Assembly (NCBI GenBank): GCA_903839725.1 | Contig: CAIMDG010000002.1 | Coordinates: 135,739-199,738 of the forward strand | Direction: 5' to 3' | DNA length: 64,000 nt | From: an uncultured bacterium | Lineage (GTDB): Bacteria; Patescibacteriota; Minisyncoccia; Phycocordibacterales; PALSA-1337 | In this document: piece by piece, positions 1 through 64,000 of the stretch | Layout of the letters: every line of letters begins with the position of its first letter | How positions within the stretch are numbered: the first letter of the stretch is position 1 | Translations under genes and position numbers: made by a program | The notes under the pieces: generated by a model | What the model was told of the DNA's origin: nothing | Database searches by the model: none | Seen by the model: the letters and a program-made list of their open reading frames with translations, nothing else

Positions 1-1837
1 TAGCAGGCACAGTTGCACCTTCTGTATATGTACCACTGCCGATACCTGGATTACCTGAGACATTTATTCCACTAGAGGTTATAGTTACTTTGAAATCTGT
101 TGTTACCAAATCACTGTTATATGAACCAACCACAACACTATATATTCCATTTGGAATATTACTTGGGATGACAAATGTTATGGATGTACCAGTAGTATTG
201 TCGCTCGGTATGCCAGCAATTGTGTATGCTTTACCCGGTGAAGTTGCAACCTGACCATGTGTATATGGTATGAGATTCTTGAAGAATGACCATACGCCTC
301 CAAAGAAACCTGTGATCTTTTCTGTGAAAGAATGAGGTGTTGCCACAAGTGCAGATGAGTCTTGCGCTTCAGCAGTTGCCGATGAAATCAATCTTACAGA
401 GTTACCTGTTGGGGTAAAGTTTGAACCAACCATCTTGAAAGTATTTGCTACGGAAGAATTGGTCACTTTACTCAAATTACTTGCAACAGGTTTTGCAGTA
501 ACTGCTGGTATCCCTTCTTTTATGGTATCCATGGACATACATGCGGGCCAATGAGTTTCAGCTGTATCCTGACTAATTTTCTCTCCAAGTATACCTGCAA
601 TAACATATCCGCATGAAATAACATTAAATCTCTGGTGTTCAGGATAGCCATCTGAATTCATAATACTAAAAGTACTTGGGCGATAAATCGGTGTTCCATC
701 AGTGAATTTTATATAGTTACATCCTTGTATGTTTTCTGCACCATACAGATGATTATCCTTACTACTTCTATACTGCCCATATTTCAATACGTATTCACTC
801 GCACAGTTTTCTGTACCCGGTGTACCAACATCTCCACGTTTATATTCATCGCCCAATAATCCAAAAACGTGTCCCATTTCATGGATAACAACTTCACCTA
901 ATAGATAGTTGTATGAGTCTTTTGTTAGAAATGAGACTCTATTTCCAAACGAGGTGAATCCCAACATGTACGCTTCTGTAAGGCGATTAACTTTTGACAT
1001 CACAAGATACTCACGAGCATCACTACCACAACTCGAAGAATTGATCACTGTTGTTGCGGAACTTCTGTCATATAGACCTGTTGCAGGATCTATTGGCAAT
1101 GAAGGAGCATCGAATTTATTTAAATCAATATAAAATGAAAACTTATCAATATATGCCTTGAATGGATCAATCGCCGCAAAACCCTTATAGATAATAGTAT
1201 TAATCTGACTCAAATAATCACTGAGACTTGCTGATGGAACTGCATCTGAACTTCTCATAAACACAATCTTTATAGGGCCTCCTGGTTTTCCATTCACTCC
1301 ACCCAACGACACGCAGTTTGTAGCTTTAACAAAAGTTGAAGCTGCTCTTTCTTCTTTATCTGCTGCTATAGCTTTGAAATTAAAAGTATAACCACCATTC
1401 TTTGCTATAGACTTAATTACACTATCTTCTTTGTATGTGGTTGATAGATTGGGAGTCGGATCGTTATAAGTTGTGTTAAATTCAAGATAACCATGGAATT
1501 TCTCCTTATCACCACTTCTTCCTACTTTACTTGCATCCATATCATTAACCGCAGGTAATGGTATATCACCATTTACCGTTGTCATACTCCTTAGGCCACC
1601 CCATGTCTTATTTGAATTAGGGTAGCAATTGGTTGATAAAGAAAAATCAACTATCTGCAAAATGGATGGAGGATTTTGGACTGGCAATAGATTGTTACCG
1701 ATATAAGAAAAGGCGGACAGTGATTCTGGTTGATAACTATACGAACATGCCGCATGAGCAGACTTTATTCCAGGGAGAATAATACAAGCTAACAATAGAA
1801 AAACTGAAGTTACACTAACTTTGTATATAATTCTCAT
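1..1837 (-). CDS. Secreted HExxH zinc metallopeptidase, paralog of the 3980..6898 gene; its 3' (C-terminal) end runs off the window
   Basis: Reverse translation from the ATG at 1837 gives MRIIYKVSVTSVFLLLACIILPGIKSAHAACS, near-identical to the N-terminus of the 3980..6898 protein. An HEMGHVFGLLGDEY motif lies near 850-890. Nucleotides 1-540 are highly similar to 4860-5400, including an identical 29-mer tgggatgacaaatgttatggatgtaccag. The plus-strand ORF 909..1133 is antisense to this gene and looks spurious. Confidence 0.7.
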   Translation of the reverse strand, partial: MRIIYKVSVTSVFLLLACIILPGIKSAHAACSYSYQPESLSAFSYIGNNLLPVQNPPSILQIVDFSLSTNCYPNSNKTWGGLRSMTTVNGDIPLPAVNDMDASKVGRSGDKEKFHGYLEFNTTYNDPTPNLSTTYKEDSVIKSIAKNGGYTFNFKAIAADKEERAASTFVKATNCVSLGGVNGKPGGPIKIVFMRSSDAVPSASLSDYLSQINTIIYKGFAAIDPFKAYIDKFSFYIDLNKFDAPSLPIDPATGLYDRSSATTVINSSSCGSDAREYLVMSKVNRLTEAYMLGFTSFGNRVSFLTKDSYNYLLGEVVIHEMGHVFGLLGDEYKRGDVGTPGTENCASEYVLKYGQYRSSKDNHLYGAENIQGCNYIKFTDGTPIYRPSTFSIMNSDGYPEHQRFNVISCGYVIAGILGEKISQDTAETHWPACMSMDTIKEGIPAVTAKPVASNLSKVTNSSVANTFKMVGSNFTPTGNSVRLISSATAEAQDSSALVATPHSFTEKITGFFGGVWSFFKNLIPYTHGQVATSPGKAYTIAGIPSDNTTGTSITFVIPSNIPNGIYSVVVGSYNSDLVTTDFKVTITSSGINVSGNPGIGSGTYTEGATVPA

Positions 1838-1976
1838 GTATGTATGTTATTTTATAGTGATTATATTATACGATAAAAAAATGAATTCAGACAACAAGAT
1901 GCCCCACCGAAACGGAGCTTCGAGTGGGGCAAAAAGACAACAATCACCTAAGAAGTAGGTTCCGTCAGAATAATTA

Positions 1977-3476
1977 TTATGCCTGAGGTATTACTGGAGG
2001 CACTGGTGGTATAGGCGGAATTGTCGTAACTGGTGAAGATGCTGGTGTTGGAACAATGGGAGGAACAGGTTGCTGAACACTTGGCATAACTGGATTTGTT
2101 GTGAGACTACCCTTCTTATTATGCTTAACGACGAGATAGATAATCAGAGCAACAATCACTATAAAGAATACTACCGCTCCGACAATAGTCCACAATATTG
2201 TATAGAAAATATTGCTTGCATTAGAGGTTATCGAATTGACAGTTTGAGAAATAGAATCAACTGATGGGTAGTTCTGACCAGGTTGCTGTGATGCCGTTCC
2301 TAAATTGTTTGTATCAACAGGAACAGTTCCATTCATTGGGTTTGTTGCTGTTGAAGTAACTACTGCTGAGGGACTACTGACTTTAATGGTAAAGATGTCA
2401 CTCTTAGACATTACTTGTGACTTTGAATTATCATTACCAACTAAAAAGTATATAGTCCCTGCATTTGTATCATCTATGGTTAAACTGTCACTTCTTACTT
2501 GTGAAGCTTGACCCTCATATAACCAACCAATTTGCGCTCTAGTTGCCGAATGTATTTTCATGCCCGCATAACTTCCACTGTGATTATTACCATCCTCAAA
2601 AGAATTCGTTGCTTCAATGTATTTTGGCATTGATTCTGATGACTGAATTGAGTATTTGATGACATCCCCTTCTTTCACATCCATTTTGAAATAATCATAT
2701 TGACTCCCTAACTGATAGTGACTCAAATGATACATCCCGGGAGTTATTGGTACTGCGGTACTATATCCATTTCCACCAGTGACTTCTTTCCCAAGCATTG
2801 AATCCGTATTTGTCTTATCTACAGGATGTTCGGCTTGTTGGATAGCGTTGAAACTAGCCGCGAGAGAGGTCGCATCTGTTGCATCGTAGTATGTTCCACC
2901 TCCTGCGGTAGCTATACCTGAGAGTTGAGCGCGCGTTGTAGTGTCTGCACCAAGACCGATAACATATGTTTTTACTTTTATCCCCGCTGCCTTGAGTGCA
3001 GCTGCAGCATCAGCTGGATTGCCACCACAGTTCTCTTGACCATCGGTCATGAGAATGAGCACATTGTCTGCACCTACCGTAAAATCACCTGCTGATTGCT
3101 GGAGTGTATATGCAAGTGGTGTATACGAACCTACTGCTTGCAGGGAATCTACCTGGGTTGTTATAGCATTACGATCTGTCGTGAATGATTGGAGTAAATC
3201 TGTTTTAACACAAGCACTCGCCTTCGCAGTAATCTTTTCCTGCGCAAATGCACGTAGTCCGACTGAGGTATTAGCGTCGAGCGAAGCGAGAAGATCGGTT
3301 ATTGCTGATTTTGCAACATCAATACGTGGCGATCCCCCAAATGATTCTGTCATTGATCCAGAGGCATCAAAAACGATGAGAATATTCTCGTTCGTTGCTG
3401 CCACAGCACTATTAGAGAAGCTAATAATACCAGTAATAGATACGATCAACATTAGTAAAGCTATGTATTTTTTCAT
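1977..3476 (-). CDS. Membrane-anchored von Willebrand factor A (VWA) domain protein
   Basis: A signal peptide (MKKYIALLMLIVSITG...AVA) is followed by a MIDAS motif (ILIVFDASGSM) and a later LILMTDGQENCGG motif. A C-terminal TM helix (ILWTIVGAVVFFIVIVALIIYLVV) precedes a Pro-rich tail. The start is probably the internal ATG at 3476, not the ORF-track start at 3497. Confidence 0.75.
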   Translation of the reverse strand: MKKYIALLMLIVSITGIISFSNSAVAATNENILIVFDASGSMTESFGGSPRIDVAKSAITDLLASLDANTSVGLRAFAQEKITAKASACVKTDLLQSFTTDRNAITTQVDSLQAVGSYTPLAYTLQQSAGDFTVGADNVLILMTDGQENCGGNPADAAAALKAAGIKVKTYVIGLGADTTTRAQLSGIATAGGGTYYDATDATSLAASFNAIQQAEHPVDKTNTDSMLGKEVTGGNGYSTAVPITPGMYHLSHYQLGSQYDYFKMDVKEGDVIKYSIQSSESMPKYIEATNSFEDGNNHSGSYAGMKIHSATRAQIGWLYEGQASQVRSDSLTIDDTNAGTIYFLVGNDNSKSQVMSKSDIFTIKVSSPSAVVTSTATNPMNGTVPVDTNNLGTASQQPGQNYPSVDSISQTVNSITSNASNIFYTILWTIVGAVVFFIVIVALIIYLVVKHNKKGSLTTNPVMPSVQQPVPPIVPTPASSPVTTIPPIPPVPPVIPQA

Positions 3477-3521
3477 ATAACAACAATTATACCCCATTAA
3501 AATCTCTCAATTAACAAAAAC

Positions 3522-3549
3522 AAAACACCTTATGGGGATAAGGTGTTTT
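3522..3549. terminator. Hairpin terminator between the small membrane protein gene and the VWA gene
   Basis: aaaacacctta tgggga taaggtgtttt (11 bp perfect stem), followed on the minus strand by gtttttg. Confidence 0.7.
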
Positions 3550-3567
3550 GTTCAAAATTTACAAAGA

Positions 3568-3939
3568 CTAAAACTTGAAATTATTTGCAATAGATCCAAT
3601 GAGTGGCAATTGCTTCTGTTGACCACTCGCAGCATTGATGATACCCATGATCAAACAAATCAAATTAAAGAGACTCAGGAGTGGTACCAATATCCATCCG
3701 AGGACAGGAACTACTCCTATGAACATACCAACTACCCAAGAAATGATGAGTACCAAACCTTGTTTGATGTGGAACTTAACGAAAGGATCATTCTTGGCAT
3801 CAGTTATAAATGGAACAATGATAAGAATACCTAGGTAGGCCAAAATAGCCATGAGGGTATTATTTGTCTGACCCGCAGACTGTGGAGCAACTGGCGGAAC
3901 AGGTGCTACAGGTGGAACCTGATTTTCTAGTGGAGGCAT
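3568..3939 (-). CDS. Small integral membrane protein (3 predicted TM helices) with a Pro-rich N-terminus
   Basis: 123 aa with hydrophobic segments ILAYLGILIIVPFI, LVLIISWVVGMFIGVVPVLGWILVPLLSLF and the motif FHIKQG. A strong hairpin terminator follows at 3522-3549. Confidence 0.6.
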   Translation of the reverse strand: MPPLENQVPPVAPVPPVAPQSAGQTNNTLMAILAYLGILIIVPFITDAKNDPFVKFHIKQGLVLIISWVVGMFIGVVPVLGWILVPLLSLFNLICLIMGIINAASGQQKQLPLIGSIANNFKF

Positions 3940-3979
3940 ATGATTGATTACTATTACTTTATAATGACTTTATTATACC

Positions 3980-6898
3980 CTATTTCACACACATCTTCGT
4001 GGTCGCATTCAAGGTATATCCTGTAGCACATAAATATGTGGCGGTCGCAGGCGTTACTTTGACAGCAGTTGAGTAACATTTCTGACCCTTGAGCACATAT
4101 CCAGATGAGCATGAATATACGTACGAGAATAGTCCTGTTACTGATTTTGTATATGTAGAATTTGCAACAATACCTACAGTGTCAGTACTTTCACAATTCG
4201 TACCATTCAACGTTGACCCTGAAGGACAGGTATATGACGTAGTCGCTGCGACACTAACCTGAGTAGTTTGTGTGGTTGCGGGCGTCGTAACTGTTCCTTC
4301 GCTGGTAGGATTCTCGATACACATAGAGCCGGACAGTGTGAACCCTGCTACTGTACATGCGTATATTGGAGTTGCCGGGAGAACTTGTGGAGTACATGTA
4401 CTGCCGCCTCCCATAACAGGTGTAGGTGTACATGCAACACTGATCTGTGTACACGTTGTTCCTGAGAGTGAGTAGTTCGCAGATGGACAGGTGTAACGAA
4501 TAAGTGTCGCAGGAATTGAATTGACTGGTGTTGTTGTAGTAGAGACCGGAAGAATTTTTATGGTTGGTGCGTAGAAATGGAATACACATTTTGAACCGGG
4601 GACCAAAGTGTAATAACCATTGATACCAGCAGGAACAGTAGGACATGTATAGGTCAGAGTTGCAGCTATCGCCAACGAAGTTGCTGTAATACATACATTT
4701 CCAACTGAGACTTTGCCTGCAGCACAAATGACTACTGTTCTCGTACCTGTTCCACCGGTACCCATTGTTCCAATCGGAACACACTTATTACCTACGAGGT
4801 TATAGACGAATCCACCTGGTTTTGGAGCTGGACATGTATACGCCACAGTCGCTGCTACAGTCGCACCTTCTGAGTAGGCACCACTGCCGATAGTAGGATT
4901 GCCTGAAACAGTAACCCCACTTGAATTTATCGTGACCTTAAAACTCGTTGCCGCCCATTCACTGTTAAATGAACCAACAGCGACACTGTATACCCCGTTT
5001 GGCATACTGCTTGGGATGACAAATGTTATGGATGTACCAGCTGCACTATCACTAGATATATTTCCTATAACATATGTTTTACCTATGGAATTTGTAACCT
5101 GGCCATGTGTATATGGTATGAGATTCTTGAAGAATGACCAGACGGCTCCAAAGAAACTAGAAATCTTTTCCATGAAAGAGTGCGGTGTTGCCACGAGCGT
5201 AGATGGGTCTTGCGCTTCAGCAAGTGCGGTGACGGTAAATTGGATCGAATTATTAGTTGGTGTAAAGTTTGAGCCCATCATTCTAAAGGTATTTGGTACC
5301 GATGAATTATTTACTTTACTCAAATTACTTGCAACAGGTTTTGCGGTAACTGCCGGTATCCCTTCTTTTGTAGTGTCCATGGACATACATTCCGGCCAAT
5401 GAGTTTCGGCATGCGCCTTGTCTATAGGTTCACGCAATATTGCTGAAACAAGGTAACCACAAGAAACTACATTGAATCGAGCATCAACAATTCTCTTGAA
5501 AGTACCGTCAGAAAGTATTGTCGAACTTGCCATAGGCAATATATTCATCAAACTCTTTGAACTTGGTATGTACATCTCAAGGCCTGGATCTTGTGCCTTC
5601 TGATTACTTGACATGGTACCTTTGATAGTCGTTGAACCATATAGTAAATTATTTTTACTGCTTCTAAATTCATCAATTGGGTTCACGACACAATTTTCAT
5701 CATATTTTCCAGCGTTCTGACCATCATATACACCATGATAAACGTGACTACAATTATACTCATCCGTCACCCATCCAATTGAATGACCTGATTCATGAAC
5801 TGGAACAAGGTAATAATCTTCTTTCGATTCATAATGACCATTTACTATCTCACGTATAGAGAGGTTAGGTAGGTATGTATTCGAAGTATTTCTATTGTCA
5901 AAAGTAGATCCATTCAGATGACTTGTTTTTGAACCACTGTCTATTAACATAAATATACTTTCCTTATCATCCCCGTATGGTAAGAAAGTTGTACCTGCAA
6001 CATTCCCTTCGCAACTGAAACCAGAAACAGTGGTCGATGTTAAAGGTGGTGCATCAAAAGGAACTTTAATTTGTTGCGTGGTATAAACAAGCGGGTGCAA
6101 ATCAACATAGAACGAAAACTTTGATACGTATGACTTGTATGGATCAGTATTAATAAAGACACCTATAACCTTATCAACATAATCAAGGTAGTCTTTTATT
6201 GTAGGCAATGCCAAAGACAAACTAGGTCCACGCATAAATACAACCTTAATTGATCCCTTCCCTCCTAAATAAACACAATTAGATGCCTTTACGAAGGTTG
6301 ATGATGTGTGCACTATCTTTGGTTGACTTGTTGACGTTGCAGTAAAATTAACTGTGTAACCTCCATTTTTTGCAACTGTTTCTATCAAAGCATCTTCACG
6401 CTGATTTTGTATTGAAGTAGATAATCTACTACCATTTACACTATTATCTATCGACTCTAATCCCGAATAATCTCTACTATCACCGGACCTGCCAATTTTA
6501 GAAGGATGATCTCCGCCGGTGTTATCATTAAAATTAAAACTTCCATTCAATGTTGTAATACTACCCACTGATCCATTACTTCCCCAAGTTACGGGTGGCG
6601 AAATCGTATTATCTGCGGGGAAACAATCTTTGGTATTTGTTGGATATGTAAAATGAATATTCTGAAGAATTGATGGAGGATTTTGAACAGGAAGTGTTCC
6701 TAGCCCACCACTCAAAGATGGTCCAAAAGGGATCATGTTAGAATCTACCCATTGGTCCTGCATATAACCACTAGATGTGAGTGATTTTATTTGATAACTA
6801 TACGAACATGCTGCATGAGCAGATTTGATTCCAGGGAGAATAATAGAAGCTACAAGGAGGAGAACAAAAAACGCACTAGCTTTGTATATAATTCTCAT
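3980..6898 (-). CDS. Secreted HExxH zinc metallopeptidase (972 aa) with a C-terminal array of about 25 aa Cys-containing repeats
   Basis: Signal peptide MRIIYKASAFFVLLLVASIILPGIKSAHA. Motif VPVHESGHSIGWVTDEY (HExxHxxGxxxDEY). The C-terminus has at least 7 repeats of the type (A/T)YTCPxxxxGxxLxGxxC, for example AYTCPAPKPGGFVYNLVGNKCV, TYTCPTVPAGINGYYTLVPGSKCV and SYTCPSGSTLNGTNCE. Confidence 0.8.
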   Translation of the reverse strand: MRIIYKASAFFVLLLVASIILPGIKSAHAACSYSYQIKSLTSSGYMQDQWVDSNMIPFGPSLSGGLGTLPVQNPPSILQNIHFTYPTNTKDCFPADNTISPPVTWGSNGSVGSITTLNGSFNFNDNTGGDHPSKIGRSGDSRDYSGLESIDNSVNGSRLSTSIQNQREDALIETVAKNGGYTVNFTATSTSQPKIVHTSSTFVKASNCVYLGGKGSIKVVFMRGPSLSLALPTIKDYLDYVDKVIGVFINTDPYKSYVSKFSFYVDLHPLVYTTQQIKVPFDAPPLTSTTVSGFSCEGNVAGTTFLPYGDDKESIFMLIDSGSKTSHLNGSTFDNRNTSNTYLPNLSIREIVNGHYESKEDYYLVPVHESGHSIGWVTDEYNCSHVYHGVYDGQNAGKYDENCVVNPIDEFRSSKNNLLYGSTTIKGTMSSNQKAQDPGLEMYIPSSKSLMNILPMASSTILSDGTFKRIVDARFNVVSCGYLVSAILREPIDKAHAETHWPECMSMDTTKEGIPAVTAKPVASNLSKVNNSSVPNTFRMMGSNFTPTNNSIQFTVTALAEAQDPSTLVATPHSFMEKISSFFGAVWSFFKNLIPYTHGQVTNSIGKTYVIGNISSDSAAGTSITFVIPSSMPNGVYSVAVGSFNSEWAATSFKVTINSSGVTVSGNPTIGSGAYSEGATVAATVAYTCPAPKPGGFVYNLVGNKCVPIGTMGTGGTGTRTVVICAAGKVSVGNVCITATSLAIAATLTYTCPTVPAGINGYYTLVPGSKCVFHFYAPTIKILPVSTTTTPVNSIPATLIRYTCPSANYSLSGTTCTQISVACTPTPVMGGGSTCTPQVLPATPIYACTVAGFTLSGSMCIENPTSEGTVTTPATTQTTQVSVAATTSYTCPSGSTLNGTNCESTDTVGIVANSTYTKSVTGLFSYVYSCSSGYVLKGQKCYSTAVKVTPATATYLCATGYTLNATTKMCVK

Positions 6899-6996
6899 GT
6901 ATGTATGTTATTTGATAGTAATCAAATTATACAATACGGAACAATATAAATGAAGCACAATAAAAACTCCGAAGACAAGTCGACTCGGCGTATGTC

Positions 6997-7488
6997 CTAC
7001 CGTTCTTTATTAAGCTCCTTCTCTGTACGATCAGCCAAATCCATGAGGATGGAAGTATCTTCAAGACTAAAAACTCTCGGCTTCGTATCCTTCACGCAAA
7101 AAACACCAATAGCTTTTCCTGTCTTGTGATCCAAAAGCGCAATACCGGCATAAAATCTGATAAATGGAAAACCAGTAACTAGAGGGTTGTCAGCAAAACG
7201 TTCATCCTTCAAGGTGTCGTTGACGATAAACATATCTTTTGCAAGTAGCGCGTGGCCGCAGAATGATACGGCTCTCTCCCCTTCCTTTTGATCCAAACCT
7301 ATACAAGACTTGAACCACTCTCTTTCTGAATCAAGGATACTAACCATAGAAATAGGAACTTTCAATTTCTGGACAGCTTCTCTGGTCAACACATCAAAAC
7401 GAGGTTCTGGCTTTGTGTCCAAAATGCCTATGCGATGGACGGCTTCTATTCGATCTTTTTCATCTTGTGGAATGGGGGCTAATTGCAT
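6997..7488 (-). CDS. GAF domain protein
   Basis: 163 aa with the GAF-like pattern ...RFADNPLVTGFPFIRFYAGIALLDHKTGKAIGVFCVKDTKPRVF. Confidence 0.65.
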   Translation of the reverse strand: MQLAPIPQDEKDRIEAVHRIGILDTKPEPRFDVLTREAVQKLKVPISMVSILDSEREWFKSCIGLDQKEGERAVSFCGHALLAKDMFIVNDTLKDERFADNPLVTGFPFIRFYAGIALLDHKTGKAIGVFCVKDTKPRVFSLEDTSILMDLADRTEKELNKER

Positions 7489-7516
7489 GTTATGTTATTT
7501 AAATTTAATAATACTA

Positions 7517-8059
7517 CTAAATGACACTTTCCACACCCACAAACATTTTTATTTCATTATCTGTGCCAAAAACGGGAGAAATACGAAGTTTTGCATTATA
7601 CAAGGTCCCATCTTTTTTCTTATTTTTAACCTTGACCATCACAGACTTCTTTTCTACTTTTATCACCCGCCACAACTCTCTATAAAATTCCTTGGACATC
7701 TGACTACCCCATAGCGAGGGTTTCTTACCCAAAATTTCATGAAGTGAATATCCGGTAATAGATTCAACCATTGAATTGGCATAGAGGATAACTCCATCCT
7801 GGTCAGTAATAATGATTTGCTCAGTCACCCCTTTAAAGATCGAATTCAATGACCCACACCTCGTGCACTTTATACTCAATACTAAATCTGATTCATCTGC
7901 GATTGCGAGAAGTTTGCCACAATCACTACAACGAAATTCTTCTGAACTTATTTCATTTTTTAGGATGTTTTGATCCAATGTATTTGGGATCTCGAGGACC
8001 TCTGATGCAGAAATAATACCATAAGCTCTATTTCTGAGCCAATTGAACAGAATATCCAA
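7517..8059 (-). CDS. Zinc-ribbon (Com-like CxxC...CxxC) plus PAS domain protein
   Basis: CSDCGKLL...CTRCGS is a two-CxxC zinc ribbon. It is followed by a PAS-like segment ITDQDGVILYANSMVESITGYSLHEILGKK... Confidence 0.6.
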   Translation of the reverse strand: MDILFNWLRNRAYGIISASEVLEIPNTLDQNILKNEISSEEFRCSDCGKLLAIADESDLVLSIKCTRCGSLNSIFKGVTEQIIITDQDGVILYANSMVESITGYSLHEILGKKPSLWGSQMSKEFYRELWRVIKVEKKSVMVKVKNKKKDGTLYNAKLRISPVFGTDNEIKMFVGVESVI

Positions 8060-8093
8060 ACATTACAAGCAGTACCCCTACTATCCATGCAAT

Positions 8094-8813
8094 TTACAGC
8101 TTTGAATTTACTTCTTTTGCCATCTGTTCAACTATCTGACTCGCACCAGCAACTGCAGTCGGTGTACTCAAATTTACCACAACATCATAATTTTTATTTG
8201 ATGATGCAAAAATCACTTCAGCAATTGCTTTGTCAGGACCTACTGATAGTGACCCTGTACATGTTGATGATTTGATACCGATATCCCCTGCCGTACACTC
8301 TATTCCACTTATTCCCGATGAACTATTATTTCTCACACTCATTAACATGTTATAACCAGTGATTGAATCCTGATACACAGCAGGGTCGAGAGGATATACA
8401 GTTACGAGACCTTCATAGATAATTGCTACACCTTTTGACACAGTCATCGAATCATATGCACAAATAAGATGACGACTATTCGATGCCGCACTTTTTACTA
8501 GCTTAAATTTCAGTGTTGGAAAAGCTTGATCTATTTGACTCGTTGGGAATATTTGACCACATGTTAACGTCCCAAAATTATTTGACGAATTTGATGAGCC
8601 AGGATCAACAACAATCGGCCCTCCACAAGGAGTGCTCGTAGCGTCCGTACTTGTTGCCGTAGTAACACAAGTACTTGTTGCAGTAATAGAATCCGCAACT
8701 GACGAGGTCGCAAATGGTGAACTTGATTTATATATTACAAAAATACCACCTACGACAACTACTGCTGCAATTATTACCCACACGAGTACTGATCCTTTTT
8801 GATAGTTTTTCAT
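8094..8813 (-). CDS. Membrane-anchored Ser/Thr-rich protein of unknown function
   Basis: N-terminal TM helix VLVWVIIAAVVVVGGIFVIY followed by a T/S-rich linker and no recognisable domain. Confidence 0.5.
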   Translation of the reverse strand: MKNYQKGSVLVWVIIAAVVVVGGIFVIYKSSSPFATSSVADSITATSTCVTTATSTDATSTPCGGPIVVDPGSSNSSNNFGTLTCGQIFPTSQIDQAFPTLKFKLVKSAASNSRHLICAYDSMTVSKGVAIIYEGLVTVYPLDPAVYQDSITGYNMLMSVRNNSSSGISGIECTAGDIGIKSSTCTGSLSVGPDKAIAEVIFASSNKNYDVVVNLSTPTAVAGASQIVEQMAKEVNSKL

Positions 8814-8898
8814 ATAAGTGAATTATACCAGATAATACTAACGTACGACTAATTGTACTCTGTAGACCTTGGTGAACAGCGTAAAACCATTTTTGGTC

Positions 8899-8957
8899 AA
8901 AGAAAAGACCCTCACCGTAGAAAGCATGAGGGTTGCTTTTCTACGAGAGGGTCGGTT
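8899..8957 (-). terminator. Intrinsic terminator (minus strand) after the 8968..9783 gene; copy 1 of an about 60 bp repeat
   Basis: On the minus strand: gaccctctcgtagaaaagcaaccctcatgctttctacggtgagggtc then ttttcttt. About 85% identical to 9923-9981. Confidence 0.7.
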
Positions 8958-8967
8958 TGAAATTCGA

Positions 8968-9783
8968 TCACTTCTTGACCACAACTTCTGATTCAGGAAT
9001 GGTCGTCATATTTACTGGATCGAGGTGATTTGCGAGGCTAACGATTTTCTCGAGCATGACCGTTTTCGCCGGAGAAGTAATGTCCTTGCGACCAAAATGA
9101 TGCACAAGCATGAAACGAAGTGCTCGAGCAAACTCTTGTCTGCATTTAGGATGCTGCTCCTCAACAATGGTCGCCAACGTATGAAGCAGACCGAAGAATT
9201 TTTTATAAACAAATTCCTCGCGATTATTTGGTGTAAAATGAGCATCAAAATCAGTGAATAAGGTGGCTCGCAGTCCTTCACCAGGTTCCCCTGTTTCAAG
9301 ATGCACACCACCATTCGACTGAAAATCGATAATCAATCCACGCCTACCAGCAATCTGCTGTTCAACGTTTCCAAACATCCACGCTGCTGCAAAGCATTTC
9401 GTGAACAATTCTTCAAGGCGTTGAATGAAGAAAAACCGTAGCGGATTAGTGGGACCGTCAACACATTGCCCCTGAAGAGGTGTGAGCTCCATGGCAATCG
9501 ATAATGCCCACCAACCGGTCTTCAAACGAGCTTCAATAAACTTCACCGTTTGCGGATCATCTGGATTTTCTTTATTCATGCGATTCCAAAGCGCATTAAG
9601 ATGATGTCTGGTGTGCAACATTTTTTTCCGCAAATCGATGAGATACTTGTCGAGCGGCTGCCCGTGGAATGTGCACCTTGCTGTGCCGGGACCCATACCA
9701 TAAACAGCAAATCCGCATTGTTGAACGTGAAGAGTTATAAACTCCTTTTTTTCTATTTTTTCATTAATCATATGAAACTCCAT
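8968..9783 (-). CDS. Hypothetical protein (271 aa) flanked by two copies of an about 60 bp terminator repeat
   Basis: Long ORF with coding-like composition and no family recognised by eye. See repeats at 8899-8957 and 9923-9981. Confidence 0.55.
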   Translation of the reverse strand: MEFHMINEKIEKKEFITLHVQQCGFAVYGMGPGTARCTFHGQPLDKYLIDLRKKMLHTRHHLNALWNRMNKENPDDPQTVKFIEARLKTGWWALSIAMELTPLQGQCVDGPTNPLRFFFIQRLEELFTKCFAAAWMFGNVEQQIAGRRGLIIDFQSNGGVHLETGEPGEGLRATLFTDFDAHFTPNNREEFVYKKFFGLLHTLATIVEEQHPKCRQEFARALRFMLVHHFGRKDITSPAKTVMLEKIVSLANHLDPVNMTTIPESEVVVKK

Positions 9784-9922
9784 TCAATGAACATTCACTT
9801 GGTGCTCTGTAGAGCGATTGAGGTGTAGTGACTCACCTATGATGTGAAACTAATGTAGTAATAACACTTACTACAATCATCTGTCAATATCAGTAAAATC
9901 ACACTAAAATCTCAATTCAATA

Positions 9923-9981
9923 AAAGAAAAGACCCTCACCATAGAGAGCATGAGGATTGCTTTTCTACGAGAGGGTCGGCT
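9923..9981 (-). terminator. Intrinsic terminator copy 2 (paralogous repeat), upstream of the 8968..9783 gene
   Basis: aaagaaaagaccctcaccatagagagcatgaggattgcttttctacgagagggtcggcttt. On the minus strand the hairpin is followed by ttttcttttatt. Confidence 0.65.
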
Positions 9982-10212
9982 TTAAGGTAATTTGTTGGTA
10001 ACGATTGCCGTCAATTGGGAGTGAACATACCCATTTGTGGAACATCCGCTTTGCAACCATTGAACAGTGGCGGCCGGATGAGTTTCAAGGTAACTGTTAA
10101 CTTGATTTTGCAATTTTGTTAACGCGTCATCACTGTCGATCAATTCCGAAAACAATTTAAACATATTTTTCAATTCTGGGTTTAGGTTGATACTGCCTAA
10201 AATCCTCAACAA
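9982..10212 (-). CDS. Small hypothetical ORF (76 aa), uncertain
   Basis: ORF only. Its start overlaps a 13 bp-stem nested palindrome at 10188-10238. Confidence 0.2.
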   Translation of the reverse strand: MLRILGSINLNPELKNMFKLFSELIDSDDALTKLQNQVNSYLETHPAATVQWLQSGCSTNGYVHSQLTAIVTNKLP

Positions 10213-10467
10213 TTGAGGGCTTTAGGCAGTATCAAAATAACCATACTTACTGTCGCGAAATATAGCACAATAAAATATATATGTCAAGATGTAGTGGAGA
10301 ATGGTGAGCCAAAGTTGGAACCAACTGTATCCTTGGGTATTTGAGAGCTCTGAGGCGATTGTGGGGGTTAGGGGGTATGAAAAGAGACTTAGTTTTGCTT
10401 GATAGAGTGCCCTGTTGGTATCACAAGATGGGAGTGGACTATCTATATGATGATACCATGGAAATTT

Positions 10468-10767
10468 CTATTTAAAGAGAGATGAAATTATATTATGCCC
10501 AGTAAGACTAAGAGAAACATTATTCAATAAAATTAATGCCGCTATGACATAAAAAGTCAAAATTCCAAAAAAGAAATATAGAGAGGCCTTAATTTTTGAA
10601 TTAACAATCTGACCCAAAAAATACATATTAATTGAGGTAACCAGCACAAAATAAATCACCATAACAATAATATAATTTAATACATCGAAGATTGAATAAA
10701 TAAATGAAGTGCCGTAAATAGCACTCCCAATTAGTCCAACGAGATAGTAGCTATAATATTTTCTCAT
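10468..10767 (-). CDS. Small polytopic membrane protein
   Basis: Hydrophobic throughout. The likely start is the ATG at 10767, because the longer ORF-track start (10833) would overlap the tmRNA 3' end. Confidence 0.5.
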   Translation of the reverse strand: MRKYYSYYLVGLIGSAIYGTSFIYSIFDVLNYIIVMVIYFVLVTSINMYFLGQIVNSKIKASLYFFFGILTFYVIAALILLNNVSLSLTGHNIISSLFK

Positions 10768-10791
10768 GAAATATATTGTAACATTATTCTG

Positions 10792-11180
10792 TGGAGATGC
10801 TGGGAATCGAACCCAGGTGCAATTGATATTCATCGAACGACTCTACAGCGATATCAGACCTTGTTCCACGAAGTGGATTTAATGATTGTGATCCAGAAAG
10901 TCTGAAAAACACACAATCACGATCTCATTCCGCCCGAAGACGGATTCAAGAACTGAAGTGAGAAGCTTCAATCCCCTACATCCAGATTATTACGCCAACA
11001 TCATAGTCAGGATCCCCATGAAGTAACGGCTGTCGTTAAACGAGAGCGAATGCGAAGTCCTTTTGACCAAAATATGGTGAAACGGTTGATTTTGCATTTA
11101 GAATTTCCATCAGATTTACGAGTTAATGGTGCTCGCGCTGCACGAACGAGAATGGTCAACTGTCGAAGCCGATCATCCCC
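10792..11180 (-). ncRNA. ssrA: tmRNA (SsrA), about 389 nt, CCA not encoded
   Basis: The 5' end GGGGATGATCGGCTTCGACAG matches the tmRNA consensus GGGGnUGAUnCnGGnUUCGAC. The 3' end is GCACCTGGGTTCGATTCCCAGCATCTCCA, with a T-arm and a 7 bp acceptor pairing with the 5' GGGGATG (one G-U). The gene lies directly beside smpB. A candidate tag reading frame starts at a GCA about 86 nt from the 5' end: GCAAAATCAACCGTTTCACCATATTTTGGTCAAAAGGACTTCGCATTCGCTCTCGTTTAA gives AKSTVSPYFGQKDFAFALV*. Confidence 0.8.
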
Positions 11181-11313
11181 GATTTTCCTTTCCCAGGGAA
11201 AATCGGATCGAAGATTTCTTTCGGCGTAAGCCGAGAGAAATCTGAGACCAGTCCTCCACATGTTATGTGTGAAGAAACATAATTCCCTGAGAAAAAAGTA
11301 AAAAACTCAATTA

Positions 11314-11760
11314 TCAACGATCACTAAACTCCCTTCTCACCGTCCTATCAGTTTCGCGCTTTTTGATACTTTCGCGCTTGTCATGCTGCTTTTTACCACG
11401 CACAACAGCGACAGAGACCTTGAGAAGATTACCCTTATTATATATTGAAATTGGCACTATTGTCAACCCCTTACCTCCTTCAATATCAGCCAAACGCGCA
11501 ATTTCCTTCTTGCCGAGAATGAGTCGGCGATTCCTGCGAGGTTCATAGTCTTTCGGAGTATTATTCTCCTGATACGGAGGTACAAATGTATTTACCACAT
11601 AGGCCTCTCCCCCACGAACGATGACATATGAACCATCGAGTGAGCCCTGACCTTTCTTAATCGACTTTACTTCAAGACCAATCAGCTCAATACCAGCCTC
11701 GATTTTCTCGAGGATTTCGTAGTTGAAATGCGCCTTTTTGTAGTCGATCAATGTGGGCAT
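11314..11760 (-). CDS. smpB: SsrA-binding protein SmpB
   Basis: MPTLIDYKKAHFNYEILEKIEAGIELIGLEVKSIKKG... is the canonical SmpB N-terminus. The gene is adjacent to the tmRNA. Confidence 0.9.
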   Translation of the reverse strand: MPTLIDYKKAHFNYEILEKIEAGIELIGLEVKSIKKGQGSLDGSYVIVRGGEAYVVNTFVPPYQENNTPKDYEPRRNRRLILGKKEIARLADIEGGKGLTIVPISIYNKGNLLKVSVAVVRGKKQHDKRESIKKRETDRTVRREFSDR

Positions 11761-11801
11761 GAGAATATCGTACCATATCGACTTTCATATGACGAAGCTA
11801 T

Positions 11802-12899
11802 ATGAGGTATAATAGCCCCATGAATAAAGAAACTTCTTGGCATCTCTACGCCACCAATGAAGAAGCATGGGAAGCGATGCTAAATGATTGCAGAAATGCA
11901 ACAGAGAGTATTTATATCGAGCAATTCATTTTTGTTGCCGATGAACTCGGACAAAAATTCATAGATATTTGTGTTGAACGTGCAGCAGCCGGAGTCAAAG
12001 TAAAATTCTTATGGGATGCTGCTGGCAGTTTTTCATTCTGGGGATCAACTATCGCAGAAGATCTCAAGACAAAAGGTATTGAGCTTATATTCTGGAAGAC
12101 TCTCGTCCCTTCATATACCAAACTCTCCAATTTTCGTTCATGGTACCTTCGTAACCACAGACGCACACTCGTTGTAGATGACAAGATCGCGTACACCGGT
12201 AGTATGTGCATATATAACCCCGTCAAACAGTGGCGTGACACCAACGTTCGCATCGAAGGTAATGCAGTCAGAGAAATGGCGAGTGCTTTTGATCGTATGT
12301 GGGCACGAGCCAAAGATGAAAAACTTCCCGACCGTATCCGTGCTCGAGATACCGAATTTCGCTATCTAACAAACAAGCCACGTCCCGGACAGCGACATAT
12401 TTATAGTCACCTCATCGATACGATTCGAGGCGCTCGAAAATATATTTACATAACCACTCCCTATTTCGTACCAACACATCGTCTATCTCGTGTTATCAAA
12501 CTTGCAGCTCATCGTGGAGTTGATGTGCGTCTCATTTTGCCAGAACGAAGTGATCATTACCCAACACTTGATCTTGCAGCACGATCATATTTCAAAACAT
12601 TACTTGAATCAGGTGTTCGTATATTCCTATACCAAGGAAATATGATTCATAGTAAATCCATCATCGTTGATGGCGAATGGTCTACCGTAGGCTCACTTAA
12701 CCTCGATTATGCCAGTCTGCTCTACAATTTTGAGGCCAATATTGTGACCACAAACGTCAAATTTGCCGAGGAATTATCGGCGCATTTCATTCACGACATG
12801 CATGAATCAAAGGAGGTCAGCCTCACGGAATGGAAAAACCGCTATTTTATCGAGAGAATACCTGAAATACTCATATGGCTCGTGAGGAAGTTCTTGTAA
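11802..12899 (+). CDS. Phospholipase D family protein (cardiolipin synthase-like), two HKD motifs
   Basis: HRRTLVVDDKIAYTGSMCIYN and HSKSIIVDGEWSTVGSLNLD match the HxK(R)x4Dx6G pattern. Confidence 0.75.
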   Translation: MRYNSPMNKETSWHLYATNEEAWEAMLNDCRNATESIYIEQFIFVADELGQKFIDICVERAAAGVKVKFLWDAAGSFSFWGSTIAEDLKTKGIELIFWKTLVPSYTKLSNFRSWYLRNHRRTLVVDDKIAYTGSMCIYNPVKQWRDTNVRIEGNAVREMASAFDRMWARAKDEKLPDRIRARDTEFRYLTNKPRPGQRHIYSHLIDTIRGARKYIYITTPYFVPTHRLSRVIKLAAHRGVDVRLILPERSDHYPTLDLAARSYFKTLLESGVRIFLYQGNMIHSKSIIVDGEWSTVGSLNLDYASLLYNFEANIVTTNVKFAEELSAHFIHDMHESKEVSLTEWKNRYFIERIPEILIWLVRKFL

Positions 12900-12962
12900 G
12901 TCCTGCCTCTTGCGTTCCTACCCCCTTATATGCTATAAATAGCCTCTGTAACCTTCAATTCA

Positions 12963-13472
12963 TTGAGTATTCGAGTCAAAATAAACCATCAAATCAAAGC
13001 TCCCGAACTTCGGGTAATAACCGCTGAAGGTGAAAACCTAGGCGTCATTACTACGGCGGCAGCTATTGCAGAAGCGCAAAAGCGCGGGTTAGACCTCATT
13101 GAGATCTCCCCTACCGCTTTACCGCCTATCGGCAAGATTATGGATTATGGTAAGTACTTGTACGATGAGAAGAAAAAACAGAAAGTTGCCAAAGCAAAGA
13201 CAGTCACCTCTGAACTCAAGATTGTCCAAGTCAAAATAGGCACCGGAGAGCACGATCTCGAACTCAAAGCCAAAAACGTATCCGGATGGATCGCTGAAGG
13301 TAACCGAGTCAAGATAGACCTCTACCTTATCGGACGTTCAAAATATATGGATATGAATTTCCTCAAAGAACGCCTCGATCGCATCATGAAGCTCATCACT
13401 GTTGAATACAAGATAGCTCAAGATGTTGTCAAAGGACCAAAGGGACTCAGTATCGTCATCGAAAAAAAATAA
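12963..13472 (+). CDS. infC: Translation initiation factor IF-3 (TTG start)
   Basis: IRVKINHQIKAPELRVITAEGENLGVITTAAAIAEAQKRGLDLIEISP. The TTG start fits the usual non-AUG infC start. It is followed by rpmI and rplT. Confidence 0.9.
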   Translation: MSIRVKINHQIKAPELRVITAEGENLGVITTAAAIAEAQKRGLDLIEISPTALPPIGKIMDYGKYLYDEKKKQKVAKAKTVTSELKIVQVKIGTGEHDLELKAKNVSGWIAEGNRVKIDLYLIGRSKYMDMNFLKERLDRIMKLITVEYKIAQDVVKGPKGLSIVIEKK

Positions 13473-13482
13473 CAAACATTTT

Positions 13483-13674
13483 ATGATTAAAACAAATAAA
13501 TCGTACGCAAAGCGCCTCAAAGTTACCCGTACAGGGAAGATTTTGTCACGCAAGCCAGGTCAGAACCATTTCAATGCAAAGGAGCGCACACGCGCTAGTT
13601 TGAGCAAGCGTCGCATGTCAGTTATCACTCACATGAAAAACAAGGCAAAGAGTCGCTTTTTAGTAAACCTTTAA
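13483..13674 (+). CDS. rpmI: 50S ribosomal protein L35
   Basis: MIKTNKSYAKRLKVTRTGKILSRKPGQNHFNAKERTRASLSKRRM is L35-like. The ORF-track N-terminal extension overlaps the infC end and is discounted. Confidence 0.85.
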   Translation: MIKTNKSYAKRLKVTRTGKILSRKPGQNHFNAKERTRASLSKRRMSVITHMKNKAKSRFLVNL

Positions 13675-13692
13675 TAATATAGATCAACTACC

Positions 13693-14037
13693 ATGACCCG
13701 TGTAAAGAAAGCAGTAAATGCCCTCAAGAATCGTCGTCGCGTTCTCAAAGCCGCAAAAGGTTATCGTTTTGCACGTTCACGCAAAGAAGCAGCTGCAAAT
13801 GACGCTCTCGCTCACGCAGGAGCATACGCATTCGCACACCGCCGCGACAAGAAAGGTGATCACCGCCGTCTCTGGAATGTAAAGATCAATGCAGCCCTTC
13901 GCCCACTTGGTTTTTCATATAGTAAGTTCATCGGCGCAGCAAAGGCAAAGGGTGTTCTTGTTGATCGTAAGATCATGGCTCACCTCGCAGAATTCAAGCC
14001 TGAATCATTCGCTCGTTTTGTAGCGAAGATCAAATAA
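13693..14037 (+). CDS. rplT: 50S ribosomal protein L20
   Basis: MTRVKKAVNALKNRRRVLKAAKGYRFARSR...RRDKKGDHRRLWNVKINAA is the canonical L20. Confidence 0.92.
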   Translation: MTRVKKAVNALKNRRRVLKAAKGYRFARSRKEAAANDALAHAGAYAFAHRRDKKGDHRRLWNVKINAALRPLGFSYSKFIGAAKAKGVLVDRKIMAHLAEFKPESFARFVAKIK

Positions 14038-14051
14038 TTCAAACTTTCACT

Positions 14052-14077
14052 AAAAAATCCCCTAATGGGGATTTTTT
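14052..14077. terminator. Bidirectional intrinsic terminator between rplT and the convergent ribonuclease gene
   Basis: aaaaaatcccc taat ggggatttttt: 5 bp GC stem with an A-run before and a T-run after. Confidence 0.75.
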
Positions 14078-14088
14078 ATTTATACCAC

Positions 14089-15480
14089 TTATTCCAACTC
14101 ATACCCTTTCAACCGTTCTGGCACTATTGCCTTCACACCCAACTCATTATTTAGACGCTGCGCGAGATGCATCGAAGCCCCAGGCTCACCCATCACAACG
14201 AATACCTGCTTTAGACGATCTGTACCAGTTGAAACAAATTCAACGAGGTGATCACCGTCTTTGTGTGCTGAATATCCATACAAGGTTTCAATCTTTGCTT
14301 TAACCTTAATTTCTTGACCATGAATAGTCACCTTCTTTGCACCATCAGCAAGCTTACGTCCGAGAGAACTAACTGACTGATATCCAACCAAAAGGATCGT
14401 ACTATTCGCATCAGGAAGATACTGGGCTTCATGACTTACGATACGACCACCGACAGACATACCAGAACCTGCGAGAATAATCTTTGCGCCTTTAACACGA
14501 TCAATAACCCCAGCTTCATTGCGTGACATGGTGTAATCAAGATTCTTGAATGAAAAGATATCATCCCCTTTCTTGATCTGTTGTTGTACCGCATCATTGA
14601 ACAAGAATGTACTCTCGCGATATATCTGAGTAGCGTTGATAGCCATTGGTGAATCGACGAAGACTGGCACTGAAGGAATTTTCTTCTGCTCAACCATATT
14701 ATTCAACTCATAGAGCAATACTTGTGTACGATCGATAGAAAAGGCAGGAATGACAAGCGTACCATTTCGAGCAATAGTATCTTTGATAACTTTCATGAAT
14801 TGATTGGTTCGTTCTTCACGGTCTTCATGATTACGATCACCGTACACACTTTCCATAATCATATAATCAACATCACCAACAGCTTCGGTGTCGCGCAAAA
14901 GTGGTGCGGGTGAATTGCCCAAGTCTCCTGTAAAAAGAATTTTTGTCTTATTCGCAGTATTCGCATTCATTTGTTGATTCGTAGTGATGCTAACTTCTAC
15001 CATCGCAGAACCAAGAATATGACCTGCGTCTTTCAAGAATACAGAAACATCATCAGTGACATTGAATGCGGTATGATATTCGATTGTCTTCCACAAAGGA
15101 AGTACATTCTCGACATCAGGGAGACCATACATAGGATCAATTCCCTCTTGCTGTGCCTCAGTGGCAATAATGTTAACCGCATCTTTCATAACAATTTCCG
15201 CAAGCTCTTTTGTCTGTGGTGTTGAATAGATAGGACCTGAATACCCTTCTTTGACGAGCTTGGCAATACGACCAACATGGTCAAGATGCGCATGAGTAAT
15301 GATCAACGCTGATATCTTTGAAATGTCATATGAGAATGATTCGTAATTCAATTCTGAGGCAGTGCGTTCACCTTGAACCATTCCACAGTCAATCAGTATC
15401 TTACTTCCAGCATCTGTTTCCAAAAGAAAATTGGCACCAGTGACTGTTCCAACTCCTGTGCAGCATGTAAGTGTATTCAT
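14089..15480 (-). CDS. Metallo-beta-lactamase-fold beta-CASP ribonuclease (RNase J or CPSF-like)
   Basis: HAHLDHVGRI (HxHxDH), a GHILGSAM region and a late YSAHKDGDHL motif typical of beta-CASP. 463 aa. Confidence 0.7.
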   Translation of the reverse strand: MNTLTCCTGVGTVTGANFLLETDAGSKILIDCGMVQGERTASELNYESFSYDISKISALIITHAHLDHVGRIAKLVKEGYSGPIYSTPQTKELAEIVMKDAVNIIATEAQQEGIDPMYGLPDVENVLPLWKTIEYHTAFNVTDDVSVFLKDAGHILGSAMVEVSITTNQQMNANTANKTKILFTGDLGNSPAPLLRDTEAVGDVDYMIMESVYGDRNHEDREERTNQFMKVIKDTIARNGTLVIPAFSIDRTQVLLYELNNMVEQKKIPSVPVFVDSPMAINATQIYRESTFLFNDAVQQQIKKGDDIFSFKNLDYTMSRNEAGVIDRVKGAKIILAGSGMSVGGRIVSHEAQYLPDANSTILLVGYQSVSSLGRKLADGAKKVTIHGQEIKVKAKIETLYGYSAHKDGDHLVEFVSTGTDRLKQVFVVMGEPGASMHLAQRLNNELGVKAIVPERLKGYELE

Positions 15481-15489
15481 GTATAAAAA

Positions 15490-15852
15490 CTATTTTCTAA
15501 TAAACAAAAAGGCAACAATACTTCCACCAATAATATCGTCAATCAGATCTTTTGTAGTATCTATATAATAGGCTTTGGTACCAACTGGAGCTCCAGCAAT
15601 ACCAAAATATGCTTCAAATAATTCCCAACAAACACCGACAATCAAAACACCTAACACAACATTTCGTCTATGTAACATGTGGGGCATAAATGAAGAGATG
15701 AGGGCAGAAACAAATAGTCCGATCGTTATACCACCGAGGATATGCATATAGATATCATATTGGAATACCGTGTAGTAGAAACCATCAAGTCCGGCCATAT
15801 GAGCAAGAAGCACTACTACTGCTGCAACCAAAGTATATAGATACATTTTCAT
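15490..15852 (-). CDS. Small membrane protein (4 TM)
   Basis: The likely ATG start is MKMYLYTLVAAVVVLL at 15852. The ORF-track TTG extension to 15894 runs into the palindrome element. Confidence 0.5.
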   Translation of the reverse strand: MKMYLYTLVAAVVVLLAHMAGLDGFYYTVFQYDIYMHILGGITIGLFVSALISSFMPHMLHRRNVVLGVLIVGVCWELFEAYFGIAGAPVGTKAYYIDTTKDLIDDIIGGSIVAFLFIRK

Positions 15853-15893
15853 TGCTACATTATACGTGAAGAGGTGCAATAAGACCAAAGACA

Positions 15894-16017
15894 ATCACCC
15901 CAGACAACACGGCCCCCTGAAGACTCCGTTACGAACGAGTATAAATGCCTAAAGAATCACATAATGAAACGATATCCCGCTGGGAAGTCTTCAGGGGGCC
16001 GTGTTGTCTGGGGTGAT
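15894..16017. repeat. Long-palindrome element (full-core type): 32-33 bp perfect inverted-repeat arms around a conserved core
   Basis: Arms atcaccccagacaacacggccccctgaagact (15894-15925) and agtcttcagggggccgtgttgtctggggtgat. The core ccgttacgaacgagtataaatgcctaaagaatcacataatgaaacgatatcccgctggga is related to the cores at 56423, 58796, 61435 and 63810. Confidence 0.85.
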
Positions 16018-16038
16018 TGAAAACCGAACAGACAGAAA

Positions 16039-16162
16039 GGCAGAGAGGAATATGGGCGTGGTGGGAGACTGCCCGGAGGGATATCGTCTTTTCATTTTGT
16101 ACTTTAGGCACAACTCCTCGTACGTAACGACGTCTCCAACCACGCCCATATTCCTCTCCGCC
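16039..16162. repeat. Long-palindrome element (full-core type, opposite orientation), 31 bp arms with 2 mismatches
   Basis: Arms ggcagagaggaatatgggcgtggtgggagac and gtctccaaccacgcccatattcctctccgcc. The core cccggagggatatcgtcttttcattttgtactttaggcacaactcctcgtacgtaacg is the reverse complement of the family core. Confidence 0.8.
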
Positions 16163-16425
16163 TGAAAAATGTGGAAACAAAAAACACCTCAATGAGATGT
16201 GTTTTGTTGGTTGCAAGAGTAATGTACCTGGTAGTCCAGGTGGGTGATCTCACACAGAGCACCAAGGTGCCTGCGAATTTGATCTCCCTAAAAATGTGTT
16301 TTGTAGGATTTTACTCCTGCAGCCTGAATATATTATATGCCTCGAAAAAAAGGAGTACAAGAGCACAACATAGTTGCGACACTTTTCTTGATTTCGAGCA
16401 AAGTTGACAATGGAACGATATAGCG

Positions 16426-17037
16426 CTAGTTGCCGAGGATCTCACTTAGATCAGTACCGTAGGTAATATGATCCATGAATAAATTGTAATCAAACAATTC
16501 TTCTTTTTTGAACCAATGAGCAATTTCATCTTTAGCTTCTGTGACTGAACCAGATGCATGCACCAAATTACGAACCGCACGCTTGTCACCATCACTCAGT
16601 GAATATGAATCGAGCACGAAGTCCCCGCGAATCGTACCAACATCAGAGGTGAGAGGTTCAGTTCCCCCAGTAAGCTTACGAACAATCTGAACAGCGTGAG
16701 CACCTTCCCAGACCATGACAACGATAGGTCCCTTGGTCATATAACTAATCAAATTTTTTAATACTTTTGCAGTGATTTCGAGCGGATCAGTGATAGGTGG
16801 AACAAGACCTTTGTCCTGATACCCTTTGATGGTCTTGAGACCTGTCTTCATGCGCCATTCTGGATCAAGTGTGTAGTGTTTTTCAATCAATTCCTCGGTC
16901 GGTATCATCATCTTCACGCCAACCAATTTGAGACCGACACGTTCATAACGCCCAACGATTTCGCCAATAAGTGCGCGCTGGATACCGTCTGGTTTAACGA
17001 TGATGAGTGTGCGTTCTTTCTTGGCTTGTTTATGCAT
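16426..17037 (-). CDS. ndk: Nucleoside diphosphate kinase
   Basis: ERTLIIVKPDGIQRALIGEIVGRYERVGLKLVGVKMM ... NLVHASGS. At 203 aa it is longer than the typical NDK. Confidence 0.8.
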   Translation of the reverse strand: MHKQAKKERTLIIVKPDGIQRALIGEIVGRYERVGLKLVGVKMMIPTEELIEKHYTLDPEWRMKTGLKTIKGYQDKGLVPPITDPLEITAKVLKNLISYMTKGPIVVMVWEGAHAVQIVRKLTGGTEPLTSDVGTIRGDFVLDSYSLSDGDKRAVRNLVHASGSVTEAKDEIAHWFKKEELFDYNLFMDHITYGTDLSEILGN

Positions 17038-17107
17038 GAAGGTGAATTAGTAGATTAGAGTAATGTACATATATTACTTCAAAGTGGTAGGAATTACTAA
17101 TATATGT

Positions 17108-17136
17108 AAAAACCGCCACAACTGAATGTGGCGGTT
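17108..17136 (-). terminator. Intrinsic terminator after the metallo-beta-lactamase hydrolase gene
   Basis: aaccgccaca actgaa tgtggcggtt, a 10 bp stem followed on the minus strand by ttttt. Confidence 0.7.
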
Positions 17137-17153
17137 GAATCTGAATGCCCATG

Positions 17154-18137
17154 TTACGCCGTAACAACTGACCCACCACGCTTTAACGCGGGAACATATG
17201 GAAGCTCATACACATCGTGTTCTTTGGCGAATACGACACGAGTTCCAAGGCCGGTGAGCGACTGCGTAATATCACCCTCAAACTTGAAAAGATCCTCATC
17301 AGGACGTTTGGGATCGTGATGGCCGATCAATGTCAAACGAGGTGCGTCATTCATGAGCTGATACGTCTGCTGAAGCATTGACGGAGTCGAGTGGCCCCAA
17401 TTCTTGCGCGACAGAGTCGTGTTACCAGGACCAATGGACTGAACGCCTTGATATTCGACGTCACGATATTGAACATCGAGATATGCAATTGCCGATTCTT
17501 TGATGAAGTCAGCTGTCGTTTCGCGAATATCGCCATTCGACAATTCATTGTCGGTAGCGATGACAATATCACCGCCCGGAGTCGAGATACGATATCCGAC
17601 AGAACCTCCGGCATGATTGAGGAGTATCGTTTTGACCCCGCCCATGATCGGAATCGTTTCGCCCGGATTGAATGAAATGAACGGGTGTTCAATTCTGAAC
17701 ATGCTCGGAGATACAGGCCAATACGGTGGTGCAAATAATTGTTTCATCACACCCGCGATTTCAAATTGACCGAGCTTCGGGCCGTATATTCCCTTCACCA
17801 CACTTTTGCGTAAAAGAAAGGAGTTTGTGACGAGACCGGCAATGTGGTCGAGATGATAATGCGTTTGGAAGATGAAGACCTGATTTACATCCTGCGCCTT
17901 CAACCATTCGCTCACCTGGCCAACGCCCGTGCCATTATCCACGATGATACCCGTAGAACCGACAATAATACCAATTGATGTGGTATGTGACCCAAATATT
18001 TGACGCGAGAACGGACGATTTACCACACGAGGTGTGTCATATTCCCGTAAATAACGCTCGCTACAAACAACACTGGAACCTGTTACTCCGCCCAGATATA
18101 GGCGGACCATTTTTTGATCGGGATGTTTAGTTTTCAT
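17154..18137 (-). CDS. Metallo-beta-lactamase-fold hydrolase
   Basis: IFQTHYHLDHIAGL (HxHxDH). Confidence 0.7.
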   Translation of the reverse strand: MKTKHPDQKMVRLYLGGVTGSSVVCSERYLREYDTPRVVNRPFSRQIFGSHTTSIGIIVGSTGIIVDNGTGVGQVSEWLKAQDVNQVFIFQTHYHLDHIAGLVTNSFLLRKSVVKGIYGPKLGQFEIAGVMKQLFAPPYWPVSPSMFRIEHPFISFNPGETIPIMGGVKTILLNHAGGSVGYRISTPGGDIVIATDNELSNGDIRETTADFIKESAIAYLDVQYRDVEYQGVQSIGPGNTTLSRKNWGHSTPSMLQQTYQLMNDAPRLTLIGHHDPKRPDEDLFKFEGDITQSLTGLGTRVVFAKEHDVYELPYVPALKRGGSVVTA

Positions 18138-18245
18138 ATGTCCAAATACTTGCTCATTTCTACCCTAAATTATGAGGAATGACAAGTACCTTTCTGATAT
18201 AACAGAATGTGTTCAGCATTCATAATACAATAGATTTTATCGAAA

Positions 18246-19013
18246 CTATGCCGTCAAAATCTCTGCTCCACTCTTGGTAATGAGCACGGTATGTTCAAAA
18301 TGCGCACTTGGTTTACCGTCAGCAGTGCGATAGGTGTATCCGTCTTTATCGAGTTTTATTTTCTTAGTTCCAATATTGAACATAGGTTCAATAGCAATGA
18401 CCATCCCAGGTTTCAATGTCTCCCCTATTCCCGGATCCCCATAATTTGGTACATATGGATCTTCATGAACTTCATACCCAACACCGTGACCAGCCAAATC
18501 TTCGACAATGCCATATTTGTTGGCAACACCAACACGTTCGATTGCACTACTGATGTCACCAACTCGACGACCACCTTTGGCCGCCTTTATTCCTGCTATG
18601 AGAGCTTCTTTGGTAATAACTAGTAACTTGGTGCATTCAGGAGAAATATTCCCAACAGGAACTGTAATAGCCGCATCAGTGATCATGCCTTTGTGAACCA
18701 AACCGAGATCAAGACTGACGATATCGCCCTCTTTCAATTCACGGTCATTTTCATTTGGAATACCATGAACAATCTCGTCATTAACCGAAACACAGAGAGC
18801 TGCAGGATACGGACGTTTTGCTCCATATGGCTGATAATTCAAGAATGCTGCTGTATCACCACCTTCGGCGATCAATTGCATGGCGCGGTCATTGAGTTCA
18901 CCAGTACGAACTCCCGGACGAGTCATGAGGGCCAATTCTTTGAGAATAGCTGCATGGCGCTTACCTCCTTCACGGAGAATAGCGATATCTTCCTTTTTCT
19001 TAATTCGAATCAT
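18246..19013 (-). CDS. map: Methionine aminopeptidase type I
   Basis: 255 aa. Metal-binding pattern D(103)LGL, HG...GYEVHE and HFEHTVLIT. Sits after adk as in spc/alpha operons. Confidence 0.9.
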   Translation of the reverse strand: MIRIKKKEDIAILREGGKRHAAILKELALMTRPGVRTGELNDRAMQLIAEGGDTAAFLNYQPYGAKRPYPAALCVSVNDEIVHGIPNENDRELKEGDIVSLDLGLVHKGMITDAAITVPVGNISPECTKLLVITKEALIAGIKAAKGGRRVGDISSAIERVGVANKYGIVEDLAGHGVGYEVHEDPYVPNYGDPGIGETLKPGMVIAIEPMFNIGTKKIKLDKDGYTYRTADGKPSAHFEHTVLITKSGAEILTA

Positions 19014-19022
19014 AGTAAAACA

Positions 19023-19628
19023 CTACTCCAAACCGAGCTTTTTCACAATGTCGGCATGAATGTCTTCAATCGAACGTTCACCATCAATATCCAAGAAATT
19101 CACATTCGGGTTCGTACGATAATATTCTATACTTGGCACAATATCAGCTTCGTAGGCCTTGCGTCTAACCTCAACCTGATCTTTACCATCATCTGGACGA
19201 CCACTTGAACGTGCTCGAATAGAAAGACGACTACTTGCCTCCTCATGCTCCACGTCGAGATATATGACCCAAGGTTTCTCGAGACCATAAAATGGAAAGA
19301 GTGATTCGAGCATCTGTGCCTCCATAAGTTTTCGTGGTGTTCCATCAAAAACGAGATATTCTGAACCAGTATATTTCTGAGCAATCAATCTGCCCCATAA
19401 ATAGACACACATAAATTCTGGCATAAGACGACCACTATCGATAGTTTTCTTGGTTAACGCTGCGGTATATGATGATTCTTGTGTGTACGAACGGAATTCT
19501 TGACCGGTCTGAATATACAGAGATGTTCTCGTTGTATCAATCTTCTTCAAAGCCTCTATGAGCAATGTTGATTGTGTACCCTTGCCTGACCCGTAACGGC
19601 CCATGAATATAAATGATTGAGGTTTCAT
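19023..19628 (-). CDS. adk: Adenylate kinase
   Basis: P-loop GRYGSGKGTQS. The likely start is MKPQSFIFMG at 19628. Confidence 0.88.
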   Translation of the reverse strand: MKPQSFIFMGRYGSGKGTQSTLLIEALKKIDTTRTSLYIQTGQEFRSYTQESSYTAALTKKTIDSGRLMPEFMCVYLWGRLIAQKYTGSEYLVFDGTPRKLMEAQMLESLFPFYGLEKPWVIYLDVEHEEASSRLSIRARSSGRPDDGKDQVEVRRKAYEADIVPSIEYYRTNPNVNFLDIDGERSIEDIHADIVKKLGLE

Positions 19629-19760
19629 GGGACTAGTGTACCCTGTCAGCGTAAAAAAACCAAATAATTTCAAAATTCTATCTCAATAACCTTTTCAAGA
19701 CATAATTTGAACAAAACAAAACCCCATCGCTCGCGAGCGATGGGGTGAATCAAACTGAAA

Positions 19761-20360
19761 CTACGCGACAACAGGTGTCTTGGGGCGGCAAGCCAGAGGT
19801 TCATAGGAAAACCGATTCGCTTGGCACATATCAAACCTGAGGGCAATTTCATGCATCTCAACAAATGAGTTCTGATGTTTGGAGCCACCGGAACCATGAA
19901 TTTGCCGAGCTTCTTCAAGCGCACATTCCACATACACCCACAAGACGCTGGTGTAAGGAAAGTTCGCAAGATCTTTGATCTTGAAGAGTGTCCGGAAACG
20001 ATGCCAATCATGTTCGAAGCATAAAACTTCCGGCGAAGGTCTTTTCCTAAAATGGAAGGTGAACAATGTAATCACGAACCACACGAAGGATGCACAGTCC
20101 ATAATTGCGACACCCCATAAAGAATAGAGCACCATCGGGCGATGATCAGAAAATATGTGACTGATGTGATACACAACCAAACTGACAAAAAATGCACAGA
20201 AAAGCATATTGACCGCTGCAAGCATTCGACTTCGGAGAAGTTCTTCTTGCTCCGCAATATGTGCACCGGAGACATAGTCTACGGTCACTTTATTGTGACT
20301 GGCCCATATTTTGAAAATATCTTCCAAACCCTTGATAGGTGTCATGTCTGAACGTTTCAT
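19761..20360 (-). CDS. Hypothetical membrane protein inserted between secY and adk
   Basis: 199 aa with 3-4 hydrophobic helices and no recognised domain. A perfect palindrome GGGATATCATATCCC lies 31 nt upstream. Confidence 0.5.
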   Translation of the reverse strand: MKRSDMTPIKGLEDIFKIWASHNKVTVDYVSGAHIAEQEELLRSRMLAAVNMLFCAFFVSLVVYHISHIFSDHRPMVLYSLWGVAIMDCASFVWFVITLFTFHFRKRPSPEVLCFEHDWHRFRTLFKIKDLANFPYTSVLWVYVECALEEARQIHGSGGSKHQNSFVEMHEIALRFDMCQANRFSYEPLACRPKTPVVA

Positions 20361-20390
20361 AGGTTTTCAAGGTTCAATCATTATATTCAA

Positions 20391-20405
20391 GGGATATCAT
20401 ATCCC
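20391..20405. promoter_or_regulatory. Perfect palindrome GGGATAT-C-ATATCCC overlapping the promoter region of the 19761..20360 gene; candidate operator
   Basis: Exact 15 bp palindrome. On the minus strand a TATAAT hexamer follows 8 nt downstream. The half-site GGGATATC recurs in the cores of the palindrome-element family. Confidence 0.5.
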
Positions 20406-20518
20406 ATTTCACCAAGCGAAAGCTCAGTAAAATCCATAGAACACAACGACTGAATCTACCCAGAAAACTACACCTTACCTACTCGCAAGTCAAAGGATAA
20501 AAATCCTCTTCCAGCAAA

Positions 20519-20548
20519 CAAAAAGAGCGCCTTCGCGCCCTTCTTGTT
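20519..20548 (-). terminator. Intrinsic terminator downstream of secY
   Basis: On the minus strand: aagggcgc gaag gcgctctttttg (stem with one G-U, then a T-run). Confidence 0.55.
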
Positions 20549-20579
20549 TCACTATTCCTGCATACGCAGACATGAAATC

Positions 20580-21851
20580 TTAATATTCACGCATCGAAAC
20601 CTGAGCATCAACCTTCTTCAAGAGATCAAGAACAACTGAGACAACGATGAGGAGTGCGGTACCACCGATAGCGAGAGACTTGTTCGAAGTGAATGCCTGC
20701 ATCGCAAGTGGCAACACTGCAATAATACCGAGGAACAATGCACCAAAGAGTGTGATACGAGTAACAATGTTTCCGAGATAATCGCGTGTATGATCACCTG
20801 GACGAACACCGGGAATGAATGCGCCTGAACGTTGGAGGTTCTCAGAAATTTGTTTTGGATCAAACGTAACTGCTGTGTAGAAATAGGTGAACAATACAAC
20901 GAGTATGAAGTATGATGCACCATACACTATTGGGTTATTGAAGAATACTGTAAATGATGTCGCGTAACTCGCAATGACAGCATTTGATACATGACTCAAT
21001 GAATTTGAGATGATCTGAGGGAACAAAAGGATAGAAAGCGCAAAGATGATGGGAATAACTCCTGCTTGATTCAAACGCAATGGAAGATACGTAGAAGCAC
21101 CTCCGTATACCTTGTTACCTCTCACCTGCTTGGCATATGTCACTGGAACTGAACGTTCAGCTTCAGTAATGAAGACGACGCCAGCGATAACAACGAGACC
21201 TACAACCACTGCGGCAATATACATAGGCATATTTGCCGCATCATATCCTGCAATAAATTGCATGAAATCATTTGGAAGACGAGAAACGATACCTGCGAAG
21301 ATAATCAAAGAAACACCGTTTCCGATACCAAATTCTGAGATAAGTTCACCGATCCACATGAGCAAGATAGAACCTGCAGAAACAACGATAACGTTGACGG
21401 TAAGACTAAATGGATTGAGATGTGGTAACACATTTTGTGACTGCAAGAGAAGGATAAAACCGATTGCCTGAAGGACTGCGAGAGGAGCACCCAAAAGACG
21501 TGAGTAGTTTGAAAGCTTATTGCGTCCTGCCTCACCTTCATCTTGTAACAATGCCTTCCACTTTGGGAAGATCATAGTAAGAAGTTGAATAACGATAGAG
21601 CCTGTAATAAATGGACCGACTCCCAACATAACGATAGAGAGATTTGAGACACCTCCACCAGAGAATATATTCAAAAAACCAAAAAACTGACTTGAATCAA
21701 GAAGCTTTGCGAGACTGGCAACATCCACACCAGGAATAGGAATAGTCGCTAACAAACGGAACAATACCAAAGCGCCGATAGTAAAAGCGATACGCTTGCG
21801 CAATACTTTATCCCTGAAAGCTACATTGAGTTTTTCTAAAAATGTTTTCAT
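20580..21851 (-). CDS. secY: Preprotein translocase SecY
   Basis: 423 aa, 10 TM, with typical SecY motifs (GGTALLIVVSV...). Located after rplO. Confidence 0.92.
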   Translation of the reverse strand: MKTFLEKLNVAFRDKVLRKRIAFTIGALVLFRLLATIPIPGVDVASLAKLLDSSQFFGFLNIFSGGGVSNLSIVMLGVGPFITGSIVIQLLTMIFPKWKALLQDEGEAGRNKLSNYSRLLGAPLAVLQAIGFILLLQSQNVLPHLNPFSLTVNVIVVSAGSILLMWIGELISEFGIGNGVSLIIFAGIVSRLPNDFMQFIAGYDAANMPMYIAAVVVGLVVIAGVVFITEAERSVPVTYAKQVRGNKVYGGASTYLPLRLNQAGVIPIIFALSILLFPQIISNSLSHVSNAVIASYATSFTVFFNNPIVYGASYFILVVLFTYFYTAVTFDPKQISENLQRSGAFIPGVRPGDHTRDYLGNIVTRITLFGALFLGIIAVLPLAMQAFTSNKSLAIGGTALLIVVSVVLDLLKKVDAQVSMREY

Positions 21852-21933
21852 ATCAGTTGTTTGTATATAGTATCTTATGTCTCAGACAATATCTAATGGT
21901 AAGACAAAGACTGCGTAGAGCAGTCGTTGTTCT

Positions 21934-22590
21934 TTACTTAGCTTTTACTTCCTTCTTTGCAGGAGCAACTTTCTCTTTTTTCTCTACCTTTTCAACTTTT
22001 TCAGCTTTTGGAGCTGCAGGCTTTGCTCCTGCCTGCGCAGACAGGGCCTTAGGTTTCTTTTCTGCCTTAGCAGGAGCTTCTGCTGGCATAACTTTTGCTT
22101 GAGCAACACGTGCTGCAGTTACTTTGTTTGAGGCTGTTTGAGAAGCAGTAATCTCTACTGTTCCGCCAGCTTTCTTGATCTTTTCAAGAGCTGATTCTGA
22201 GATAGCAAGACCTGAAATTTTGAAAGCTTTTGTAACTTCACCTTCTCCGAGAATCTTCATCCAAGGAACACGTCCTGAAGATGTTGAGACAATACCCTTT
22301 TCAAGAAGGATTGCTGGAGTGATAGCGTCACCTGCTGAGAATACTGCTTCGAGGACATCGACATTCACAACAACTGGCTTCTCAGCGAATGCCTTGTTTT
22401 GATTGACGCCACGACCGCGCAACTTTGGAAGTTTCTTGATGATATCGCGCCATTCTGGACGACGCTTGTTTCCGGCACGAGCAGACTGACCCTTGCCTCC
22501 ACGACCTGCAGTCTTACCGCGCTTACCACCACGAGCGACGATAACGCGCTTCATGTTAGGTGTCTTACGTTGTAGTTGATTGGTTTGCAT
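21934..22590 (-). CDS. rplO: 50S ribosomal protein L15 with a roughly 70 aa Lys/Ala-rich C-terminal extension
   Basis: L15 core (GRGGKGQSARAG...) plus the tail PAEAPAKAEKKPKALSAQAGAKPAAPKAEKVEKVEKKEKVAPAKKEVKAK. Confidence 0.9.
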   Translation of the reverse strand: MQTNQLQRKTPNMKRVIVARGGKRGKTAGRGGKGQSARAGNKRRPEWRDIIKKLPKLRGRGVNQNKAFAEKPVVVNVDVLEAVFSAGDAITPAILLEKGIVSTSSGRVPWMKILGEGEVTKAFKISGLAISESALEKIKKAGGTVEITASQTASNKVTAARVAQAKVMPAEAPAKAEKKPKALSAQAGAKPAAPKAEKVEKVEKKEKVAPAKKEVKAK

Positions 22591-22640
22591 GGAATTAAAT
22601 TAGTTAAAAGTTTACAGTGAAAAATGAAAAGTTATTTTAC
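22591..22640 (-). promoter_or_regulatory. Conserved intercistronic leader motif copy A (between rpsE stop and rplO start)
   Basis: ggaattaaattagttaaaagtttacagtgaaaaatgaaaagttattttac is 34/35 identical over its core to 27363-27410 and related to 54009-54046. Confidence 0.7.
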
Positions 22641-23345
22641 ACTTCTCTCTTTGTGAACATTGAGAGTGGCACGATTGACCTTACTCAATTTCTGGAGAGC
22701 GACGATAGCGGCACGAGCGTTATTCAAGCGATTCTTACTTCCCGAAAGAAACTTCGCACAGACATCCTTGATACCTGCAAGTTCGATAACAGCACGAGCT
22801 GATGATCCTGCAACAACTCCACGTCCACGAGCTGGAAAAATCATGATGCGAGCACTTGCATACTTTGCTTCAACAGCATGAGGAATAGTCATTTGAGCTG
22901 ACAATGGAACCTTGATGAGGTTTTTCTTTGCAGCACGAGTAGCTTTGTCGACTGCAGAAGCAGTATCGATACTCTTGCCCAAACCAACACCAACGCGACC
23001 CTTGCGATCACCTGCAACAACTGCGACACTGAAGTTCATACGGCGACCACCAGTTGTCACACGAGTAACACGGCGGATATCGATAATCTTTGAATCAAAT
23101 TCTGGCTTAACACGTTCACGATTGCCTCCCTCGCGACTTCCACCACGACTGCCGCCGCGAGCACCAGTAGGACCACTGTGACTACCACGACGAGCTGGAT
23201 CACCACGCATCTTGCGACCTGGAGTAATCTTTGAGTCAGATGTAGGCATTCCTGCTGCAGCTGTAGGATCAATGATTGTTTCAGTAACAACTCCTGTTGC
23301 TGGAATAGTTGTCTCTGTATGTATTTTTGTATCTTTTGCTGTCAT
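22632..23345 (-). CDS. rpsE: 30S ribosomal protein S5 with a roughly 75 aa Arg/Gly-rich N-terminal extension
   Basis: GRRMNFSVAVVAGDRKGRVGVGLGKS S5 core, preceded by ...RGDPARRGSHSGPTGARGGSRGGSREGGNRE. Confidence 0.9.
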   Translation of the reverse strand: MTAKDTKIHTETTIPATGVVTETIIDPTAAAGMPTSDSKITPGRKMRGDPARRGSHSGPTGARGGSRGGSREGGNRERVKPEFDSKIIDIRRVTRVTTGGRRMNFSVAVVAGDRKGRVGVGLGKSIDTASAVDKATRAAKKNLIKVPLSAQMTIPHAVEAKYASARIMIFPARGRGVVAGSSARAVIELAGIKDVCAKFLSGSKNRLNNARAAIVALQKLSKVNRATLNVHKERSVK

Positions 23346-23359
23346 ATATGTATTGAAAA

Positions 23360-23710
23360 TTAGAATTCAAGTCCTCCTTCACGAGCAGAATCAGCGACCA
23401 TCTTGATCTTGCCTGTATACAAGAAACCTCCGCGATCAAAGACAACCTTGGTAATCTTTGCTGCCTTGGCCTTCTTTGCAATCTCCATACCTACCAACTG
23501 TGCAGATTCAACAGGAGTCTTGCCTTTTGTTGAACGTGAATCAGTCGCAACAAGAGTGTGACCCTTTGTATCATCGATGATCTGAGCGTAGATATATTTG
23601 TGAGACTTGAAAACAGCCAAACGAGGACGTTCTGGTGTACCTTGAATCTTCGCGCGAATACGGATTCTGCGTCGTGCGAATACTGCTTGTTTTTTCTGGA
23701 GTGTGTTCAT
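23360..23710 (-). CDS. rplR: 50S ribosomal protein L18
   Basis: [29 protein letters not shown] is the L18 signature. Confidence 0.9.
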
Positions 23711-23732
23711 AGTAGTAGATTTGAATCAAGAA

Positions 23733-24266
23733 TTATGCAGCTTTCTTACCTTGCTTGCGTCTGATGACCTCATCTGAATAACGAATACCCTTTCCAAGAT
23801 ATGGTTCAGGTTTCTTCAAAGCACGAACGACTGCGGCAAACTGACCAACCTTTTCGCAATCAATACCAGAAACAATAACCATGTTCTTTTCGGTAGTAAC
23901 TTTGAGGTCTGTAGGAATAGGAACATTGACAGGGTGTGAAAAACCAAGAGCCAACGCAAGAGTAGTACCCTTTACATCGGCCTTGAATCCGATACCTTCA
24001 ACGATAAGTCTCTTTTCGTATGGTTTGTGAACACCAGCGAGCATATTTTTGATATGAGACGCGTATGTTCCCCAGAGAGCCGTAGTCTGAAGTGATGAAC
24101 CGTTTGGAGTGAGAGTGATCTCATTATTTGCAATCTCAACATTGATAGTTGGGCGAACAATTTTACTCAAAGAACCGAGAGGACCTTTTATAGTGATAAC
24201 ACCAGCAGCAAATGTTGCTTCTGTCTTTGCGGGTATAGCGATAGGTTTTTTAGCAATTCTTGACAT
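23733..24266 (-). CDS. rplF: 50S ribosomal protein L6
   Basis: MSRIAKKPIAIPAKTEATFAAGVITIKGPLG is L6. The start is taken at the internal ATG (24266). Confidence 0.88.
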   Translation of the reverse strand: MSRIAKKPIAIPAKTEATFAAGVITIKGPLGSLSKIVRPTINVEIANNEITLTPNGSSLQTTALWGTYASHIKNMLAGVHKPYEKRLIVEGIGFKADVKGTTLALALGFSHPVNVPIPTDLKVTTEKNMVIVSGIDCEKVGQFAAVVRALKKPEPYLGKGIRYSDEVIRRKQGKKAA

Positions 24267-24276
24267 ATAGTTATTA

Positions 24277-24675
24277 TTACCAAATTTTGAAGAGAATTTC
24301 ACCGCCGACCTTGTTTTTCTTTGCTTCTCCGTCAGTCATGATGCCTTTTGGAGTAGAAAAGAATGTATTGCCGAATCCACTGCGGTACATACGAATATCA
24401 GCCGACTTCTGATACACGCGACGTGATGATTTTGAAATGCGCTCAACTCCGTGAATGCGAGCATTGCCTTCGAGATCGTACACAAGACCCAATGTAATAG
24501 TCTTTGTGAATGATCCAACTTTCTTTTTGTCTACAGAAATGAGATATCCTGCCTTCTTGAGAGCGTGAGCAATATTCTCGGTAAGCTTCGAGTAGGTAGC
24601 ATCAACTGACGCTTTCTTGGCGTCACTTCCGTTTTTCAAGCGGATGATGAGATCTGAAATAGAATCGGTAACCAT
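24277..24675 (-). CDS. rpsH: 30S ribosomal protein S8
   Basis: MVTDSISDLIIRLKNG... is S8. The start is at 24675 (the ORF-track extension is discounted). Confidence 0.9.
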   Translation of the reverse strand: MVTDSISDLIIRLKNGSDAKKASVDATYSKLTENIAHALKKAGYLISVDKKKVGSFTKTITLGLVYDLEGNARIHGVERISKSSRRVYQKSADIRMYRSGFGNTFFSTPKGIMTDGEAKKNKVGGEILFKIW

Positions 24676-24703
24676 AATAGTGTATATAAAAATTAAACAG
24701 AAA

Positions 24704-24889
24704 TTACCATGAAGACTTCTTGATACCTGGAATTGCGCCTTCATTGGCGAATTCACGGAAACAAATACGACAGAGATCAAAATCTCTCATATAAGAACGC
24801 TTGCGACCGCAACGGAAACAACGACGAACTACACGCGACTTAAACTTCGGTGTCTTTTGTGATCTTACTATTACTGATGTTTTCGCCAT
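24704..24889 (-). CDS. rpsN: 30S ribosomal protein S14 (zinc-binding type Z, 61 aa)
   Basis: [46 protein letters not shown] with the CxxC...CxxC pattern. Confidence 0.88.
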
Positions 24890-25037
24890 AATGATTATTT
24901 GTCCAAAGAAATGAGGATTGGTTAGCTATGCCCTTTCGGGTTGTGCTTCCAATCGCTTGTTCTAAGATAACCTTGTTTTATTAAGGTATTCAAGATACTA
25001 GCAGATACATTGAATAGAGTCAACTAATTTTTATTCA

Positions 25038-25160
25038 GGAACAAGAGAGGTGGTGTGTACTCACTTTCTGCAGAATTTTGGAAACGCTTGTGACGAACTA
25101 ATATGCCACAGTGTCTCTAAAATTCTGCAGAAAGTGAGTACACACCACCTCTCTTGTTCC
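25038..25160. repeat. Long-palindrome element (short-core type): 42 bp perfect arms and a 39 nt loop, between rplE and rpsN
   Basis: Arms ggaacaagagaggtggtgtgtactcactttctgcagaatttt and the exact reverse complement at 25119-25160. The loop ggaaacgcttgtgacgaactaatatgccacagtgtctct is related to the 5' part of the family core and to the 54262 copy (shared ...agtgtctct end). Confidence 0.85.
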
Positions 25161-25182
25161 GATAACTATTATGCACGTATAC

Positions 25183-25209
25183 AAAAAATCACCCTCTCGG
25201 GTGATTTTT
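25183..25209 (-). terminator. Intrinsic terminator immediately after rplE, inside the spc r-protein cluster
   Basis: On the minus strand: aaaaatcaccc gaga gggtgatttttt, a 7 bp stem flanked by A and T runs. Confidence 0.65.
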
Positions 25210-25216
25210 CTTTGTA

Positions 25217-25771
25217 TTATTTCTTAGCTTCTTCTCTCTTCAAAGGCATTCCAAGATATTCGAGGAAAGCGAGAGTATTCTTTTTATCATTTGAAGTTGT
25301 AACGATAGTGATAGCGAAACCAAACACATCCTTCAAATCTTCATCAGCTGTTTCAGGGAAAATAGTGTGTTCCTTGATGCCCATTGTGTAGTTACCCATA
25401 GCATCAACTGAAGTTCGTGAGAGACCACGGAAGTCCTTTGTGCGAGGAAGTGCAACATTGATGAGGCGATCCAAGAATTCACACATACGCTTGCCACGGA
25501 GAGTGATCTGGTATCCAACAGCATCACCTTGGCGTGTCTTGAATGTAGCGATGGCCTTCTTTGTTACACGTGTTGCAGGCTTCTGACCGGTGATCTTTGC
25601 GAGACGATCTGCAATGAGTTCAATCTTCTTTTTATCGCGAACTGAACCAAAGCCGTTTGAAACAACAACCTTGAGCAAACGAGGAGTCTGCATAGCATTC
25701 TTCAAGCCCAAAGGAGCCTTGAGAGTAGCGTAAGAATTCTTATTGAGTTCGTATACTGTTGTGTGTTTCAT
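25217..25771 (-). CDS. rplE: 50S ribosomal protein L5
   Basis: MKHTTVYELNKNSYATLKAPLGLKNAMQTPRLLKVVVSNG is L5. Confidence 0.92.
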   Translation of the reverse strand: MKHTTVYELNKNSYATLKAPLGLKNAMQTPRLLKVVVSNGFGSVRDKKKIELIADRLAKITGQKPATRVTKKAIATFKTRQGDAVGYQITLRGKRMCEFLDRLINVALPRTKDFRGLSRTSVDAMGNYTMGIKEHTIFPETADEDLKDVFGFAITIVTTSNDKKNTLAFLEYLGMPLKREEAKK

Positions 25772-25816
25772 ATGTTTGTTTTATTCGTTGCATTCGAATT
25801 ATTCGTAGATTCGTAG

Positions 25817-26035
25817 CTATTCTGCCTTCTTTACTTTGGAAGCATACATAGGCATTGCAACTTCGACTGTCTGACCCTTCTGGCCTTCCTTACGAGGTTT
25901 CTGGTGCTTCTTGACGGTATTCATGCCTTCGATGATAACTTTGCCAGTTGCAGGAAAAGCACTGACAATTTTTCCTTTTTTGCCTTTCTCATCACCTGAG
26001 AGTATTACGACTGTGTCTCCTTTCTTTACATGCAT
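25817..26035 (-). CDS. rplX: 50S ribosomal protein L24 (short, 72 aa)
   Basis: MHVKKGDTVVILSGDEKGKKGKIVSAF is the L24 KOW domain. Confidence 0.85.
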   Translation of the reverse strand: MHVKKGDTVVILSGDEKGKKGKIVSAFPATGKVIIEGMNTVKKHQKPRKEGQKGQTVEVAMPMYASKVKKAE

Positions 26036-26056
26036 GGTAGTAGTATTAATTAAAAA

Positions 26057-26428
26057 TTATACAATCTCGGGAGCTCGTGAAGCAATCGTCTTGAATCCAG
26101 CTTCGCCGACTTCGCGTGGGATTGGGCCGAAAATACGTCCTGCAATAGGTTCCTTCTTGTCCTTTTCGATAATAACAACTGCGTTTTCATCAAAACGAAT
26201 ATATGAACCATCCTTGCGGCGTGAAGCTTTTGTCTGGCGAACTACGACTGCATGAAGAACGTCTTTCTTCTTGATAGTCTTACGAGGTTCAGCCTTTTGT
26301 ACTGAAAGAACCACAACTTCACCAAGTTCTGCATAACGCTTCTTTGAAGAACCGAGAACTTTGAAGATACGTCCGATCTTTGCACCGGAATTATCTGCGA
26401 TATTAACAATTGAACGTGGTTGAATCAT
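26057..26428 (-). CDS. rplN: 50S ribosomal protein L14
   Basis: MIQPRSIVNIADNSGAKIGRIFKVLGSS is L14. Confidence 0.93.
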   Translation of the reverse strand: MIQPRSIVNIADNSGAKIGRIFKVLGSSKKRYAELGEVVVLSVQKAEPRKTIKKKDVLHAVVVRQTKASRRKDGSYIRFDENAVVIIEKDKKEPIAGRIFGPIPREVGEAGFKTIASRAPEIV

Positions 26429-26440
26429 GGTAGTGGGAAA

Positions 26441-26701
26441 TTATGCAATGACTTTAAAAGCCTTGTTCTTTGAAATTGGGCGGCATGCCTCAATAGTTGC
26501 CTTGTCCCCTATCTTCTTTGTATTACCAACGTCGTGGGCCATAAGCTTGGTACGCTTGACCTGATACTTCTGATACTTCGCGTGCTTGACGAAACGCTCG
26601 ATCACAACGACTGTTGTGTCTTTCATCTTGTCAGAAACAACAACACCACTGAATGTCTGGCGCTTTACTTCTTTTTTTGGTTGTGTCTTTGTTGTGGTCA
26701 T
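26441..26701 (-). CDS. rpsQ: 30S ribosomal protein S17
   Basis: RQTFSGVVVSDKMKDTTVVVIERFVKHAKYQKY is S17. Confidence 0.9.
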   Translation of the reverse strand: MTTTKTQPKKEVKRQTFSGVVVSDKMKDTTVVVIERFVKHAKYQKYQVKRTKLMAHDVGNTKKIGDKATIEACRPISKNKAFKVIA

Positions 26702-26740
26702 GAGTTTCGAGTTTACTTGAAGTTGAGTACTTTGTCTAGG

Positions 26741-26932
26741 TTAGGCGTTTTTCTTTTGAGTAAGGACGGTCATTATCTGAGCGATCTCTTTTCTGATAGC
26801 ACGACCTTCTTTGACGTTCTTGGTCTTTGCTCCAGCTGTTCCGAAACGGAATGTGCGAAGTGTTTCTCGCTTTGTTGCGATGAGCTGATTCAAATCAGCA
26901 ACTGTTTTATTTGTAATATCTTTTGTCTTCAT
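26741..26932 (-). CDS. rpmC: 50S ribosomal protein L29
   Basis: 63 aa, ...ADLNQLIATKRETLRTFRFGTA... is L29-like. Confidence 0.85.
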   Translation of the reverse strand: MKTKDITNKTVADLNQLIATKRETLRTFRFGTAGAKTKNVKEGRAIRKEIAQIMTVLTQKKNA

Positions 26933-26936
26933 AAAA

Positions 26937-27362
26937 TTATACGCGACTTACGATTTTGGTTTTAACAGGAAGCTTTGTACCAGCCTTGCGGAGAGCTTCT
27001 GCGGCAACTGCATTGTCGACACCGTCGATCTCGAACATGATACGACCTGGCTTGACCTCAGCAACGAAACCGATTGGTTCACCTTTACCCTTTCCCATTT
27101 TCACTTCGGCAGGCTTCTGTGTGAAAGGCATGTCTGGGAAAATACGGATCCAAACTTTACCAGATTTTGTAGCATAACGAGCCATAACCTTACGAGCTGC
27201 CTCGATTTGGTTTGACGTGATACGTCCGTACTTCATCGCCTTGAGGCCGTATGAGCCAAAAGCGAGAGTGACGCCACGAGTTTCGGTCTTAAGCGCCTCC
27301 TTGACTGGATGCTTACGCTTAACGAAATGCTTGCGATGCTTTACTTTCTTAGGGAATAACAT
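26937..27362 (-). CDS. rplP: 50S ribosomal protein L16
   Basis: [19 protein letters not shown]...[19 protein letters not shown] is L16. Confidence 0.93.
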
Positions 27363-27410
27363 GGTAGTAAGGTTAGTTTAAAGTTTACAGTGAAAAATGA
27401 AAAGTTATTT
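27363..27410 (-). promoter_or_regulatory. Conserved intercistronic leader motif copy B (between rpsC stop and rplP start)
   Basis: ggtagtaaggttagtttaaagtttacagtgaaaaatgaaaagttatttagc. The upstream gene's TAA stop lies inside the motif, as in copy A. Confidence 0.7.
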
Positions 27411-28079
27411 AGCGGCAACATCCTTCTTAAATATCTCGCCTTTATATATCCAGACCTTGATACCAATATCTCCGTAGGTCATATGAGCCTTCTCGCGAGC
27501 GAAGTCGATATCTGCACGCAATGTCTGAAGAGGAATACGTCCTTTCTTGAGCTCTTCACTGCGGGCGATCTCAGCTCCACCCAAACGACCACCCAAACGA
27601 ATACGGATACCGAGAACTTCCTTGTTTGCCATAACCTTTTCGATGGTCTGCTTCATAACACGACGGAATGGGAGACGCTTTTCGAGAGCTTCAGCAATCA
27701 TGAGGCCAGTGATAGCGGCGTTTGATTCTGGAGTGCGGATTTCTTCGATATCGAGCTTGAGTTCCTGACCCTTGAGTTCAACCTTATTATCACGGAGGAG
27801 TTTGAGGAGCTTTTCGCGGAGCTTAACAACACCGTCACCAGCCTTACCGATGAGCATACCTGGACGTGATGTCTTCACGATGACACGGAGAGCCTTTTGA
27901 TTGCGTTCAATGTCGAGACCACCGAGATAGAATGAGCGGAGTTCTTTGTGGAGGAATTCACGGATGATGAGGTCCCCTTTCAAAGCACTACGATATGCTT
28001 TGTCAGTACCAAACCAACGACTCTTCCAGTCGCGAATGATTCCAAGTCTATGAGAATATGGGTGTACGGTGTGTGACAT
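27405..28079 (-). CDS. rpsC: 30S ribosomal protein S3
   Basis: 224 aa. KH-domain GKAGDGVVKLREKL, then LKGQELKLDIEEIRTPESNAAITGLMIAEALE and GIKVWIYKGEIF in the C-terminal domain. Sits between rplV and rplP in S10-operon order. Confidence 0.93.
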   Translation of the reverse strand: MSHTVHPYSHRLGIIRDWKSRWFGTDKAYRSALKGDLIIREFLHKELRSFYLGGLDIERNQKALRVIVKTSRPGMLIGKAGDGVVKLREKLLKLLRDNKVELKGQELKLDIEEIRTPESNAAITGLMIAEALEKRLPFRRVMKQTIEKVMANKEVLGIRIRLGGRLGGAEIARSEELKKGRIPLQTLRADIDFAREKAHMTYGDIGIKVWIYKGEIFKKDVAAK

Positions 28080-28083
28080 AGTA

Positions 28084-28455
28084 TTACTTATTGTTTTTCT
28101 TAGCTTTTACCTTTGGAGCCTTTGCTTCTGCGGCAGCAAGAGTAATAGTAACGTGACTTGTGCGCTTCTTGATAGGAAATGCTGAACCACGTGCCATTGG
28201 CTGACTGCGCTTCAAAACAAAACCCTGATCAACACGAATCTCTTTTACAAAAAGACTGTCTGCGGTGATTTTGAAATTGTGTGATGCATTTGCAACAGCT
28301 GAATCGAGCAAATCTGCCAAAGGATGCTTTGCAGCTTTTGTTGCACCAACAAGAATAATCTTGGCTTGTGCGACATTTTTGCCACGAATCATATCAGCAA
28401 CGAGACGAACCTTGCGTGGTGAAATTCTGTAATTTTTGAGAGATGCAGTAATCAT
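28084..28455 (-). CDS. rplV: 50S ribosomal protein L22
   Basis: MITASLKNYRISPRKVRLVADMIRGKNV is L22. Confidence 0.9.
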   Translation of the reverse strand: MITASLKNYRISPRKVRLVADMIRGKNVAQAKIILVGATKAAKHPLADLLDSAVANASHNFKITADSLFVKEIRVDQGFVLKRSQPMARGSAFPIKKRTSHVTITLAAAEAKAPKVKAKKNNK

Positions 28456-28464
28456 GTCAGTGTA

Positions 28465-28818
28465 TTATTTTTTTGGTGCAGTAGCTGAAGTAGCTGCTTC
28501 CTTTGCTGATTTTGCAGCATTCATTTCTGCTTCCTTGGCTTTCAATTCGAGTTCCTTTTGCATCTTACCTCCATGACGTACGAACTTGCGTGTAGGTGCA
28601 AATTCACCGAGGCGGTGTCCAACCATATCCTCGGTGACCAATACTTCTACGTGTACGCGACCATTATGAACTCCAAATGTGAATCCGACCATTTCTGGTG
28701 AAATCTGAGAACGGCGTGACCATGTCTTAATAACCCCAGCTGTTGCAGGTTTCTTGCCTGAGATTTTAGTCAGGAGTCTCTCTTCGATATAGGGTCCTTT
28801 TTTAAGCGATCGTGCCAT
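28465..28818 (-). CDS. rpsS: 30S ribosomal protein S19 with a Lys/Ala-rich C-terminal extension
   Basis: [16 protein letters not shown]...[13 protein letters not shown] is the S19 core, followed by the tail [28 protein letters not shown]. Confidence 0.92.
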
Positions 28819-28935
28819 AAAATATTATCGTAATGTTGAAAAGTAGAATAAAAGAAGCTCCGATGAGCTCGACAAGTATGCTAACAGAATGAGTATATGA
28901 AGTCAAGGATGTGGCTTGAATATAAGGCGAGAATG

Positions 28936-28975
28936 AAAAAGCCGCCCTCCATATTGCGAGGGCGGCGGTGATTTT
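28936..28975 (-). terminator. Intrinsic terminator after the LysA-like gene, immediately upstream of the rpsS leader
   Basis: gccgccctc catattgc gagggcggc, a 9 bp GC stem followed on the minus strand by ttttt. Confidence 0.7.
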
Positions 28976-28983
28976 ACGGGACG

Positions 28984-30300
28984 TTAGCCGAGGTGAATGA
29001 TGTGCTCATCTCCTTCGAGACCGAGATGGCGCGCATTCAAATCATCATACGTTTCCGCACGACAGATTCGGCGAACATTGCCGAGACCGTCGAGGAGTAA
29101 TTCCTGCGGACGACAACGGCCGTTGTAATTGAAACCCATGGCCGAGCCGTGCGCACCAGTATCGTGGGTGATAAAGAGATCCCCTTCACGAGGATCCGGC
29201 AGCATGCCCTTTTTGAGCACCAGATCACAGCCTTCGCAGATGGGGCCGGCACCAGAGACTTCAATAATTGGACGACTACCTTCGCCGATCAGAAAACCAT
29301 CTTGCTCCAACACGGTGCAGTGGTGATAGGCTTTGGAATACATACCAACACGCATGAGCGCGGGCATGGCAACTTGGAGACCGGCGAATTCGATATATTT
29401 GCGATATCGATTGATCACGCGGTTGACCAATACTCCATGGGGGCCAGTTACGAAACGGCCACTTTCCATGAAGAGAGACGGCACAAAACCGTTAAGTTCA
29501 AAAAATTGAACTGCTGATTCCTTGCACTCAGTGGCGAAGGCCTCGAGGTCGAATGGTGTATCACCGGGGCGATACGGAATACCCAAACCGCCACCAACAT
29601 TGACGAATTCGAGTTCGATACCGAGCTCGTCAAGCAAACGCTTCGCAATATCGAGAAGCAACTTATAGGTCGCGACCAAATTCGTATAATCGAGGTTATT
29701 CGAACACACCATCGTGTGTAAACCGAAACGTGTTGCGCCGGCCTGATAGGCTTGGCGATACGCTTCGACGATCAGTTCGATCGGAACACCATACTTGGAA
29801 TCAGGGTCAGCCATGCTGCGCATATCCTTCGAACCGTCAGCCGAGGAAACGCCCGGATGTAACCGAAAAGAAATGAGATTCGGAAATGGGCCGAGAGCTT
29901 GAACTTTTTTGATGTATTCAATTCCGTCGAGGTTGAGGATGCAGCCACCACAAGAACGCAGCGCTTCGATCAACTCCTCTTCCGAGGTGTCGTTCGAAGT
30001 GAACATGATATCCTCCGGTCGGGCTCCGGCGTAGCGAGCCAAACGGAGTTCAGGAATGGAGCTGCAGTCGAAGCCGCAGTCTTCAGATTTGATGATGTCC
30101 ATGATTGCCGGCTTGGGAAGCGCCTTGACCGCGTAGAACTCCTTGAAGTCCATCTGGCGGAAGCTGAATGCATTCTTCAAGGTGCGGAGTGTATCCCGGA
30201 TTCCTGGCTCATAGTAAATATGGTAGGGCGGAGCGAATTTTTTGTTGATCGCAGCGAGCTTTGGAAAAAGCGCCTGCATGAATTCTTGACTCATTGGCAT
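28984..30300 (-). CDS. PLP-dependent fold-III decarboxylase (Orn/DAP/Arg decarboxylase family; LysA-like, carboxynorspermidine decarboxylase not excluded)
   Basis: YAVKA (PLP lysine), VNVGGGLGIPY, ESGRFV, GPICEGCD and HDTGAHGSAMGFNYNGR motifs. 438 aa. Markedly GC-richer than the flanking r-protein genes. Confidence 0.6.
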   Translation of the reverse strand: MPMSQEFMQALFPKLAAINKKFAPPYHIYYEPGIRDTLRTLKNAFSFRQMDFKEFYAVKALPKPAIMDIIKSEDCGFDCSSIPELRLARYAGARPEDIMFTSNDTSEEELIEALRSCGGCILNLDGIEYIKKVQALGPFPNLISFRLHPGVSSADGSKDMRSMADPDSKYGVPIELIVEAYRQAYQAGATRFGLHTMVCSNNLDYTNLVATYKLLLDIAKRLLDELGIELEFVNVGGGLGIPYRPGDTPFDLEAFATECKESAVQFFELNGFVPSLFMESGRFVTGPHGVLVNRVINRYRKYIEFAGLQVAMPALMRVGMYSKAYHHCTVLEQDGFLIGEGSRPIIEVSGAGPICEGCDLVLKKGMLPDPREGDLFITHDTGAHGSAMGFNYNGRCRPQELLLDGLGNVRRICRAETYDDLNARHLGLEGDEHIIHLG

Positions 30301-30520
30301 AATTTTTTGTATTCAATTGTTGTAGCGATACTACTGTTTTTTGACACATATCGCCGATACTGTGTCTGAACGAAGACTACTGATAATACTGAATACTGTC
30401 AAGAAACGCCCGAAATCTGGACCCGTACTATTCTTGACACAAACTCACTCAAAAGGTAGAAATACCCCAGGACTGCCGTATTGTTACGGTAGTAGAAAAC
30501 TCAAAACCACATACTGACAC

Positions 30521-31024
30521 ATGAATACCCCTAAAAATACATTGATACGCACAGCGACCCTCGAAGTCTTTGAAATGTTCGGCCCGTTATTCGAGGACCG
30601 TTTCATTACCCAAGTTGAAGGGCGTGTGGCGGCAGTCATCACCGTTCTCAACCCGCACCACACGCGTGAAAACAGCCACCAACCGATGGTGCTCGAAAGC
30701 ATCATCCTCGGTAATAAAGATGTTTCCAAATGGCAACACCCCTACAATGAATACGCTGAAGCGAAGGCCAAGGCTGCCTGGCGGTCTGCGCGATCAAATC
30801 ACCTCATATTCGCCGGCGCTCCGCATCTGATCGAATCTGACGATTTCAAATTCGCCGGTGGCGTCTATGATGACGGTATCGTGGTTGCCACGAGCGGCCT
30901 CAAATGCTGGGAAGATGATCTGTTTGTCTCCCAAGTCGTCGCCTCGGCCATCAAAGCACACGTAATCAAGACGGCAAATCCTGTGATCAATGAGCCGAAG
31001 AAGGCTGATTTGTTTTTCCGGTAA
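30521..31024 (+). CDS. Hypothetical protein (167 aa), GC-rich
   Basis: ORF with coding-like composition and no recognised family. Confidence 0.45.
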   Translation: MNTPKNTLIRTATLEVFEMFGPLFEDRFITQVEGRVAAVITVLNPHHTRENSHQPMVLESIILGNKDVSKWQHPYNEYAEAKAKAAWRSARSNHLIFAGAPHLIESDDFKFAGGVYDDGIVVATSGLKCWEDDLFVSQVVASAIKAHVIKTANPVINEPKKADLFFR

Positions 31025-31151
31025 TCGTCATGATTACCATTGCACCGTTCCCTCTCGTAGGGAACGGTTTTTTATTTCATCATTCTTGGACAAAAAATAT
31101 ATATGAGAAACGCCGCCCAGTTGAAGCCGGGCGGCGTGCGATAGTGAACTA

Positions 31152-32357
31152 TTATTCGTAGGAAACTTTGGCGGCGGCGAAACCTGCCTCAATTTCCTCG
31201 ATCTGGGCACCAACATCCGTGGCACAAATGGCATACCGAATCCACTTGTCGAACGGGATACCGCAGAGGCCGGTATTATCCGTCATGATGTTGTTAAACT
31301 CCTCACCATTGGCGATGTCCTGACCAAATGCCTTCGTTGGGGCATCGAACAGTAAGAAGAAGCCCGCTTCCGGTTTGACGGCGAGGCGCATGCCCCGACG
31401 TTTCAAAACTGACGCGACGAGATCGAGACGTTCGGCATACACCTGATGAACTTCCTCGATACGATCGCGGTGCTTTTCGAAGACATCGAGCACGCCTGCC
31501 GCCGCAAAAGCGACGAAGCCACTGTCGAGATTACCCTTGATCTGGGTAACGTCCGCGATGAATTCGGGTGAACCCGCCATTGCCCCGACGCGCCAGCCAG
31601 TAAAGTTACCAGCCTTCGAGGCAGAGAATGCTTCGATCCAATTCAGATCGCGGAATTCAAGAGCCACATCAGTCAACGTTACCGACTCGGGGCTGTTACT
31701 CAAGATGTGATATGCCCCGTCGTTAACAAGACGGACACCACGATCAGAACAGAAACGACACAGATTCGTGAGCCAATCACGCTTGGCAATGATGCCGGTC
31801 GGATTTTCCGGGAAGTTTAAGCAAATCATGTCGCCTTCGGTGATACCGATAAGGCTCTCCGGAGAAAACAGAAATCCCTTCTTGGGATCCAGCGGTAGCT
31901 CCACCTGTTGGATGCCCTTGATGGCACCGCAGACATATGCGGGCGTCGGATAACCAGGATTCGTCATGGTATAAACTCGCGACAATGAACCGGGACGTTC
32001 CCAGGTGCCGAGAGATTCCACCAACACCTGCAACATCGGTTTGATGCCCGGAATCGGTAGGTAGCTGATGACGTCCGCAGCATAATCCTTCAAATCACGC
32101 ACGACATGACACTGCACAAAACGACGCGCGAAGTCGGGGACACCCGGCGACCCGTTGTCCTGGTATTCATGCATCGCTTCACTGTCAGACATGACTGCGG
32201 CGGCGGCGGCCATGCGGGCCTCCAAAATGGCAGGTCCAGCTGGCTGGCCGACGGTGAGGTTGATGATTTTCTTGCCGGCAGCCATAGCTTCGGCGCGCTT
32301 GGACTTCGAACGTTGAAACACGTTCGGGGGAGCACTGGATAGGAGTCTTTCTCTCAT
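31152..32357 (-). CDS. Class I/II PLP aminotransferase (LL-diaminopimelate aminotransferase DapL-like; tentative)
   Basis: Aminotransferase fold with SASKAGNFTGWRVG (PLP-lysine motif of the SxSKxxGxxGxRxG type). About 400 aa. GC-rich. The start may be the internal MAAGKK (32285). Confidence 0.6.
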   Translation of the reverse strand: MRERLLSSAPPNVFQRSKSKRAEAMAAGKKIINLTVGQPAGPAILEARMAAAAAVMSDSEAMHEYQDNGSPGVPDFARRFVQCHVVRDLKDYAADVISYLPIPGIKPMLQVLVESLGTWERPGSLSRVYTMTNPGYPTPAYVCGAIKGIQQVELPLDPKKGFLFSPESLIGITEGDMICLNFPENPTGIIAKRDWLTNLCRFCSDRGVRLVNDGAYHILSNSPESVTLTDVALEFRDLNWIEAFSASKAGNFTGWRVGAMAGSPEFIADVTQIKGNLDSGFVAFAAAGVLDVFEKHRDRIEEVHQVYAERLDLVASVLKRRGMRLAVKPEAGFFLLFDAPTKAFGQDIANGEEFNNIMTDNTGLCGIPFDKWIRYAICATDVGAQIEEIEAGFAAAKVSYE

Positions 32358-32507
32358 GTTATGTTGTCTTTCAATAGCCTAGTTATATGTGATGAACATC
32401 GAGACGGCTACCTCTCGAGATCTTGTGTAAGACTACTTGAAATCATGATTTTGTCAACTGGATACACAAAAATGCCCTCCATTGAGGGCATTATATTTCA
32501 TATTAAC

Positions 32508-33017
32508 TTATTTTGGCTGTCTTTTCTTCTTATAGAAATTCTTGGACTCTCTCGTAATGGCAAGGATAGAAATCACTGCAATATATGAACCACTTACTTC
32601 GATAGGCATACGATATGTTGGATGTGTGATCACATTCGCCACGATAATATACAAAATAAGCACAGTCCACACGATCAAATACAATTCACCTGGATGAATC
32701 GATGTATGCATGTGGTGCCAACGACGAAATTCTTTTTCTGCACTATAGATAGCTAGGGCTGCGCCGTAAATTCCTGCGATGGCCAATAAAATCTCATTAT
32801 CAGCAAGAAAATTTTCATTATAAAAATCGTACACAATAGCTACGAAGAATATAAATGTCCAGAAATTGACCAGCATGCGCCATGCCCCGAATGTACCTAT
32901 TCTGCGAATTAATTTGAATATATTAAACATGTGCATGAAGTGAATATGCTTCTCTTTATTCATGAGGTGCAATAAATAGCACTGCAATATATTCGATAAC
33001 TCCTTTAACTTTTTCAA
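32508..33017 (-). CDS. Hypothetical membrane protein (low GC)
   Basis: 169 aa with 3-4 hydrophobic helices. Confidence 0.5.
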   Translation of the reverse strand: MKKLKELSNILQCYLLHLMNKEKHIHFMHMFNIFKLIRRIGTFGAWRMLVNFWTFIFFVAIVYDFYNENFLADNEILLAIAGIYGAALAIYSAEKEFRRWHHMHTSIHPGELYLIVWTVLILYIIVANVITHPTYRMPIEVSGSYIAVISILAITRESKNFYKKKRQPK

Positions 33018-33043
33018 CTAGTTTTTCAAACATATAATGGGAT

Positions 33044-33075
33044 TAGTATAACAAAAAACAGGAAGTGGTGCTCCC
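33044..33075. terminator. Hairpin terminator between the rplB end and the membrane-protein gene start
   Basis: aaaaaacaggaag tggtgc tccctgttttttg (stem with 1 mismatch, A/T-run flanks). Confidence 0.55.
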
Positions 33076-33100
33076 TGTTTTTTGTGTAAAAGTAAATAAA

Positions 33101-33952
33101 TTAATCTGACTTTTTCTTCTTGCCAACCTGACGTCGTGACACAACAAAGATATTTGAGTACTTCTTTGGAGTACGAGTCTTCTGGCCCTTTCCTGCTGGC
33201 TTACCCCAACGAGTCTTGAGGCGGCGAAGACCACGACCCTGACGCTGTTCACCTCCACCGTATGGGTGATCCACTGGGTTCTGGGCTGTACCACGAACTG
33301 TTGGGCGAATACCCATCCAACGTGTACGACCAGCTTTACCGATGTTAACGAGGCGATTTTCTTCGTTTGAAACTGCACCGATACTTGCCCATGCATCTTC
33401 GTGAACCTTGCGAACTTCACTTGAAGGCATCTTGATGTGTGTGTAACCTGCATCGTTAGCAACAACCTGAGCAAATGAACCTGCTGAACGAACGAGCTTG
33501 GCACCACTACCTGGCTTGATTTCGATATTGTAAATAAATGTACCGACAGGAATATTCTTGAGTGGGAGGCGGTTACCTGTTTCGATAGGAGCCTTTTCTG
33601 AAGTGATGAAAGAGTTTCCAACTTTCATTGTTTTTGGAGCAAGAACGTAACGCTTTGCACCATCCTTGTATGCAACAAGAGCGATGTATCCTGTACGGAA
33701 TGGATCGTACTCAATAGTCTTTACTGTCGCAATGATATCCTTCTTGTCATACATGAAGTCGATGATGCGATAGAGCTTCTTGTGTCCTCCACCCTTGTGG
33801 CGAACAGTGATGCGACCAAAGGCGTTACGACCCATGTCACGCTTGAAACCGAGCGTCAAAGGCTTGTACGGCTCTGAGGCGGTAAGGTACTGCTTGAATG
33901 GCAATACGGTCATGTGGCGACGAGATTTTGTTGTTGGGCGGAATGATTTCAT
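33101..33952 (-). CDS. rplB: 50S ribosomal protein L2
   Basis: MKSFRPTTKSRRHMTVLPF ... HKGGGHKKLYR is L2. Confidence 0.93.
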   Translation of the reverse strand: MKSFRPTTKSRRHMTVLPFKQYLTASEPYKPLTLGFKRDMGRNAFGRITVRHKGGGHKKLYRIIDFMYDKKDIIATVKTIEYDPFRTGYIALVAYKDGAKRYVLAPKTMKVGNSFITSEKAPIETGNRLPLKNIPVGTFIYNIEIKPGSGAKLVRSAGSFAQVVANDAGYTHIKMPSSEVRKVHEDAWASIGAVSNEENRLVNIGKAGRTRWMGIRPTVRGTAQNPVDHPYGGGEQRQGRGLRRLKTRWGKPAGKGQKTRTPKKYSNIFVVSRRQVGKKKKSD

Positions 33953-33963
33953 GTGAGTAAATA

Positions 33964-34359
33964 TTATACAAAGTCTATCTTATCGCCCTTTTTGAGAGTA
34001 ACGATGGCCTTGCGAATGCCGCCGACAACTCCACGACGACCACGAATAAAAACTTTCTTTGCTGGTGAATTGACGATAGCAACCTTGACTGGAGTAACTT
34101 TGTACAAAGCTACAACAGCTTTTGCTACGAGATTCTTGTTTGCATTTGGTGCAATTTCAAATGTATATACACCTGTCTGACTCAAGAGACCTGACTTCTC
34201 AGTGATACGTGGGCGGAGAATCATGTCACTTACTGAAGCAACTACTCCTGTCGAAGCGATAACAGCTGGTGTTGCTGCTTTTACAGCCTTAACCGTCTTC
34301 ACAGCCTTGGTTGTCACCTTCTTCTCTGTCGTATTTTTTTTTGTTCCAAAGATAGCCAT
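33964..34359 (-). CDS. rplW: 50S ribosomal protein L23 with a roughly 40 aa Lys/Ala/Thr-rich N-terminal extension
   Basis: ...MILRPRITEKSGLLSQTGVYTFEIAPNANK is the L23 core, preceded by TEKKVTTKAVKTVKAVKAATPAV. Confidence 0.88.
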   Translation of the reverse strand: MAIFGTKKNTTEKKVTTKAVKTVKAVKAATPAVIASTGVVASVSDMILRPRITEKSGLLSQTGVYTFEIAPNANKNLVAKAVVALYKVTPVKVAIVNSPAKKVFIRGRRGVVGGIRKAIVTLKKGDKIDFV

Positions 34360-34363
34360 GATA

Positions 34364-35038
34364 TTAAGAAATCTTAGCGGACAAATTCTTCACTGCTGCT
34401 TCAGGATTTGAAATAATCAAATATGTAGCATTGAGAATTGATACCGGATTGATATTGCGGAACTCTTCGACTGAGACGTTACCGAAGTTACTGAAACTCT
34501 TGGTGACTGCATCTGACTTTGTATCAAGTGCAATAACTGCTGCGTTGACTTTCTTGGTAGAAAGCTTTTCAAAGCCCTTGATGCCTGCGAGTGCAGTGAT
34601 AACTGCCTGTGCATCCTTTGACTTTGGTGCTTTGAAATCAATTGAATCAACAAAAATGATTTGTCCATCCTTGAACTTACGTGACAAAACAGTAAACAAA
34701 GCCTTAATACGAACTTGCTTGTTGATCTTACGTGAAAAATTCTTGTCATTGCGTGGACCGTGTGCGACTCCTCCACCAACCCAGATAGGTGAGCGTGAAG
34801 AACCGTGACGAGCGCGACCAGTACCCTTCTGTTTCCATGGCTTCTTTCCTCCACCACTTACATCACCACGAGTCTTTGTGTGAGCAACGTTAGTACGTGA
34901 ATTTGAATTCATGAGACGAACAACTTCGTGCACGAGGTCAGCATTCCATGGCACACCGAAAATACTTTCGGGAAGTTTGATCTTTCCTGCTCCGGTACCC
35001 TTTTGATTGTATATTGTAGCTTCCATTGTAGTATTCAT
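34364..35038 (-). CDS. rplD: 50S ribosomal protein L4
   Basis: ...TRGDVSGGGKKPWKQKGTGRARHGS is the L4 signature. Confidence 0.92.
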   Translation of the reverse strand: MNTTMEATIYNQKGTGAGKIKLPESIFGVPWNADLVHEVVRLMNSNSRTNVAHTKTRGDVSGGGKKPWKQKGTGRARHGSSRSPIWVGGGVAHGPRNDKNFSRKINKQVRIKALFTVLSRKFKDGQIIFVDSIDFKAPKSKDAQAVITALAGIKGFEKLSTKKVNAAVIALDTKSDAVTKSFSNFGNVSVEEFRNINPVSILNATYLIISNPEAAVKNLSAKIS

Positions 35039-35043
35039 TGCTT

Positions 35044-35655
35044 TTATTTCTCTGAGACGACCTCAACCAAGGTACCTCTTCGACCAGGTAATGCTCCCGA
35101 AACATACATGATGTTCTCTTCTGGGTCAATATGTGCAACGTGGAGGTTTCTCACGGTAATGCGATCACTACCCATGCGACCCGCCATGCGCATACCTACT
35201 GGAACGTGTGTACGCAAACCGCCTCCGATAGAACCAGGCTCACGCTCTGAGTGCTTCTGACCGTGAGAACGAGGTCCTCCGCCGAATCCGTGACGCTTCA
35301 CAACACCTTGGAAGCCCTTACCTTTTGAGATGGCACTTACGGTAACATTTTCACCAACAGCGAACTGTGAGATTTCGATTTTGTCACCAACCTTTGCAGT
35401 TGGAGCATCGATGCGGAATTCGCGAACAGTCGCAAATGATCCCATATCTTTGAAATGACCCTTCTGAGGTTTGTTGATGCGATTTGGGTTGCGAGAACCT
35501 TCACCGATCTGAACAGCTTCATAGCCATCAACGTCTTTTGTACGAACTTGAGTAACTACATTTGCTCGCACAGAAACAGCGGTAACAGGAATAGCCGCAC
35601 CGTTGGCGGTGAAGATCTGTGTCATATTCAGCTTTCGTCCAAGAATGAATTTCAT
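35044..35655 (-). CDS. rplC: 50S ribosomal protein L3
   Basis: MKFILGRKLNMTQIFTANGAAIPVT ... GKGFQGVVKRHGF is L3. Confidence 0.93.
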   Translation of the reverse strand: MKFILGRKLNMTQIFTANGAAIPVTAVSVRANVVTQVRTKDVDGYEAVQIGEGSRNPNRINKPQKGHFKDMGSFATVREFRIDAPTAKVGDKIEISQFAVGENVTVSAISKGKGFQGVVKRHGFGGGPRSHGQKHSEREPGSIGGGLRTHVPVGMRMAGRMGSDRITVRNLHVAHIDPEENIMYVSGALPGRRGTLVEVVSEK

Positions 35656-35733
35656 GTCAGTGATTTAGAGGAATAGAGCGAAGACGCAATGAAGTGAAGA
35701 TGTTCTTCACTTCATACGTATTCACTTTTCAAT

Positions 35734-36117
35734 TTACATCATCTTTACGTCTATGTTTACGCCTGATGGCAAACTTAGATTGGTTAAAGCTTCGATAACC
35801 TTCGGATTTGGGTTGATAATGTCGATCAAGCGCTTGTGAACACGCATTTCGAACTGTTCACGAGAGTTCTTGTCGATAAATGAAGAACGGTTGACTGTGT
35901 ACTTCTTGATCTCTGTAGGCAATGGAACTGGACCGTGGATAGTTGCATCATAACGAGCAGCTGTATCCATAATCTGTTTCAAAGAAGCATCAAGAATCTT
36001 GTGTTCGTACGCACGAACGCGGATGCGTAGGTGTGGAACTTCAGTTGCAGCTTTCGCTGCGCGAGCACGAACTGGCTTTGCTGTTGCCTTTTTTGTTGTT
36101 TCTTTAGTAGTAGTCAT
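35734..36117 (-). CDS. rpsJ: 30S ribosomal protein S10 with a roughly 25 aa N-terminal K/A-rich extension
   Basis: LRIRVRAYEHKILDASLKQIMDTAARYDATIHGPVPLPT is S10. Confidence 0.92.
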   Translation of the reverse strand: MTTTKETTKKATAKPVRARAAKAATEVPHLRIRVRAYEHKILDASLKQIMDTAARYDATIHGPVPLPTEIKKYTVNRSSFIDKNSREQFEMRVHKRLIDIINPNPKVIEALTNLSLPSGVNIDVKMM

Positions 36118-36139
36118 GTTCTTTCACTTACGTGCGCAA

Positions 36140-37327
<1,188 letters not shown>

Positions 37328-37509
37328 ATGATTATTGATGTAGTGCTTTAGTTCGCATTATTTAGGCGTGAAGCCAAACAGCGAGAACCAAAGATACATT
37401 GTTAATAGTTTATAAACGACTTATAAAACGCCTAGGTAGGCGAATAGGAACCATACTATCACATAGTGAAAAGTTGTCAAATTTATGTGAGATTAGGCCT
37501 TTCATACAC

Positions 37510-37544
37510 AAAAACCACCTACCCTATCAGGAGAGGCGGTTTTA
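37510..37544 (-). terminator. Intrinsic terminator after the 771 aa surface-protein gene
   Basis: On the minus strand: aaaccgcctctcct gata gggtaggtggttttt (stem with G-U pairs, then a T-run). Confidence 0.5.
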
Positions 37545-37578
37545 GTTAAATTAATTATCTGCCCTGGAACAACAACTA

Positions 37579-39894
37579 TTATGGAATCTGTACGAATGCG
37601 TTTGCTAGACCAGAAGTTATAGATACCGAGGCATCTTGAGTTGGGCCCGGACCATCAGCTGCACCTCCTGTACCAAAACTAATTCTTACAATACTAATTT
37701 TCTTGGCTGCTGACGTACCATTTGTGTTATCAACTGTGAAGTTGTAAGTAAATGTACGTGATGAGTTGACGAGGTAAGCGGCAACTGTGTCACCGGTAAC
37801 TGAGCCGGAAGCTGTAACATATGAAACTGTTGTTGAAGCGTCTGGACCAGATGATGTCGTTGTTGCAAGAGCAACATTGGCATTCTTACTGATGTAGATA
37901 GGATTGTCTCCTGTATTCACAACTGTGAATGAAATAGCGGGATGTGCGACACTCCATACACTCGAATCAGAGGCGATGACTACATTTCCCTTAGCTGAGG
38001 TTACATTTGTGATGACTGCTGCAGATGCAACTGGATCCTGAGAAACGATAGTAAATATCGCATCACTACTATCAGTAGCTAGATTAGACTTATCATACAA
38101 TATAGCCTTCACAGTAAACGAATTGTTATTACCAGCACTCATAGCTACAGGAACGGTCCATATATATGAACCTGTATTAGGAACAACATCTTCAGCAATC
38201 AACTCAACAAAATCATTTGTCTGAGCTCCGACTTTGTAATGAAGTTCCAATAACACTCCCGCTGTTGATGGTGCTCCAGTGGTATTCCAACGAATAGTCA
38301 TGGGACCATTCTCTGTATATCTCTCTCCCCCATTTGGACTTAACAATGTGATAGTAGGCTTTGAAAAATCAACACTTACCTTAAGACTATCTACAGGATA
38401 TAGAGGAGTTCCATAGGTGCTATTGATATCCGTTCGATATATAATCTCGGTTGCTTTCGCAATATTAACACCATTTGGATTCGCAGCATTTTCTCTACTC
38501 AAAGTAGTTAGTACGGTGAAGGTACGTGATGATCCTGCTGGTACAATAAAATACGAAGATCCGTCACCGGTAAGAGTGCTTGGATTTGCTGTTGTAGATG
38601 TAATGCGTGGTAACAATTCATTTGAGAATGAAATAGAAGAAACTTGGCCTGGACTAGTAATATTTATTGGTGATTTGAAATAAATCGGAACATTACCTGC
38701 GGTCAACGTAAATTTGAAACTTGCAGGATAACTACTGATTGAACCGTCTGTTGCAAGAGTAGGATTATTCCATCCTACCGTAACAGACATATCACTTAAT
38801 CTAGGTTGAGTGGTAACTACATTACCAATAGTAAACGGAGCATCACTTATATCCTTGAATCCACCACTTTGAACGATCACACCATTTCGGTCGGCTTGAT
38901 ATAGTTCAATCAAATACTTTCCAGCGATAATATTTGCTGGTATTTTCCAAGTAAATGTACCCTTCGTAAAGTGAGCTATCCCAATCTTGGTAACAGGAGA
39001 ACCAGTATTAGGACTACTTGGTCTCAGTTCAATATATACAGAAGAATTGAGTATTGGACCAATATCTGTCACCTGATTTATTGATCTTGTCCACTTAATC
39101 ACCATATCTTGCCCAACGTTATACACTTCTCCTCCATTTGGAGTGGAAACTGTAATTGGAGATGGTGGGATTGGTTGTCCGGTGAAAGTCTTTGTAAATG
39201 TAAGATTCTCGAGACCTGCTGTAATAGTAGAGATTGTTCGCTGTTCTCCAGAATAATAATTTATTTTTGAAATTTTGAATACTTTGGTACCACGTGCAGT
39301 TATCGGTAAATTCATGAACACTGAATGAAATACAAATGTTCGTGAACTTCCTGCAGGAATAACTTTTTGATTAACAGCATCTCCCGCCAACGATGCAGGG
39401 GTTATTGTTGTAGGAGCACCTATTCCCAACATCACACCAAAATCAATAAGTGTATTCCCTGTAATAAATATATTTGTATTTGATTGATTGGATATAGTGA
39501 TAGCTATATCAGCGTTGTATCCAACAATTATATTATTAGAGATAACAGGATCACCTACAGAAATAGAACTGGCCGAGACAGTTACTGCTGTAGTCAAACT
39601 TGGAACACAGGAATATCCTACTGGACACTTTGGAACTACTGGCAGTGTTGTACACGAATATCTTTCTGGACATGTAATAGAACCGGGACCAGATGTCACT
39701 TCAACCATCCCGCTTGAAACTGGCATTGCTGAGTTCTCAACTAATGTATTGTTTAAACTATTAGCAGATGCTGCAGTGAGATTCGCGTTACCAGAAATGG
39801 CAGCGATTGATATTCTCCCCTGTGTTGGTGATGAATACACTACGAACACAAGAGCAGTAAGAACGAGGACATTGGCTATGTGGTTTTTAAACAT
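37579..39894 (-). CDS. Large secreted Ser/Thr-rich surface protein (771 aa) with SPNGGE...IxW beta-sandwich-like repeats
   Basis: The signal/anchor MFKNHIANVLVLTALVFVVYSSPTQG is paralogous to the N-terminus of the 39945..41261 protein (shared ...YSSPT...ISGNANLxAAS...NN). Repeats TVSTPNGGEVYNVGQDMVIKWTRS and LLSPNGGERYTENGPMTIRWNTTG. Low GC. Confidence 0.65.
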   Translation of the reverse strand: MFKNHIANVLVLTALVFVVYSSPTQGRISIAAISGNANLTAASANSLNNTLVENSAMPVSSGMVEVTSGPGSITCPERYSCTTLPVVPKCPVGYSCVPSLTTAVTVSASSISVGDPVISNNIIVGYNADIAITISNQSNTNIFITGNTLIDFGVMLGIGAPTTITPASLAGDAVNQKVIPAGSSRTFVFHSVFMNLPITARGTKVFKISKINYYSGEQRTISTITAGLENLTFTKTFTGQPIPPSPITVSTPNGGEVYNVGQDMVIKWTRSINQVTDIGPILNSSVYIELRPSSPNTGSPVTKIGIAHFTKGTFTWKIPANIIAGKYLIELYQADRNGVIVQSGGFKDISDAPFTIGNVVTTQPRLSDMSVTVGWNNPTLATDGSISSYPASFKFTLTAGNVPIYFKSPINITSPGQVSSISFSNELLPRITSTTANPSTLTGDGSSYFIVPAGSSRTFTVLTTLSRENAANPNGVNIAKATEIIYRTDINSTYGTPLYPVDSLKVSVDFSKPTITLLSPNGGERYTENGPMTIRWNTTGAPSTAGVLLELHYKVGAQTNDFVELIAEDVVPNTGSYIWTVPVAMSAGNNNSFTVKAILYDKSNLATDSSDAIFTIVSQDPVASAAVITNVTSAKGNVVIASDSSVWSVAHPAISFTVVNTGDNPIYISKNANVALATTTSSGPDASTTVSYVTASGSVTGDTVAAYLVNSSRTFTYNFTVDNTNGTSAAKKISIVRISFGTGGAADGPGPTQDASVSITSGLANAFVQIP

Positions 39895-39944
39895 GTGAGT
39901 TAAATAATTTGTAAAGAATCAATATAAGTATACCTCTATATGGT

Positions 39945-41261
39945 CTAGTGGAACAAAGTTGCCTTGAGTGTATTGGGGATCGCCGCGTCTCTCAACATTA
40001 TTGCGGAAAGATTCGCGGTTGATGTTCCATAATTAATTCCATACACCTGAGGATATGCTGTTGATGATGGATATGAACCAGTTGCCAAGTAATTAGCAGA
40101 GAGGAACTTTGTTTGACCTGGGGCAATGTAGAAATATGATGAGCTGTCACCTGCCGAATCAGTACTCGTCATTCCTGTAGGCATTATGGTCAAAGTTGTT
40201 GTACCAATTGTCATAGGAAAAGCGGTTGGACCATCCTTAGATATGTACATTGGATAATTTCCCGCAGTTATCGAGGCATTGAATACAAATTTTTGAGCCG
40301 CAACAGCGTCAGTCGATGAAATACTTAATGAACCATATTTTACTCCGAGATTGGAAATGATTGGTGAAGAAATGCATGCGAAATTCACCGTCTCACTTTG
40401 TCCATCAACTGTTGTGATAGGTATATCAGTATTACTACAACTGTTGTACCAATACAAACGTGTTCCTTTTGGAGCAGTTATATTAGCAACACATGATCCA
40501 ACACCTGTACAAGTAAATGTAGCAACTGTTGTTGTAGAGGTTGTAGAAGTTGGTGATGCAACTTTTGTATAACACTTTTGTTCTGTAACAGCTCCATTAA
40601 ATATACACTTCACTTGTTCCGAAGTTACCGCGGGCGCCGATGATTTAATAACAAAATAGTTATCACTGATGTCATTTAATGCAATAAATGGATTTCTATT
40701 GATTACACTCTGACATTCGGCCGCACTCACTGTTGGACACAATGAAACCATGACCTTATATTTACCAGGAGCAACAAAAGACGGAATAGACCAAGAATAA
40801 TATGTATTCAATGTTATCAATGGATAATTATTCTCACCACCATTAATTGCATTTGTGACAATTTTTCCATTTGAATCAATCAAAGTAAGAGCAAATTTTG
40901 TAATGCCCTCTTCAATAACTGGAACATAGTTCCACTTAATCTTCACCGTACCACCAACATAATATGTCTCTCCACTATCTCCATTTGGTGAAACAACTGT
41001 AATAGGTACGACTGTACATGTATATCCACTTGGACATCCCTTTGGTTGAGGTGGGATAGGTGTACATACAAGATTTGTAGGACATACAACTCTTGATGAA
41101 GTAGAAACAGTTGAATTATTTAATGCAGTAGACGCTGCAGCAAGATTCGCATTACCAGAAATACCAGCAACTACTGACGAAGAGTATGATGTTGGCGAAG
41201 AATATATTGCAAAAGCAACGAGTGTTATAGCGAGAGTGTTTACAAAATGATTTTTTAACAT
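39945..41261 (-). CDS. Secreted surface protein (438 aa), paralog of the upstream gene
   Basis: N-terminus MLKNHFVNTLAITLVAFAIYSSPTSYSSSVVAGISGNANLAAAS and repeat VVSPNGDSGETYYVGGTVKIKWNY. Cys-rich near the N-terminus (CPTNLVCTPIPPQPKGCPSGYTCT). Confidence 0.65.
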   Translation of the reverse strand: MLKNHFVNTLAITLVAFAIYSSPTSYSSSVVAGISGNANLAAASTALNNSTVSTSSRVVCPTNLVCTPIPPQPKGCPSGYTCTVVPITVVSPNGDSGETYYVGGTVKIKWNYVPVIEEGITKFALTLIDSNGKIVTNAINGGENNYPLITLNTYYSWSIPSFVAPGKYKVMVSLCPTVSAAECQSVINRNPFIALNDISDNYFVIKSSAPAVTSEQVKCIFNGAVTEQKCYTKVASPTSTTSTTTVATFTCTGVGSCVANITAPKGTRLYWYNSCSNTDIPITTVDGQSETVNFACISSPIISNLGVKYGSLSISSTDAVAAQKFVFNASITAGNYPMYISKDGPTAFPMTIGTTTLTIMPTGMTSTDSAGDSSSYFYIAPGQTKFLSANYLATGSYPSSTAYPQVYGINYGTSTANLSAIMLRDAAIPNTLKATLFH

Positions 41262-41406
41262 ATATGTTACGCGATTAATGAACTACTGATAATACTAATA
41301 AAGAGAAAAGACACACCTCGATTGAGGTAGTGCCTTGGGTAGTGAGATAAGTATAGCAATAAAATATCTTCATGCAAGAAAGGTTATCCACATAAAGACG
41401 GGTAAT

Positions 41407-41441
41407 ATAAAATCGGCACTCCACGATGTAGAGCGCCGATT
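41407..41441 (-). terminator. Intrinsic terminator after the channel-like gene
   Basis: aatcggcactc cacgatgta gagcgccgatt (11 bp stem, 1 mismatch), followed on the minus strand by tttt. Confidence 0.55.
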
Positions 41442-41471
41442 ACCATAACAAGACCAAAATCAACTTACTGA

Positions 41472-42551
41472 CTAGGTCCCGGAGACTGGGTTAAGAGCCC
41501 GCCAATCAACCACCTCATCTATCCGATGTTCCGCTATATAAAATAACGACATGCCCCCTCTGAGCATGGCATCAGCAGATGGATTAAGAATTGGCGCCGA
41601 TTCACACGACTGATCAGTTGTGTATCCAATAGCAATTGCTCGGTATTCCCCGTTGAAAATAGCGAGCACCTGACCAAACGGAATCGGCTGAACAAAGTCT
41701 GGAATGTTGATCCGGAAGTTCGTGCCCGGATGATTGATGCTCACAAGTTCCCGAATGAGCTGCGTCGAACCAGGATTGAGCGTTGCCTGAGCGATCAATG
41801 AAGACCTCAATGAAGTGACGCATTCAATGTGCGGATTGACCGCCTTGATGAAGCGCGCATATTCATGCTTCTCCAGATACACCACTATGTGGGCATCTTT
41901 GCGAGCCTTACTGTTAGCGACGATCGTTACCGCCACTGTTCGCTCATCAAGTTCGTGACCGCTAATAACAATGGTTTTCGCAGTAGACACGCAGGCCCGT
42001 TCGAGCACTTCATCCTCCGACGTATCTCCTTGAACAAACTCGACCATCCCCGGAAAAGGATTTTCCGTCACATGCCGAGTAACTAACACTATTGAATGAT
42101 TCCCGATATGGTCAGACACTAATTGTCTAACGAGGTCACCAGTTTCCCGTGGCCGATATCCGAGTAAAACAATATGATCTTTCATCTTTAATCTCACCAG
42201 ACCTTTCTTCTTTGTTTGGAATTTCTCGTGGACAACAGCGAGTGACTTGCACATGGTGGAGATAAAAAATAATCCCCCACCAAAGAAGCTCACCAATGCT
42301 GTTAAACGTCCACCAATTGTTGTGGGAGAATACCCACTATAACCACCTCGCATAACATCGTTCACGAAATACCACCAGTAAACTGATGGCGAAACAATGC
42401 TTGCGTGCGGCTCAAAATGTTCAACTGCAACCCACCCTCCAAAAAAGGAAGTGAGAAACAGAATCACGAGGTATCTCCATTTCAGGTTGATGACGAGGCT
42501 GTACACCACGTCAATAAATTTTCCTTGCACATTTTTCCTTTCATTTTTCAA
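41472..42551 (-). CDS. Ion-channel-like membrane protein with a cytoplasmic RCK/TrkA-like domain (non-canonical filter-like segment TTIGG)
   Basis: Two N-terminal TM helices flank GYSGYSPTTIGGRLTALVSFFGG. They are followed by a Rossmann-like segment IVLLGYRPRETGDLVRQL and a second RCK-like half. GC-richer than its neighbours. Confidence 0.5.
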   Translation of the reverse strand: MKNERKNVQGKFIDVVYSLVINLKWRYLVILFLTSFFGGWVAVEHFEPHASIVSPSVYWWYFVNDVMRGGYSGYSPTTIGGRLTALVSFFGGGLFFISTMCKSLAVVHEKFQTKKKGLVRLKMKDHIVLLGYRPRETGDLVRQLVSDHIGNHSIVLVTRHVTENPFPGMVEFVQGDTSEDEVLERACVSTAKTIVISGHELDERTVAVTIVANSKARKDAHIVVYLEKHEYARFIKAVNPHIECVTSLRSSLIAQATLNPGSTQLIRELVSINHPGTNFRINIPDFVQPIPFGQVLAIFNGEYRAIAIGYTTDQSCESAPILNPSADAMLRGGMSLFYIAEHRIDEVVDWRALNPVSGT

Positions 42552-42614
42552 GGTCCTACTACCCTTGCATTAAAAAACACAATAACATAGATATGTATTA
42601 TTGTAAAGATATAG

Positions 42615-42642
42615 AAAAGGGCGGTCGCAAGCGACCGCCCTG
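42615..42642. terminator. GC-rich perfect palindrome terminator at the left edge of the GC-rich block
   Basis: gggcggtcgc aa gcgaccgccc (10 bp perfect palindrome), followed on the minus strand by ttttc. Confidence 0.65.
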
Positions 42643-42658
42643 TGATAGAGACGTGTGA

Positions 42659-44272
42659 TCAATTCGACTTCCAAACCACACTCAGGTTGGAACGGACCGT
42701 TCCTTCCCAGCTCGTAACGTCGTGCGGGTTGACCCAGACAACGTTTTTGTAGAGCGCATCCGTCAGCGTCAGGTCCGGGGTGCTCCCCGCAATGAAACCC
42801 TTCTGGCCAGCGTGTTTTTTGTCCTTGTAGGTCACCACGGTGGTGAGCCAGAAAAAACGCCGTTTACCATCAATGTCCCTGACCCAGGGCCGGTTCTCGA
42901 CAGGCCTCGACTGTTCCCAGTCATACTGCTTGCGAGACTCCATGACCTTCGGAGGGATGGCACTCACACCGGTGAGTGCCTCATTGATTTTGTAATGCTG
43001 GTAGACACGCATCGGACCGATGCCGTCAGCCGGGACGAACATGCTTGTATTCAAACCCTGCTTGGTGTCGTGATACGGCTCCAAGGCGAAGTAGTGATAC
43101 AGCTTGTTCTCCGGCGAACCTTCCCGTTCAAAGCGAAAAAACGCCGTGAAGGGTTGATCGTTTTCATCACTCGGCAAATCCGGAATACGAATGTCTCCCT
43201 TGTGATACAAGGGCATCGGCGAGAAAAATCCCGCTTGGAACCGTAGCGACGCCGCAGCATACCGCGACACTTCATACGGCAGATTGTTCTGCCGCAGAAG
43301 GAACGGATGCTTGTGAATGTCAGCTGGAGAAATCCATTCCCCGTCGCCGACAAACCAGCTCTTGATCATTGCCCAAAGGGTGTCGTCTCCCTGACGAATA
43401 ACTTGGACACCACCGAATTCGGGCCAGACAAAGATGAGTCCCTTCCAGTGGATGAGCGAAACTACCTCGATCCAGTTGCCATTGTCGTCCTGAATGAACT
43501 TGATGTCGCGTGGACTGCATGAGAAGAACCTGAGAAGTCCCAACGAACGGATCGTCGAAACATCAGTATTTTTTCCCATAAGCAGATCTTCGCCGACCCT
43601 GAATGAGACCGGCACACGGTTTTGCCCAGAAAAATTCGGGCTCGCCGCAAGACCAGAAACATCCATGATTTCTTTTATGTGTCCGAAGAAGGACGGAATC
43701 GAATACGCTGGCTCGATAGCCATAGACCAACGGAACTCTTCTTTCCCGTTGTTGACGATCCGGACAAAGTCCGGCGTCGACACGCGTTCGACTTCCTTCA
43801 TTGCCTCACCGCCGAGGACCCGAATCGAATTGAGCGGTTGAATCCGCTCATGATCCGTAGTTGGCAATGTTGTGATGAAGGTTGGCTTCATCGAATGGTA
43901 ACGCAGGTAGAGCGTGATATACCTGAGTGGCGGCAACTCCATTTCGAGATGCGACACAACTCCGATAGTGGCAATCGCGATGACCGCGAAGACCAGCTTC
44001 CATTTACGACGAACCCACGCTGCGCAGAATGCCCATCCAATGATCAGCACCGAAATACATTCAGGACTGTGGACGCGGGCAATGACGATGTAGGGTTGCC
44101 AGTAAGCCCGAAAAACAAACGTCAACCATATGACCGTAGCCATGAGGATGAACGCTGCCTTGCGATGCCGACCTGACCACCCCTGAAACCGTGTTATTGA
44201 ATTACGCACCAGCCAATACAGCCAGCCGTGTTCCTTTTCGATTGGAACAGAATCTTTATTTTCTGGATCCAT
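42659..44272 (-). CDS. Hypothetical membrane-anchored protein (537 aa; 3 N-terminal TM helices plus a large soluble domain), GC-rich
   Basis: TM segments AAFILMATVIWLTFVF, VLIIGWAFCAAWV and LVFAVIAIATIGVV. No recognised family. Confidence 0.5.
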   Translation of the reverse strand: MDPENKDSVPIEKEHGWLYWLVRNSITRFQGWSGRHRKAAFILMATVIWLTFVFRAYWQPYIVIARVHSPECISVLIIGWAFCAAWVRRKWKLVFAVIAIATIGVVSHLEMELPPLRYITLYLRYHSMKPTFITTLPTTDHERIQPLNSIRVLGGEAMKEVERVSTPDFVRIVNNGKEEFRWSMAIEPAYSIPSFFGHIKEIMDVSGLAASPNFSGQNRVPVSFRVGEDLLMGKNTDVSTIRSLGLLRFFSCSPRDIKFIQDDNGNWIEVVSLIHWKGLIFVWPEFGGVQVIRQGDDTLWAMIKSWFVGDGEWISPADIHKHPFLLRQNNLPYEVSRYAAASLRFQAGFFSPMPLYHKGDIRIPDLPSDENDQPFTAFFRFEREGSPENKLYHYFALEPYHDTKQGLNTSMFVPADGIGPMRVYQHYKINEALTGVSAIPPKVMESRKQYDWEQSRPVENRPWVRDIDGKRRFFWLTTVVTYKDKKHAGQKGFIAGSTPDLTLTDALYKNVVWVNPHDVTSWEGTVRSNLSVVWKSN

Positions 44273-44292
44273 AATTCCTTTCAGTTGGCGCG

Positions 44293-44889
44293 TTAGCGCT
44301 TTTGAGTGAATTCCTTGATTCGATCTTCCGGGGATTTCCGCGGTTGCACCGGAATAACCGGAGCAGGTGCAGGAGCAGGAGTTGGTGGCGGTGTGCTTTT
44401 AGCATCCGACGATCCGTTACCATTATTCTGTGCCGCCGCTGTTCGTTTCTCGATCTCTTCATCAATTCTGTCACCAATTTTGTAAGCAATTTTACGCTTA
44501 TCCCATAATGGCCAGACGAAGTAACCGATAGCGAAGCCGAAGACCATCGCCGGAATTTCCACGAACCAAAGCACGAGCTCGACGAAAGCGTTCGAATGAA
44601 ATCCTGTGAAGTAAAACATTCCCAAGGTTTGCACTGTCGAAACTATTGTCGCAATCAGGAACTTGCGTCCCGTTGATTGTCCGTAGATGAGGCCGAATGC
44701 TTTTTCAGCTGGTTTCTTGTGCGTCAGGTCGTAGATTCCTTTCGCGATGTTCTGCAGATACTGACGATCCAAGATGTAAGTCAGGATCCCGAGTCCGAAG
44801 AAGAACAGCACCCAAGAGGTGCTATACAAGCGGGTATGTTCGATAATACTATTCATATAGGTGTGTGGTTTTGGGTTGTCGAGGTTCAA
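44293..44889 (-). CDS. Hypothetical 4-TM membrane protein with a Pro-rich C-terminus, GC-rich
   Basis: 198 aa with the tail TPPPTPAPAPAPVIPVQPRKSPEDRIKEF. Separated by 20 nt from the downstream gene, so probably co-transcribed with it. Confidence 0.5.
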   Translation of the reverse strand: MNLDNPKPHTYMNSIIEHTRLYSTSWVLFFFGLGILTYILDRQYLQNIAKGIYDLTHKKPAEKAFGLIYGQSTGRKFLIATIVSTVQTLGMFYFTGFHSNAFVELVLWFVEIPAMVFGFAIGYFVWPLWDKRKIAYKIGDRIDEEIEKRTAAAQNNGNGSSDAKSTPPPTPAPAPAPVIPVQPRKSPEDRIKEFTQKR

Positions 44890-44963
44890 CTAAATTGTTT
44901 GTTTCATGTTGAAACTCTGGCATACATATTACACATATTTGCAATATTGTCAATATTGATGCG

Positions 44964-46088
44964 TTGTGCTATTCTAGAGCCATGAAAACAACTTCCGCAC
45001 TTATTATTGGAGAAGGACACTTGGCGAATCGCGTTACAAAATTACTCGAAACAAGAGGCTGTGCCACCACACATCTTCCTGAATATAACAACGAGGCAAT
45101 TCATACATTTACAAGAATCTTCTTGCTCGATGACAAAGATGAATACAATTTGCAGACACTCATAACCCTTATATCGTTGAAAAAAGATATTCGTATCACC
45201 ACTTCACTATTCAATGAGAATATTGCTCCTCATATACGAGCAGTACATCCACATATCGAAATATTAAATCCAGCCAAAATTGCCGCACCTTCATTTGTTG
45301 ATGCTTTATATACCTCACTTGAACATAAGCTCACCTACCAAGCTACTCCACAAGAAAATATTTCACACAACACTTCTGACAATCTCATTACTATATTGAT
45401 TGGATCATTTATTGCAGTTATTGTCGCAGCGACAATATATTTTCACATAGCAGATACTCTTCCCTGGGTTGATGCTCTCTATTTCGTTATAGCAACAGTC
45501 ACTACAGTCGGCTATGGTGATATCAATCTTCTGAATTCAAGTACGTTCAGTAAAATTATCGATATTCTTCTTCTCTTGAGTTCAATGTTCTTCGTATGGA
45601 CTATATTCTCTTTGACGATAAATCATCTCATAAAAAGTCGTGAGCGTTTGGCTCTTGGTAGAAAAACATATCCATACACAAATCACGTTATTCTGTGTGG
45701 GCTCGGCAGACTCGGATACTTCATTGCACTTGAACTTATTGCGCGAAATGAAAAGATTATTGTTATAGAAAAGAATGAGAGTTCTGCGTATGCTGAAGAT
45801 ATTCGTAATCGTGGAATCCCCGTATATGTAGGTGACGCACGAATGCCTCAAGTGTTGAAAGATGTTGCAGTGAGTCGATCGAAGGCATTTATGTCTGTGA
45901 TCAACAATGACTATACCAATCTTGAAATCGGTCTCAATGCCCGCTCATTCAAACCCGGCCTTCGTCTTATTCTCAGAATATTTAATAAAGAAACAGTACA
46001 AAAAATAAAAGAAAGTTTGGATATACATCTCGCACTGAGTATGTCAGCTGTTGCTGATGAAGTATTTGCAGATACATTGAATAAATAG
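44964..46088 (+). CDS. Potassium channel (TVGYGD selectivity filter) with N- and C-terminal TrkA-N/RCK Rossmann domains
   Basis: ATVTTVGYGDINLL filter between two TM helices. HVILCGLGRLGYFIALEL and N-terminal LIIGEGHLANRV GxGxxG motifs. Low GC, like the host. Confidence 0.75.
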   Translation: MCYSRAMKTTSALIIGEGHLANRVTKLLETRGCATTHLPEYNNEAIHTFTRIFLLDDKDEYNLQTLITLISLKKDIRITTSLFNENIAPHIRAVHPHIEILNPAKIAAPSFVDALYTSLEHKLTYQATPQENISHNTSDNLITILIGSFIAVIVAATIYFHIADTLPWVDALYFVIATVTTVGYGDINLLNSSTFSKIIDILLLLSSMFFVWTIFSLTINHLIKSRERLALGRKTYPYTNHVILCGLGRLGYFIALELIARNEKIIVIEKNESSAYAEDIRNRGIPVYVGDARMPQVLKDVAVSRSKAFMSVINNDYTNLEIGLNARSFKPGLRLILRIFNKETVQKIKESLDIHLALSMSAVADEVFADTLNK

Positions 46089-46116
46089 CAGTTTGAAGAC
46101 TCATTCAAGGAAATAG

Positions 46117-46148
46117 AAAAGCCCCGTCGGAAAACCGGCGGGGCTTGA
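46117..46148. terminator. Bidirectional terminator between the K+ channel gene (+) and the AAA ATPase gene (-)
   Basis: aagccccgtcgg aaaa ccggcggggctt (stem with 1 mismatch). A second small palindrome acagacga tg tcgtctgt lies at 46155-46172. Confidence 0.6.
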
Positions 46149-46176
46149 ATGTTACAGACGATGTCGTCTGTCTCGA

Positions 46177-48135
46177 TCACGAATGTGCTTTTTTGTAGCG
46201 CTTTTCAGCCTCTACATTGACGCTGATGCGACCGACGGTCGCAGCTACATCACGCTCAAACTGAACGTTGGCGATTTGTGCCAAGGTGTCCAAATACCGC
46301 AGCGTTTCCTCGAAACGAATCGAGGCGAAGTCCAACCCTTTCATGTTGGCACGGAGGGCTTCCTTCAACATTTCGACCTTGCGGTCGTAAGGCTGCGTGT
46401 AGAACAACTTGGTGTCATCCAACCATTCGCTCGGCAAGTCGAAGTCGAAGATTCGAGCATCGATCGCAGATTGAATATTGCGAACATCGCGAGATGAGAA
46501 TCGCGGATACGATTCGCGCACATACGTGTAGAGGTGCCCGAAGAAGTCGTGTTCCGTTTTCTTCCAACCCTTGGTAGCCCGCTCAACCGCTTCGGCAATC
46601 TTCGGATCCTTGGCGACGTAAATACCACCATCTGTCTTTTGAAGCTCCGCCAAATTGTGCAGAGCCTTTTGTGCAGAGAGGTATTCATAACCCTTAGGAT
46701 CCGCCATGCCGACGAATTTCGAATCGAGCTTCGCGAGCTTGCGATGCCACATGAAGTCTTGATCGATGAAGTCCTCACGACTTTCCGCACCGTCAATCGG
46801 AAATCGAGACTGGACGCGCGAAAGCACGGCAGGATCGATGACCTCGGGCAGATTTGTGAAGAGCTCAATCACCCAATTACCGCGCTGAATGGCAGAAGCA
46901 CCTTCAGTGTTACGAAGGAATACAGAAATGACTTCCTTCACGCCCGCAGATACACCTTCGCGTGAGCGGTCCATGAAGTTATTTTCTGCATCATCAACCG
47001 GCGCATAGACGATTTTGTCGTCATCAGTCAACCGGCGCATCCAGTCTTCCATCCGTTCAGCAGAACCACCCTGGAAGGTGGAAACAACTGTTGCCGGCAT
47101 AGGCCAGAATAGGAACGGGATACTCAATCTTTCACACAACTCCTGGATCAAGGTGGCCGTCGCAGCGATCTGCAAACTTTTGCCAGTGCCAGGAAAGCCG
47201 AACCCCATCCGCGTGCCCGGGAATGAACCGAGCTCAAGAAACGGATTACGCTTGTGAATGACGTCATAGCAGCAGATCATCATCGCGAGGCGTTGAGCAT
47301 AATGCTTCGCACGCCGATTGCCGACGATGTCGCCGAAACCAACCTTGCGGAATTCGACGCTGACCGCTGCACCTTTTGACGTATTCTCGAAACCCTTGAC
47401 GATGAAGTCGGAATTTTCGAGCTTGTAGCTGACCTCGGTGAAGGGTTCGCTGAATGTCAGCGAACTTTTCTTCCCATGAATTTCATTGGTAACAGATTCG
47501 AAATACAGCAAAGCAAGCTTCACTAATTCCAAACCGTTGTTCACAATGCCGGCATCTGCTGAGCAGTAGCGAGCAAAGTAATACACCACGCTGACAAGAC
47601 CGTTTTGAGGAGTCTTATATGCAAGTTCCGGAACACCCGGAAAATCGAGTTTCATAGTCGCCACTTTATCAGCCTGATATCGTGACAATTCGTAAACGAT
47701 GTAAGACGCCGCACCGAACATTGCGATTGCAGAAGCTGTTGCTCCCTTGGCGTTGAACTCGGCCAACTGGCCATTGCCCAAGCTTTTGGAAGCATTCTGC
47801 TGTCGCATAATATCCAGGCCGGCACGTTTTTCATATTGCTGGGCCAAATAAAGTCCCATACATATGCCGTTACGAACCGTAGAGATGACAGTGTTCACCT
47901 CGGGGGTGAGAATCGCACTACTGCCACTGATTTCGTTGGCCAAGGCAAAGATACTGACCGTATCCGTGACCTGTTCTGAAGGAGGGATCGGTTTGATCGA
48001 CAGAGTTTCCCCTGAACGAATAACCGTTTTTGTAGCCCTCCACTGTGTCTGCATCATTGTTGCATCTGCCCACTTCATGAACGCCTCCATATCGGCGGAT
48101 GTAATGGGGAGATATGAGTCTGCTGCATTTGTCAT
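46177..48135 (-). CDS. Classical AAA-family ATPase (652 aa) with an uncharacterised roughly 280 aa N-terminal domain and a C-terminal extension
   Basis: GDIVGNRRAKHYAQRL...GFGFPGTGKSLQIAATATLIQEL (Walker A) and TVVSTFQGGSAERMEDWMRRL (SxxGESEK-like). The Walker B region IVYAPVDDAEN is atypical. GC-rich. Confidence 0.7.
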   Translation of the reverse strand: MTNAADSYLPITSADMEAFMKWADATMMQTQWRATKTVIRSGETLSIKPIPPSEQVTDTVSIFALANEISGSSAILTPEVNTVISTVRNGICMGLYLAQQYEKRAGLDIMRQQNASKSLGNGQLAEFNAKGATASAIAMFGAASYIVYELSRYQADKVATMKLDFPGVPELAYKTPQNGLVSVVYYFARYCSADAGIVNNGLELVKLALLYFESVTNEIHGKKSSLTFSEPFTEVSYKLENSDFIVKGFENTSKGAAVSVEFRKVGFGDIVGNRRAKHYAQRLAMMICCYDVIHKRNPFLELGSFPGTRMGFGFPGTGKSLQIAATATLIQELCERLSIPFLFWPMPATVVSTFQGGSAERMEDWMRRLTDDDKIVYAPVDDAENNFMDRSREGVSAGVKEVISVFLRNTEGASAIQRGNWVIELFTNLPEVIDPAVLSRVQSRFPIDGAESREDFIDQDFMWHRKLAKLDSKFVGMADPKGYEYLSAQKALHNLAELQKTDGGIYVAKDPKIAEAVERATKGWKKTEHDFFGHLYTYVRESYPRFSSRDVRNIQSAIDARIFDFDLPSEWLDDTKLFYTQPYDRKVEMLKEALRANMKGLDFASIRFEETLRYLDTLAQIANVQFERDVAATVGRISVNVEAEKRYKKAHS

Positions 48136-48159
48136 AAGTTAATCTTTCTTTTGGTTGAG

Positions 48160-48193
48160 AAAAGGGGCGGGAAGAAAACTTCCCGCCCCCAGT
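48160..48193 (-). terminator. Intrinsic terminator after the coiled-coil protein gene
   Basis: ggggcgggaag aaaa cttcccgcccc (11 bp perfect stem), followed on the minus strand by tttt. A second hairpin aacggca aaacaa tgccgtt at 48198-48217 overlaps the stop codon. Confidence 0.7.
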
Positions 48194-48215
48194 TTGCAAC
48201 GGCAAAACAATGCCG

Positions 48216-49625
48216 TTACGGTTTTTCGTTACCACCGCCGGGGGGCGGATTGCCGTCACCTGATGGCGGAGGAGGAGCTGAGAACAGGGAGCTTCCCGTG
48301 TTAACGCCTTCGTAACCTTCCGACATCATGGTTAGCATCGTGTCAGCGCGATCGCGTGTGCGCTTGAAGTGCTTCCTGAGCGCCTCGCAGATGACTTCGT
48401 TTTCACGAAGCAGACCCGGTTGTTCTTCCAGATCCTCCATGAGTGCATTGTCAGCCGCGACGATCGCCGCCGCACTGCGTTCCGACATGTTCCGATCGGT
48501 TGTGATACCAATCTTCTTGATCAAACCATCGAACTTTTGGTCCGCAATGGTCTGCATGTTCACCAGTGACGCCGGATACATCTTGGCGCGCTCTTCGGTG
48601 TCAGACTTGAGACGCGCAATGCGCGCCTTGTGCCGACCTTGAAGTTTGATCGCGGTGATGTGCTCCAGCTCGAGCAACTTGAGGTTCCGTTCCTTCGACT
48701 GGAAGTAGGTCAGGGCGACCTCGCGATCACTGCGGATTTGCTCCACTTGTGCCACGAGGTTCGAAATGACTTTTTCTTGAGCCGAGTAGTCCGGAGTGCC
48801 GTTGGCAAAGGTGCTGAGCGTCGCCTGCTCTGTTTCCAGGGCAGCCTCGTTCTTTTCGAGGTCAGCAGTAAGTTTCTCCATCTGCTTTGCGGCAAGTTCC
48901 TTTTCACGCAACGCCACTGTCCGGCGCTCGTCGAGAATACCGATCTGCACTTGCAGTTCTTCGACACGAACCGTCATGATTTGCACGGTCTTGTTGCTCA
49001 AGCTGACGAAGGCATCGACGGACTTCTCCATCGTTGCATCCATCAAACGTTGACGAACACGAGAGGCCATGTCAACTTCGGCCGCCGCAATCCCCTGCTG
49101 GTCGAGTTCGAGCTGCCGTTCGAGTTCGGCGGCAGCGCGATCACGAATCCCAAAGGGATTGAACCAGCTGGCTTTTTTGGATTCCAAAGCCTGTTTGGTC
49201 TTTGCGTGTTTGTTCTTGGCGTTCTGGACCAAGGCCAACTCTTCAGCGCTGGGTTCGACCAGGGCCTTGAATTGTTGGTCCATGCCTTCGGTGACCTGTT
49301 GCAAGGCTTCCATTGAGCCCGCGAAATCACGTTCATCGCGTTCGGCCTGAACCTTTACGGATTCGAATGTCGATCCCGTAATACGAGCCTGCACCGTTGC
49401 ACGATCTTGGGCACCATCCTTGATGCCTTCTTCGACGATTTCGTCGAGGCGAGCCGCCGTGCGACGACGAGTGCTTGCGACGTTTGCCCGGCTATCCGCC
49501 ATGACTTGGTTGCCCAAGTTGAGGATACCGGCCAATCCGCCACCGTCACCGTCGCCAGGGCCGCTACCATTTGTTTGGGTTGATCCAGGAGGTTTACTCC
49601 CAGGAGTTCTACGAGTTGGTGTCAT
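48216..49625 (-). CDS. Coiled-coil protein (469 aa) with Pro/Gly-rich termini; tentatively TelA-like (toxic anion resistance family)
   Basis: Long heptad-rich central region (…LQVQIGILDERRTVALREKELAAKQMEKLTADLEKNEAALETEQ…). The termini are PGSKPPGSTQTNGSGPGDGDGGG and PPPPSGDGNPPPGGGNEKP. Weak resemblance to TelA segments (KKASWFNPFG, MSERSAAAIVAADNALMEDLEE). Confidence 0.45.
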   Translation of the reverse strand: MTPTRRTPGSKPPGSTQTNGSGPGDGDGGGLAGILNLGNQVMADSRANVASTRRRTAARLDEIVEEGIKDGAQDRATVQARITGSTFESVKVQAERDERDFAGSMEALQQVTEGMDQQFKALVEPSAEELALVQNAKNKHAKTKQALESKKASWFNPFGIRDRAAAELERQLELDQQGIAAAEVDMASRVRQRLMDATMEKSVDAFVSLSNKTVQIMTVRVEELQVQIGILDERRTVALREKELAAKQMEKLTADLEKNEAALETEQATLSTFANGTPDYSAQEKVISNLVAQVEQIRSDREVALTYFQSKERNLKLLELEHITAIKLQGRHKARIARLKSDTEERAKMYPASLVNMQTIADQKFDGLIKKIGITTDRNMSERSAAAIVAADNALMEDLEEQPGLLRENEVICEALRKHFKRTRDRADTMLTMMSEGYEGVNTGSSLFSAPPPPSGDGNPPPGGGNEKP

Positions 49626-49796
49626 AATTCAATCCGTGGTTCTATGTTTGGGTTGAGAGGTTTGTGTTGCACATTCGCTTTTCAAAGGACTAAACGAACG
49701 CACTACTGGAAAAGACCATAGCAAACTTATACGCTCTTGTCAAGAGAGTCATTTACTACAGCTTTACGTCTCCCGTCGACCTCAAAAGAGGGCCTT

Positions 49797-49830
49797 GACA
49801 AAGCCGTATTTCTGTATAGTATGTTGATTG
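49797..49830 (+). promoter_or_regulatory. Near-consensus sigma70-like promoter for the 49865..50398 gene, plus a divergent -35 palindrome
   Basis: ttgacaaagccgtatttctgtatagtatg has a TTGACA -35 and a TATAGT/TATGTT -10. Upstream, the palindrome ctcttgtcaagag (49734-49746) places a TTGACA on the minus strand 17 nt from TATGGT, a candidate promoter for the coiled-coil gene. Confidence 0.5.
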
Positions 49831-49864
49831 AGTCTCAAACCTCGAACATTACCAAAACCATATT

Positions 49865-50398
49865 ATGAAAGCACTGCTCCTCACTCGGCGCACTCGTATT
49901 CCTGCATCGATTCGTCAATGCCTGAATGCCGGTGCAAGCACATTTGTCGTCACGGAAGTTACTGGCGGTAACCATTACCAAATCGCAGAATCCATTCGAA
50001 GACACATCCGGTATTCTGCTCCGACTATTATCGCCATCGATGGCGAATATGGAGCCACCGATGCGGCAGCGTGGACTCAATTGTCAAAGCTTGATCCCGA
50101 ATCACTTCGCCTGCGCATCTTGTCAGATCAAGGTCTGCCCAAAAGTCTCGAACTTCTCAAGATCGCCCACGCCGTCAAGGGAAACTTAACCGGCGTCGTG
50201 ATCTTCATTGAAAAGCCGAGCGACACACTTCGCACCGAGCTCCGTCGCATCGGCGCACTCTGGGTCTGGCCGACGTTGAACAAGCCGACCGGTCTCGAAT
50301 CTTCATTCTACAAGATCATTACCGGTATCCACCGCTTCACCGCCGGCTTCAAAGATCTCATTGATGTCGCTGTCGGCGAAATCACCGGCAAGAAATAG
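49865..50398 (+). CDS. Hypothetical protein (177 aa), GC-rich
   Basis: ORF with good coding composition. It has its own promoter-like site, and a terminator follows at 50419-50450. Confidence 0.45.
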   Translation: MKALLLTRRTRIPASIRQCLNAGASTFVVTEVTGGNHYQIAESIRRHIRYSAPTIIAIDGEYGATDAAAWTQLSKLDPESLRLRILSDQGLPKSLELLKIAHAVKGNLTGVVIFIEKPSDTLRTELRRIGALWVWPTLNKPTGLESSFYKIITGIHRFTAGFKDLIDVAVGEITGKK

Positions 50399-50418
50399 CG
50401 TCACTCATTTCCCATCAT

Positions 50419-50450
50419 CCCTCTGGAATTTTCCGGAGGGGTTTTTATTT
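50419..50450 (+). terminator. Intrinsic terminator after the 49865..50398 gene
   Basis: ccctctgg aatttt ccggaggg gtttttattt. Confidence 0.65.
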
Positions 50451-50483
50451 CACCACTATAAGAACAACAAAATATATACAAAC

Positions 50484-50518
50484 AAAAAACACCAACCCTT
50501 TATGAGCTGGTGTTTTTT
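50484..50518 (-). terminator. Intrinsic terminator after fusA
   Basis: aaaaaacacca accctttatgagc tggtgtttttt, a bidirectional A/T-flanked hairpin. Confidence 0.65.
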
Positions 50519-50532
50519 GAATAATGTAAATA

Positions 50533-52677
50533 CTATTTTCTCTTTTCAACGATAGCCTTCTCAACATTTCCTGGAACCACTTCATAGTGATCGAATTCCA
50601 TCATGGCACTTCCCTGACCTGATGTCATAGAGCGAAGTTGTGTGGTATATCCGAACATTTCTGACAATGGAACCTTGGCATGAATAGCAATCGCTTGACC
50701 ACGAGGTTCTGAACCTTCAACCTGTCCACGCTTTGAAGCAATAGAACCGTTGACGTCACCCATATACTTTTCTGGTGCGATAACTTCGAGCTTCATGATA
50801 GGTTCGAGGATAACTGGCTTCGCGCGCTTTGCAGCATCCTGGAATGCTTGTGATGCAGCGATCTTGTAGGCAATTTCTGATGAGTCAACATCGTGATACG
50901 AACCGAAAGTAAGTTCACAAGAAACATTCACCATTTTGAAACCAGCAACAATACCGCGATCGAGAGCTTCGCGAACACCCTTTTCAACTGCTGGAATGAA
51001 TTCATTTGGAATAACACCTCCCTTGATAGAGTTGATGAATTCAAAGTCATCATAACGCTTAACGTTCTTTGGAATCTTTTCACCCTCAACGAGAGGTTCC
51101 ATAGGTTTGAGGGTGAGACGGACGTGACCGTACTGACCTTTACCTCCTGTCTGCTTGATATATTTGTGTTCAGCTTCAGCAGTATTCATGATTGTCTCAC
51201 GATATGCTACCTGAGGTTCACCAACATTTGCTTCAACACCGAATTCACGCTTCATACGATCAACCATGATTTCGAGGTGGAGTTCTCCCATTCCCGAAAT
51301 AATAGTCTCGCCTGTTTCAGGGTTTGAAGTGATACGGAATGTTGGATCTTCGTTACCAAGTTTCTTCAAAGCCATACCCATTTTTTCTTGGTCAGCCTTT
51401 GTCTTTGGTTCAATGCGGAGAGAGACCACAGGTTCCATGAATTTGATAACTTCGAGAATGATAGGATTGGCTTCATCACAGAATGTGTGAGAAGTAAGAG
51501 CATCTTTCAAACCAACGGCTGCAGCAATTTCCCCCGCGAACACTTTCTTCACTTCTTCACGCTTGTCAGCCTGGAGACGAACGATACGGCCGAGACGTTC
51601 CTTCTTGCCTGTCGTAGCATTGTAAATATATGTTCCTGCTTCGATCGATCCTGAATACACACGGAAGAATGTGAGTGCTCCGACGAATGGATCGTTTTGA
51701 AGTTTGAATGCGAGAGCTGAGAAAGGTTCAGTATCAGATGCATGACGTTCGATCTCGCCTCCAGTATTTGGATCAATACCCTTGATAGCTGGCATATCGA
51801 GTGGAGATGGGAGGTAATCAACAACTGCGTCGAGAACCAACTGAACTCCAACGTTCTTCAAAGCTGAACCGGTAAAGACTGGGAAAATCTTGTTTGCAAT
51901 AACTGCTTTACGAGCAACTACTTTGAAATCTGCGATAGAAATTTCTTTACCATCAAGGAAGTTCTGCATAGCAACATCATCTGTTTCAACAACCTTTTCA
52001 ATCATTTCTGCACGATATTTCTTTGCATCTTCGAGCATATCTGCAGGAATCTCCTTTTCGATAATGTTAATACCCTTCTCACCGTCGAAGAAGTACGCCT
52101 TCATTTTCAAAAGATCAACAACACCTTCATGATTAGACTCATTTCCGATAGGAAGTTGGAAACGAACTGCATTCTTATTCAAGCGCTCAAGAATAGACTT
52201 GTATGAACGTTCGAATGATGCACCCATGCGGTCCATCTTGTTGATGAAACACAAACGAGGAACCTTGGCTTCATCGGCATAACGCCAGTTAGTCTCAGAC
52301 TGAGGTTCAACGCCGGCCACGCCGTCGAAGACCACAACCGCACCGTCGAGCACGCGGAGAGAACGCTTCACTTCTACAGTAAAGTCGATGTGTCCTGGTG
52401 TATCGATGATGTTGAAACGAACTTTCTTTGAAACATCTTCCTTGGGCATATACGAAGGATTCCAAAAACAAGTGATCGCAGCCGCAGTAATAGTAATACC
52501 GCGTTCACGTTCCTGTTCCATCCAGTCAGTAGTTGTTTCACCTTCGTGAACTTCACCAATCTTGTGGATCATACCTGTGTAATACAGGATACGTTCTGAA
52601 GTTGTAGTTTTGCCGGCATCAATGTGAGCAATGATACCGAAGTTGCGTACCTTATCGAGTGAGTAATCGCGATTCAT
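50533..52677 (-). CDS. fusA: Elongation factor G
   Basis: AHIDAGKTTTSERILYYTG, DTPGHIDF and NKMDR motifs. 714 aa. Confidence 0.95.
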   Translation of the reverse strand: MNRDYSLDKVRNFGIIAHIDAGKTTTSERILYYTGMIHKIGEVHEGETTTDWMEQERERGITITAAAITCFWNPSYMPKEDVSKKVRFNIIDTPGHIDFTVEVKRSLRVLDGAVVVFDGVAGVEPQSETNWRYADEAKVPRLCFINKMDRMGASFERSYKSILERLNKNAVRFQLPIGNESNHEGVVDLLKMKAYFFDGEKGINIIEKEIPADMLEDAKKYRAEMIEKVVETDDVAMQNFLDGKEISIADFKVVARKAVIANKIFPVFTGSALKNVGVQLVLDAVVDYLPSPLDMPAIKGIDPNTGGEIERHASDTEPFSALAFKLQNDPFVGALTFFRVYSGSIEAGTYIYNATTGKKERLGRIVRLQADKREEVKKVFAGEIAAAVGLKDALTSHTFCDEANPIILEVIKFMEPVVSLRIEPKTKADQEKMGMALKKLGNEDPTFRITSNPETGETIISGMGELHLEIMVDRMKREFGVEANVGEPQVAYRETIMNTAEAEHKYIKQTGGKGQYGHVRLTLKPMEPLVEGEKIPKNVKRYDDFEFINSIKGGVIPNEFIPAVEKGVREALDRGIVAGFKMVNVSCELTFGSYHDVDSSEIAYKIAASQAFQDAAKRAKPVILEPIMKLEVIAPEKYMGDVNGSIASKRGQVEGSEPRGQAIAIHAKVPLSEMFGYTTQLRSMTSGQGSAMMEFDHYEVVPGNVEKAIVEKRK

Positions 52678-52697
52678 ATAATCTTAAAAATTAAATA

Positions 52698-53094
52698 TTA
52701 AATCTCAAATTTTAGTAATCTTACTATTTTTCTTCATTGTAATTATACTCGCTCCCAATATATTTGATATCTCAACAGTCTCCTTAAGAATCGTTTCTGC
52801 TATGTCTTTTTGAAGCTTTCCTGTATCACGAGCCAATCCTATCCATAATTTAGACTCATTTGCAGACTTTAAACTATACGTGTAGAAATTGATGTAATCT
52901 TTTCTAGAACTTGCACCTTTAGCTTCAACAACATTCGCAACAACCGATGTTCCACTTCTTATCAACTGTCTTGCAATCACCTGACCTGAAATATCTTTAG
53001 AGAACTTATCGACGCATCTCACAATCTCAATGGCATACTTGTATAATCTTGCATCAATTTCCTTCTTCGTCATTTTTGAGATTTGAGATTTAAT
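52698..53094 (-). mobile_element. Putative mobile cassette: four-helix-bundle gene bounded by 14 bp perfect terminal inverted repeats
   Basis: attaaatctcaaat at 52698-52711 and its exact reverse complement atttgagatttaat at 53081-53094. The left repeat includes the gene's stop codon and the right repeat lies 8 nt upstream of its ATG. Extra partial tandem copies of tttgagattt occur at 53075-53091. The cassette interrupts the conserved rpsG-fusA junction. Confidence 0.55.
52705..53073 (-). CDS. Four-helix-bundle protein (TIGR02436-like; 23S rRNA intervening-sequence protein family)
   Basis: MTKKEIDARLYKYAIEIVRCVDKFSKDISGQVIARQLIRSGTSVVANVVEAKGASSRKDYINFYTYSLKSANESKLWI matches the four-helix-bundle family pattern (SxxANIAEG-like SGTSVVANVVEA, FxxFLxIAxGSxxE-like). 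Confidence 0.75.
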   Translation of the reverse strand: MTKKEIDARLYKYAIEIVRCVDKFSKDISGQVIARQLIRSGTSVVANVVEAKGASSRKDYINFYTYSLKSANESKLWIGLARDTGKLQKDIAETILKETVEISNILGASIITMKKNSKITKI

Positions 53095-53109
53095 CTTTCA
53101 GATTGAAAC

Positions 53110-53580
53110 TTACCAAGCAAAGTGAGCAAAAGCCTTGTTTGCTTCCGCCATCTTGTGAACGTTTTCACGCTTCTTAACTGCTTCTCCTTCATTCTTTGAT
53201 GCTGCGATGATTTCGTCAGCGAGTTTGAGGTGTATAGGCTTTCCCTTCTTTCCACGAGCCGCTTCAACGATCCACTTCATAGAAAGTGAATTCTTGCGTT
53301 CTGGGCGAACTTCACGAGGAACTTGGTAGTTTGCTCCACCGACACGGCGTGAACGAACTTCCATAGCTGGTGCAGTATTCTTGAGAGCCGCCTCGAAAAC
53401 TTCGAGAGGATTCTCATTTTTTGTCTGTTCTTTAATCGCAATCATACAATCAGCAACAATCTGGCGAGCAATGTTCTTCTTGCCTGACTCCATAATATAG
53501 TTAGTAAGCTTGGCGAGTTTCAATGACTGATATGTCACATCTGGCTTGAGCTCACGCTTGAGGTTTAATTTTCTTCGCAT
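53110..53580 (-). CDS. rpsG: 30S ribosomal protein S7
   Basis: 156 aa with the pattern RRVGGANYQVPREVRPERKNSLSMKWIVEAARGKKGKPIHLKLADEIIAASKNEG. Confidence 0.93.
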   Translation of the reverse strand: MRRKLNLKRELKPDVTYQSLKLAKLTNYIMESGKKNIARQIVADCMIAIKEQTKNENPLEVFEAALKNTAPAMEVRSRRVGGANYQVPREVRPERKNSLSMKWIVEAARGKKGKPIHLKLADEIIAASKNEGEAVKKRENVHKMAEANKAFAHFAW

Positions 53581-53591
53581 AGTAGTAGGGG

Positions 53592-54008
53592 TTATTTAGC
53601 TGCTTTTGGCTTCTTGTTACCATATTGACTGCGACCTTTTCTGCGCTTATCTACGCCAGCTGCATCGAGCACACCGCGAACAACTGAGTAACGGAGACCA
53701 ACGTCTTTGACGCGACCGCCACGAAGGAGGACCACTGAGTGTTCCTGGAGGTTGTGACCTTCACCTGGAATATATGCAGTAACTTCAAGACCATTTGTAA
53801 GACGAACACGAGCAATCTTGCGGATAGCTGAGTTAGGCTTCTTTGGAGTCTTTGTTGTAACTTTCACGCACACGCCGCGCTTGAATGGAGCCGGGAAGAA
53901 AACTGGTCGGTTCTTGACCGAGTTGAAGGTGCGGGTGAGCGCAATAGACTTCGACTTGCGGGTGAAGCGAGCACGATTCTTCTTGATTAACTGGTTGATT
54001 GTAGGCAT
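53592..54008 (-). CDS. rpsL: 30S ribosomal protein S12
   Basis: [10 protein letters not shown]... [18 protein letters not shown] ... [15 protein letters not shown] is the canonical S12. Confidence 0.95.
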
Positions 54009-54046
54009 GAATAAAATTAGTTTACAGTAAAAAATGAAAAGTGATT
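54009..54046 (-). promoter_or_regulatory. Conserved leader motif copy C (5' leader of rpsL)
   Basis: aataaaattagtttacagtaaaaaatgaaaagtgatta shares the core TTAGTTTACAGT(G/A)AAAAATGAAAAGT with copies A and B. Confidence 0.65.
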
Positions 54047-54261
54047 AGTTGGACGCACAGCAGCGCGCATACAACTTTGCACTTTACACTTCTAACTTTT
54101 AACTGTTATGTGGCAGTCCTGAATTATTCACCGCTTTGGGTTTGAGATATACCCTGACGATTACTCATTCTTGCCGTAATAATGTACTGGTCCAAAGTTT
54201 CCTTTAGATAGTGGAGATACCATATCATATAGATAGAGGATGTACAAGATATGAGAGTACG

Positions 54262-54375
54262 ACAGGAGGAGGGGCATTACTCATTTTCCGCACAAGTTTA
54301 GAGACACTTACATTACACAGCGTACCGCAGTGTTTACAAACTTGTGCGGAAAATGAGTAATGTCCCTCCTCCTGT
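54262..54375. repeat. Long-palindrome element (short-core type): 38 bp arms (1 mismatch) and a 38 nt loop, upstream of the rpsL leader
   Basis: Arms acaggaggaggggcattactcattttccgcacaagttt and aaacttgtgcggaaaatgagtaatgtccctcctcctgt. The loop gagacacttacattacacagcgtaccgcagtgtttac is related, as its reverse complement, to the 25038 copy's loop. Confidence 0.85.
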
Positions 54376-54401
54376 TGTGCGTATTGATTTAAATCAAGCC
54401 T

Positions 54402-55004
54402 CTAAAAACCAGTAAAAATCCTTAAAATAAATGGTATTACTGGGTATACAAATTGCCATACGATCAAAAGAGCGATCATGACAAAGAATGGAGAATACGC
54501 TTCGAGCGTCATGCGAACTCTTCCATATTGTTGTGGTAATACTGAAAAAAGAAGTTTTGAACCATCGAGAGGTGGTAAAGGAATCAAATTGAATACTGCA
54601 AGAGTAATATTGATAATCACAATATACATTGATATGTATATAAACGGTGTCATAGAACCATCAAAAGTAAAACGAATAATCGTGCCGAAAATAAAAGCGA
54701 TAATGATATTTGAAGCAGGGCCGGCAAGAGCAATCAGGAATTCTCCCCAACGTTTATTCTTGAGATTGTACGGATTGTAGATGACGGGCTTTGCCCAACC
54801 AAAAGAAAAACTAGTGAGTAGATATGTCATGATTGGTACGACGATAGAACCAACTGGATCAATGTGTTTGAGCGGATTCAAGGTCAATCTCCCCTGTAAA
54901 CGAGCGGTTGGATCACCAAGTACATCAGCCATATAGCCATGAGATACCTCATGGACAATAACTGAAAATATAAGAATGACTATAGAAAGTATCGTAATCA
55001 ACAT
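54402..55004 (-). CDS. M50 family (site-2 protease-like) membrane zinc metalloprotease
   Basis: IVHEVSHGYMADVLGD (HExxH in a TM helix). 200 aa and polytopic. Confidence 0.75.
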   Translation of the reverse strand: MLITILSIVILIFSVIVHEVSHGYMADVLGDPTARLQGRLTLNPLKHIDPVGSIVVPIMTYLLTSFSFGWAKPVIYNPYNLKNKRWGEFLIALAGPASNIIIAFIFGTIIRFTFDGSMTPFIYISMYIVIINITLAVFNLIPLPPLDGSKLLFSVLPQQYGRVRMTLEAYSPFFVMIALLIVWQFVYPVIPFILRIFTGF

Positions 55005-55080
55005 AATAGTGTGTACGTGTAGTCTATCAGAAACTTGCCAAATAGATAACTTGTGATAGTATAGTTCCTACACAACTTTT

Positions 55081-55326
55081 ATGGCACGAATCTGCGCAAT
55101 AACTAAAAAAGGATCAGTCGTCGGAGGACGATATTCGAACCGCACACGTGCGACTCAGTTCAATCCGTGCGGCAAAGTTCGCCGTCACCCAAATCTTCAG
55201 AAAAAGAAGATCTATGTTCCTGAACTCAAAAAGTCAGTGTCAGTTACTATTTCTGCACGTGGTCTTCGTACTCTCCAGAAGAATGGAGCGTATGTCACAT
55301 TGAAGAAAGCTGGTTTGATTGCATAA
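55081..55326 (+). CDS. rpmB: 50S ribosomal protein L28
   Basis: MARICAITKKGSVVGGRYSNRTRATQFNPCGKVRRHPNLQKKKIYVPELKKSVSVTISARGLRTLQK matches the L28 pattern. Confidence 0.8.
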   Translation: MARICAITKKGSVVGGRYSNRTRATQFNPCGKVRRHPNLQKKKIYVPELKKSVSVTISARGLRTLQKNGAYVTLKKAGLIA

Positions 55327-55353
55327 ATACACCCAACAATCTCTTACACGAAT

Positions 55354-55372
55354 GAGCCATTGGCTCTTTTTT
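55354..55372. terminator. Terminator after rpmB
   Basis: gagccattggctc followed by tttttt. Confidence 0.55.
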
Positions 55373-55397
55373 GTTATACGAGAATGAGTTACCACTT

Positions 55398-56351
55398 TTA
55401 TTGAATAGAAATAGTTTTTCCATCAGAAATTATTTTAACAGTCCCCTTTTCTTGAATATTGAATCTATTTTCAATAAGTATAGTTGCCAGAGGATCTTCC
55501 AACTTTTTTGTTGTAGCAGTTACCGCAGTCTTGTGTGTCTGATTCCCTCTCTGTGGCAGAATTTTTTTGTTTGAACTGGAAGAATCTGATTTTGATACAG
55601 CTTTTGAAAAAACAAAGTACTGTGGTCGCACAGCATCAATACATTGAGCAGACATATTAGACGTGGAACCGTTATTCGAAACAACGAGTACATCTGAATG
55701 GTTCAATGCCCCCTTAGTGACAAGGTATTTTTGAATCTTTGTTGATACACCACCTACTAACGATATTGTCGTGGATCCAAAAGATATATTCATTACCAAT
55801 TCTGGAGCACTTGCTTTGGAATATTGAAAATCAGTCGTTTGCGCAGGAAATATTACATTTCCACTCACGTGAGCATCAAAATCAATATGGTCGCCGGCAC
55901 CAACTTCTTGAATATCAACTTTCAAGTCATTCAGAGTTTCGATAAAAGTTTCATAGATATGATCTGTTGAACTTGCAATACCCTCACCGTCTAGTGTAAT
56001 TCGAGGAATATATGCGCGGCCAATGCGATACCGTTTGAGAACATCAATAAGACCTGAGACGTCTTTGCCTTCAGTATGAGTAGCAATCAGTGCATCTATG
56101 CGGCGTGAATAAAAAGGCAAAATCTTGGTCAACTCAGTAACAACTTCAGAATTTGCTCCACCATCAATCAGTATCCGTATATCTTCTGGTGTACGTATAA
56201 ATAAAGATCGTCCACTTTTCAAAGCGAATATGTACACTTCAAGAATATGTGGGCGATGATTCTCTTTCCATGCATATGCACCTACACCAGAAAGAGCGAG
56301 TGTTGCCGCAGCTCCAATAATGAAAGGTTTCGCTAATATGTATTTGTTCAT
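55398..56351 (-). CDS. Secreted or membrane-anchored metallo-beta-lactamase-like protein resembling the ComEC C-terminal nuclease domain (degenerate HxHxDH)
   Basis: The ATG at 56351 gives the signal/anchor MNKYILAKPFIIGAAATLALSGVGAYA. Has a ...ILIDGGANSEV...IATHTEGKDVSGLIDVL region. The ORF-track extension MFHWTSVVCRSS derives from the palindrome arm and is discounted. Confidence 0.55.
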   Translation of the reverse strand: MNKYILAKPFIIGAAATLALSGVGAYAWKENHRPHILEVYIFALKSGRSLFIRTPEDIRILIDGGANSEVVTELTKILPFYSRRIDALIATHTEGKDVSGLIDVLKRYRIGRAYIPRITLDGEGIASSTDHIYETFIETLNDLKVDIQEVGAGDHIDFDAHVSGNVIFPAQTTDFQYSKASAPELVMNISFGSTTISLVGGVSTKIQKYLVTKGALNHSDVLVVSNNGSTSNMSAQCIDAVRPQYFVFSKAVSKSDSSSSNKKILPQRGNQTHKTAVTATTKKLEDPLATILIENRFNIQEKGTVKIISDGKTISIQ

Positions 56352-56374
56352 ATACAGAAGCGTACATGAGTGAA

Positions 56375-56417
56375 ATGAAGATTCTGTGAAAAAGGAATCA
56401 ATTCCTGATGAAGATTT
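56375..56417 (-). promoter_or_regulatory. Direct repeats ATGAAGATTCT ... ATGAAGATTTT (32 nt apart), 23 nt upstream of the metallo-beta-lactamase-like gene start
   Basis: The same pair (atgaagattct N22 atgaagatttt with gaatcaa between) occurs at 58744-58787 upstream of comEC. Confidence 0.6.
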
Positions 56418-56422
56418 TATAA

Positions 56423-56556
56423 GTGAAGACCGGCACACAACACTAGTCCAATGAAACATCCGTTATGTTCTAATGTAAGTGCCTGAAGTACACTATTGAA
56501 AAAAGATATCCCGCTGGGAATTGTTTCATCGGACTAGTGTGATATGCCGGTCTTAC
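56423..56556. repeat. Long-palindrome element (full-core type) between divergent genes (metallo-beta-lactamase-like protein and sodA); 35 bp arms with 5 mismatches
   Basis: Arms gtgaagaccggcacacaacactagtccaatgaaaca and tgtttcatcggactagtgtgatatgccggtcttac. Core aacatccgttatgttctaatgtaagtgcctgaagtacactattgaaaaaagatatcccgctgggaat. Confidence 0.85.
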
Positions 56557-56629
56557 AAATACTTACAACCCCAACAAAATTCAACGAAATATCATATAAT
56601 GAACAGACCTTATAAACTAACAAACTACT

Positions 56630-57229
56630 ATGAAATCATTCACTGCAAAAACATTCACCATTCCCGCACTCAAAGGTATTTCAGCAAAAACTATCGAAGA
56701 GCACCTCAAGCTATATAACGGCTATGTAAATAACGCGAACGCCATTGTTGAAAAGATGCATGAATATAAAAAAGATCGCGAAACACATGCATACGCGCTC
56801 AGTGAATTACGTCGCCGTCTCAGTTTTGAATACAATGGCATACGCAACCATGAAGTGTATTTTTCTGCACTTGAAGGTGGACCAAAAGCATTCAACTACG
56901 ATGGCTCACTCAAAAAAGCTATTGAAGAAGATTGTGGACCAATCGAAGAATTCCTCATGGGGTTCAAAGCGATGGCAGCAAGCACACGTGGTATCGGCTG
57001 GGCTGCTCTCTGGTATGACCCACGAGACAATCGCCTTCTTGCATCATGGATCGATGAACAGCATATTGGTGAACTTAATGGATGCACGATGATTCTCGGA
57101 ATCGATATGTGGGAACACTCATATGTTGCTGACTATCAACCTTCAGGCAAGAAACAATACGTTGAAGATTTCTTCGCAAACCTCAACTGGGAGGTTATAG
57201 AAAATAATTTCGCACAAGCTTCAAAATAA
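56630..57229 (+). CDS. sodA: Fe/Mn superoxide dismutase
   Basis: ...EEHLKLYNGYVNNAN... FEYNGIRNHEVYF ... GIDMWEHSYVADYQ are canonical SOD metal-ligand regions. Confidence 0.85.
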   Translation: MKSFTAKTFTIPALKGISAKTIEEHLKLYNGYVNNANAIVEKMHEYKKDRETHAYALSELRRRLSFEYNGIRNHEVYFSALEGGPKAFNYDGSLKKAIEEDCGPIEEFLMGFKAMAASTRGIGWAALWYDPRDNRLLASWIDEQHIGELNGCTMILGIDMWEHSYVADYQPSGKKQYVEDFFANLNWEVIENNFAQASK

Positions 57230-57253
57230 CGTGTGCTTCTAGTACGAAATAAT

Positions 57254-57281
57254 AAAAAAGAGTAGGTACCTACTCTTTTTT
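57254..57281. terminator. Bidirectional terminator between sodA (+) and comEC (-)
   Basis: aaaaaagagtaggtacctactctttttt, a perfect 9 bp palindrome with A/T runs. Confidence 0.75.
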
Positions 57282-58721
57282 GTATCGCTTGATACACACG
57301 TATACAACTGTAAATAACACATAAAAACAAACAACCCACCATCCAGAAAATGCGGGTACGTGTGCAGATGCAAAAGGTACTCGAGCAAAATTTCTGACCA
57401 TCAATAATTCATATGAAAGTAATAGGTGTGAAACCCATCCAAACAAATGTGCTAATGGCATCCAAATGAAACCACTCGCTCCGGTTAGAAAAACGAATAG
57501 CATTGTCACGGGAATAAAAGGAAGCACGAGAATATTCACGACCATTCCAATAATAGAAATTTGCCCCATCATATAAAGAATGTATGGTGAAACAAATATT
57601 TGTGTGGCAATGGTAGAGGCAACGATACCGCGCATACCAAACTTTTCTGGAATAAATCCAAGCTTACCTTCAATAGGAGATGCCAGAAGAATAAGCCCGA
57701 GTGTTGCTAAAAATGAAAGTTGGAATGAAGGGTCGTGCAATAAGATCATCGGGTTTTGTATGAGCATGAGAAGAGCTGCAAAGATGAGTGCACGCGAAAC
57801 ATTGTATTCACGACGAATCAAATCAGCGGATAATGCAACACTCGCCATGAAGCACGAACGAACAACGGTTGCTCCACCACCAACGAGTACACCAAATAAG
57901 GCAATGCCAATACCTCCTACACTGATACCCCACACCCGTGGCAAGAATGAAAGAATACGCCGAAGAGCATCGCCAACCACCGTAATATTATATCCAGATA
58001 AAACCACAATATGGATCAAACCAACTGTACGAAAATCATCAAGTAAATCTTTTCCCAGTGCCGCTTTTTCACCAACAACCAAACCTGATGCAAGTGCAGC
58101 ATGCGGTTCCCCGAGAGCTTGTTCGAGATTTGATACAAACCCCTTTTTGAGGGTAAACAGCACCGATGAGACAGTATCAGAAATACCTTGAATAGAAAAC
58201 ACCGTGAAAGCTCTCTGTGAAGAGCTTTCACGGCTGTCTTTATATACAACTGTATCAATTTCTACCTCAGCACTCTTCATTTCATAAAACACACCATCCT
58301 TCGCAAGATACCCTTTATAATCAAATGAACGCCCTCCTCCACTCGAGAAATTAAATGGTTTGTTTATTTTTCCCACAAATGAAACGTGTTCTCCAAATGA
58401 AAATTGTGGATACAATTTTGTTTTTACACGAATCGATACATTACCTCCACATGCGACCATATTGTTTTGCTCAGCAAGCATAGAACTGCGCGCAGATGGT
58501 TTTGTTGATGAACTATTCACTATAAATATGCTCTCAGCATCAACCACAAATACCTGACCAGAATCTTTGCGCTCTGGTTCACCAGTAACAATTCCAAAAC
58601 CTTGTACTTCATGCTTCAAACACGCGGAAATAGGAGGTGCGTTATATTGCAACGAAGTGAATACACGAAATAATGCAGCACCAATAAACAAAGACCAAAA
58701 TATATAGACTCCTTTACTCAT
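57270..58721 (-). CDS. comEC: ComEC/Rec2-like DNA-uptake channel protein lacking the C-terminal metallo-beta-lactamase domain
   Basis: 483 aa. An N-terminal TM helix and OB-like region, then a polytopic competence domain (…GLIHIVVLSGYNITVV…). It ends in a TM helix with no beta-lactamase-like domain. Confidence 0.65.
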   Translation of the reverse strand: MSKGVYIFWSLFIGAALFRVFTSLQYNAPPISACLKHEVQGFGIVTGEPERKDSGQVFVVDAESIFIVNSSSTKPSARSSMLAEQNNMVACGGNVSIRVKTKLYPQFSFGEHVSFVGKINKPFNFSSGGGRSFDYKGYLAKDGVFYEMKSAEVEIDTVVYKDSRESSSQRAFTVFSIQGISDTVSSVLFTLKKGFVSNLEQALGEPHAALASGLVVGEKAALGKDLLDDFRTVGLIHIVVLSGYNITVVGDALRRILSFLPRVWGISVGGIGIALFGVLVGGGATVVRSCFMASVALSADLIRREYNVSRALIFAALLMLIQNPMILLHDPSFQLSFLATLGLILLASPIEGKLGFIPEKFGMRGIVASTIATQIFVSPYILYMMGQISIIGMVVNILVLPFIPVTMLFVFLTGASGFIWMPLAHLFGWVSHLLLSYELLMVRNFARVPFASAHVPAFSGWWVVCFYVLFTVVYVCIKRYKKE

Positions 58722-58743
58722 AGGAGCAGTTTAATACTGTGCG

Positions 58744-58787
58744 ATGAAGATTCTATGAAATTTGAATCAAAATAGAATGAAGATTTT
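58744..58787 (-). promoter_or_regulatory. Direct repeats ATGAAGATTCT ... ATGAAGATTTT upstream of comEC
   Basis: See 56375-56417. This is a conserved roughly 45 nt block shared by the two promoter regions. Confidence 0.6.
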
Positions 58788-58795
58788 AGATGCGC

Positions 58796-58930
58796 CCCAA
58801 GCAGCCGCACACATAGTATCCTGCCAAAACATCCGTAACGTTCTAATATAAGGGCCTAAAGTACAATATTAAAAGACGATATCCCGCTGGGAATTGTTTC
58901 GTCAGGATACTATGTGTGCGGCTGCTTGGG
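58796..58930. repeat. Long-palindrome element (full-core type); 28 bp perfect arms
   Basis: Arms cccaagcagccgcacacatagtatcctg and caggatactatgtgtgcggctgcttggg. Core ccaaaacatccgtaacgttctaatataagggcctaaagtacaatattaaaagacgatatcccgctgggaattgtttcgt. Confidence 0.9.
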
Positions 58931-58937
58931 TAACCAA

Positions 58938-59669
58938 TTATAGAAGTTGTTCAAACTCTTCAATCACTTTTTGTTCATCTACGATATCGAGAGATTTCTT
59001 GTATCGAGCACCCTTTACACCTTTGACGCGCTTCTCACATTCAGCCCAACTATGATCAACGTGAATAGCACCACCAACAGAACTGATATATGAAAATGCT
59101 TTTGCGTTTGAACGAGATGAACTCGACTTTTTTGTTTTCATGGCAACACTATCGTGTGAAACATCGAGAATATTCGGAAGATCATAGCGAGACAATGGAC
59201 CAGAATAAAGTTTCGTCGCACCATTATCGGCGAAATCCGTAGCAATGTGATCACAACGCTCATTTCCAATAATACCAACGTGTCCACCAACATATTCCCA
59301 TTTCACAGAACGATCTTTGACTGCAGCATCTAGTTTCATCCAAAGATCTTTATTGACCACATCATCTTTTGTTTTTGTGATCCAACCATTATTTTTCCAA
59401 CCTTTGATCCATAAAGTAATTCCATTGATCAGATACTTTGAGTCTGTAAACACAGTAATACCTGAATGTTTTGGTGTATGCAAAATTCCCTCAGTAGCCG
59501 CCATAAGTTCCATTCTATTGTTTGTTGTGTGCTTCTCTGCACTACCAAGTTCGGTCACCGTATCGCTCGTAACGACGACACTACCCCAACCACCTGGACC
59601 AGGATTTCCACGAGACGAACCATCAGTAAAAATTGTTATTGAATTCATAGGATGATTATACCACTTCAA
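58938..59669 (-). CDS. rnhA: Ribonuclease HI with a C-terminal extension
   Basis: ITIFTDGSSRGNPGPGGWG...TNNRMELMAA...VFTDSKYLING...GHVGIIGNERCD are RNase H1 catalytic-residue contexts (D, E, D, D). Overlaps the recJ 3' end by 14 nt. Confidence 0.8.
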   Translation of the reverse strand: MKWYNHPMNSITIFTDGSSRGNPGPGGWGSVVVTSDTVTELGSAEKHTTNNRMELMAATEGILHTPKHSGITVFTDSKYLINGITLWIKGWKNNGWITKTKDDVVNKDLWMKLDAAVKDRSVKWEYVGGHVGIIGNERCDHIATDFADNGATKLYSGPLSRYDLPNILDVSHDSVAMKTKKSSSSRSNAKAFSYISSVGGAIHVDHSWAECEKRVKGVKGARYKKSLDIVDEQKVIEEFEQLL

Positions 59670-61413
59670 TTACTCTCAGCCTCAATTCTGGTCTTCCTCG
59701 AAACATAGACTTTTCAACTGAAGCAATTAAATTTATTTTTGTATTCGCTTTGAGATTCTTGGCCCATTCAGTAGGAGCGGCAAAAAATGCAATTGCAGGA
59801 ATCTTTGCTCCACTTTTTTTCTTAAATATAATCTCCACGTGATTATTTGTTTTACCAAATATACGTACCGAATCAGCGACAATATTCTTGAACAAAAATA
59901 CTGGTCGAGGATTGCCGACACCAAATGGGGCTAGTTTCGAAATATCATCAAACAAACTCCACATCACGTCCTCAATTGATAATTCTTTATCAATAATAAT
60001 CTGACCGATTTCTTCAGCTTCTTTAACATTTTCTGCATTTGTTTGATTTAAGATTTGAGATTTTATATTTGAGATTTTCTTCGCACTTTCATTCAGGCGA
60101 CTATCTAGAAAGTGAATAGCATCATTCCCAACAGCAAACCCTCCTGAATGATGATGTCCTCCAAATTGTAAGAATGTTCCTTCAAGAGCTCCTTTCATAA
60201 TCTCAACAACATTCGAAGTACCTTCAGAACGACATGATCCTTTGATCACATCTCCACCATCTCGTCCCCAAAGGAATACCGGACGCTTAAATTCTTCAGC
60301 ACATGAATTTGCAGCGAGACCAAGGAGGGATGGTCGCCATTCGGGATTACCGAGGACGATCGCGTGAGGGATGACGTCACCGTGACGTTCATGCACTTTC
60401 TTTTTCACATCTTTAACAAGAGCAGCAACCATACCTTTTCGCTCATTATTTATTTCATCGAGATGGTCAGCAAAAAACTTCGCATCTTCTTCTGTTTGTG
60501 CAGAGAGCAGCTTGAACGCATCCATAGGAACCCCCATACGAGATGCGGCATTGATGCGTGGAGAAATCATAAAACCAATATCATCTTCGGTAATATATTT
60601 CTGTGGAATCTTTAATTTTGCCAGTAATCGCACCAAACCAAGACGCTGACTTTTTCGTAATACATTCAAGCCGTATTGTGCGAGCACTCTATTCTCGCCA
60701 ATGAGAGGTACCATATCTGAGAGTGTTGCCATGCCAACGAGATCAAGGAGCCATTTCTCCATCCCCTCTTTGAGACCGAAGCGTTCGATCTTCAGAATTG
60801 CTTGAATGAGTTTGAAAGCTACACCAGATCCGCAGAGAAATTTGTCTGGGTACATACAATCAACCTGTTTATGATCAACAATCGCATATGCAGGAGGTAC
60901 GTGTGCAGGAGCTTCATGGTGATCAGTTATGATAACTTCAAGGCCTTTTGAGTTGGCGTGCGCGACGGGTACTACATCTGAAATACCACAATCAACCGTT
61001 ACTATCAGTTTCACACCTTGTGAAACGAGTTCATTAACCGCTTCAACATTCAAACCAAAGCCTTCATCGTGGCGGTGTGGAATGTAAATAATAAAGTTCT
61101 TGAATGAAATGCGGACAAAAAAATCATTCCATATTACAGCACCAGGAATACCATCAGCGTCATAGTCTGCATATATAGCAATCTTCTCATCACTCTTGAT
61201 TGCTTGAATGATACGGCGTGCGGCCTTCTCTGCATCTTTTAATAGAAATGGATCATGTATGTCTCGATCATAGCTCGGGGTCAAAAATGTGTCAGCGGAA
61301 ACAGCATCAGTTATTCCGCGATGAAATAATAAATGTGAAACAAGGTCAGAACTGAGACCGAGTGCATTTTTTTCTTCAACAGATAATGGTTTTCGTACTG
61401 AATATGCAGGCAT
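59656..61413 (-). CDS. recJ: Single-stranded-DNA-specific exonuclease RecJ (DHH/DHHA1)
   Basis: ...IYADYDADGIPGA..., ...ITDHHE... (DHH motif), and a C-terminal OB-like region. The start is taken at the internal ATG 61413, because the longer ORF-track N-terminus is encoded by the palindrome element. Confidence 0.85.
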   Translation of the reverse strand: MPAYSVRKPLSVEEKNALGLSSDLVSHLLFHRGITDAVSADTFLTPSYDRDIHDPFLLKDAEKAARRIIQAIKSDEKIAIYADYDADGIPGAVIWNDFFVRISFKNFIIYIPHRHDEGFGLNVEAVNELVSQGVKLIVTVDCGISDVVPVAHANSKGLEVIITDHHEAPAHVPPAYAIVDHKQVDCMYPDKFLCGSGVAFKLIQAILKIERFGLKEGMEKWLLDLVGMATLSDMVPLIGENRVLAQYGLNVLRKSQRLGLVRLLAKLKIPQKYITEDDIGFMISPRINAASRMGVPMDAFKLLSAQTEEDAKFFADHLDEINNERKGMVAALVKDVKKKVHERHGDVIPHAIVLGNPEWRPSLLGLAANSCAEEFKRPVFLWGRDGGDVIKGSCRSEGTSNVVEIMKGALEGTFLQFGGHHHSGGFAVGNDAIHFLDSRLNESAKKISNIKSQILNQTNAENVKEAEEIGQIIIDKELSIEDVMWSLFDDISKLAPFGVGNPRPVFLFKNIVADSVRIFGKTNNHVEIIFKKKSGAKIPAIAFFAAPTEWAKNLKANTKINLIASVEKSMFRGRPELRLRVIEVV

Positions 61414-61434
61414 CGTTGAAGTATACCAGATGAA

Positions 61435-61561
61435 AAAGAAGTTCCCACAACAAGCCTGACGAAACAATTCCCAGCGGGATATCGTCTCATTACTTAATAC
61501 TTCAGGCACTAATAAGAGGACGTCACAGATGTTTCGTCAGGCTTGTTGTGGGAACTTCTTG
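61435..61561. repeat. Long-palindrome element (full-core type, reverse orientation) between divergent recJ and the DnaA-domain-IV-like gene; 32 bp perfect arms
   Basis: Arms aagaagttcccacaacaagcctgacgaaaca and tgtttcgtcaggcttgttgtgggaacttctt. Core attcccagcgggatatcgtctcattacttaatacttcaggcactaataagaggacgtcacaga. Confidence 0.9.
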
Positions 61562-61631
61562 AAGATTACTAGATTTGACACAATCTATTTACAATGGTAT
61601 TTTCAAATAAACACTTTTACAAAGGATTTAT

Positions 61632-62066
61632 ATGGATATACATAGACGACTTAGACTATTGGAGCACAAAGTTCGCTTTCTCGAATCATTGATGCTACCA
61701 AGAACAAACATCAAACGCACAATCACCCGCAACAGTCCCGAGCCTTTCGAAATCATACTCAATATCGTTTCAAGAATATGTGACGTCGAAAGGAAACGTA
61801 TTCTGAAGAAAGGTCGCGGCAAACAAGATGCATCATGGGCACGACAGTTGATTATGTATTTTTGCATGGAATATAAACTTGGTTCGAGCAATTATATCGC
61901 CGAATGCCTCAATCGAGATGATCACACAACTGTTTTGCATGGCAATAAACAAGTTAAGGCTATTGCGTCGCTACCCGGCAAAGACAAAGATCAATTCGAA
62001 GCATGCAAACTGGAAATTGATACGGCCTTCAACCAAAGAGCTGGCATGCTGGTTGTCGCATCGTAA
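61632..62066 (+). CDS. Small HTH protein resembling DnaA C-terminal domain IV
   Basis: ARQLIMYFCMEYKLGSSNYIAECLNRDDHTTVLHGNKQVK matches the DnaA domain IV pattern A(R)QIAMYLxxELT..S...IG..FGGRDHTTV(L/I)HA. Confidence 0.55.
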   Translation: MDIHRRLRLLEHKVRFLESLMLPRTNIKRTITRNSPEPFEIILNIVSRICDVERKRILKKGRGKQDASWARQLIMYFCMEYKLGSSNYIAECLNRDDHTTVLHGNKQVKAIASLPGKDKDQFEACKLEIDTAFNQRAGMLVVAS

Positions 62067-62079
62067 TGGCAACACTCTC

Positions 62080-62103
62080 GGCCCGACACGCATGTGTCGG
62101 GCC
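62080..62103 (+). terminator. Hairpin terminator after the DnaA-domain-IV-like gene
   Basis: ggcccgacac gcat gtgtcgggcc (10 bp perfect stem) followed by tttaa. Confidence 0.6.
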
Positions 62104-62143
62104 TTTAACTTACACACAACAATATATTTGATATACTATTCTT

Positions 62144-62503
62144 ATGAATACCTGCATCTTCTGTAAAATAGTTTCCAAAGAAATTCCCGCGCATGTTGTG
62201 TATGAAGATACTGACTTCTTGGCCTTTCTCGATATACACCCTCAGTCCCCTGGTCATGTTCAGGTTATACCCAAGAAACATTACCGCTGGGTATGGGATG
62301 TACCGCAAACCGGTGCATACTTTGAAGTGGTTACCAGAATAGCCCAGGCTCAACGAAAAGCATTCGACACTGATTGGATTCTCAGCAAGACTGTTGGTGA
62401 TGAAGTAGAGCATGCTCACATATGGGTATTTCCAAATTCAAAAGTGAGCGGAGATCGCAATGACTTTGAAACAAATACAAAGAAAATAATTGATAATCTA
62501 TAG
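62144..62503 (+). CDS. HIT family (histidine triad) hydrolase
   Basis: ...[19 protein letters not shown]... and ...[11 protein letters not shown] (HxHxHxx). Confidence 0.8.
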
Positions 62504-62529
62504 AAAAAGAGGCTTAAAGCCTCTTTTTT
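62504..62529. terminator. Bidirectional terminator between the HIT gene (+) and pgk (-)
   Basis: aaaaagaggctt aa agcctctttttt. Confidence 0.75.
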
Positions 62530-62649
62530 ATTCGATAATCAAGAACGTTAACAGGAGTAGTCCGACTTTCCAGACCAAAATAAAAAGAATTCCCGCGAAC
62601 GGAAAAAGTATATACATCTGCTTGGGCATTTTCATACGGGCAGAGAATA

Positions 62650-63786
62650 CTAATCTTGTTTAGCAGAAATTTCAAGTGCCTCTACACCCGGTAACGTTCC
62701 ATTCGCGAGAAAATCAAGCATCGCACCTCCACCTGTTGAGATGAATGTAAATTGATCTTGAACTCCTTGTGCAGCAACTGCGGCGAGCGTATCTCCCCCA
62801 CCAATGATAGTGGTTGCACCACGCTTTGTGGCTTCACTGATCAATGTTGCCAATTCTAGTGTTGCACCCTGATATCCATCTTCGTACAAACCGAGTGGAC
62901 CATTCCAAAGAATGCACTTCGCCTGAGAAATAACTTTTTTCAATTCTTCGATAGTTGCCGATCCGGAATCCATAATTTTATCAGTCTTCAAAACTGCATC
63001 AGCTTTCTTGTTTACATGATTCTGATCAACAACATCAACAGGAATCATAAGCTTTGTATTCGCAAGGAAAGAAGTAAAATCGATGTTACCTTTTGAAATG
63101 AGAGAAATTCCAATCTCATACCCTTGTGCCTTGAAAAAATCATTCGCCAATGCCCCACCAACAAAGACCGTATCAGCAATATTCAAAAACTTTTGAAGCA
63201 AAGGAAGTTTTGTCTCAAACTTTGCTCCACCAAGAATAAATAAAAATGGATGTGCAGGATTGAACGCTGTTGAAAGATGTTTTATTTCATTTTGTAACTG
63301 AATGCCCGCATAACTAGGCAAGAATTGAGGAACACCGACGATAGAAGCGTGTTCTCGGTGTGAAACAGAAAATGCATCATTTACATATATGTCGGCAAGC
63401 GAAGCGAGCGCTTTGGTGAATTCACGATCATTGTTCTTCTCCCCCTCTGAAAGACGGAGATTATTCAACAAGACACATGTGCCATTTGCTTGTTTCTCAA
63501 TAGCAGCTTGGGCATTTCTAATATTTTCAACAAAGGTAACTGTCTGACCCAATTTATTCAACGTATCAGCAACTGGCTTCAAAGAATTATTCGAACCATC
63601 ACTTGATTCGAGATGTGCGATCAAGATAACTTTGGCACCTTTGCGTGTCAAAAATTCTATTGTTGGCAATGCTGCTTTGATGCGAAAATCATCAACGACA
63701 ACACCATTCTGAATGGGAACATTGAAATCAACGCGAGTAAGTACTTTCACACCTTCAAGGTAGGTAATATCAGTAAGAGTTTTCAT
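62650..63786 (-). CDS. pgk: Phosphoglycerate kinase
   Basis: 378 aa. ...VLTRVDFNVPI... N-terminal domain and ...IIGGGDTLAAV... nucleotide-binding motif. Confidence 0.93.
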   Translation of the reverse strand: MKTLTDITYLEGVKVLTRVDFNVPIQNGVVVDDFRIKAALPTIEFLTRKGAKVILIAHLESSDGSNNSLKPVADTLNKLGQTVTFVENIRNAQAAIEKQANGTCVLLNNLRLSEGEKNNDREFTKALASLADIYVNDAFSVSHREHASIVGVPQFLPSYAGIQLQNEIKHLSTAFNPAHPFLFILGGAKFETKLPLLQKFLNIADTVFVGGALANDFFKAQGYEIGISLISKGNIDFTSFLANTKLMIPVDVVDQNHVNKKADAVLKTDKIMDSGSATIEELKKVISQAKCILWNGPLGLYEDGYQGATLELATLISEATKRGATTIIGGGDTLAAVAAQGVQDQFTFISTGGGAMLDFLANGTLPGVEALEISAKQD

Positions 63787-63809
63787 GATGGATATTATAG
63801 CAGAAGGAC

Positions 63810-63936
63810 AGGTAACCTACATATCACAGCCTGACGAAACATCCGTAACGTTCTAATATAAGTGCCTAAAGTACAATATTAAAAGACGATATCCCGCTGG
63901 GAATTGTTTCGTCAGGCTGTGATATGTAGGTTACCT
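63810..63936. repeat. Long-palindrome element (full-core type) 24 nt upstream of the pgk start; 32 bp perfect arms
   Basis: Arms aggtaacctacatatcacagcctgacgaaaca and tgtttcgtcaggctgtgatatgtaggttacct. Core tccgtaacgttctaatataagtgcctaaagtacaatattaaaagacgatatcccgctgggaat. Confidence 0.9.
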
Positions 63937-64000
63937 ATTTGAGATTACAACACGACAACATCAACCGCTTTCAACAATTCTTTGAAACCAGGAATATTGA

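Follow-up and report, generated by a model that had tools for sequence, protein, structure and literature searches.

Organization of the comEC locus

The window, i.e., the whole 64-kb stretch of DNA that was analysed, belongs to an ultra-small Patescibacteria bacterium. Two genes of its minus strand were found to encode the parts of a ComEC protein. The comEC gene (57270..58721) encodes 483 amino acids and contains the DUF4131 and Competence domains but not the nuclease domain, whereas the gene at 55398..56351 encodes a stand-alone, membrane-anchored ComEC-type subunit of 317 amino acids with a beta-lactamase fold and a degenerate active site. The two genes are separated by sodA (56630..57229, plus strand; Pfam Sod_Fe_N and Sod_Fe_C). 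The conserved neighbours rnhA (58938-59669; Pfam RNase_H) and recJ (59656-61413; DHH/RecJ_OB) are present upstream of comEC on the minus strand, together spanning 58938..61413. These gene positions agree with an earlier note on this DNA, which had placed sodA between the two halves and recJ-rnhA upstream. A terminator scan called, on the minus strand, a terminator-like hairpin (AAAAAAGAGTAGGTACCTACTCTTTTTT, 57254..57281) between the convergent stops of comEC and sodA, and comEC and the beta-lactamase-fold gene were therefore considered separate transcription units. The flanks of this hairpin contained A/T runs, which suggest that it may act in both directions.

Eight relatives, with identities as low as 43%, shared the order recJ-rnhA-comEC-(sodA)-mbl. 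The recJ-rnhA-comEC part was kept in L002, L004-L007, and the contigs P0004 and P0005; in L009 two genes separated recJ from rnhA and the rnhA-comEC adjacency was retained. In P0004 sodA was absent between the ComEC halves, leaving a gap of 92 nt, and in L006 it was joined there by extra genes. From this conserved synteny, recJ-rnhA may take part in DNA uptake.

A palindrome element (58796..58930) with 36-bp arms and a 63-nt conserved core was found between rnhA and the repeat array of comEC, and another copy (56423..56556) between the array of the beta-lactamase-fold gene and sodA; both adjoin the unit and do not belong to it. The earlier note had described this element just beyond the upstream block of each gene. 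It was indeed present at both, but it was absent upstream of comEC in L004 and its core was flipped in L007. The window contains six or more copies of it, so it is no specific mark of the two ComEC genes; the palindrome is an independent, widespread multi-copy intergenic element.

Domain content of the two proteins

The comEC product contained DUF4131 (PF13567, the N-terminal OB fold) at residues 9-154 (E=1e-12) and Competence (PF03772, the transmembrane channel) at residues 214-479 (E=5.7e-49), and its C-terminus, KRYKKE, lay four residues past the Competence domain. No Lactamase_B was found in the 483 amino acids by Pfam search, as the earlier note had claimed from the gene's end, and no C-terminal beta-lactamase-like domain was fused on the polypeptide. 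All 120 of the closest homologues contained DUF4131 and Competence only, without Lactamase_B. Homology and gene context predict that comEC serves to bring DNA through the cytoplasmic membrane. In a cultivated saccharibacterium, a member of a different CPR lineage, transformation needs comEC (PMC10633639).

The 317-aa protein had no Pfam match below E=0.01; at E<=10 only MBL_MAP1B (0.09) appeared, and it was recognised neither by Lactamase_B nor by Lactamase_B_2, whereas Lactamase_B recognised its homologue from candidate division WWE3. Its likeness to ComEC was found by other means, with the Moorella glycerini beta-lactamase-like domain (9IC4) and the full-length chains 30bt/9vc6 as solved references. 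The C-terminal part of TIGR00361 (ComEC_Rec2, positions 441-632) was matched by the 317-aa protein (E=3e-7) and positions 97-406 by the comEC product; both missed the cut-off of 190 bits, with 29 and 73 bits, respectively. In the solved chain 30bt_A, the two proteins covered non-overlapping parts, residues 218-443 for comEC (phmmer, E=5e-10) and 517-747 for the 317-aa protein. The 317-aa family profile matched 30bt_A residues 531-746 (E=2.5e-14) and 9ic4 (E=6e-13), followed by nothing better than E~0.1. AlphaFold2 modelled one N-terminal helix and a beta-lactamase fold (pLDDT 84.5), for which the top Foldseek match was 9ic4 (E=1e-18; TM 0.77, normalised by target length), with the alpha-beta/beta-alpha sandwich present; the next match had E=1e-10. 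The next structural neighbours after ComEC were Pce/CbpE. The profile, TIGR00361, and Foldseek matches thus bear out the earlier assignment of this protein to the ComEC C-terminal type.

At the N-terminus, the transmembrane anchor (residues 4-31; 56259..56342, minus strand) was modelled as a single long helix, of which residues 18-31 aligned with the end of the transmembrane helix that precedes 30bt_A's beta-lactamase-like domain (from residue 517). As the AxA-like site was not conserved across the family, the anchor is probably uncleaved. Of the earlier description as a secreted, signal-anchored protein, the anchoring is retained, but secretion is not, since the helix corresponds to the last transmembrane helix of ComEC before the nuclease domain. 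In total, 383 stand-alone homologues of the 317-aa protein were found. In a search of clusters at 50% identity, 160 matched with E<=1e-30, and the best 150 were all <=396 aa, i.e., stand-alone. Here, then, ComEC comprises one gene for the channel and another for a ComEC-type beta-lactamase-fold protein.

A shared repeat array upstream of both genes

Both genes were preceded on the minus strand by four phased direct repeats of 11 nt, which read AAAATCTTCAT, TCTATTTTGAT, TCAAATTTCAT, and AGAATCTTCAT at comEC (58744..58787) and AAAATCTTCAT, CAGGAATTGAT, TCCTTTTTCAC, and AGAATCTTCAT at the beta-lactamase-fold gene (56375..56418). The same block at both genes had been pointed out before, and the two copies (58739-58788 and 56370-56419) proved 76% identical across 50 nt, ending 22 nt before the ATG of comEC and 23 nt before that of the beta-lactamase-fold gene. 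A candidate -10 box was located 10 nt past each array, TAAACT (58728..58733, minus strand; 6 nt before the ATG) for comEC and TACGCT (56359..56364, minus strand; 7 nt before the ATG) for the beta-lactamase-fold gene. The layout is thus four 11-nt repeats (..YTTSAY), 10 nt, a TAnnnT box, 6-7 nt, and the ATG. A search of the 64 kb for TTSAY-N6 repeated four times (<=1 mismatch) returned these two sites and no others; by chance, 0.01 would be expected.

In a register table covering 7 genomes or contigs, 13 sites had the same layout with exactly 10 nt to the -10 box; in every case, direct repeats of ~11 bp lie over the -35 region and keep a constant distance to the -10 box, as in OmpR/PhoB-type promoters. 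In the window, TAnnnT peaked 6 nt before start codons and Shine-Dalgarno motifs were nearly absent; at both genes the candidate -10 box lies 5-9 nt before the start codon with no Shine-Dalgarno motif. The shared promoter would therefore be of the leaderless type, with transcription probably starting at the ATG. A sigma-70 scan showed no promoter at either block, the -10 boxes being weak (TAnnnT only).

L007, L004, and L009 retained the comEC array at the orthologous site, whereas L005 and L006 had a diverged form of it. Since both genes keep the block in relatives down to ~45% protein identity, at an unchanging distance from their start codons, co-regulation of the two ComEC halves, already proposed from the window, is the best reading.

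The array was also found before other genes of relatives, among the matches listed. In a single MAG it was present before a T2SSE+T2SSF pilus operon (L025), ~130 nt before rpsF-ssb (L108), and before a histidine kinase gene adjoining an OmpR-type response regulator (L118); in a second species it was again found between the response regulator and the histidine kinase, giving two species in total. A further copy lay before a Y1 transposase (Y1_Tnp) gene between two pilin genes (L126). Within the 64 kb the block marks only the two genes, but in relatives it is not exclusive to the ComEC halves. Its presence before pilus, SSB, and sensor-kinase genes suggests that it may mark a competence regulon, and its position in the two-component locus of two species makes the OmpR-family response regulator a candidate for its regulator. 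The Y1 transposase site and the rpsF site, ~130 nt away from its gene, are not obviously related to competence and count against the regulon reading.

It is unlikely that the shared block is something other than a regulator site, either a curved, T-tract-phased element or what is left of a duplication or gene conversion that moved with mobile palindromic DNA. The repeats are T-rich and at helical phasing, so they could act via DNA curvature instead of a protein; both blocks of the window abut the palindrome element, and the L126 block is flanked by REP-like hairpins beside the Y1 transposase. In L005 the two array copies match at 40 of 43 positions, where shuffled queries reached <=26, which supports the array itself; their identity of 93% also suggests recent copying. 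However, the block remains without the palindrome at the L004 comEC and in L009, and conservation falls on the non-T positions (SAY). Moreover, in close relatives the orthologous copies are 87-91% alike against 74% for paralogous ones, the 13 sites all place the -10 box exactly 10 nt away, and the genes downstream form a functionally coherent set.

Loss of the active-site residues

At residues 90-97 of the 317-aa protein (56061..56084, minus strand), motif II is degenerate and reads ATHTEGKD where (S/L)THxDxDH would be expected, as noted earlier for this gene, and the ligands are replaced throughout its clade. Alignment with 30bt_A paired H598 with H92, D600 with E94, D602 with K96, and H603 with D97. 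K96 is near-invariant in the clade; almost all aligned homologues have N or D at the H92 position, H being found otherwise only in the 86%-identical P0002. The clade consensus of motif II is N-T-D/E-G-K-N against H-T-E-G-K-D in the window protein. The H603 equivalent is D/N and the H667 equivalent, at motif III, an invariant Phe; motif IV is variable, motif V is H/N/S, and the alignment of the clade showed no invariant His. The protein thus lacks the metal-binding set of HxDxDH, the motif III His, the motif IV Asp, and the motif V His. In place of the NxYGHP loop 2, a disordered Ser/Lys-rich insert was found at residues 256-281 (55509..55586, minus strand; pLDDT <50), and the NxYGHP columns of intact stand-alone homologues were occupied by low-complexity S/K sequence across the clade. 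Other motifs, RTPxDxRILIDGG, ILPFYSRRID, FxYSKASAPE, and KxQK, were strongly conserved in the clade.

Previous work on M. glycerini ComEC reported that Ala substitution of H598, D602, H603, or D700 abolishes nuclease activity, whereas D600A lowers it ~5-fold; ComEC mutations that lower in vitro activity abolish transformation, and loop 2 is essential in Legionella pneumophila ComEC (PMC12455585). The loss of the metal ligands and of the NxYGHP loop in the window's Paceibacteria clade makes a split nuclease doubtful, and the part of the earlier note that made this protein the nuclease half of a DNA-uptake system is not upheld, the equivalents of H603, D602, and H667 being replaced by D/N, K, and F. 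Judged from its sequence, the protein is very unlikely to be a nuclease and resembles a pseudo-nuclease subunit.

A subunit that still degrades a strand with a non-canonical active site is accordingly a quite improbable alternative. The window protein retains H92 and E94, many family members often keep D/N at D700 and H at H725, the fold is intact in the AF2 model, and the new polar motifs are strongly conserved; strictly, the loss of canonical ligands is compatible with a different catalytic chemistry. Nevertheless, it is the H92 position that is N/D in nearly all homologues, the general base D602 has become a near-invariant Lys, H603 is N/D and H667 an invariant Phe, no His is invariant, and a single Ala at H598, D602, H603, or D700 kills the M. 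glycerini activity (PMC12455585).

Spread and origin of the split

The split was conserved with synteny across Paceibacteria/Parcubacteria and present also in WWE3, where a 495-aa DUF4131+Competence ORF is followed by a 304-aa TM-anchored beta-lactamase-fold ORF; the two belong to a comEA-comEC-mbl operon and have 14 nt of overlap. The WWE3 subunit retains HxHxDH, GD, HHGS, and NxYGHP, and a split ComEC with intact nuclease motifs was found at loci L131 and L130. The earlier question of how common a split ComEC is in related genomes is thus answered: the split is lineage-wide and predates this genome. CPR ComEC without a metallo-beta-lactamase fusion was described by Meheust et al. 2019 (PMC6744442); the missing domain as a separate neighbouring gene is not reported in that paper, and full-text literature searches found no paper describing such a gene.

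These loci bear on whether the 317-aa protein might instead be an independent envelope enzyme or binding protein of beta-lactamase-fold descent, e.g., a Pce/CbpE-like esterase, working apart from ComEC. Its want of a Pfam family, Pce/CbpE as next structural neighbours, and the loss of catalytic and loop-2 residues required for ComEC function would fit, but there is little chance that this is correct. The profile matches ComEC ~13 orders of magnitude above Pce, the transmembrane helix also aligns with ComEC, and the gene is adjacent to comEC or one gene off in all relatives examined; further, the overlapping split ORFs of WWE3 show its origin, and it has the promoter array in common with comEC. 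The view that the two ORFs arose from faulty assembly or annotation, or are the decaying pseudogene of a comEC that was once fused, has only the short comEC length in its favour and is refuted by the same arrangement on independent contigs from many samples, the full opposite-strand sodA between the halves, and the strong conservation of both halves in hundreds of genomes.

Proposed mechanism

A two-subunit ComEC, made from two genes that share an array promoter proposed to be under two-component control, is the probable overall explanation. The 483-aa protein would form the channel subunit with the OB fold and competence channel, its KRYKKE end presumably cytoplasmic, and the 317-aa subunit would supply the last transmembrane helix of canonical ComEC and the extracytoplasmic beta-lactamase-like domain; the break therefore falls in a cytoplasmic loop between two transmembrane helices. 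The complementary alignment to one solved chain establishes this, and the two proteins are expected to join. The split is ancient in the candidate phyla radiation, and the 317-aa subunit is most likely a lid on the channel that has a structural role or guides DNA and is not catalytic. As sodA and a terminator now part the two genes, each would have its own copy of one promoter type, in which four 11-bp repeats in the place of the -35 box, 10 bp, TAnnnT, 6-7 nt, and the ATG would give a leaderless mRNA. Control by a two-component system is proposed because this layout matches promoters under winged-helix (OmpR/PhoB-type) response regulators and because, in close relatives, the array lies before the pilus operon, rpsF-ssb, and the histidine kinase beside the OmpR-family regulator. 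Such a system, with this regulator as the candidate, may turn on a DNA-uptake regulon and hold the ComEC halves stoichiometric.

More tentatively, and with considerable doubt, the 11-bp-phased array could be a Paceibacteria 'competence box', through which an autoregulated OmpR-family two-component system would drive a leaderless regulon of both ComEC subunits, the type IV pilus ATPase/platform, SSB, and a domesticated Y1 transposase, the nuclease domain having been freed across CPR and here turned into a non-catalytic DNA-guiding subunit. If true, uncultivated Patescibacteria would have their first defined competence regulon, and with it a first handle by which DNA uptake could be induced.

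Comparison with known systems

Canonical ComEC/Rec2 of the Bacillus subtilis type contains the same modules in the same order (OB fold, channel, transmembrane helix and beta-lactamase-like domain). However, it is one polypeptide, whereas here there are two from separate transcription units, and the second of these lacks the NxYGHP loop 2 as well as the equivalents of H603, D602, and H667. The uptake of DNA when ComEC has no catalytically competent nuclease domain has precedents in Streptococcus pneumoniae, whose ComEC carries a beta-lactamase-like domain that is inactive and where the strand is degraded by EndA, and in Helicobacter pylori, whose ComEC has no such domain (PMC12455585). The inactive domain is fused in S. 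pneumoniae, absent in H. pylori, and a separate conserved gene here; no EndA-like partner was identified within the window. The split ComEC of WWE3 has the same break point as here, but with overlapping ORFs in one operon and intact nuclease motifs.

The promoter resembles those activated by the OmpR/PhoB family, of which the Escherichia coli pho box and the CiaR repeat of S. pneumoniae (TTTAAG-N5-TTTAAG, 10 bp upstream of the -10 box) are examples. In OmpR/PhoB-type promoters, 11-bp direct repeats take the place of the -35 box and stop 10 bp short of the -10 box, as here. They contain two repeats, whereas here there are four, the YTTSAY element is lineage-specific, and the promoters appear leaderless.

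Results

The comEC ORF (57270-58721, minus strand) encoded a channel protein of 483 aa, in which Pfam gave the DUF4131 (9-154) and Competence (214-479) domains and no other domain. The protein ended with KRYKKE, four residues past the Competence domain, and as the earlier note had held, it lacked a nuclease domain. The second ORF, mbl (55398-56351, minus strand), encoded 317 aa starting with MNKYIL. A longer start at 56459 (353 aa) was rejected, since it would cross the promoter and the palindrome and the homologues all begin with MNK or MS, none having an upstream start. A Pfam search of the 317-aa protein found no family. It matched the C-terminal part (positions 441-632) of the NCBIfam ComEC_Rec2 model and the 483-aa protein matched positions 97-406 of the same model; the next-best match of the mbl family profile after ComEC was the choline esterase Pce (E~0.1). 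The AlphaFold2 model of mbl (pLDDT 84.5) combined a helix at the N-terminus (residues 4-31) with a beta-lactamase sandwich, and its top PDB match in Foldseek was 9ic4, the solved beta-lactamase-like domain of M. glycerini ComEC (E=1e-18, eight orders of magnitude ahead of the rest). Aligned as single sequences with 30bt_A, a full-length solved ComEC chain, the channel ORF covered residues 218-443 and the mbl ORF residues 517-747, the latter alignment starting inside the transmembrane helix of mbl. Thus each ORF supplies a different part of one ComEC, the two parts complementing each other without overlap, and there is little doubt that comEC is split into two genes. By these alignments, the break point falls between two transmembrane helices, and the N-terminal helix of mbl is the homologue of the helix carrying the nuclease domain outside. 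The assignment of the second gene to the ComEC C-terminal type was thus upheld; the protein had also been described as signal-anchored and secreted, of which the anchor stood, its helix aligning with the ComEC helix, but secretion was unsupported.

The sodA gene was present between comEC and mbl on the opposite strand, and rnhA and recJ were present upstream of comEC, as described before. Eight relatives, at identities down to 43%, kept the gene order pgk-HIT-recJ-rnhA-comEC-(sodA)-mbl-rpmB-M50-rpsL. The ComEC halves of one relative were directly adjacent, with a 92-nt gap, and in another sodA plus extra genes were found between them. The comEC coding region also contained a perfect palindrome with a 15-bp stem, GCCGTGAAAGCTCTT-CACA-GAGAGCTTTCACGG (58201-58234), of a length far beyond chance for 64 kb. 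It lies in the stretch coding for the linker that joins the OB fold to the channel domain (..DSRESSSQRAFTVF..), and the peptide was kept in the 86% relative.

The split was found throughout the lineage and is old. All the 383 mbl homologues were stand-alone proteins of about 300-340 aa, and those named by source were Patescibacteria, Paceibacterota or Parcubacteria. A library with clusters at 50% identity contained 160 mbl clusters at E<=1e-30, of which the best 150 were all <=396 aa. Lactamase_B was absent from all of the best 120 ComEC homologues. The remoter stand-alone mbl members retained all the canonical motifs (FDVGQGDA, LTHPHADHxxGL, GDA, KVxHHGS, and NxYGHP), and one such cluster came from candidate division WWE3. 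The WWE3 locus (L131, 3788-6915) contained a comEA-comEC-mbl operon, in which a 495-aa DUF4131 and Competence ORF overlapped a 304-aa transmembrane-anchored Lactamase_B ORF by 14 nt; this operon is likely the ancestral state of the split in the window. The channel and beta-lactamase-fold ORFs were likewise adjacent in L130, a second split locus with intact motifs. Since stand-alone members with intact motifs exist, the split came before the loss of the catalytic residues.

In M. glycerini ComEC, Mn is coordinated by H598, D600, D602, H603, and D700, D602 is the general base, and the DNA is contacted by H725/S728 (PMC12455585). The nuclease activity is abolished by H598A, D602A, H603A, and D700A and lowered about 5-fold by D600A; ComEC mutations that lower the in vitro activity abolish transformation (PMC12455585). 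In the window mbl, the equivalents of H598, D600, D602, and H603 were H92, E94, K96, and D97; across the clade, these positions contained N, D/E, K (nearly invariant), and N/D. An invariant Phe stood in place of the motif III His, the D700 position was variable, and no invariant His was found. The NxYGHP loop ("loop 2"), which is essential in L. pneumophila ComEC (PMC12455585), had given way in the window mbl to a disordered insert rich in Ser and Lys (residues 256-281). Nuclease activity of mbl has thus probably been lost in the window clade, judging by its residues. The proposal of a split nuclease and channel therefore held for the split, but its nuclease part was weakened by the loss of the metal ligands and the NxYGHP loop across the clade. 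The mbl of the window clade was found to contain strongly conserved motifs of its own, so selection maintains it for some other role. It would act as a non-catalytic lid or as a DNA-guiding part on the channel.

The earlier note had reported the same block of direct repeats upstream of both genes, and the two blocks were indeed 76% identical over 50 nt. We aligned 13 sites on the start codon, namely those of comEC and mbl in the window and in the relatives L007, L004, L009, L005, and L006, plus L126. All contained four (sometimes five) 11-nt units ending with TT[C/G]A[T/C], followed in 13/13 by exactly 10 nt, a TAnnnT hexamer, 5-9 nt, and the start codon. In the window, TTSAY-N6 x4 (<=1 mismatch) was found only at comEC and mbl, where 0.01 occurrences were expected by chance; a weight matrix from eight sites found no site beyond these in either the window or the loci of the relatives. 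The two array copies of L005 agreed at 40/43 positions, against <=26 for shuffled queries. Orthologous arrays were 87-91% identical, whereas the two copies within the window were 74% identical, which looks like conservation of the sequence rather than recent copying. Tandem Repeats Finder did not detect the 11-nt array because its units are too degenerate, and a sigma-70 consensus scan found no promoter at either block because the -35 box is absent. A pairing of TTGATTC as -35 with TCATNN as -10 was dropped, as the fixed TAnnnT 10 nt past the last repeat fits all 13 sites.

Among 71 gene starts of the window, Shine-Dalgarno-like motifs were near-absent before the start codons, and the position of TAnnnT peaked 6 nt before the ATG (9/71 genes, e.g., recJ, pgk, and HIT). 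This pattern implies frequent leaderless transcripts in the window; leaderless promoters would therefore be generic here, with the repeat array as the specific part. A terminator-like hairpin was found between comEC and sodA, which fits separate transcription of the ComEC halves. The proposed co-regulation of the two halves gained support and was extended, and we consider it likely that comEC and mbl are co-regulated through the array. Many ribosomal-protein genes in the window contained ACTAC(C/T) immediately before the ATG. Three ribosomal-protein genes, rpsL among them, were directly preceded by a 38-nt block, AAATAACTTTTCATTTTTCACTGTAAACTTTTAACTAA, containing a TAAACT hexamer (22600-22637, 27373-27410, and 54010-54047, all on the minus strand); the block seems to be a second promoter or leader family specific to the lineage.

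The palindrome is a long intergenic element, in which a 63-nt conserved core (..GTGCCTAAAG..GATATCCCGCTGGGAAT) lies between locus-specific inverted arms of 30-36 bp. Six copies were found in the window, at 15886-16028 (+), 16028-16170 (-), 56423-56556 (+), 58796-58930 (+), 61426-61568 (-), and 63803-63945 (+), and others at orthologous intergenic sites in the relatives L007 and L004. It abuts each block, as was first noticed, but it does not co-mark the two genes, given that it has six copies and that L004 lacks it upstream of comEC but retains an intact block there. The arms vary among loci yet stay complementary, with compensatory changes in 26/39 predicted stem pairs. In the orthologous palindromes upstream of pgk, recJ, comEC, and mbl/sodA, the arms were conserved and the core was inverted between related genomes. 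At pgk and recJ, the outer arm stops ~10 nt short of the -10 box, and one core contained a sigma-70-like TTAATA-16-TATATT directed at comEC. An Rfam search, at gathering thresholds and in E-value mode, found no family for the palindrome, giving only generic miRNA-hairpin models far below threshold. Its function might be that of an invertible promoter cassette, of an insulator/terminator or of a structured RNA.

The array was also searched for at other genes. A contig-wide scan of genomes with TTCAYN6TTGATTCN3TTTCAY gave matches that, as listed, were mostly chance ones in unrelated phyla; among the matches listed only L025, L108, and L118, contigs of one MAG, were informative. L077 and L107 were rejected as chance matches inside coding sequence. 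In the MAG AlinenLipids_bin-8985, the array was found on three contigs: directly upstream of an operon for the T2SSE ATPase and T2SSF platform (10 nt/TAAGGT/6 nt/ATG), ~130 nt upstream of rpsF-ssb, and between the genes of an OmpR-family response regulator and its histidine kinase. The last arrangement was also present in a second species. A metagenome scan gave 5 matches, of which L125 and L129 were by chance. In the metagenome holding the 86% relative, contig Ga0194062_1023143 (L126) contained a third array copy, a repeat-array promoter of the comEC type, in front of an IS200-like Y1 transposase gene (Y1_Tnp; 791-1545). Thus the block, as searched for, was confined to comEC and mbl in the window but not to the ComEC halves in relatives; these further sites, at least those listed here, all come from relatives and none from the window's own genome. 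The L126 transposase gene is inserted with a type IV pilin gene on either side, and REP-like hairpins (GGTCGAGG-N5-CCTCGACC) flank it and also occur within it; these hairpins were looked for in the window and found absent. Downstream of the array promoter between the regulator and kinase genes, a ~200-nt leader starting with the hairpin GTTACTnGTCGAAGTAAC was highly conserved between the two species (L118, 860-1078; L132, 10770-10964); a regulatory RNA is one possibility, a small ORF before the histidine kinase another.

Other features were found in the window. On the minus strand, 1-1837 and 3980-6898 encode large paralogues, both of them secreted or surface proteins, with common N-termini (MRIIYK.S...LLLVA.IILPGIKSAHAACSYSYQ) and several stretches of 150-200 nt at 76-85% DNA identity; on this similarity the pair is a tandem duplication with divergence. 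The str operon contained, as an insertion separating rpsG from fusA, a 23S_rRNA_IVP (four-helix-bundle) gene (52705-53073, minus strand); this gene was present in L001 and L003, whose MBL protein is identical to that of the window, and missing from several relatives. A tmRNA (10789-11180, minus strand; Rfam RF00023, 99 bits) adjoined smpB (11314-11760).

Discussion

Patescibacteria comprise a large share of bacterial diversity and lack nucleotide synthesis. The only lineage of Patescibacteria tested is naturally competent (PMC10633639). A protein-family survey described their ComEC as simply without the nuclease domain (Meheust et al.; PMC6744442), whereas in our study the domain persisted as a gene of its own with a membrane anchor, which is intact in WWE3 but degenerate in its catalytic residues in Paceibacteria. 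A full-text literature search found no paper reporting a separately encoded ComEC nuclease domain; the JGI automatic annotation names some mbl-type ORFs "competence protein ComEC". The ComEC system itself is already known; a two-subunit ComEC with a putative pseudo-nuclease subunit and a candidate competence promoter and regulator are new. The split raises the questions of what degrades the second DNA strand and which non-catalytic role the degenerate domain has, and, as the two are already separate in nature, work on the domain need not involve the channel.

From the shared array come a definite cis-element that can be put to the test and a candidate for the regulator of a DNA-uptake regulon; these could help the genetic tractability of more Patescibacteria. 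An OmpR-family two-component system would control this regulon through the array; such a two-component competence regulon is put forward only tentatively. PhoB/CiaR-type promoters are classically built with direct repeats that are phased by 11 bp and stop 10 bp short of the -10 box, and by analogy the array of the window appears to share with them both the phasing and the -10 spacing.

What the first reader, a model, noticed from the sequence alone, without database searches (positions are those of the whole stretch)
58796..58930. Family of at least 8 long palindromic elements: unique 28-42 bp arms around a partly conserved core, all at 5' ends of transcription units
**Copies in the window.** 15894-16017, 16039-16162, 25038-25160, 54262-54375, 56423-56556, 58796-58930, 61435-61561 and 63810-63936.

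**Shared architecture.** Each copy has a conserved inner stem (CCTGACGAAACA / TGTTTCGTCAGG) and a conserved roughly 65 nt loop (AACATCYGTRACGTTCTAATATAAGTGCCTAAAGTACAATATTAAAAGACGATATCCCGCTGGGAAT). The outer 15-30 bp of each arm is unique to the copy yet pairs perfectly. This is the opposite of a MITE or IS element, where the termini are conserved and the flanks differ. Here the loop is conserved and the stems differ but stay perfectly paired, which suggests either selection on hairpin or cruciform structure or a mechanism that generates inverted flank duplications.

**Position.** Every copy lies 20-80 nt upstream of a start codon or in a divergent intergenic region. The affected units are pgk, recJ-rnhA and a DnaA-domain-IV-like gene, comEC, the metallo-beta-lactamase-like gene and sodA, a small membrane protein, the rpsN unit and the rpsL unit.

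**Promoter reading.** In the gene-facing orientation the core reads TTCCCA-gcgggatatcgtcttt-TAATAT, a plausible -35 / 16 nt spacer / -10 promoter. The long arms give spurious ORF N-termini (MFHWTSVVCRSS and MFHRTSVICRS at the 56 kb copy).

**Candidate explanations.**
- Promoter cassettes embedded in hairpin insulators.
- A hairpin-targeting or hairpin-generating mobile element.
- A structured RNA with covarying stems.

I do not know of a described element with this architecture.
Basis: seen in the sequence. Interest (0 to 1): 0.88.

Follow-up and report, generated by a model that had tools for sequence, protein, structure and literature searches.

The report
Palindromic repeat family with flipping core
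A small-genome (CPR/Patescibacteria-type) bacterium carries a family of about 125-bp DNA palindromes between its genes, with a conserved 63-bp centre that lies in either orientation in related species and long arms that change quickly yet stay perfectly paired; they are real and apparently undescribed, but they are not promoters and what they do is unknown.

Summary
The eight palindromes are real. Six (type A) share a 63-nt centre with three near-invariant blocks, flanked by 31-36-bp arms that are 88-100% complementary. Two (type B) are related, with 50-bp arms and a roughly 20-nt centre.

The family is confined to a genus-level clade of uncultured Patescibacteria. Rfam, phage, plasmid and viral collections gave no match.

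Orthologous loci from relatives show:
- Arm substitutions occur on both arms together, with almost no G-U pairs.
- The centre is inverted at 3 of 4 orthologous sites between two close species.
- Centres resemble other copies in the same genome more than their orthologues.
- Some relatives have empty sites. One has nothing there; two keep a single copy of the outer 15-17 nt of one arm.
- One copy lies between convergent genes, and one lies between a terminator and a promoter.

The promoter reading fails. The proposed -10 is not conserved, the centre's orientation is not fixed, and downstream genes have their own TGnTATAAT boxes outside the element.

Best reading: a non-coding foldback repeat family in intergenic spacers. 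Replication template switching keeps the arms perfectly paired, remodels them and inverts the centre. The conserved centre is probably a protein-recognition module of unknown role.

The parts
58796..58930 (+). Type A element (the flagged copy), between the rnhA stop and the comEC promoter region. Arms 58796-58831 and 58895-58930 (36 nt, 2 mismatches). Loop 58832-58894 (63 nt). Core pattern on the + strand.
58832..58840 (+). Conserved loop block 1, TCCGTNACG
   Evidence: alignments
58852..58861 (+). Conserved loop block 2, GTGCCTRAAG (here GGGCCTAAAG)
58876..58894 (+). Conserved loop block 3, ACGATATCCCGCTGGGAAT. This is the most invariant part; its 16-nt stretch GATATCCCGCTGGGAA is exact in 10 of 15 copies from three species.
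63810..63936 (+). Type A element between the tpiA stop and the pgk promoter. Arms 32 nt, 100% paired. Its loop differs from that of 58796 at 1 position.
61436..61560 (-). Type A element between the divergent recJ and DnaA_C genes. Arms 31 nt, 100% paired. Core on the - strand, inverted relative to the orthologues in L128 and L130.
56426..56554 (+). Type A element between divergent sodA and a 317-aa hypothetical gene. Arms 33 nt with 4 mismatches. Inverted relative to L128 and L130; an inner-arm G/A mismatch travels with the loop.
15892..16019 (+). Type A element (divergent subtype, inner stem GAAGACT). Arms 34 nt, 100% paired. First of a head-to-head pair between ndk and a DUF2238 gene.
16038..16163 (-). 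Type A element (divergent subtype, inner stem GGAGAC). Arms 32 nt with 2 mismatches. Absent in the L128-like species (L143), where only 17 nt matching its outer arm remain.
25038..25160 (.). Type B palindrome. Arms 51 nt (94% paired), centre 21 nt resembling loop block 1 and its neighbourhood. Lies between the rplE terminator and the rpsN promoter. Conserved in L137 with 6 double arm changes.
54259..54378 (.). Type B palindrome. Arms 50 nt (90% paired), centre 20 nt. Lies between the M50 peptidase stop and the rpsL leader. L128 has a strongly diverged perfect palindrome at the same site.
63794..63802 (-). Context: pgk extended -10 box TGCTATAAT, 7 nt before the ATG and outside the element
61420..61428 (-). 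Context: recJ extended -10 box TGGTATACT, 6 nt before the ATG and 8 nt outside the element. Conserved in five species, including one with an empty site.
61575..61603 (+). Context: promoter-like site TTGACA-17-TATTTT (with TG) for the DnaA_C gene, outside the element
24995..25023 (-). Context: rpsN promoter TTGACT-17-TAGTAT, directly downstream of the type B palindrome
25183..25209 (-). Context: intrinsic terminator after rplE (AAAAATCACCC-GAGA-GGGTGATTTTTT), directly upstream of the type B palindrome

Best explanation
These are members of a lineage-restricted family of non-coding foldback (palindromic) repeats, about 125 bp long. They occupy spacers between transcription units in a Patescibacteria genome.

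**Shown.**
- The whole palindrome is extra DNA relative to some orthologous sites.
- The centre is conserved in sequence and length.
- The arms diverge at about the neutral rate in their middle part but stay paired through double changes.
- The centre is found in either orientation at orthologous sites.
- Centres are more alike within a genome than between orthologues.

**Inferred.**
- The arms are kept perfect, remodelled in clusters and possibly extended by DNA-level processes acting on inverted repeats. These are intramolecular template switching or hairpin-templated repair during replication. The literature describes these processes as homogenising arms, enlarging inverted repeats and inverting spacers.
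- Centres are exchanged between copies by ectopic conversion through the shared inner stems.
- The three invariant blocks in the 63-bp centre are most likely a recognition module for a protein. That protein is either the machinery that propagates the element or a host DNA-binding protein.
- The element itself is dispensable at any one site.
For: **Reality and family.**

**Arms.**
- 27 of 35 stem pairs carry double changes. Pairing is 93.5%, against 66.6% in shuffles and 35-47% when partners are slid.
- Among orthologues, 64 arm positions changed on both arms with the pair kept, against 21 other changes.
- G-U pairs are about 2% with no consistent strand.
- Changes are clustered, for example TCACAG to GTAAGG at the pgk site.
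- The copy with a decaying centre (L143) still has near-perfect arms, although they are about 30% diverged from the window's copy.

**Rates.** Neutral 4-fold divergence is 24-29% to L128 and 52-60% to L130. Loops differ by 5-16 of 63 positions from L128 orthologues and 15-18 of 63 from L130 orthologues.

**Inversion.** 3 of 4 sites differ between the window and L128. L130 agrees with L128 at two of them.

**Concerted centres.** The window's pgk and comEC loops differ at 1 position, against 5-7 from their orthologues. The window's recJ loop differs from L128's recJ loop at 16 positions.

**Presence and absence.**
- The rnhA|comEC site in L130 is empty.
- L134 has no element in 20 kb.
- L132 (recJ site) and L143 (second ndk-site copy) lack the element.

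**Location in spacers.** One copy lies between terminator and promoter; another lies between convergent genes.

**Literature on template switching.** PMC8604942 reports arm homogenisation and spacer inversion (abstract). PMC13100816 reports arm expansion near promoters. PMC8794818 reports creation and maintenance of perfect hairpins (both abstracts).
Against: - No transposase, recombinase or autonomous partner was found. Only about 74 kb of the source genome could be read.
- No clear target-site duplication was seen.
- Copy number is modest: 8 in 74 kb.
- The centre, and the type B copy at rplE|rpsN, are under clear purifying selection. The type B arms differ at about 12% of positions between species whose neutral sites are saturated, and three mismatches are conserved. 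A host function could explain this equally well.
- Template switching was not observed directly.
- Template switching does not explain the fixed 63-nt length, the T-poor polarity of the 5' arms, or the positioned YACAYA block.
- Conserved mismatches at the sod and rpsN sites show that homogenisation is not fast everywhere.
- Whether the empty sites reflect insertion or deletion is unresolved.
Confidence: 0.5

Rival explanations
1. Host cis-acting DNA element. The 63-bp centre is the binding site of a lineage-specific DNA-binding or architectural protein. The cruciform-prone arms make it a boundary, topological or transcriptional insulator between closely packed, individually promoted leaderless genes. 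As a double-stranded site it would work in either orientation.
For: - Three invariant blocks at fixed spacing and a fixed 63-bp length, about six helical turns.
- Purifying selection on the centre and on the type B copy.
- All copies lie at unit boundaries, just upstream of promoter regions or between terminator and promoter.
- Non-homologous palindromes occupy the same boundaries in L133 and L128.
- Indifference to orientation fits a duplex DNA site.
- Many neighbouring genes act on DNA: recJ, rnhA, comEC, polA, fpg, DnaA_C.
Against: - The element is dispensable at orthologous sites in close relatives and absent from L133-L136.
- Centres are swapped between sites, as in selfish repeats.
- No candidate binding protein was identified.
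- The distance to the promoter varies from about 10 to about 80 nt.
Confidence: 0.2
2. A small mobile core (the 63-bp centre plus 6-15-bp inner inverted repeats) is the real mobile unit. Its insertion, or a step coupled to it, copies 15-17 nt of one flank in inverted orientation, creating site-specific arms. This would be a hairpin-generating mobile element.
For: - Two empty sites keep a single copy of the outer 15-17 nt of one arm: L132 TTATAGGAACTTCTT at recJ, and L143 AGGCGGAGAGAAATATG at the second ndk-site copy.
- At the latter site the window has an imperfect 8-nt direct repeat (GGAATATG / GAAAAATG) around the extra DNA.
- Homology between paralogues ends sharply at CCTGAYGAAACA.
- Outer arms are site-specific but conserved among orthologues.
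- Centres move between sites.
Against: - The L130 rnhA|comEC empty site retains no arm sequence at all.
- Slippage deletion across a hairpin explains all three empty sites.
- The arms share a positioned YACAYA block and a composition that flanking DNA would not supply.
- No solo cores or half cores occur.
- No enzyme was found.
Confidence: 0.15
3. Structured RNA. The long hairpin is transcribed and acts as an RNase III processing site, an mRNA stabiliser or a terminator, or it releases a small RNA carrying the conserved loop.
For: - Very stable predicted RNA hairpins, -68 to -73 kcal/mol, z about -9 to -14.
- Massive stem covariation.
- Several copies directly follow a stop codon with no other terminator.
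- One copy lies between convergent genes, where a bidirectional terminator would sit.
Against: - The loop orientation flips between orthologues, so the RNA loop would be the complement.
- No covarying structure occurs inside the loop.
- G-U pairs are almost absent and mismatches show no strand bias.
- No U-tract follows the stems, whereas canonical terminators exist elsewhere in the window.
- The type B copy lies after a terminator and before a promoter.
- Rfam gave no match.
Confidence: 0.08
4. Invertible promoter switch (inverton). The centre carries a promoter that is turned towards or away from the neighbouring gene by inversion between the arms.
For: - The centre is found in both orientations at orthologous sites.
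Against: - No conserved -35/-10, and no TGnTAnnnT box in any copy on either strand.
- Downstream genes have their own promoters.
- All same-species contigs from several samples show the same orientation.
- Contig breaks are caused by the repeats.
- A 63-bp segment is very short for recombinase-mediated inversion (my own knowledge).
- The Pfam-scanned genes of the window include no invertase.
Confidence: 0.03

Closest known systems
Bacterial MITE-like palindromic repeats: Correia/NEMIS elements of Neisseria, ERIC/IRU of enterobacteria (about 127 bp). Features recalled from my own knowledge; general reviews PMC3184786 and PMC2229807 were listed.
   Same: Small (about 125 bp), non-coding and intergenic. 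The whole unit folds into a long hairpin. Multiple dispersed copies. Present or absent at orthologous sites. Some of these known elements carry a protein-binding site in the centre.
   Different: In those families the terminal inverted repeats are the conserved part and copies are alike along their whole length. Here the centre is conserved, the outer and middle arms are almost unalignable between copies yet perfectly paired, no target duplication is evident, and the centre flips.
REP/BIME elements, especially BIME-1/RIP (two inverted REPs around an IHF site), and REPINs (own knowledge; PMC3733652 listed)
   Same: Two inverted arms around a central segment that is a protein-binding site. Located at the ends of transcription units. 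Proposed roles in supercoiling, termination and mRNA stability.
   Different: REP arms are 20-40 bp, conserved within a genome and tagged by GTAG/CGTC for a RAYT transposase. No such tag or conserved arm occurs here.
Template-switch evolution of inverted repeats (PMC8604942, PMC13100816, PMC8794818)
   Same: Homogenisation of arms, enlargement of arms, inversion of the spacer, clustered multi-nucleotide changes and perfect hairpins. All of these signatures are seen here.
   Different: This is a mutational process, not an element family. It does not explain the dispersed, conserved 63-bp centre.
Parvovirus/AAV inverted terminal repeats in flip and flop forms (own knowledge)
   Same: About 125 nt. 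A long outer palindrome encloses a short asymmetric interior that exists in two orientations.
   Different: Those are ends of linear single-stranded genomes replicated by hairpin transfer with a Rep nickase. These elements are internal chromosomal sites with no supported internal arms. This is an analogy only.
Integron attC sites (own knowledge)
   Same: Recombination sites defined by a folded palindromic structure more than by sequence, of similar length range.
   Different: attC sites have conserved outer R boxes and a variable centre, and they lie in cassette arrays next to an integrase. Here the arrangement is the reverse and there is no array.
TIGR-Tas stem-loop arrays (PMC12045711)
   Same: Found in CPR bacteria. 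Variable but consistently palindromic stems around a loop with conserved motifs.
   Different: TIGR units are tandem arrays next to a Tas (Nop-domain) gene, with box C/D motifs and two 8-12-nt spacers in the loop. These elements are solitary, lack box C/D, have a conserved rather than spacer-bearing loop, and no Nop-domain gene was seen.
Selfish palindromic or hairpin repeats of organelle genomes (for example PMC2800124 and PMC2670323, listed)
   Same: Hairpin-forming repeats that colonise intergenic spacers of small genomes without a known transposase.
   Different: Different hosts, and copies there are similar in sequence. No conserved-centre/variable-arm architecture has been reported.

Membership tests
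MITE (non-autonomous transposon) | Terminal inverted repeats conserved among copies | tested here: not met
   Outer and middle arms of non-orthologous copies are barely alignable. Only the inner 6-12 bp are shared.
MITE (non-autonomous transposon) | Direct target-site duplication flanking each copy | tested here: inconclusive
   No repeat is evident in the 10-nt flanks. One imperfect 8-nt direct repeat occurs at the second ndk-site copy.
MITE (non-autonomous transposon) | Small, non-coding, multi-copy, present or absent at orthologous sites | tested here: met
   119-135 bp. Eight copies in the window (six type A, two type B) and seven further copies in four related loci. Empty sites in L130, L132, L143 and L134.
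MITE (non-autonomous transposon) | An autonomous partner encoding a transposase with the same ends | not testable with these tools
   Only about 74 kb of the source genome was readable. No solo cores or halves were found in it.
REP/BIME | 20-40-bp conserved palindromic unit with a GTAG or CGTC tag | tested here: not met
   Arms are 28-51 bp, differ between copies and have no common terminal tetranucleotide.
Correia / ERIC and other Rfam or curated repeat families | Sequence or covariance-model similarity to the family | tested here: not met
   The Rfam gathering scan found only tmRNA. The E-value scan found only sub-threshold hits to generic long hairpins.
Integron attC | Conserved outer R''/R' core sites with a variable centre, in cassette arrays near intI | tested here: not met
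   The outer ends are variable and the centre is conserved. Copies are solitary between housekeeping genes.
Inverton (phase-variable invertible promoter) | A promoter inside the invertible segment | tested here: not met
   No conserved hexamers and no TGnTAnnnT box.
Inverton (phase-variable invertible promoter) | Both orientations coexist within a population | tested here: inconclusive
   All same-species contigs from several samples have one orientation and contig breaks are repeat-induced. Reads could not be examined.
Intrinsic terminator | GC-rich stem with a short loop, followed by a U-tract | tested here: not met
   The terminator scan does not call the elements. The loop is 63 nt and no T-run follows, whereas canonical terminators exist nearby.
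Structured cis-regulatory or small RNA | Fixed orientation relative to transcription, and G-U-tolerant covariation on one strand | tested here: not met
   Orientation is inverted at 3 of 4 orthologous sites. G-U pairs are about 2% with no strand bias.
TIGR array | Tandem units with box C/D motifs and dual spacers next to a Tas gene | tested here: not met
   Copies are solitary. The loop is conserved and lacks RUGAUGA/CUGA pairs. No Nop-domain protein was found among the scanned genes.

The most novel reading that the evidence does not exclude
The elements represent an undescribed kind of hairpin-based genetic element. A conserved 63-bp cassette, read by an unknown protein, moves between sites and is flipped. 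Its integration or maintenance mirrors adjacent DNA into long site-specific arms (an inverted rather than direct target duplication). This would create cruciform-forming boundaries between the leaderless transcription units of a CPR bacterium.
Probability: 0.17. Interest if true: 0.85.

Novelty: new variant of a known kind. Interest (0 to 1): 0.6.

Why it matters
If the description holds, this is a bacterial repeat family built the opposite way round from MITEs and REPs: conserved centre, free but strictly paired arms.

It is also an unusually clean natural record of how long inverted repeats evolve. With only a handful of related metagenome contigs one can see double substitutions, clustered changes, spacer inversion, exchange of centres between loci, and gain or loss.

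That makes the proposed template-switch maintenance of hairpins directly testable in bacteria.

The invariant 19-nt block is a concrete handle for finding the protein that reads it, in a group of organisms (CPR/Patescibacteria) whose gene regulation and genome dynamics are almost unknown.

It also matters practically. The elements break metagenome assemblies and create spurious ORF starts.

Tried and rejected
1. **Genome-collection scan, wasted.** None carries the element.
2. **Strand test by G-U against A-C mismatches.** The result was mixed, with no bias.
3. **Internal secondary structure of the loop on either strand.** Only a CCC/GGG mini-hairpin appeared, with no covariation.
4. **Promoter reading.**
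5. **parS idea.** The inner stems GAAACA/TGTTTC are parS half-sites, but the window has no true parS-like 16-mer above chance, and the halves are in the wrong order.
6. **Other motifs checked by eye on the alignments.** Hammerhead (CUGAUGA...GAAA), box C/D, sigma-54 (GGCAC-N5-TTGC), LexA/Cheo box, DnaA box, IHF consensus, and Chi-like AGCGG/GCTGG. None is conserved across copies or correctly spaced. These are inspections, not tests.
7. **TIGR-Tas stem-loop arrays.** Rejected.
8. **Phage, plasmid or viral origin.** No match.
9. **Solo cores or half cores.** None found.
10. **Contig ends inside copy 58796 as a sign of inversion heterogeneity.** Rejected. The two contig ends overlap consistently, at the one SNP that distinguishes this loop from that of 63810.
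11. **Orthologues of the 16-kb region through the metallo-beta-lactamase gene.** These led to non-syntenic distant relatives without elements.
12. **Outgroup for the empty sites.** Not obtainable.
Full report

Yes. The repeat finder lists eight long inverted repeats at the reported places.
- Six have arms of 31-36 nt (88-100% complementary) around a spacer of 60-63 nt: 15892-16019, 16038-16163, 56426-56554, 58796-58930, 61436-61560 and 63810-63936.
- Two have arms of 50-51 nt around 20-21 nt: 25038-25160 and 54259-54378.

The window has nine loci with exact inverted 16-mers within 200 nt, against 0.33 in dinucleotide shuffles. The ninth and tenth candidates are ordinary short terminator-type palindromes. 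A 57-nt degenerate pattern of the loop matches exactly the six type A copies, with 0 expected. Predicted hairpins are extreme: RNA -68 to -73 kcal/mol and DNA -39 to -55 kcal/mol, with z from -9 to -17.

- Only six copies carry the conserved loop.
- The 12-bp inner stem is exact on both arms in two copies; only GAAACA/TGTTTC (or GARAC) is general.
- The type B centre resembles only the first third of the type A loop.

**2. Where does the window come from, and how wide is the family?**

The gene content includes type IV pilus genes, comEC, a 23S-IVP gene, an odd tmRNA tag and no Shine-Dalgarno sequences. The named RecJ homologues at 62-66% identity are Patescibacteria, Paceibacterota or Parcubacteria. 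Together these place it in the CPR; this is an inference. The closest relatives are unnamed metagenome contigs.

The core pattern found three contigs in one JGI lake metagenome and nothing in viral contigs. BLAST against phages and plasmids found nothing. Rfam has no family for it.

A covariance model of 15 copies (R1) finds:
- the six type A copies in the window;
- copies in same-species contigs;
- copies in the two nearest species groups (L128/L119-L121/L143 and L130/L131);
- none in L132, L133, L134, L135 or L136.

Ten further kilobases of the source genome beyond the window hold no copy. My first collection scan, with a 16-mer, was wasted on chance hits.

**3. Anatomy**

The loop is exactly 63 nt in 13 of 15 copies. 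It holds three near-invariant blocks, TCCGTNACG, GTGCCTRAAG and ACGATATCCCGCTGGGAAT, separated by AT-rich variable stretches. No internal helix is supported on either strand apart from a CCC/GGG mini-hairpin.

The arms have three zones:
- an inner 6-12 bp shared by copies (...GAAACA);
- a middle 10-12 bp that is free to vary;
- an outer 10-17 bp that is specific to the site but conserved among orthologues.

Outer and middle arms of different sites are barely more alike than composition-matched shuffles, so 'unique arms' is nearly right. They do share a T-poor 5' arm (13% T). They also share a degenerate YACAYA block 17-24 nt from the loop in 13 of 16 copies (ACA[CT]A occurs 10 times against 1.6 expected; 0 of 1000 shuffles reach this). 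This argues that the whole palindrome, not just the centre, descends from a common ancestor.

**4. Evolution seen in orthologous loci**

Syntenic loci were fetched through neighbouring proteins. Four-fold-site divergence from the window is 24-29% for L128 and 52-60% (saturated) for L130.

*(a) Arms change on both sides together.*
- 27 of 35 stem pairs have double changes. Pairing is 93.5%, against 66.6% in shuffles and 35-47% for slid partners.
- In orthologue comparisons, 64 positions changed on both arms with the pair kept, against 21 others.
- G-U pairs are about 2%, and the few mismatches show no strand preference.
- Changes come in clusters.

*(b) The centre is inverted relative to the same flanks at 3 of 4 sites between the window and L128.* L130 agrees with L128 at two of them. 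At the sod site an inner-arm G/A mismatch has travelled with the centre.

*(c) Centres do not follow orthology.*
- The window's pgk and comEC centres differ at 1 of 63 positions but at 5-7 from their orthologues.
- The window's recJ centre differs at 16 positions from L128's.
- L130's pgk and sod centres are closest to each other, and its recJ centre is closest to its pgk centre.

*(d) Presence and absence.*
- L130 has an empty rnhA|comEC site, with neither arms nor centre.
- L134 has no element in 20 kb.
- L132 lacks the recJ copy but keeps about 15 nt matching the outer right arm next to the recJ -10 box.
- L143 lacks the second ndk-site copy but keeps 17 nt matching its outer arm. The window there shows an imperfect 8-nt direct repeat around the extra DNA.
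- Whether these are insertions with an inverted flank copy or slippage deletions could not be decided, for lack of an outgroup.

*(e) Other palindromes occupy the same boundaries.*
- L133 has loop-less perfect palindromes that include the -10 boxes themselves, and a 44-nt-arm palindrome with a different 60-nt centre at rnhA|comEC.
- At M50|rpsL the window and L128 carry perfect palindromes that are about 45% different.

*(f) The type B copy at rplE|rpsN is conserved in an L130-like species.* It has the same orientation, six double arm changes and three conserved inner mismatches.

*(g) The L143 copy has a decaying centre but still near-perfect arms*.

**5. Context**

The genes of this window have no Shine-Dalgarno sequence. 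Many have a TGnTATAAT-type box ending 6-7 nt before the ATG, so almost every gene is its own, probably leaderless, unit. 'Upstream of a start codon' is therefore true of nearly every spacer.

The elements lie between the end of one unit and the promoter region of the next:
- pgk, recJ, DnaA_C and rpsN all have promoters outside the element.
- The type B copy 25038 lies exactly between the rplE terminator and the rpsN promoter.
- The L121 copy lies between convergent fpg and spoU.

**6. What it is not**

*Not a promoter cassette.*
- The supposed -10 reads TAATAT in 3 of 15 copies.
- No copy has the lineage's extended -10 on either strand.
- The best conserved bases are the supposed spacer.
- The orientation is not kept.

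*Not a sequence-specific structured RNA.* The reasons are the orientation flips, the lack of loop covariation, the absence of G-U pairs, and one copy sitting in an untranscribed spacer.

*Not an inverton on present evidence.* All same-species assemblies agree in orientation. The contig breaks inside copy 58796 are repeat-induced.

*Not a TIGR array, attC site, REP or known Rfam family* (see the membership table).

**7. Best explanation and how sure**

I read the elements as a lineage-restricted foldback repeat family living in spacers. The arm behaviour comprises perfect pairing at near-neutral divergence, clustered double changes, inversion of the centre and possible outward growth. This is the set of signatures described for polymerase template switching at inverted repeats (PMC8604942, PMC13100816 and PMC8794818; abstracts). 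It persists even in a copy whose centre is decaying, which points to a DNA-level mechanism rather than selection on an RNA. Exchange of centres between loci fits ectopic conversion through the shared inner stems.

The centre itself is under purifying selection with fixed length. It is most simply a protein-recognition module, but whether that protein serves the element or the host cannot be told. Confidence is about 0.5.

The main rivals are:
- a host boundary or architectural DNA site (0.2);
- a mobile core that mirrors flank DNA on insertion (0.15).

The fixed 63-nt length, the composition polarity of the arms and the polarity of the empty sites remain unexplained (notebook).

**8. Novelty**

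I found no description of such an element. It is closest in kind to MITE-like palindromic repeats and BIME-type units, but it is built the other way round. I rate it a new variant of a known kind. There is a modest chance (about 0.17) that it reflects a new hairpin-based mobility or boundary mechanism.

Noticed in passing
window 54110-54227 (- strand), upstream of rpsL; L128 2489-2614, L130 18761-18886, L133 18790-18915, L134 18352-18480: A non-coding block of about 118 nt that is almost invariant in five species whose 4-fold sites are saturated. It has a predicted nested-helix fold but little covariation, and no Rfam hit at E<=10. It may be an S12-operon leader or a small RNA.
   Followed up: partly
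window, 45 nt upstream of 26 genes (for example 63794-63802, 61420-61428, 59655-59663, all - strand): No Shine-Dalgarno sequence precedes any inspected gene. A TGnTATAAT-like box ends 6-7 nt before the ATG of pgk, recJ, rnhA, HIT and smpB. This suggests leaderless mRNAs and one promoter per gene; rnhA's box lies inside the end of recJ.
   Followed up: partly
window 58744-58785 and 56375-56416 (- strand): A shared upstream motif, AATCTTCAT...TTGATTC...TTTTTCAyAGAATCTTCAT, lies in front of comEC and of the 317-aa hypothetical gene. It is also present at the element-free sites of relatives. It may be an operator of a small regulon.
   Followed up: partly
window 10789-11180 (- strand): tmRNA gene with an unusual tag peptide, AKSTVSPYFGQKDFAFALV. 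smpB is adjacent at 11314-11760.
   Followed up: no
L133 8180-8233 and 9926-10003: Perfect palindromes with 0-2-nt loops whose arms contain the extended -10 boxes. At the second site they also contain both start codons of divergent HIT and recJ, so the promoters are mirrored.
   Followed up: partly
L128 2406-2489; L130 18884-18964: A purine-rich / pyrimidine-rich hairpin (GAAAGTATAAAGGTAT...) lies directly before the rpsL start codon in two relatives. The window has a different sequence there.
   Followed up: no
window 24890-24995 (- strand); L137 5390-5495: A conserved leader of about 100 nt lies between the rpsN promoter and the rpsN start. It is nearly identical in a species saturated at neutral sites.
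   Followed up: no
window 61632-62066 (+ strand): A 144-aa protein consisting only of DnaA domain IV (Bac_DnaA_C). The protein search found it only in this species and one close relative (88% identity).
   Followed up: partly
L145 end / L125 start; L126 and L127 starts (copy 58796): Several metagenome assemblies break inside this element. The two contig ends overlap by 7 nt at the single SNP (GGGCC against GTGCC) that separates its loop from that of copy 63810, so the near-identical centres act as assembly-breaking repeats.
   Followed up: yes
window 52705-53073 (- strand): A 23S-rRNA-intervening-sequence-protein gene lies between rpsG and fusA in this species. It is absent at that position in L128 and replaced by ORF6N-domain genes in L133 and the L132-like contig.
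   Followed up: no
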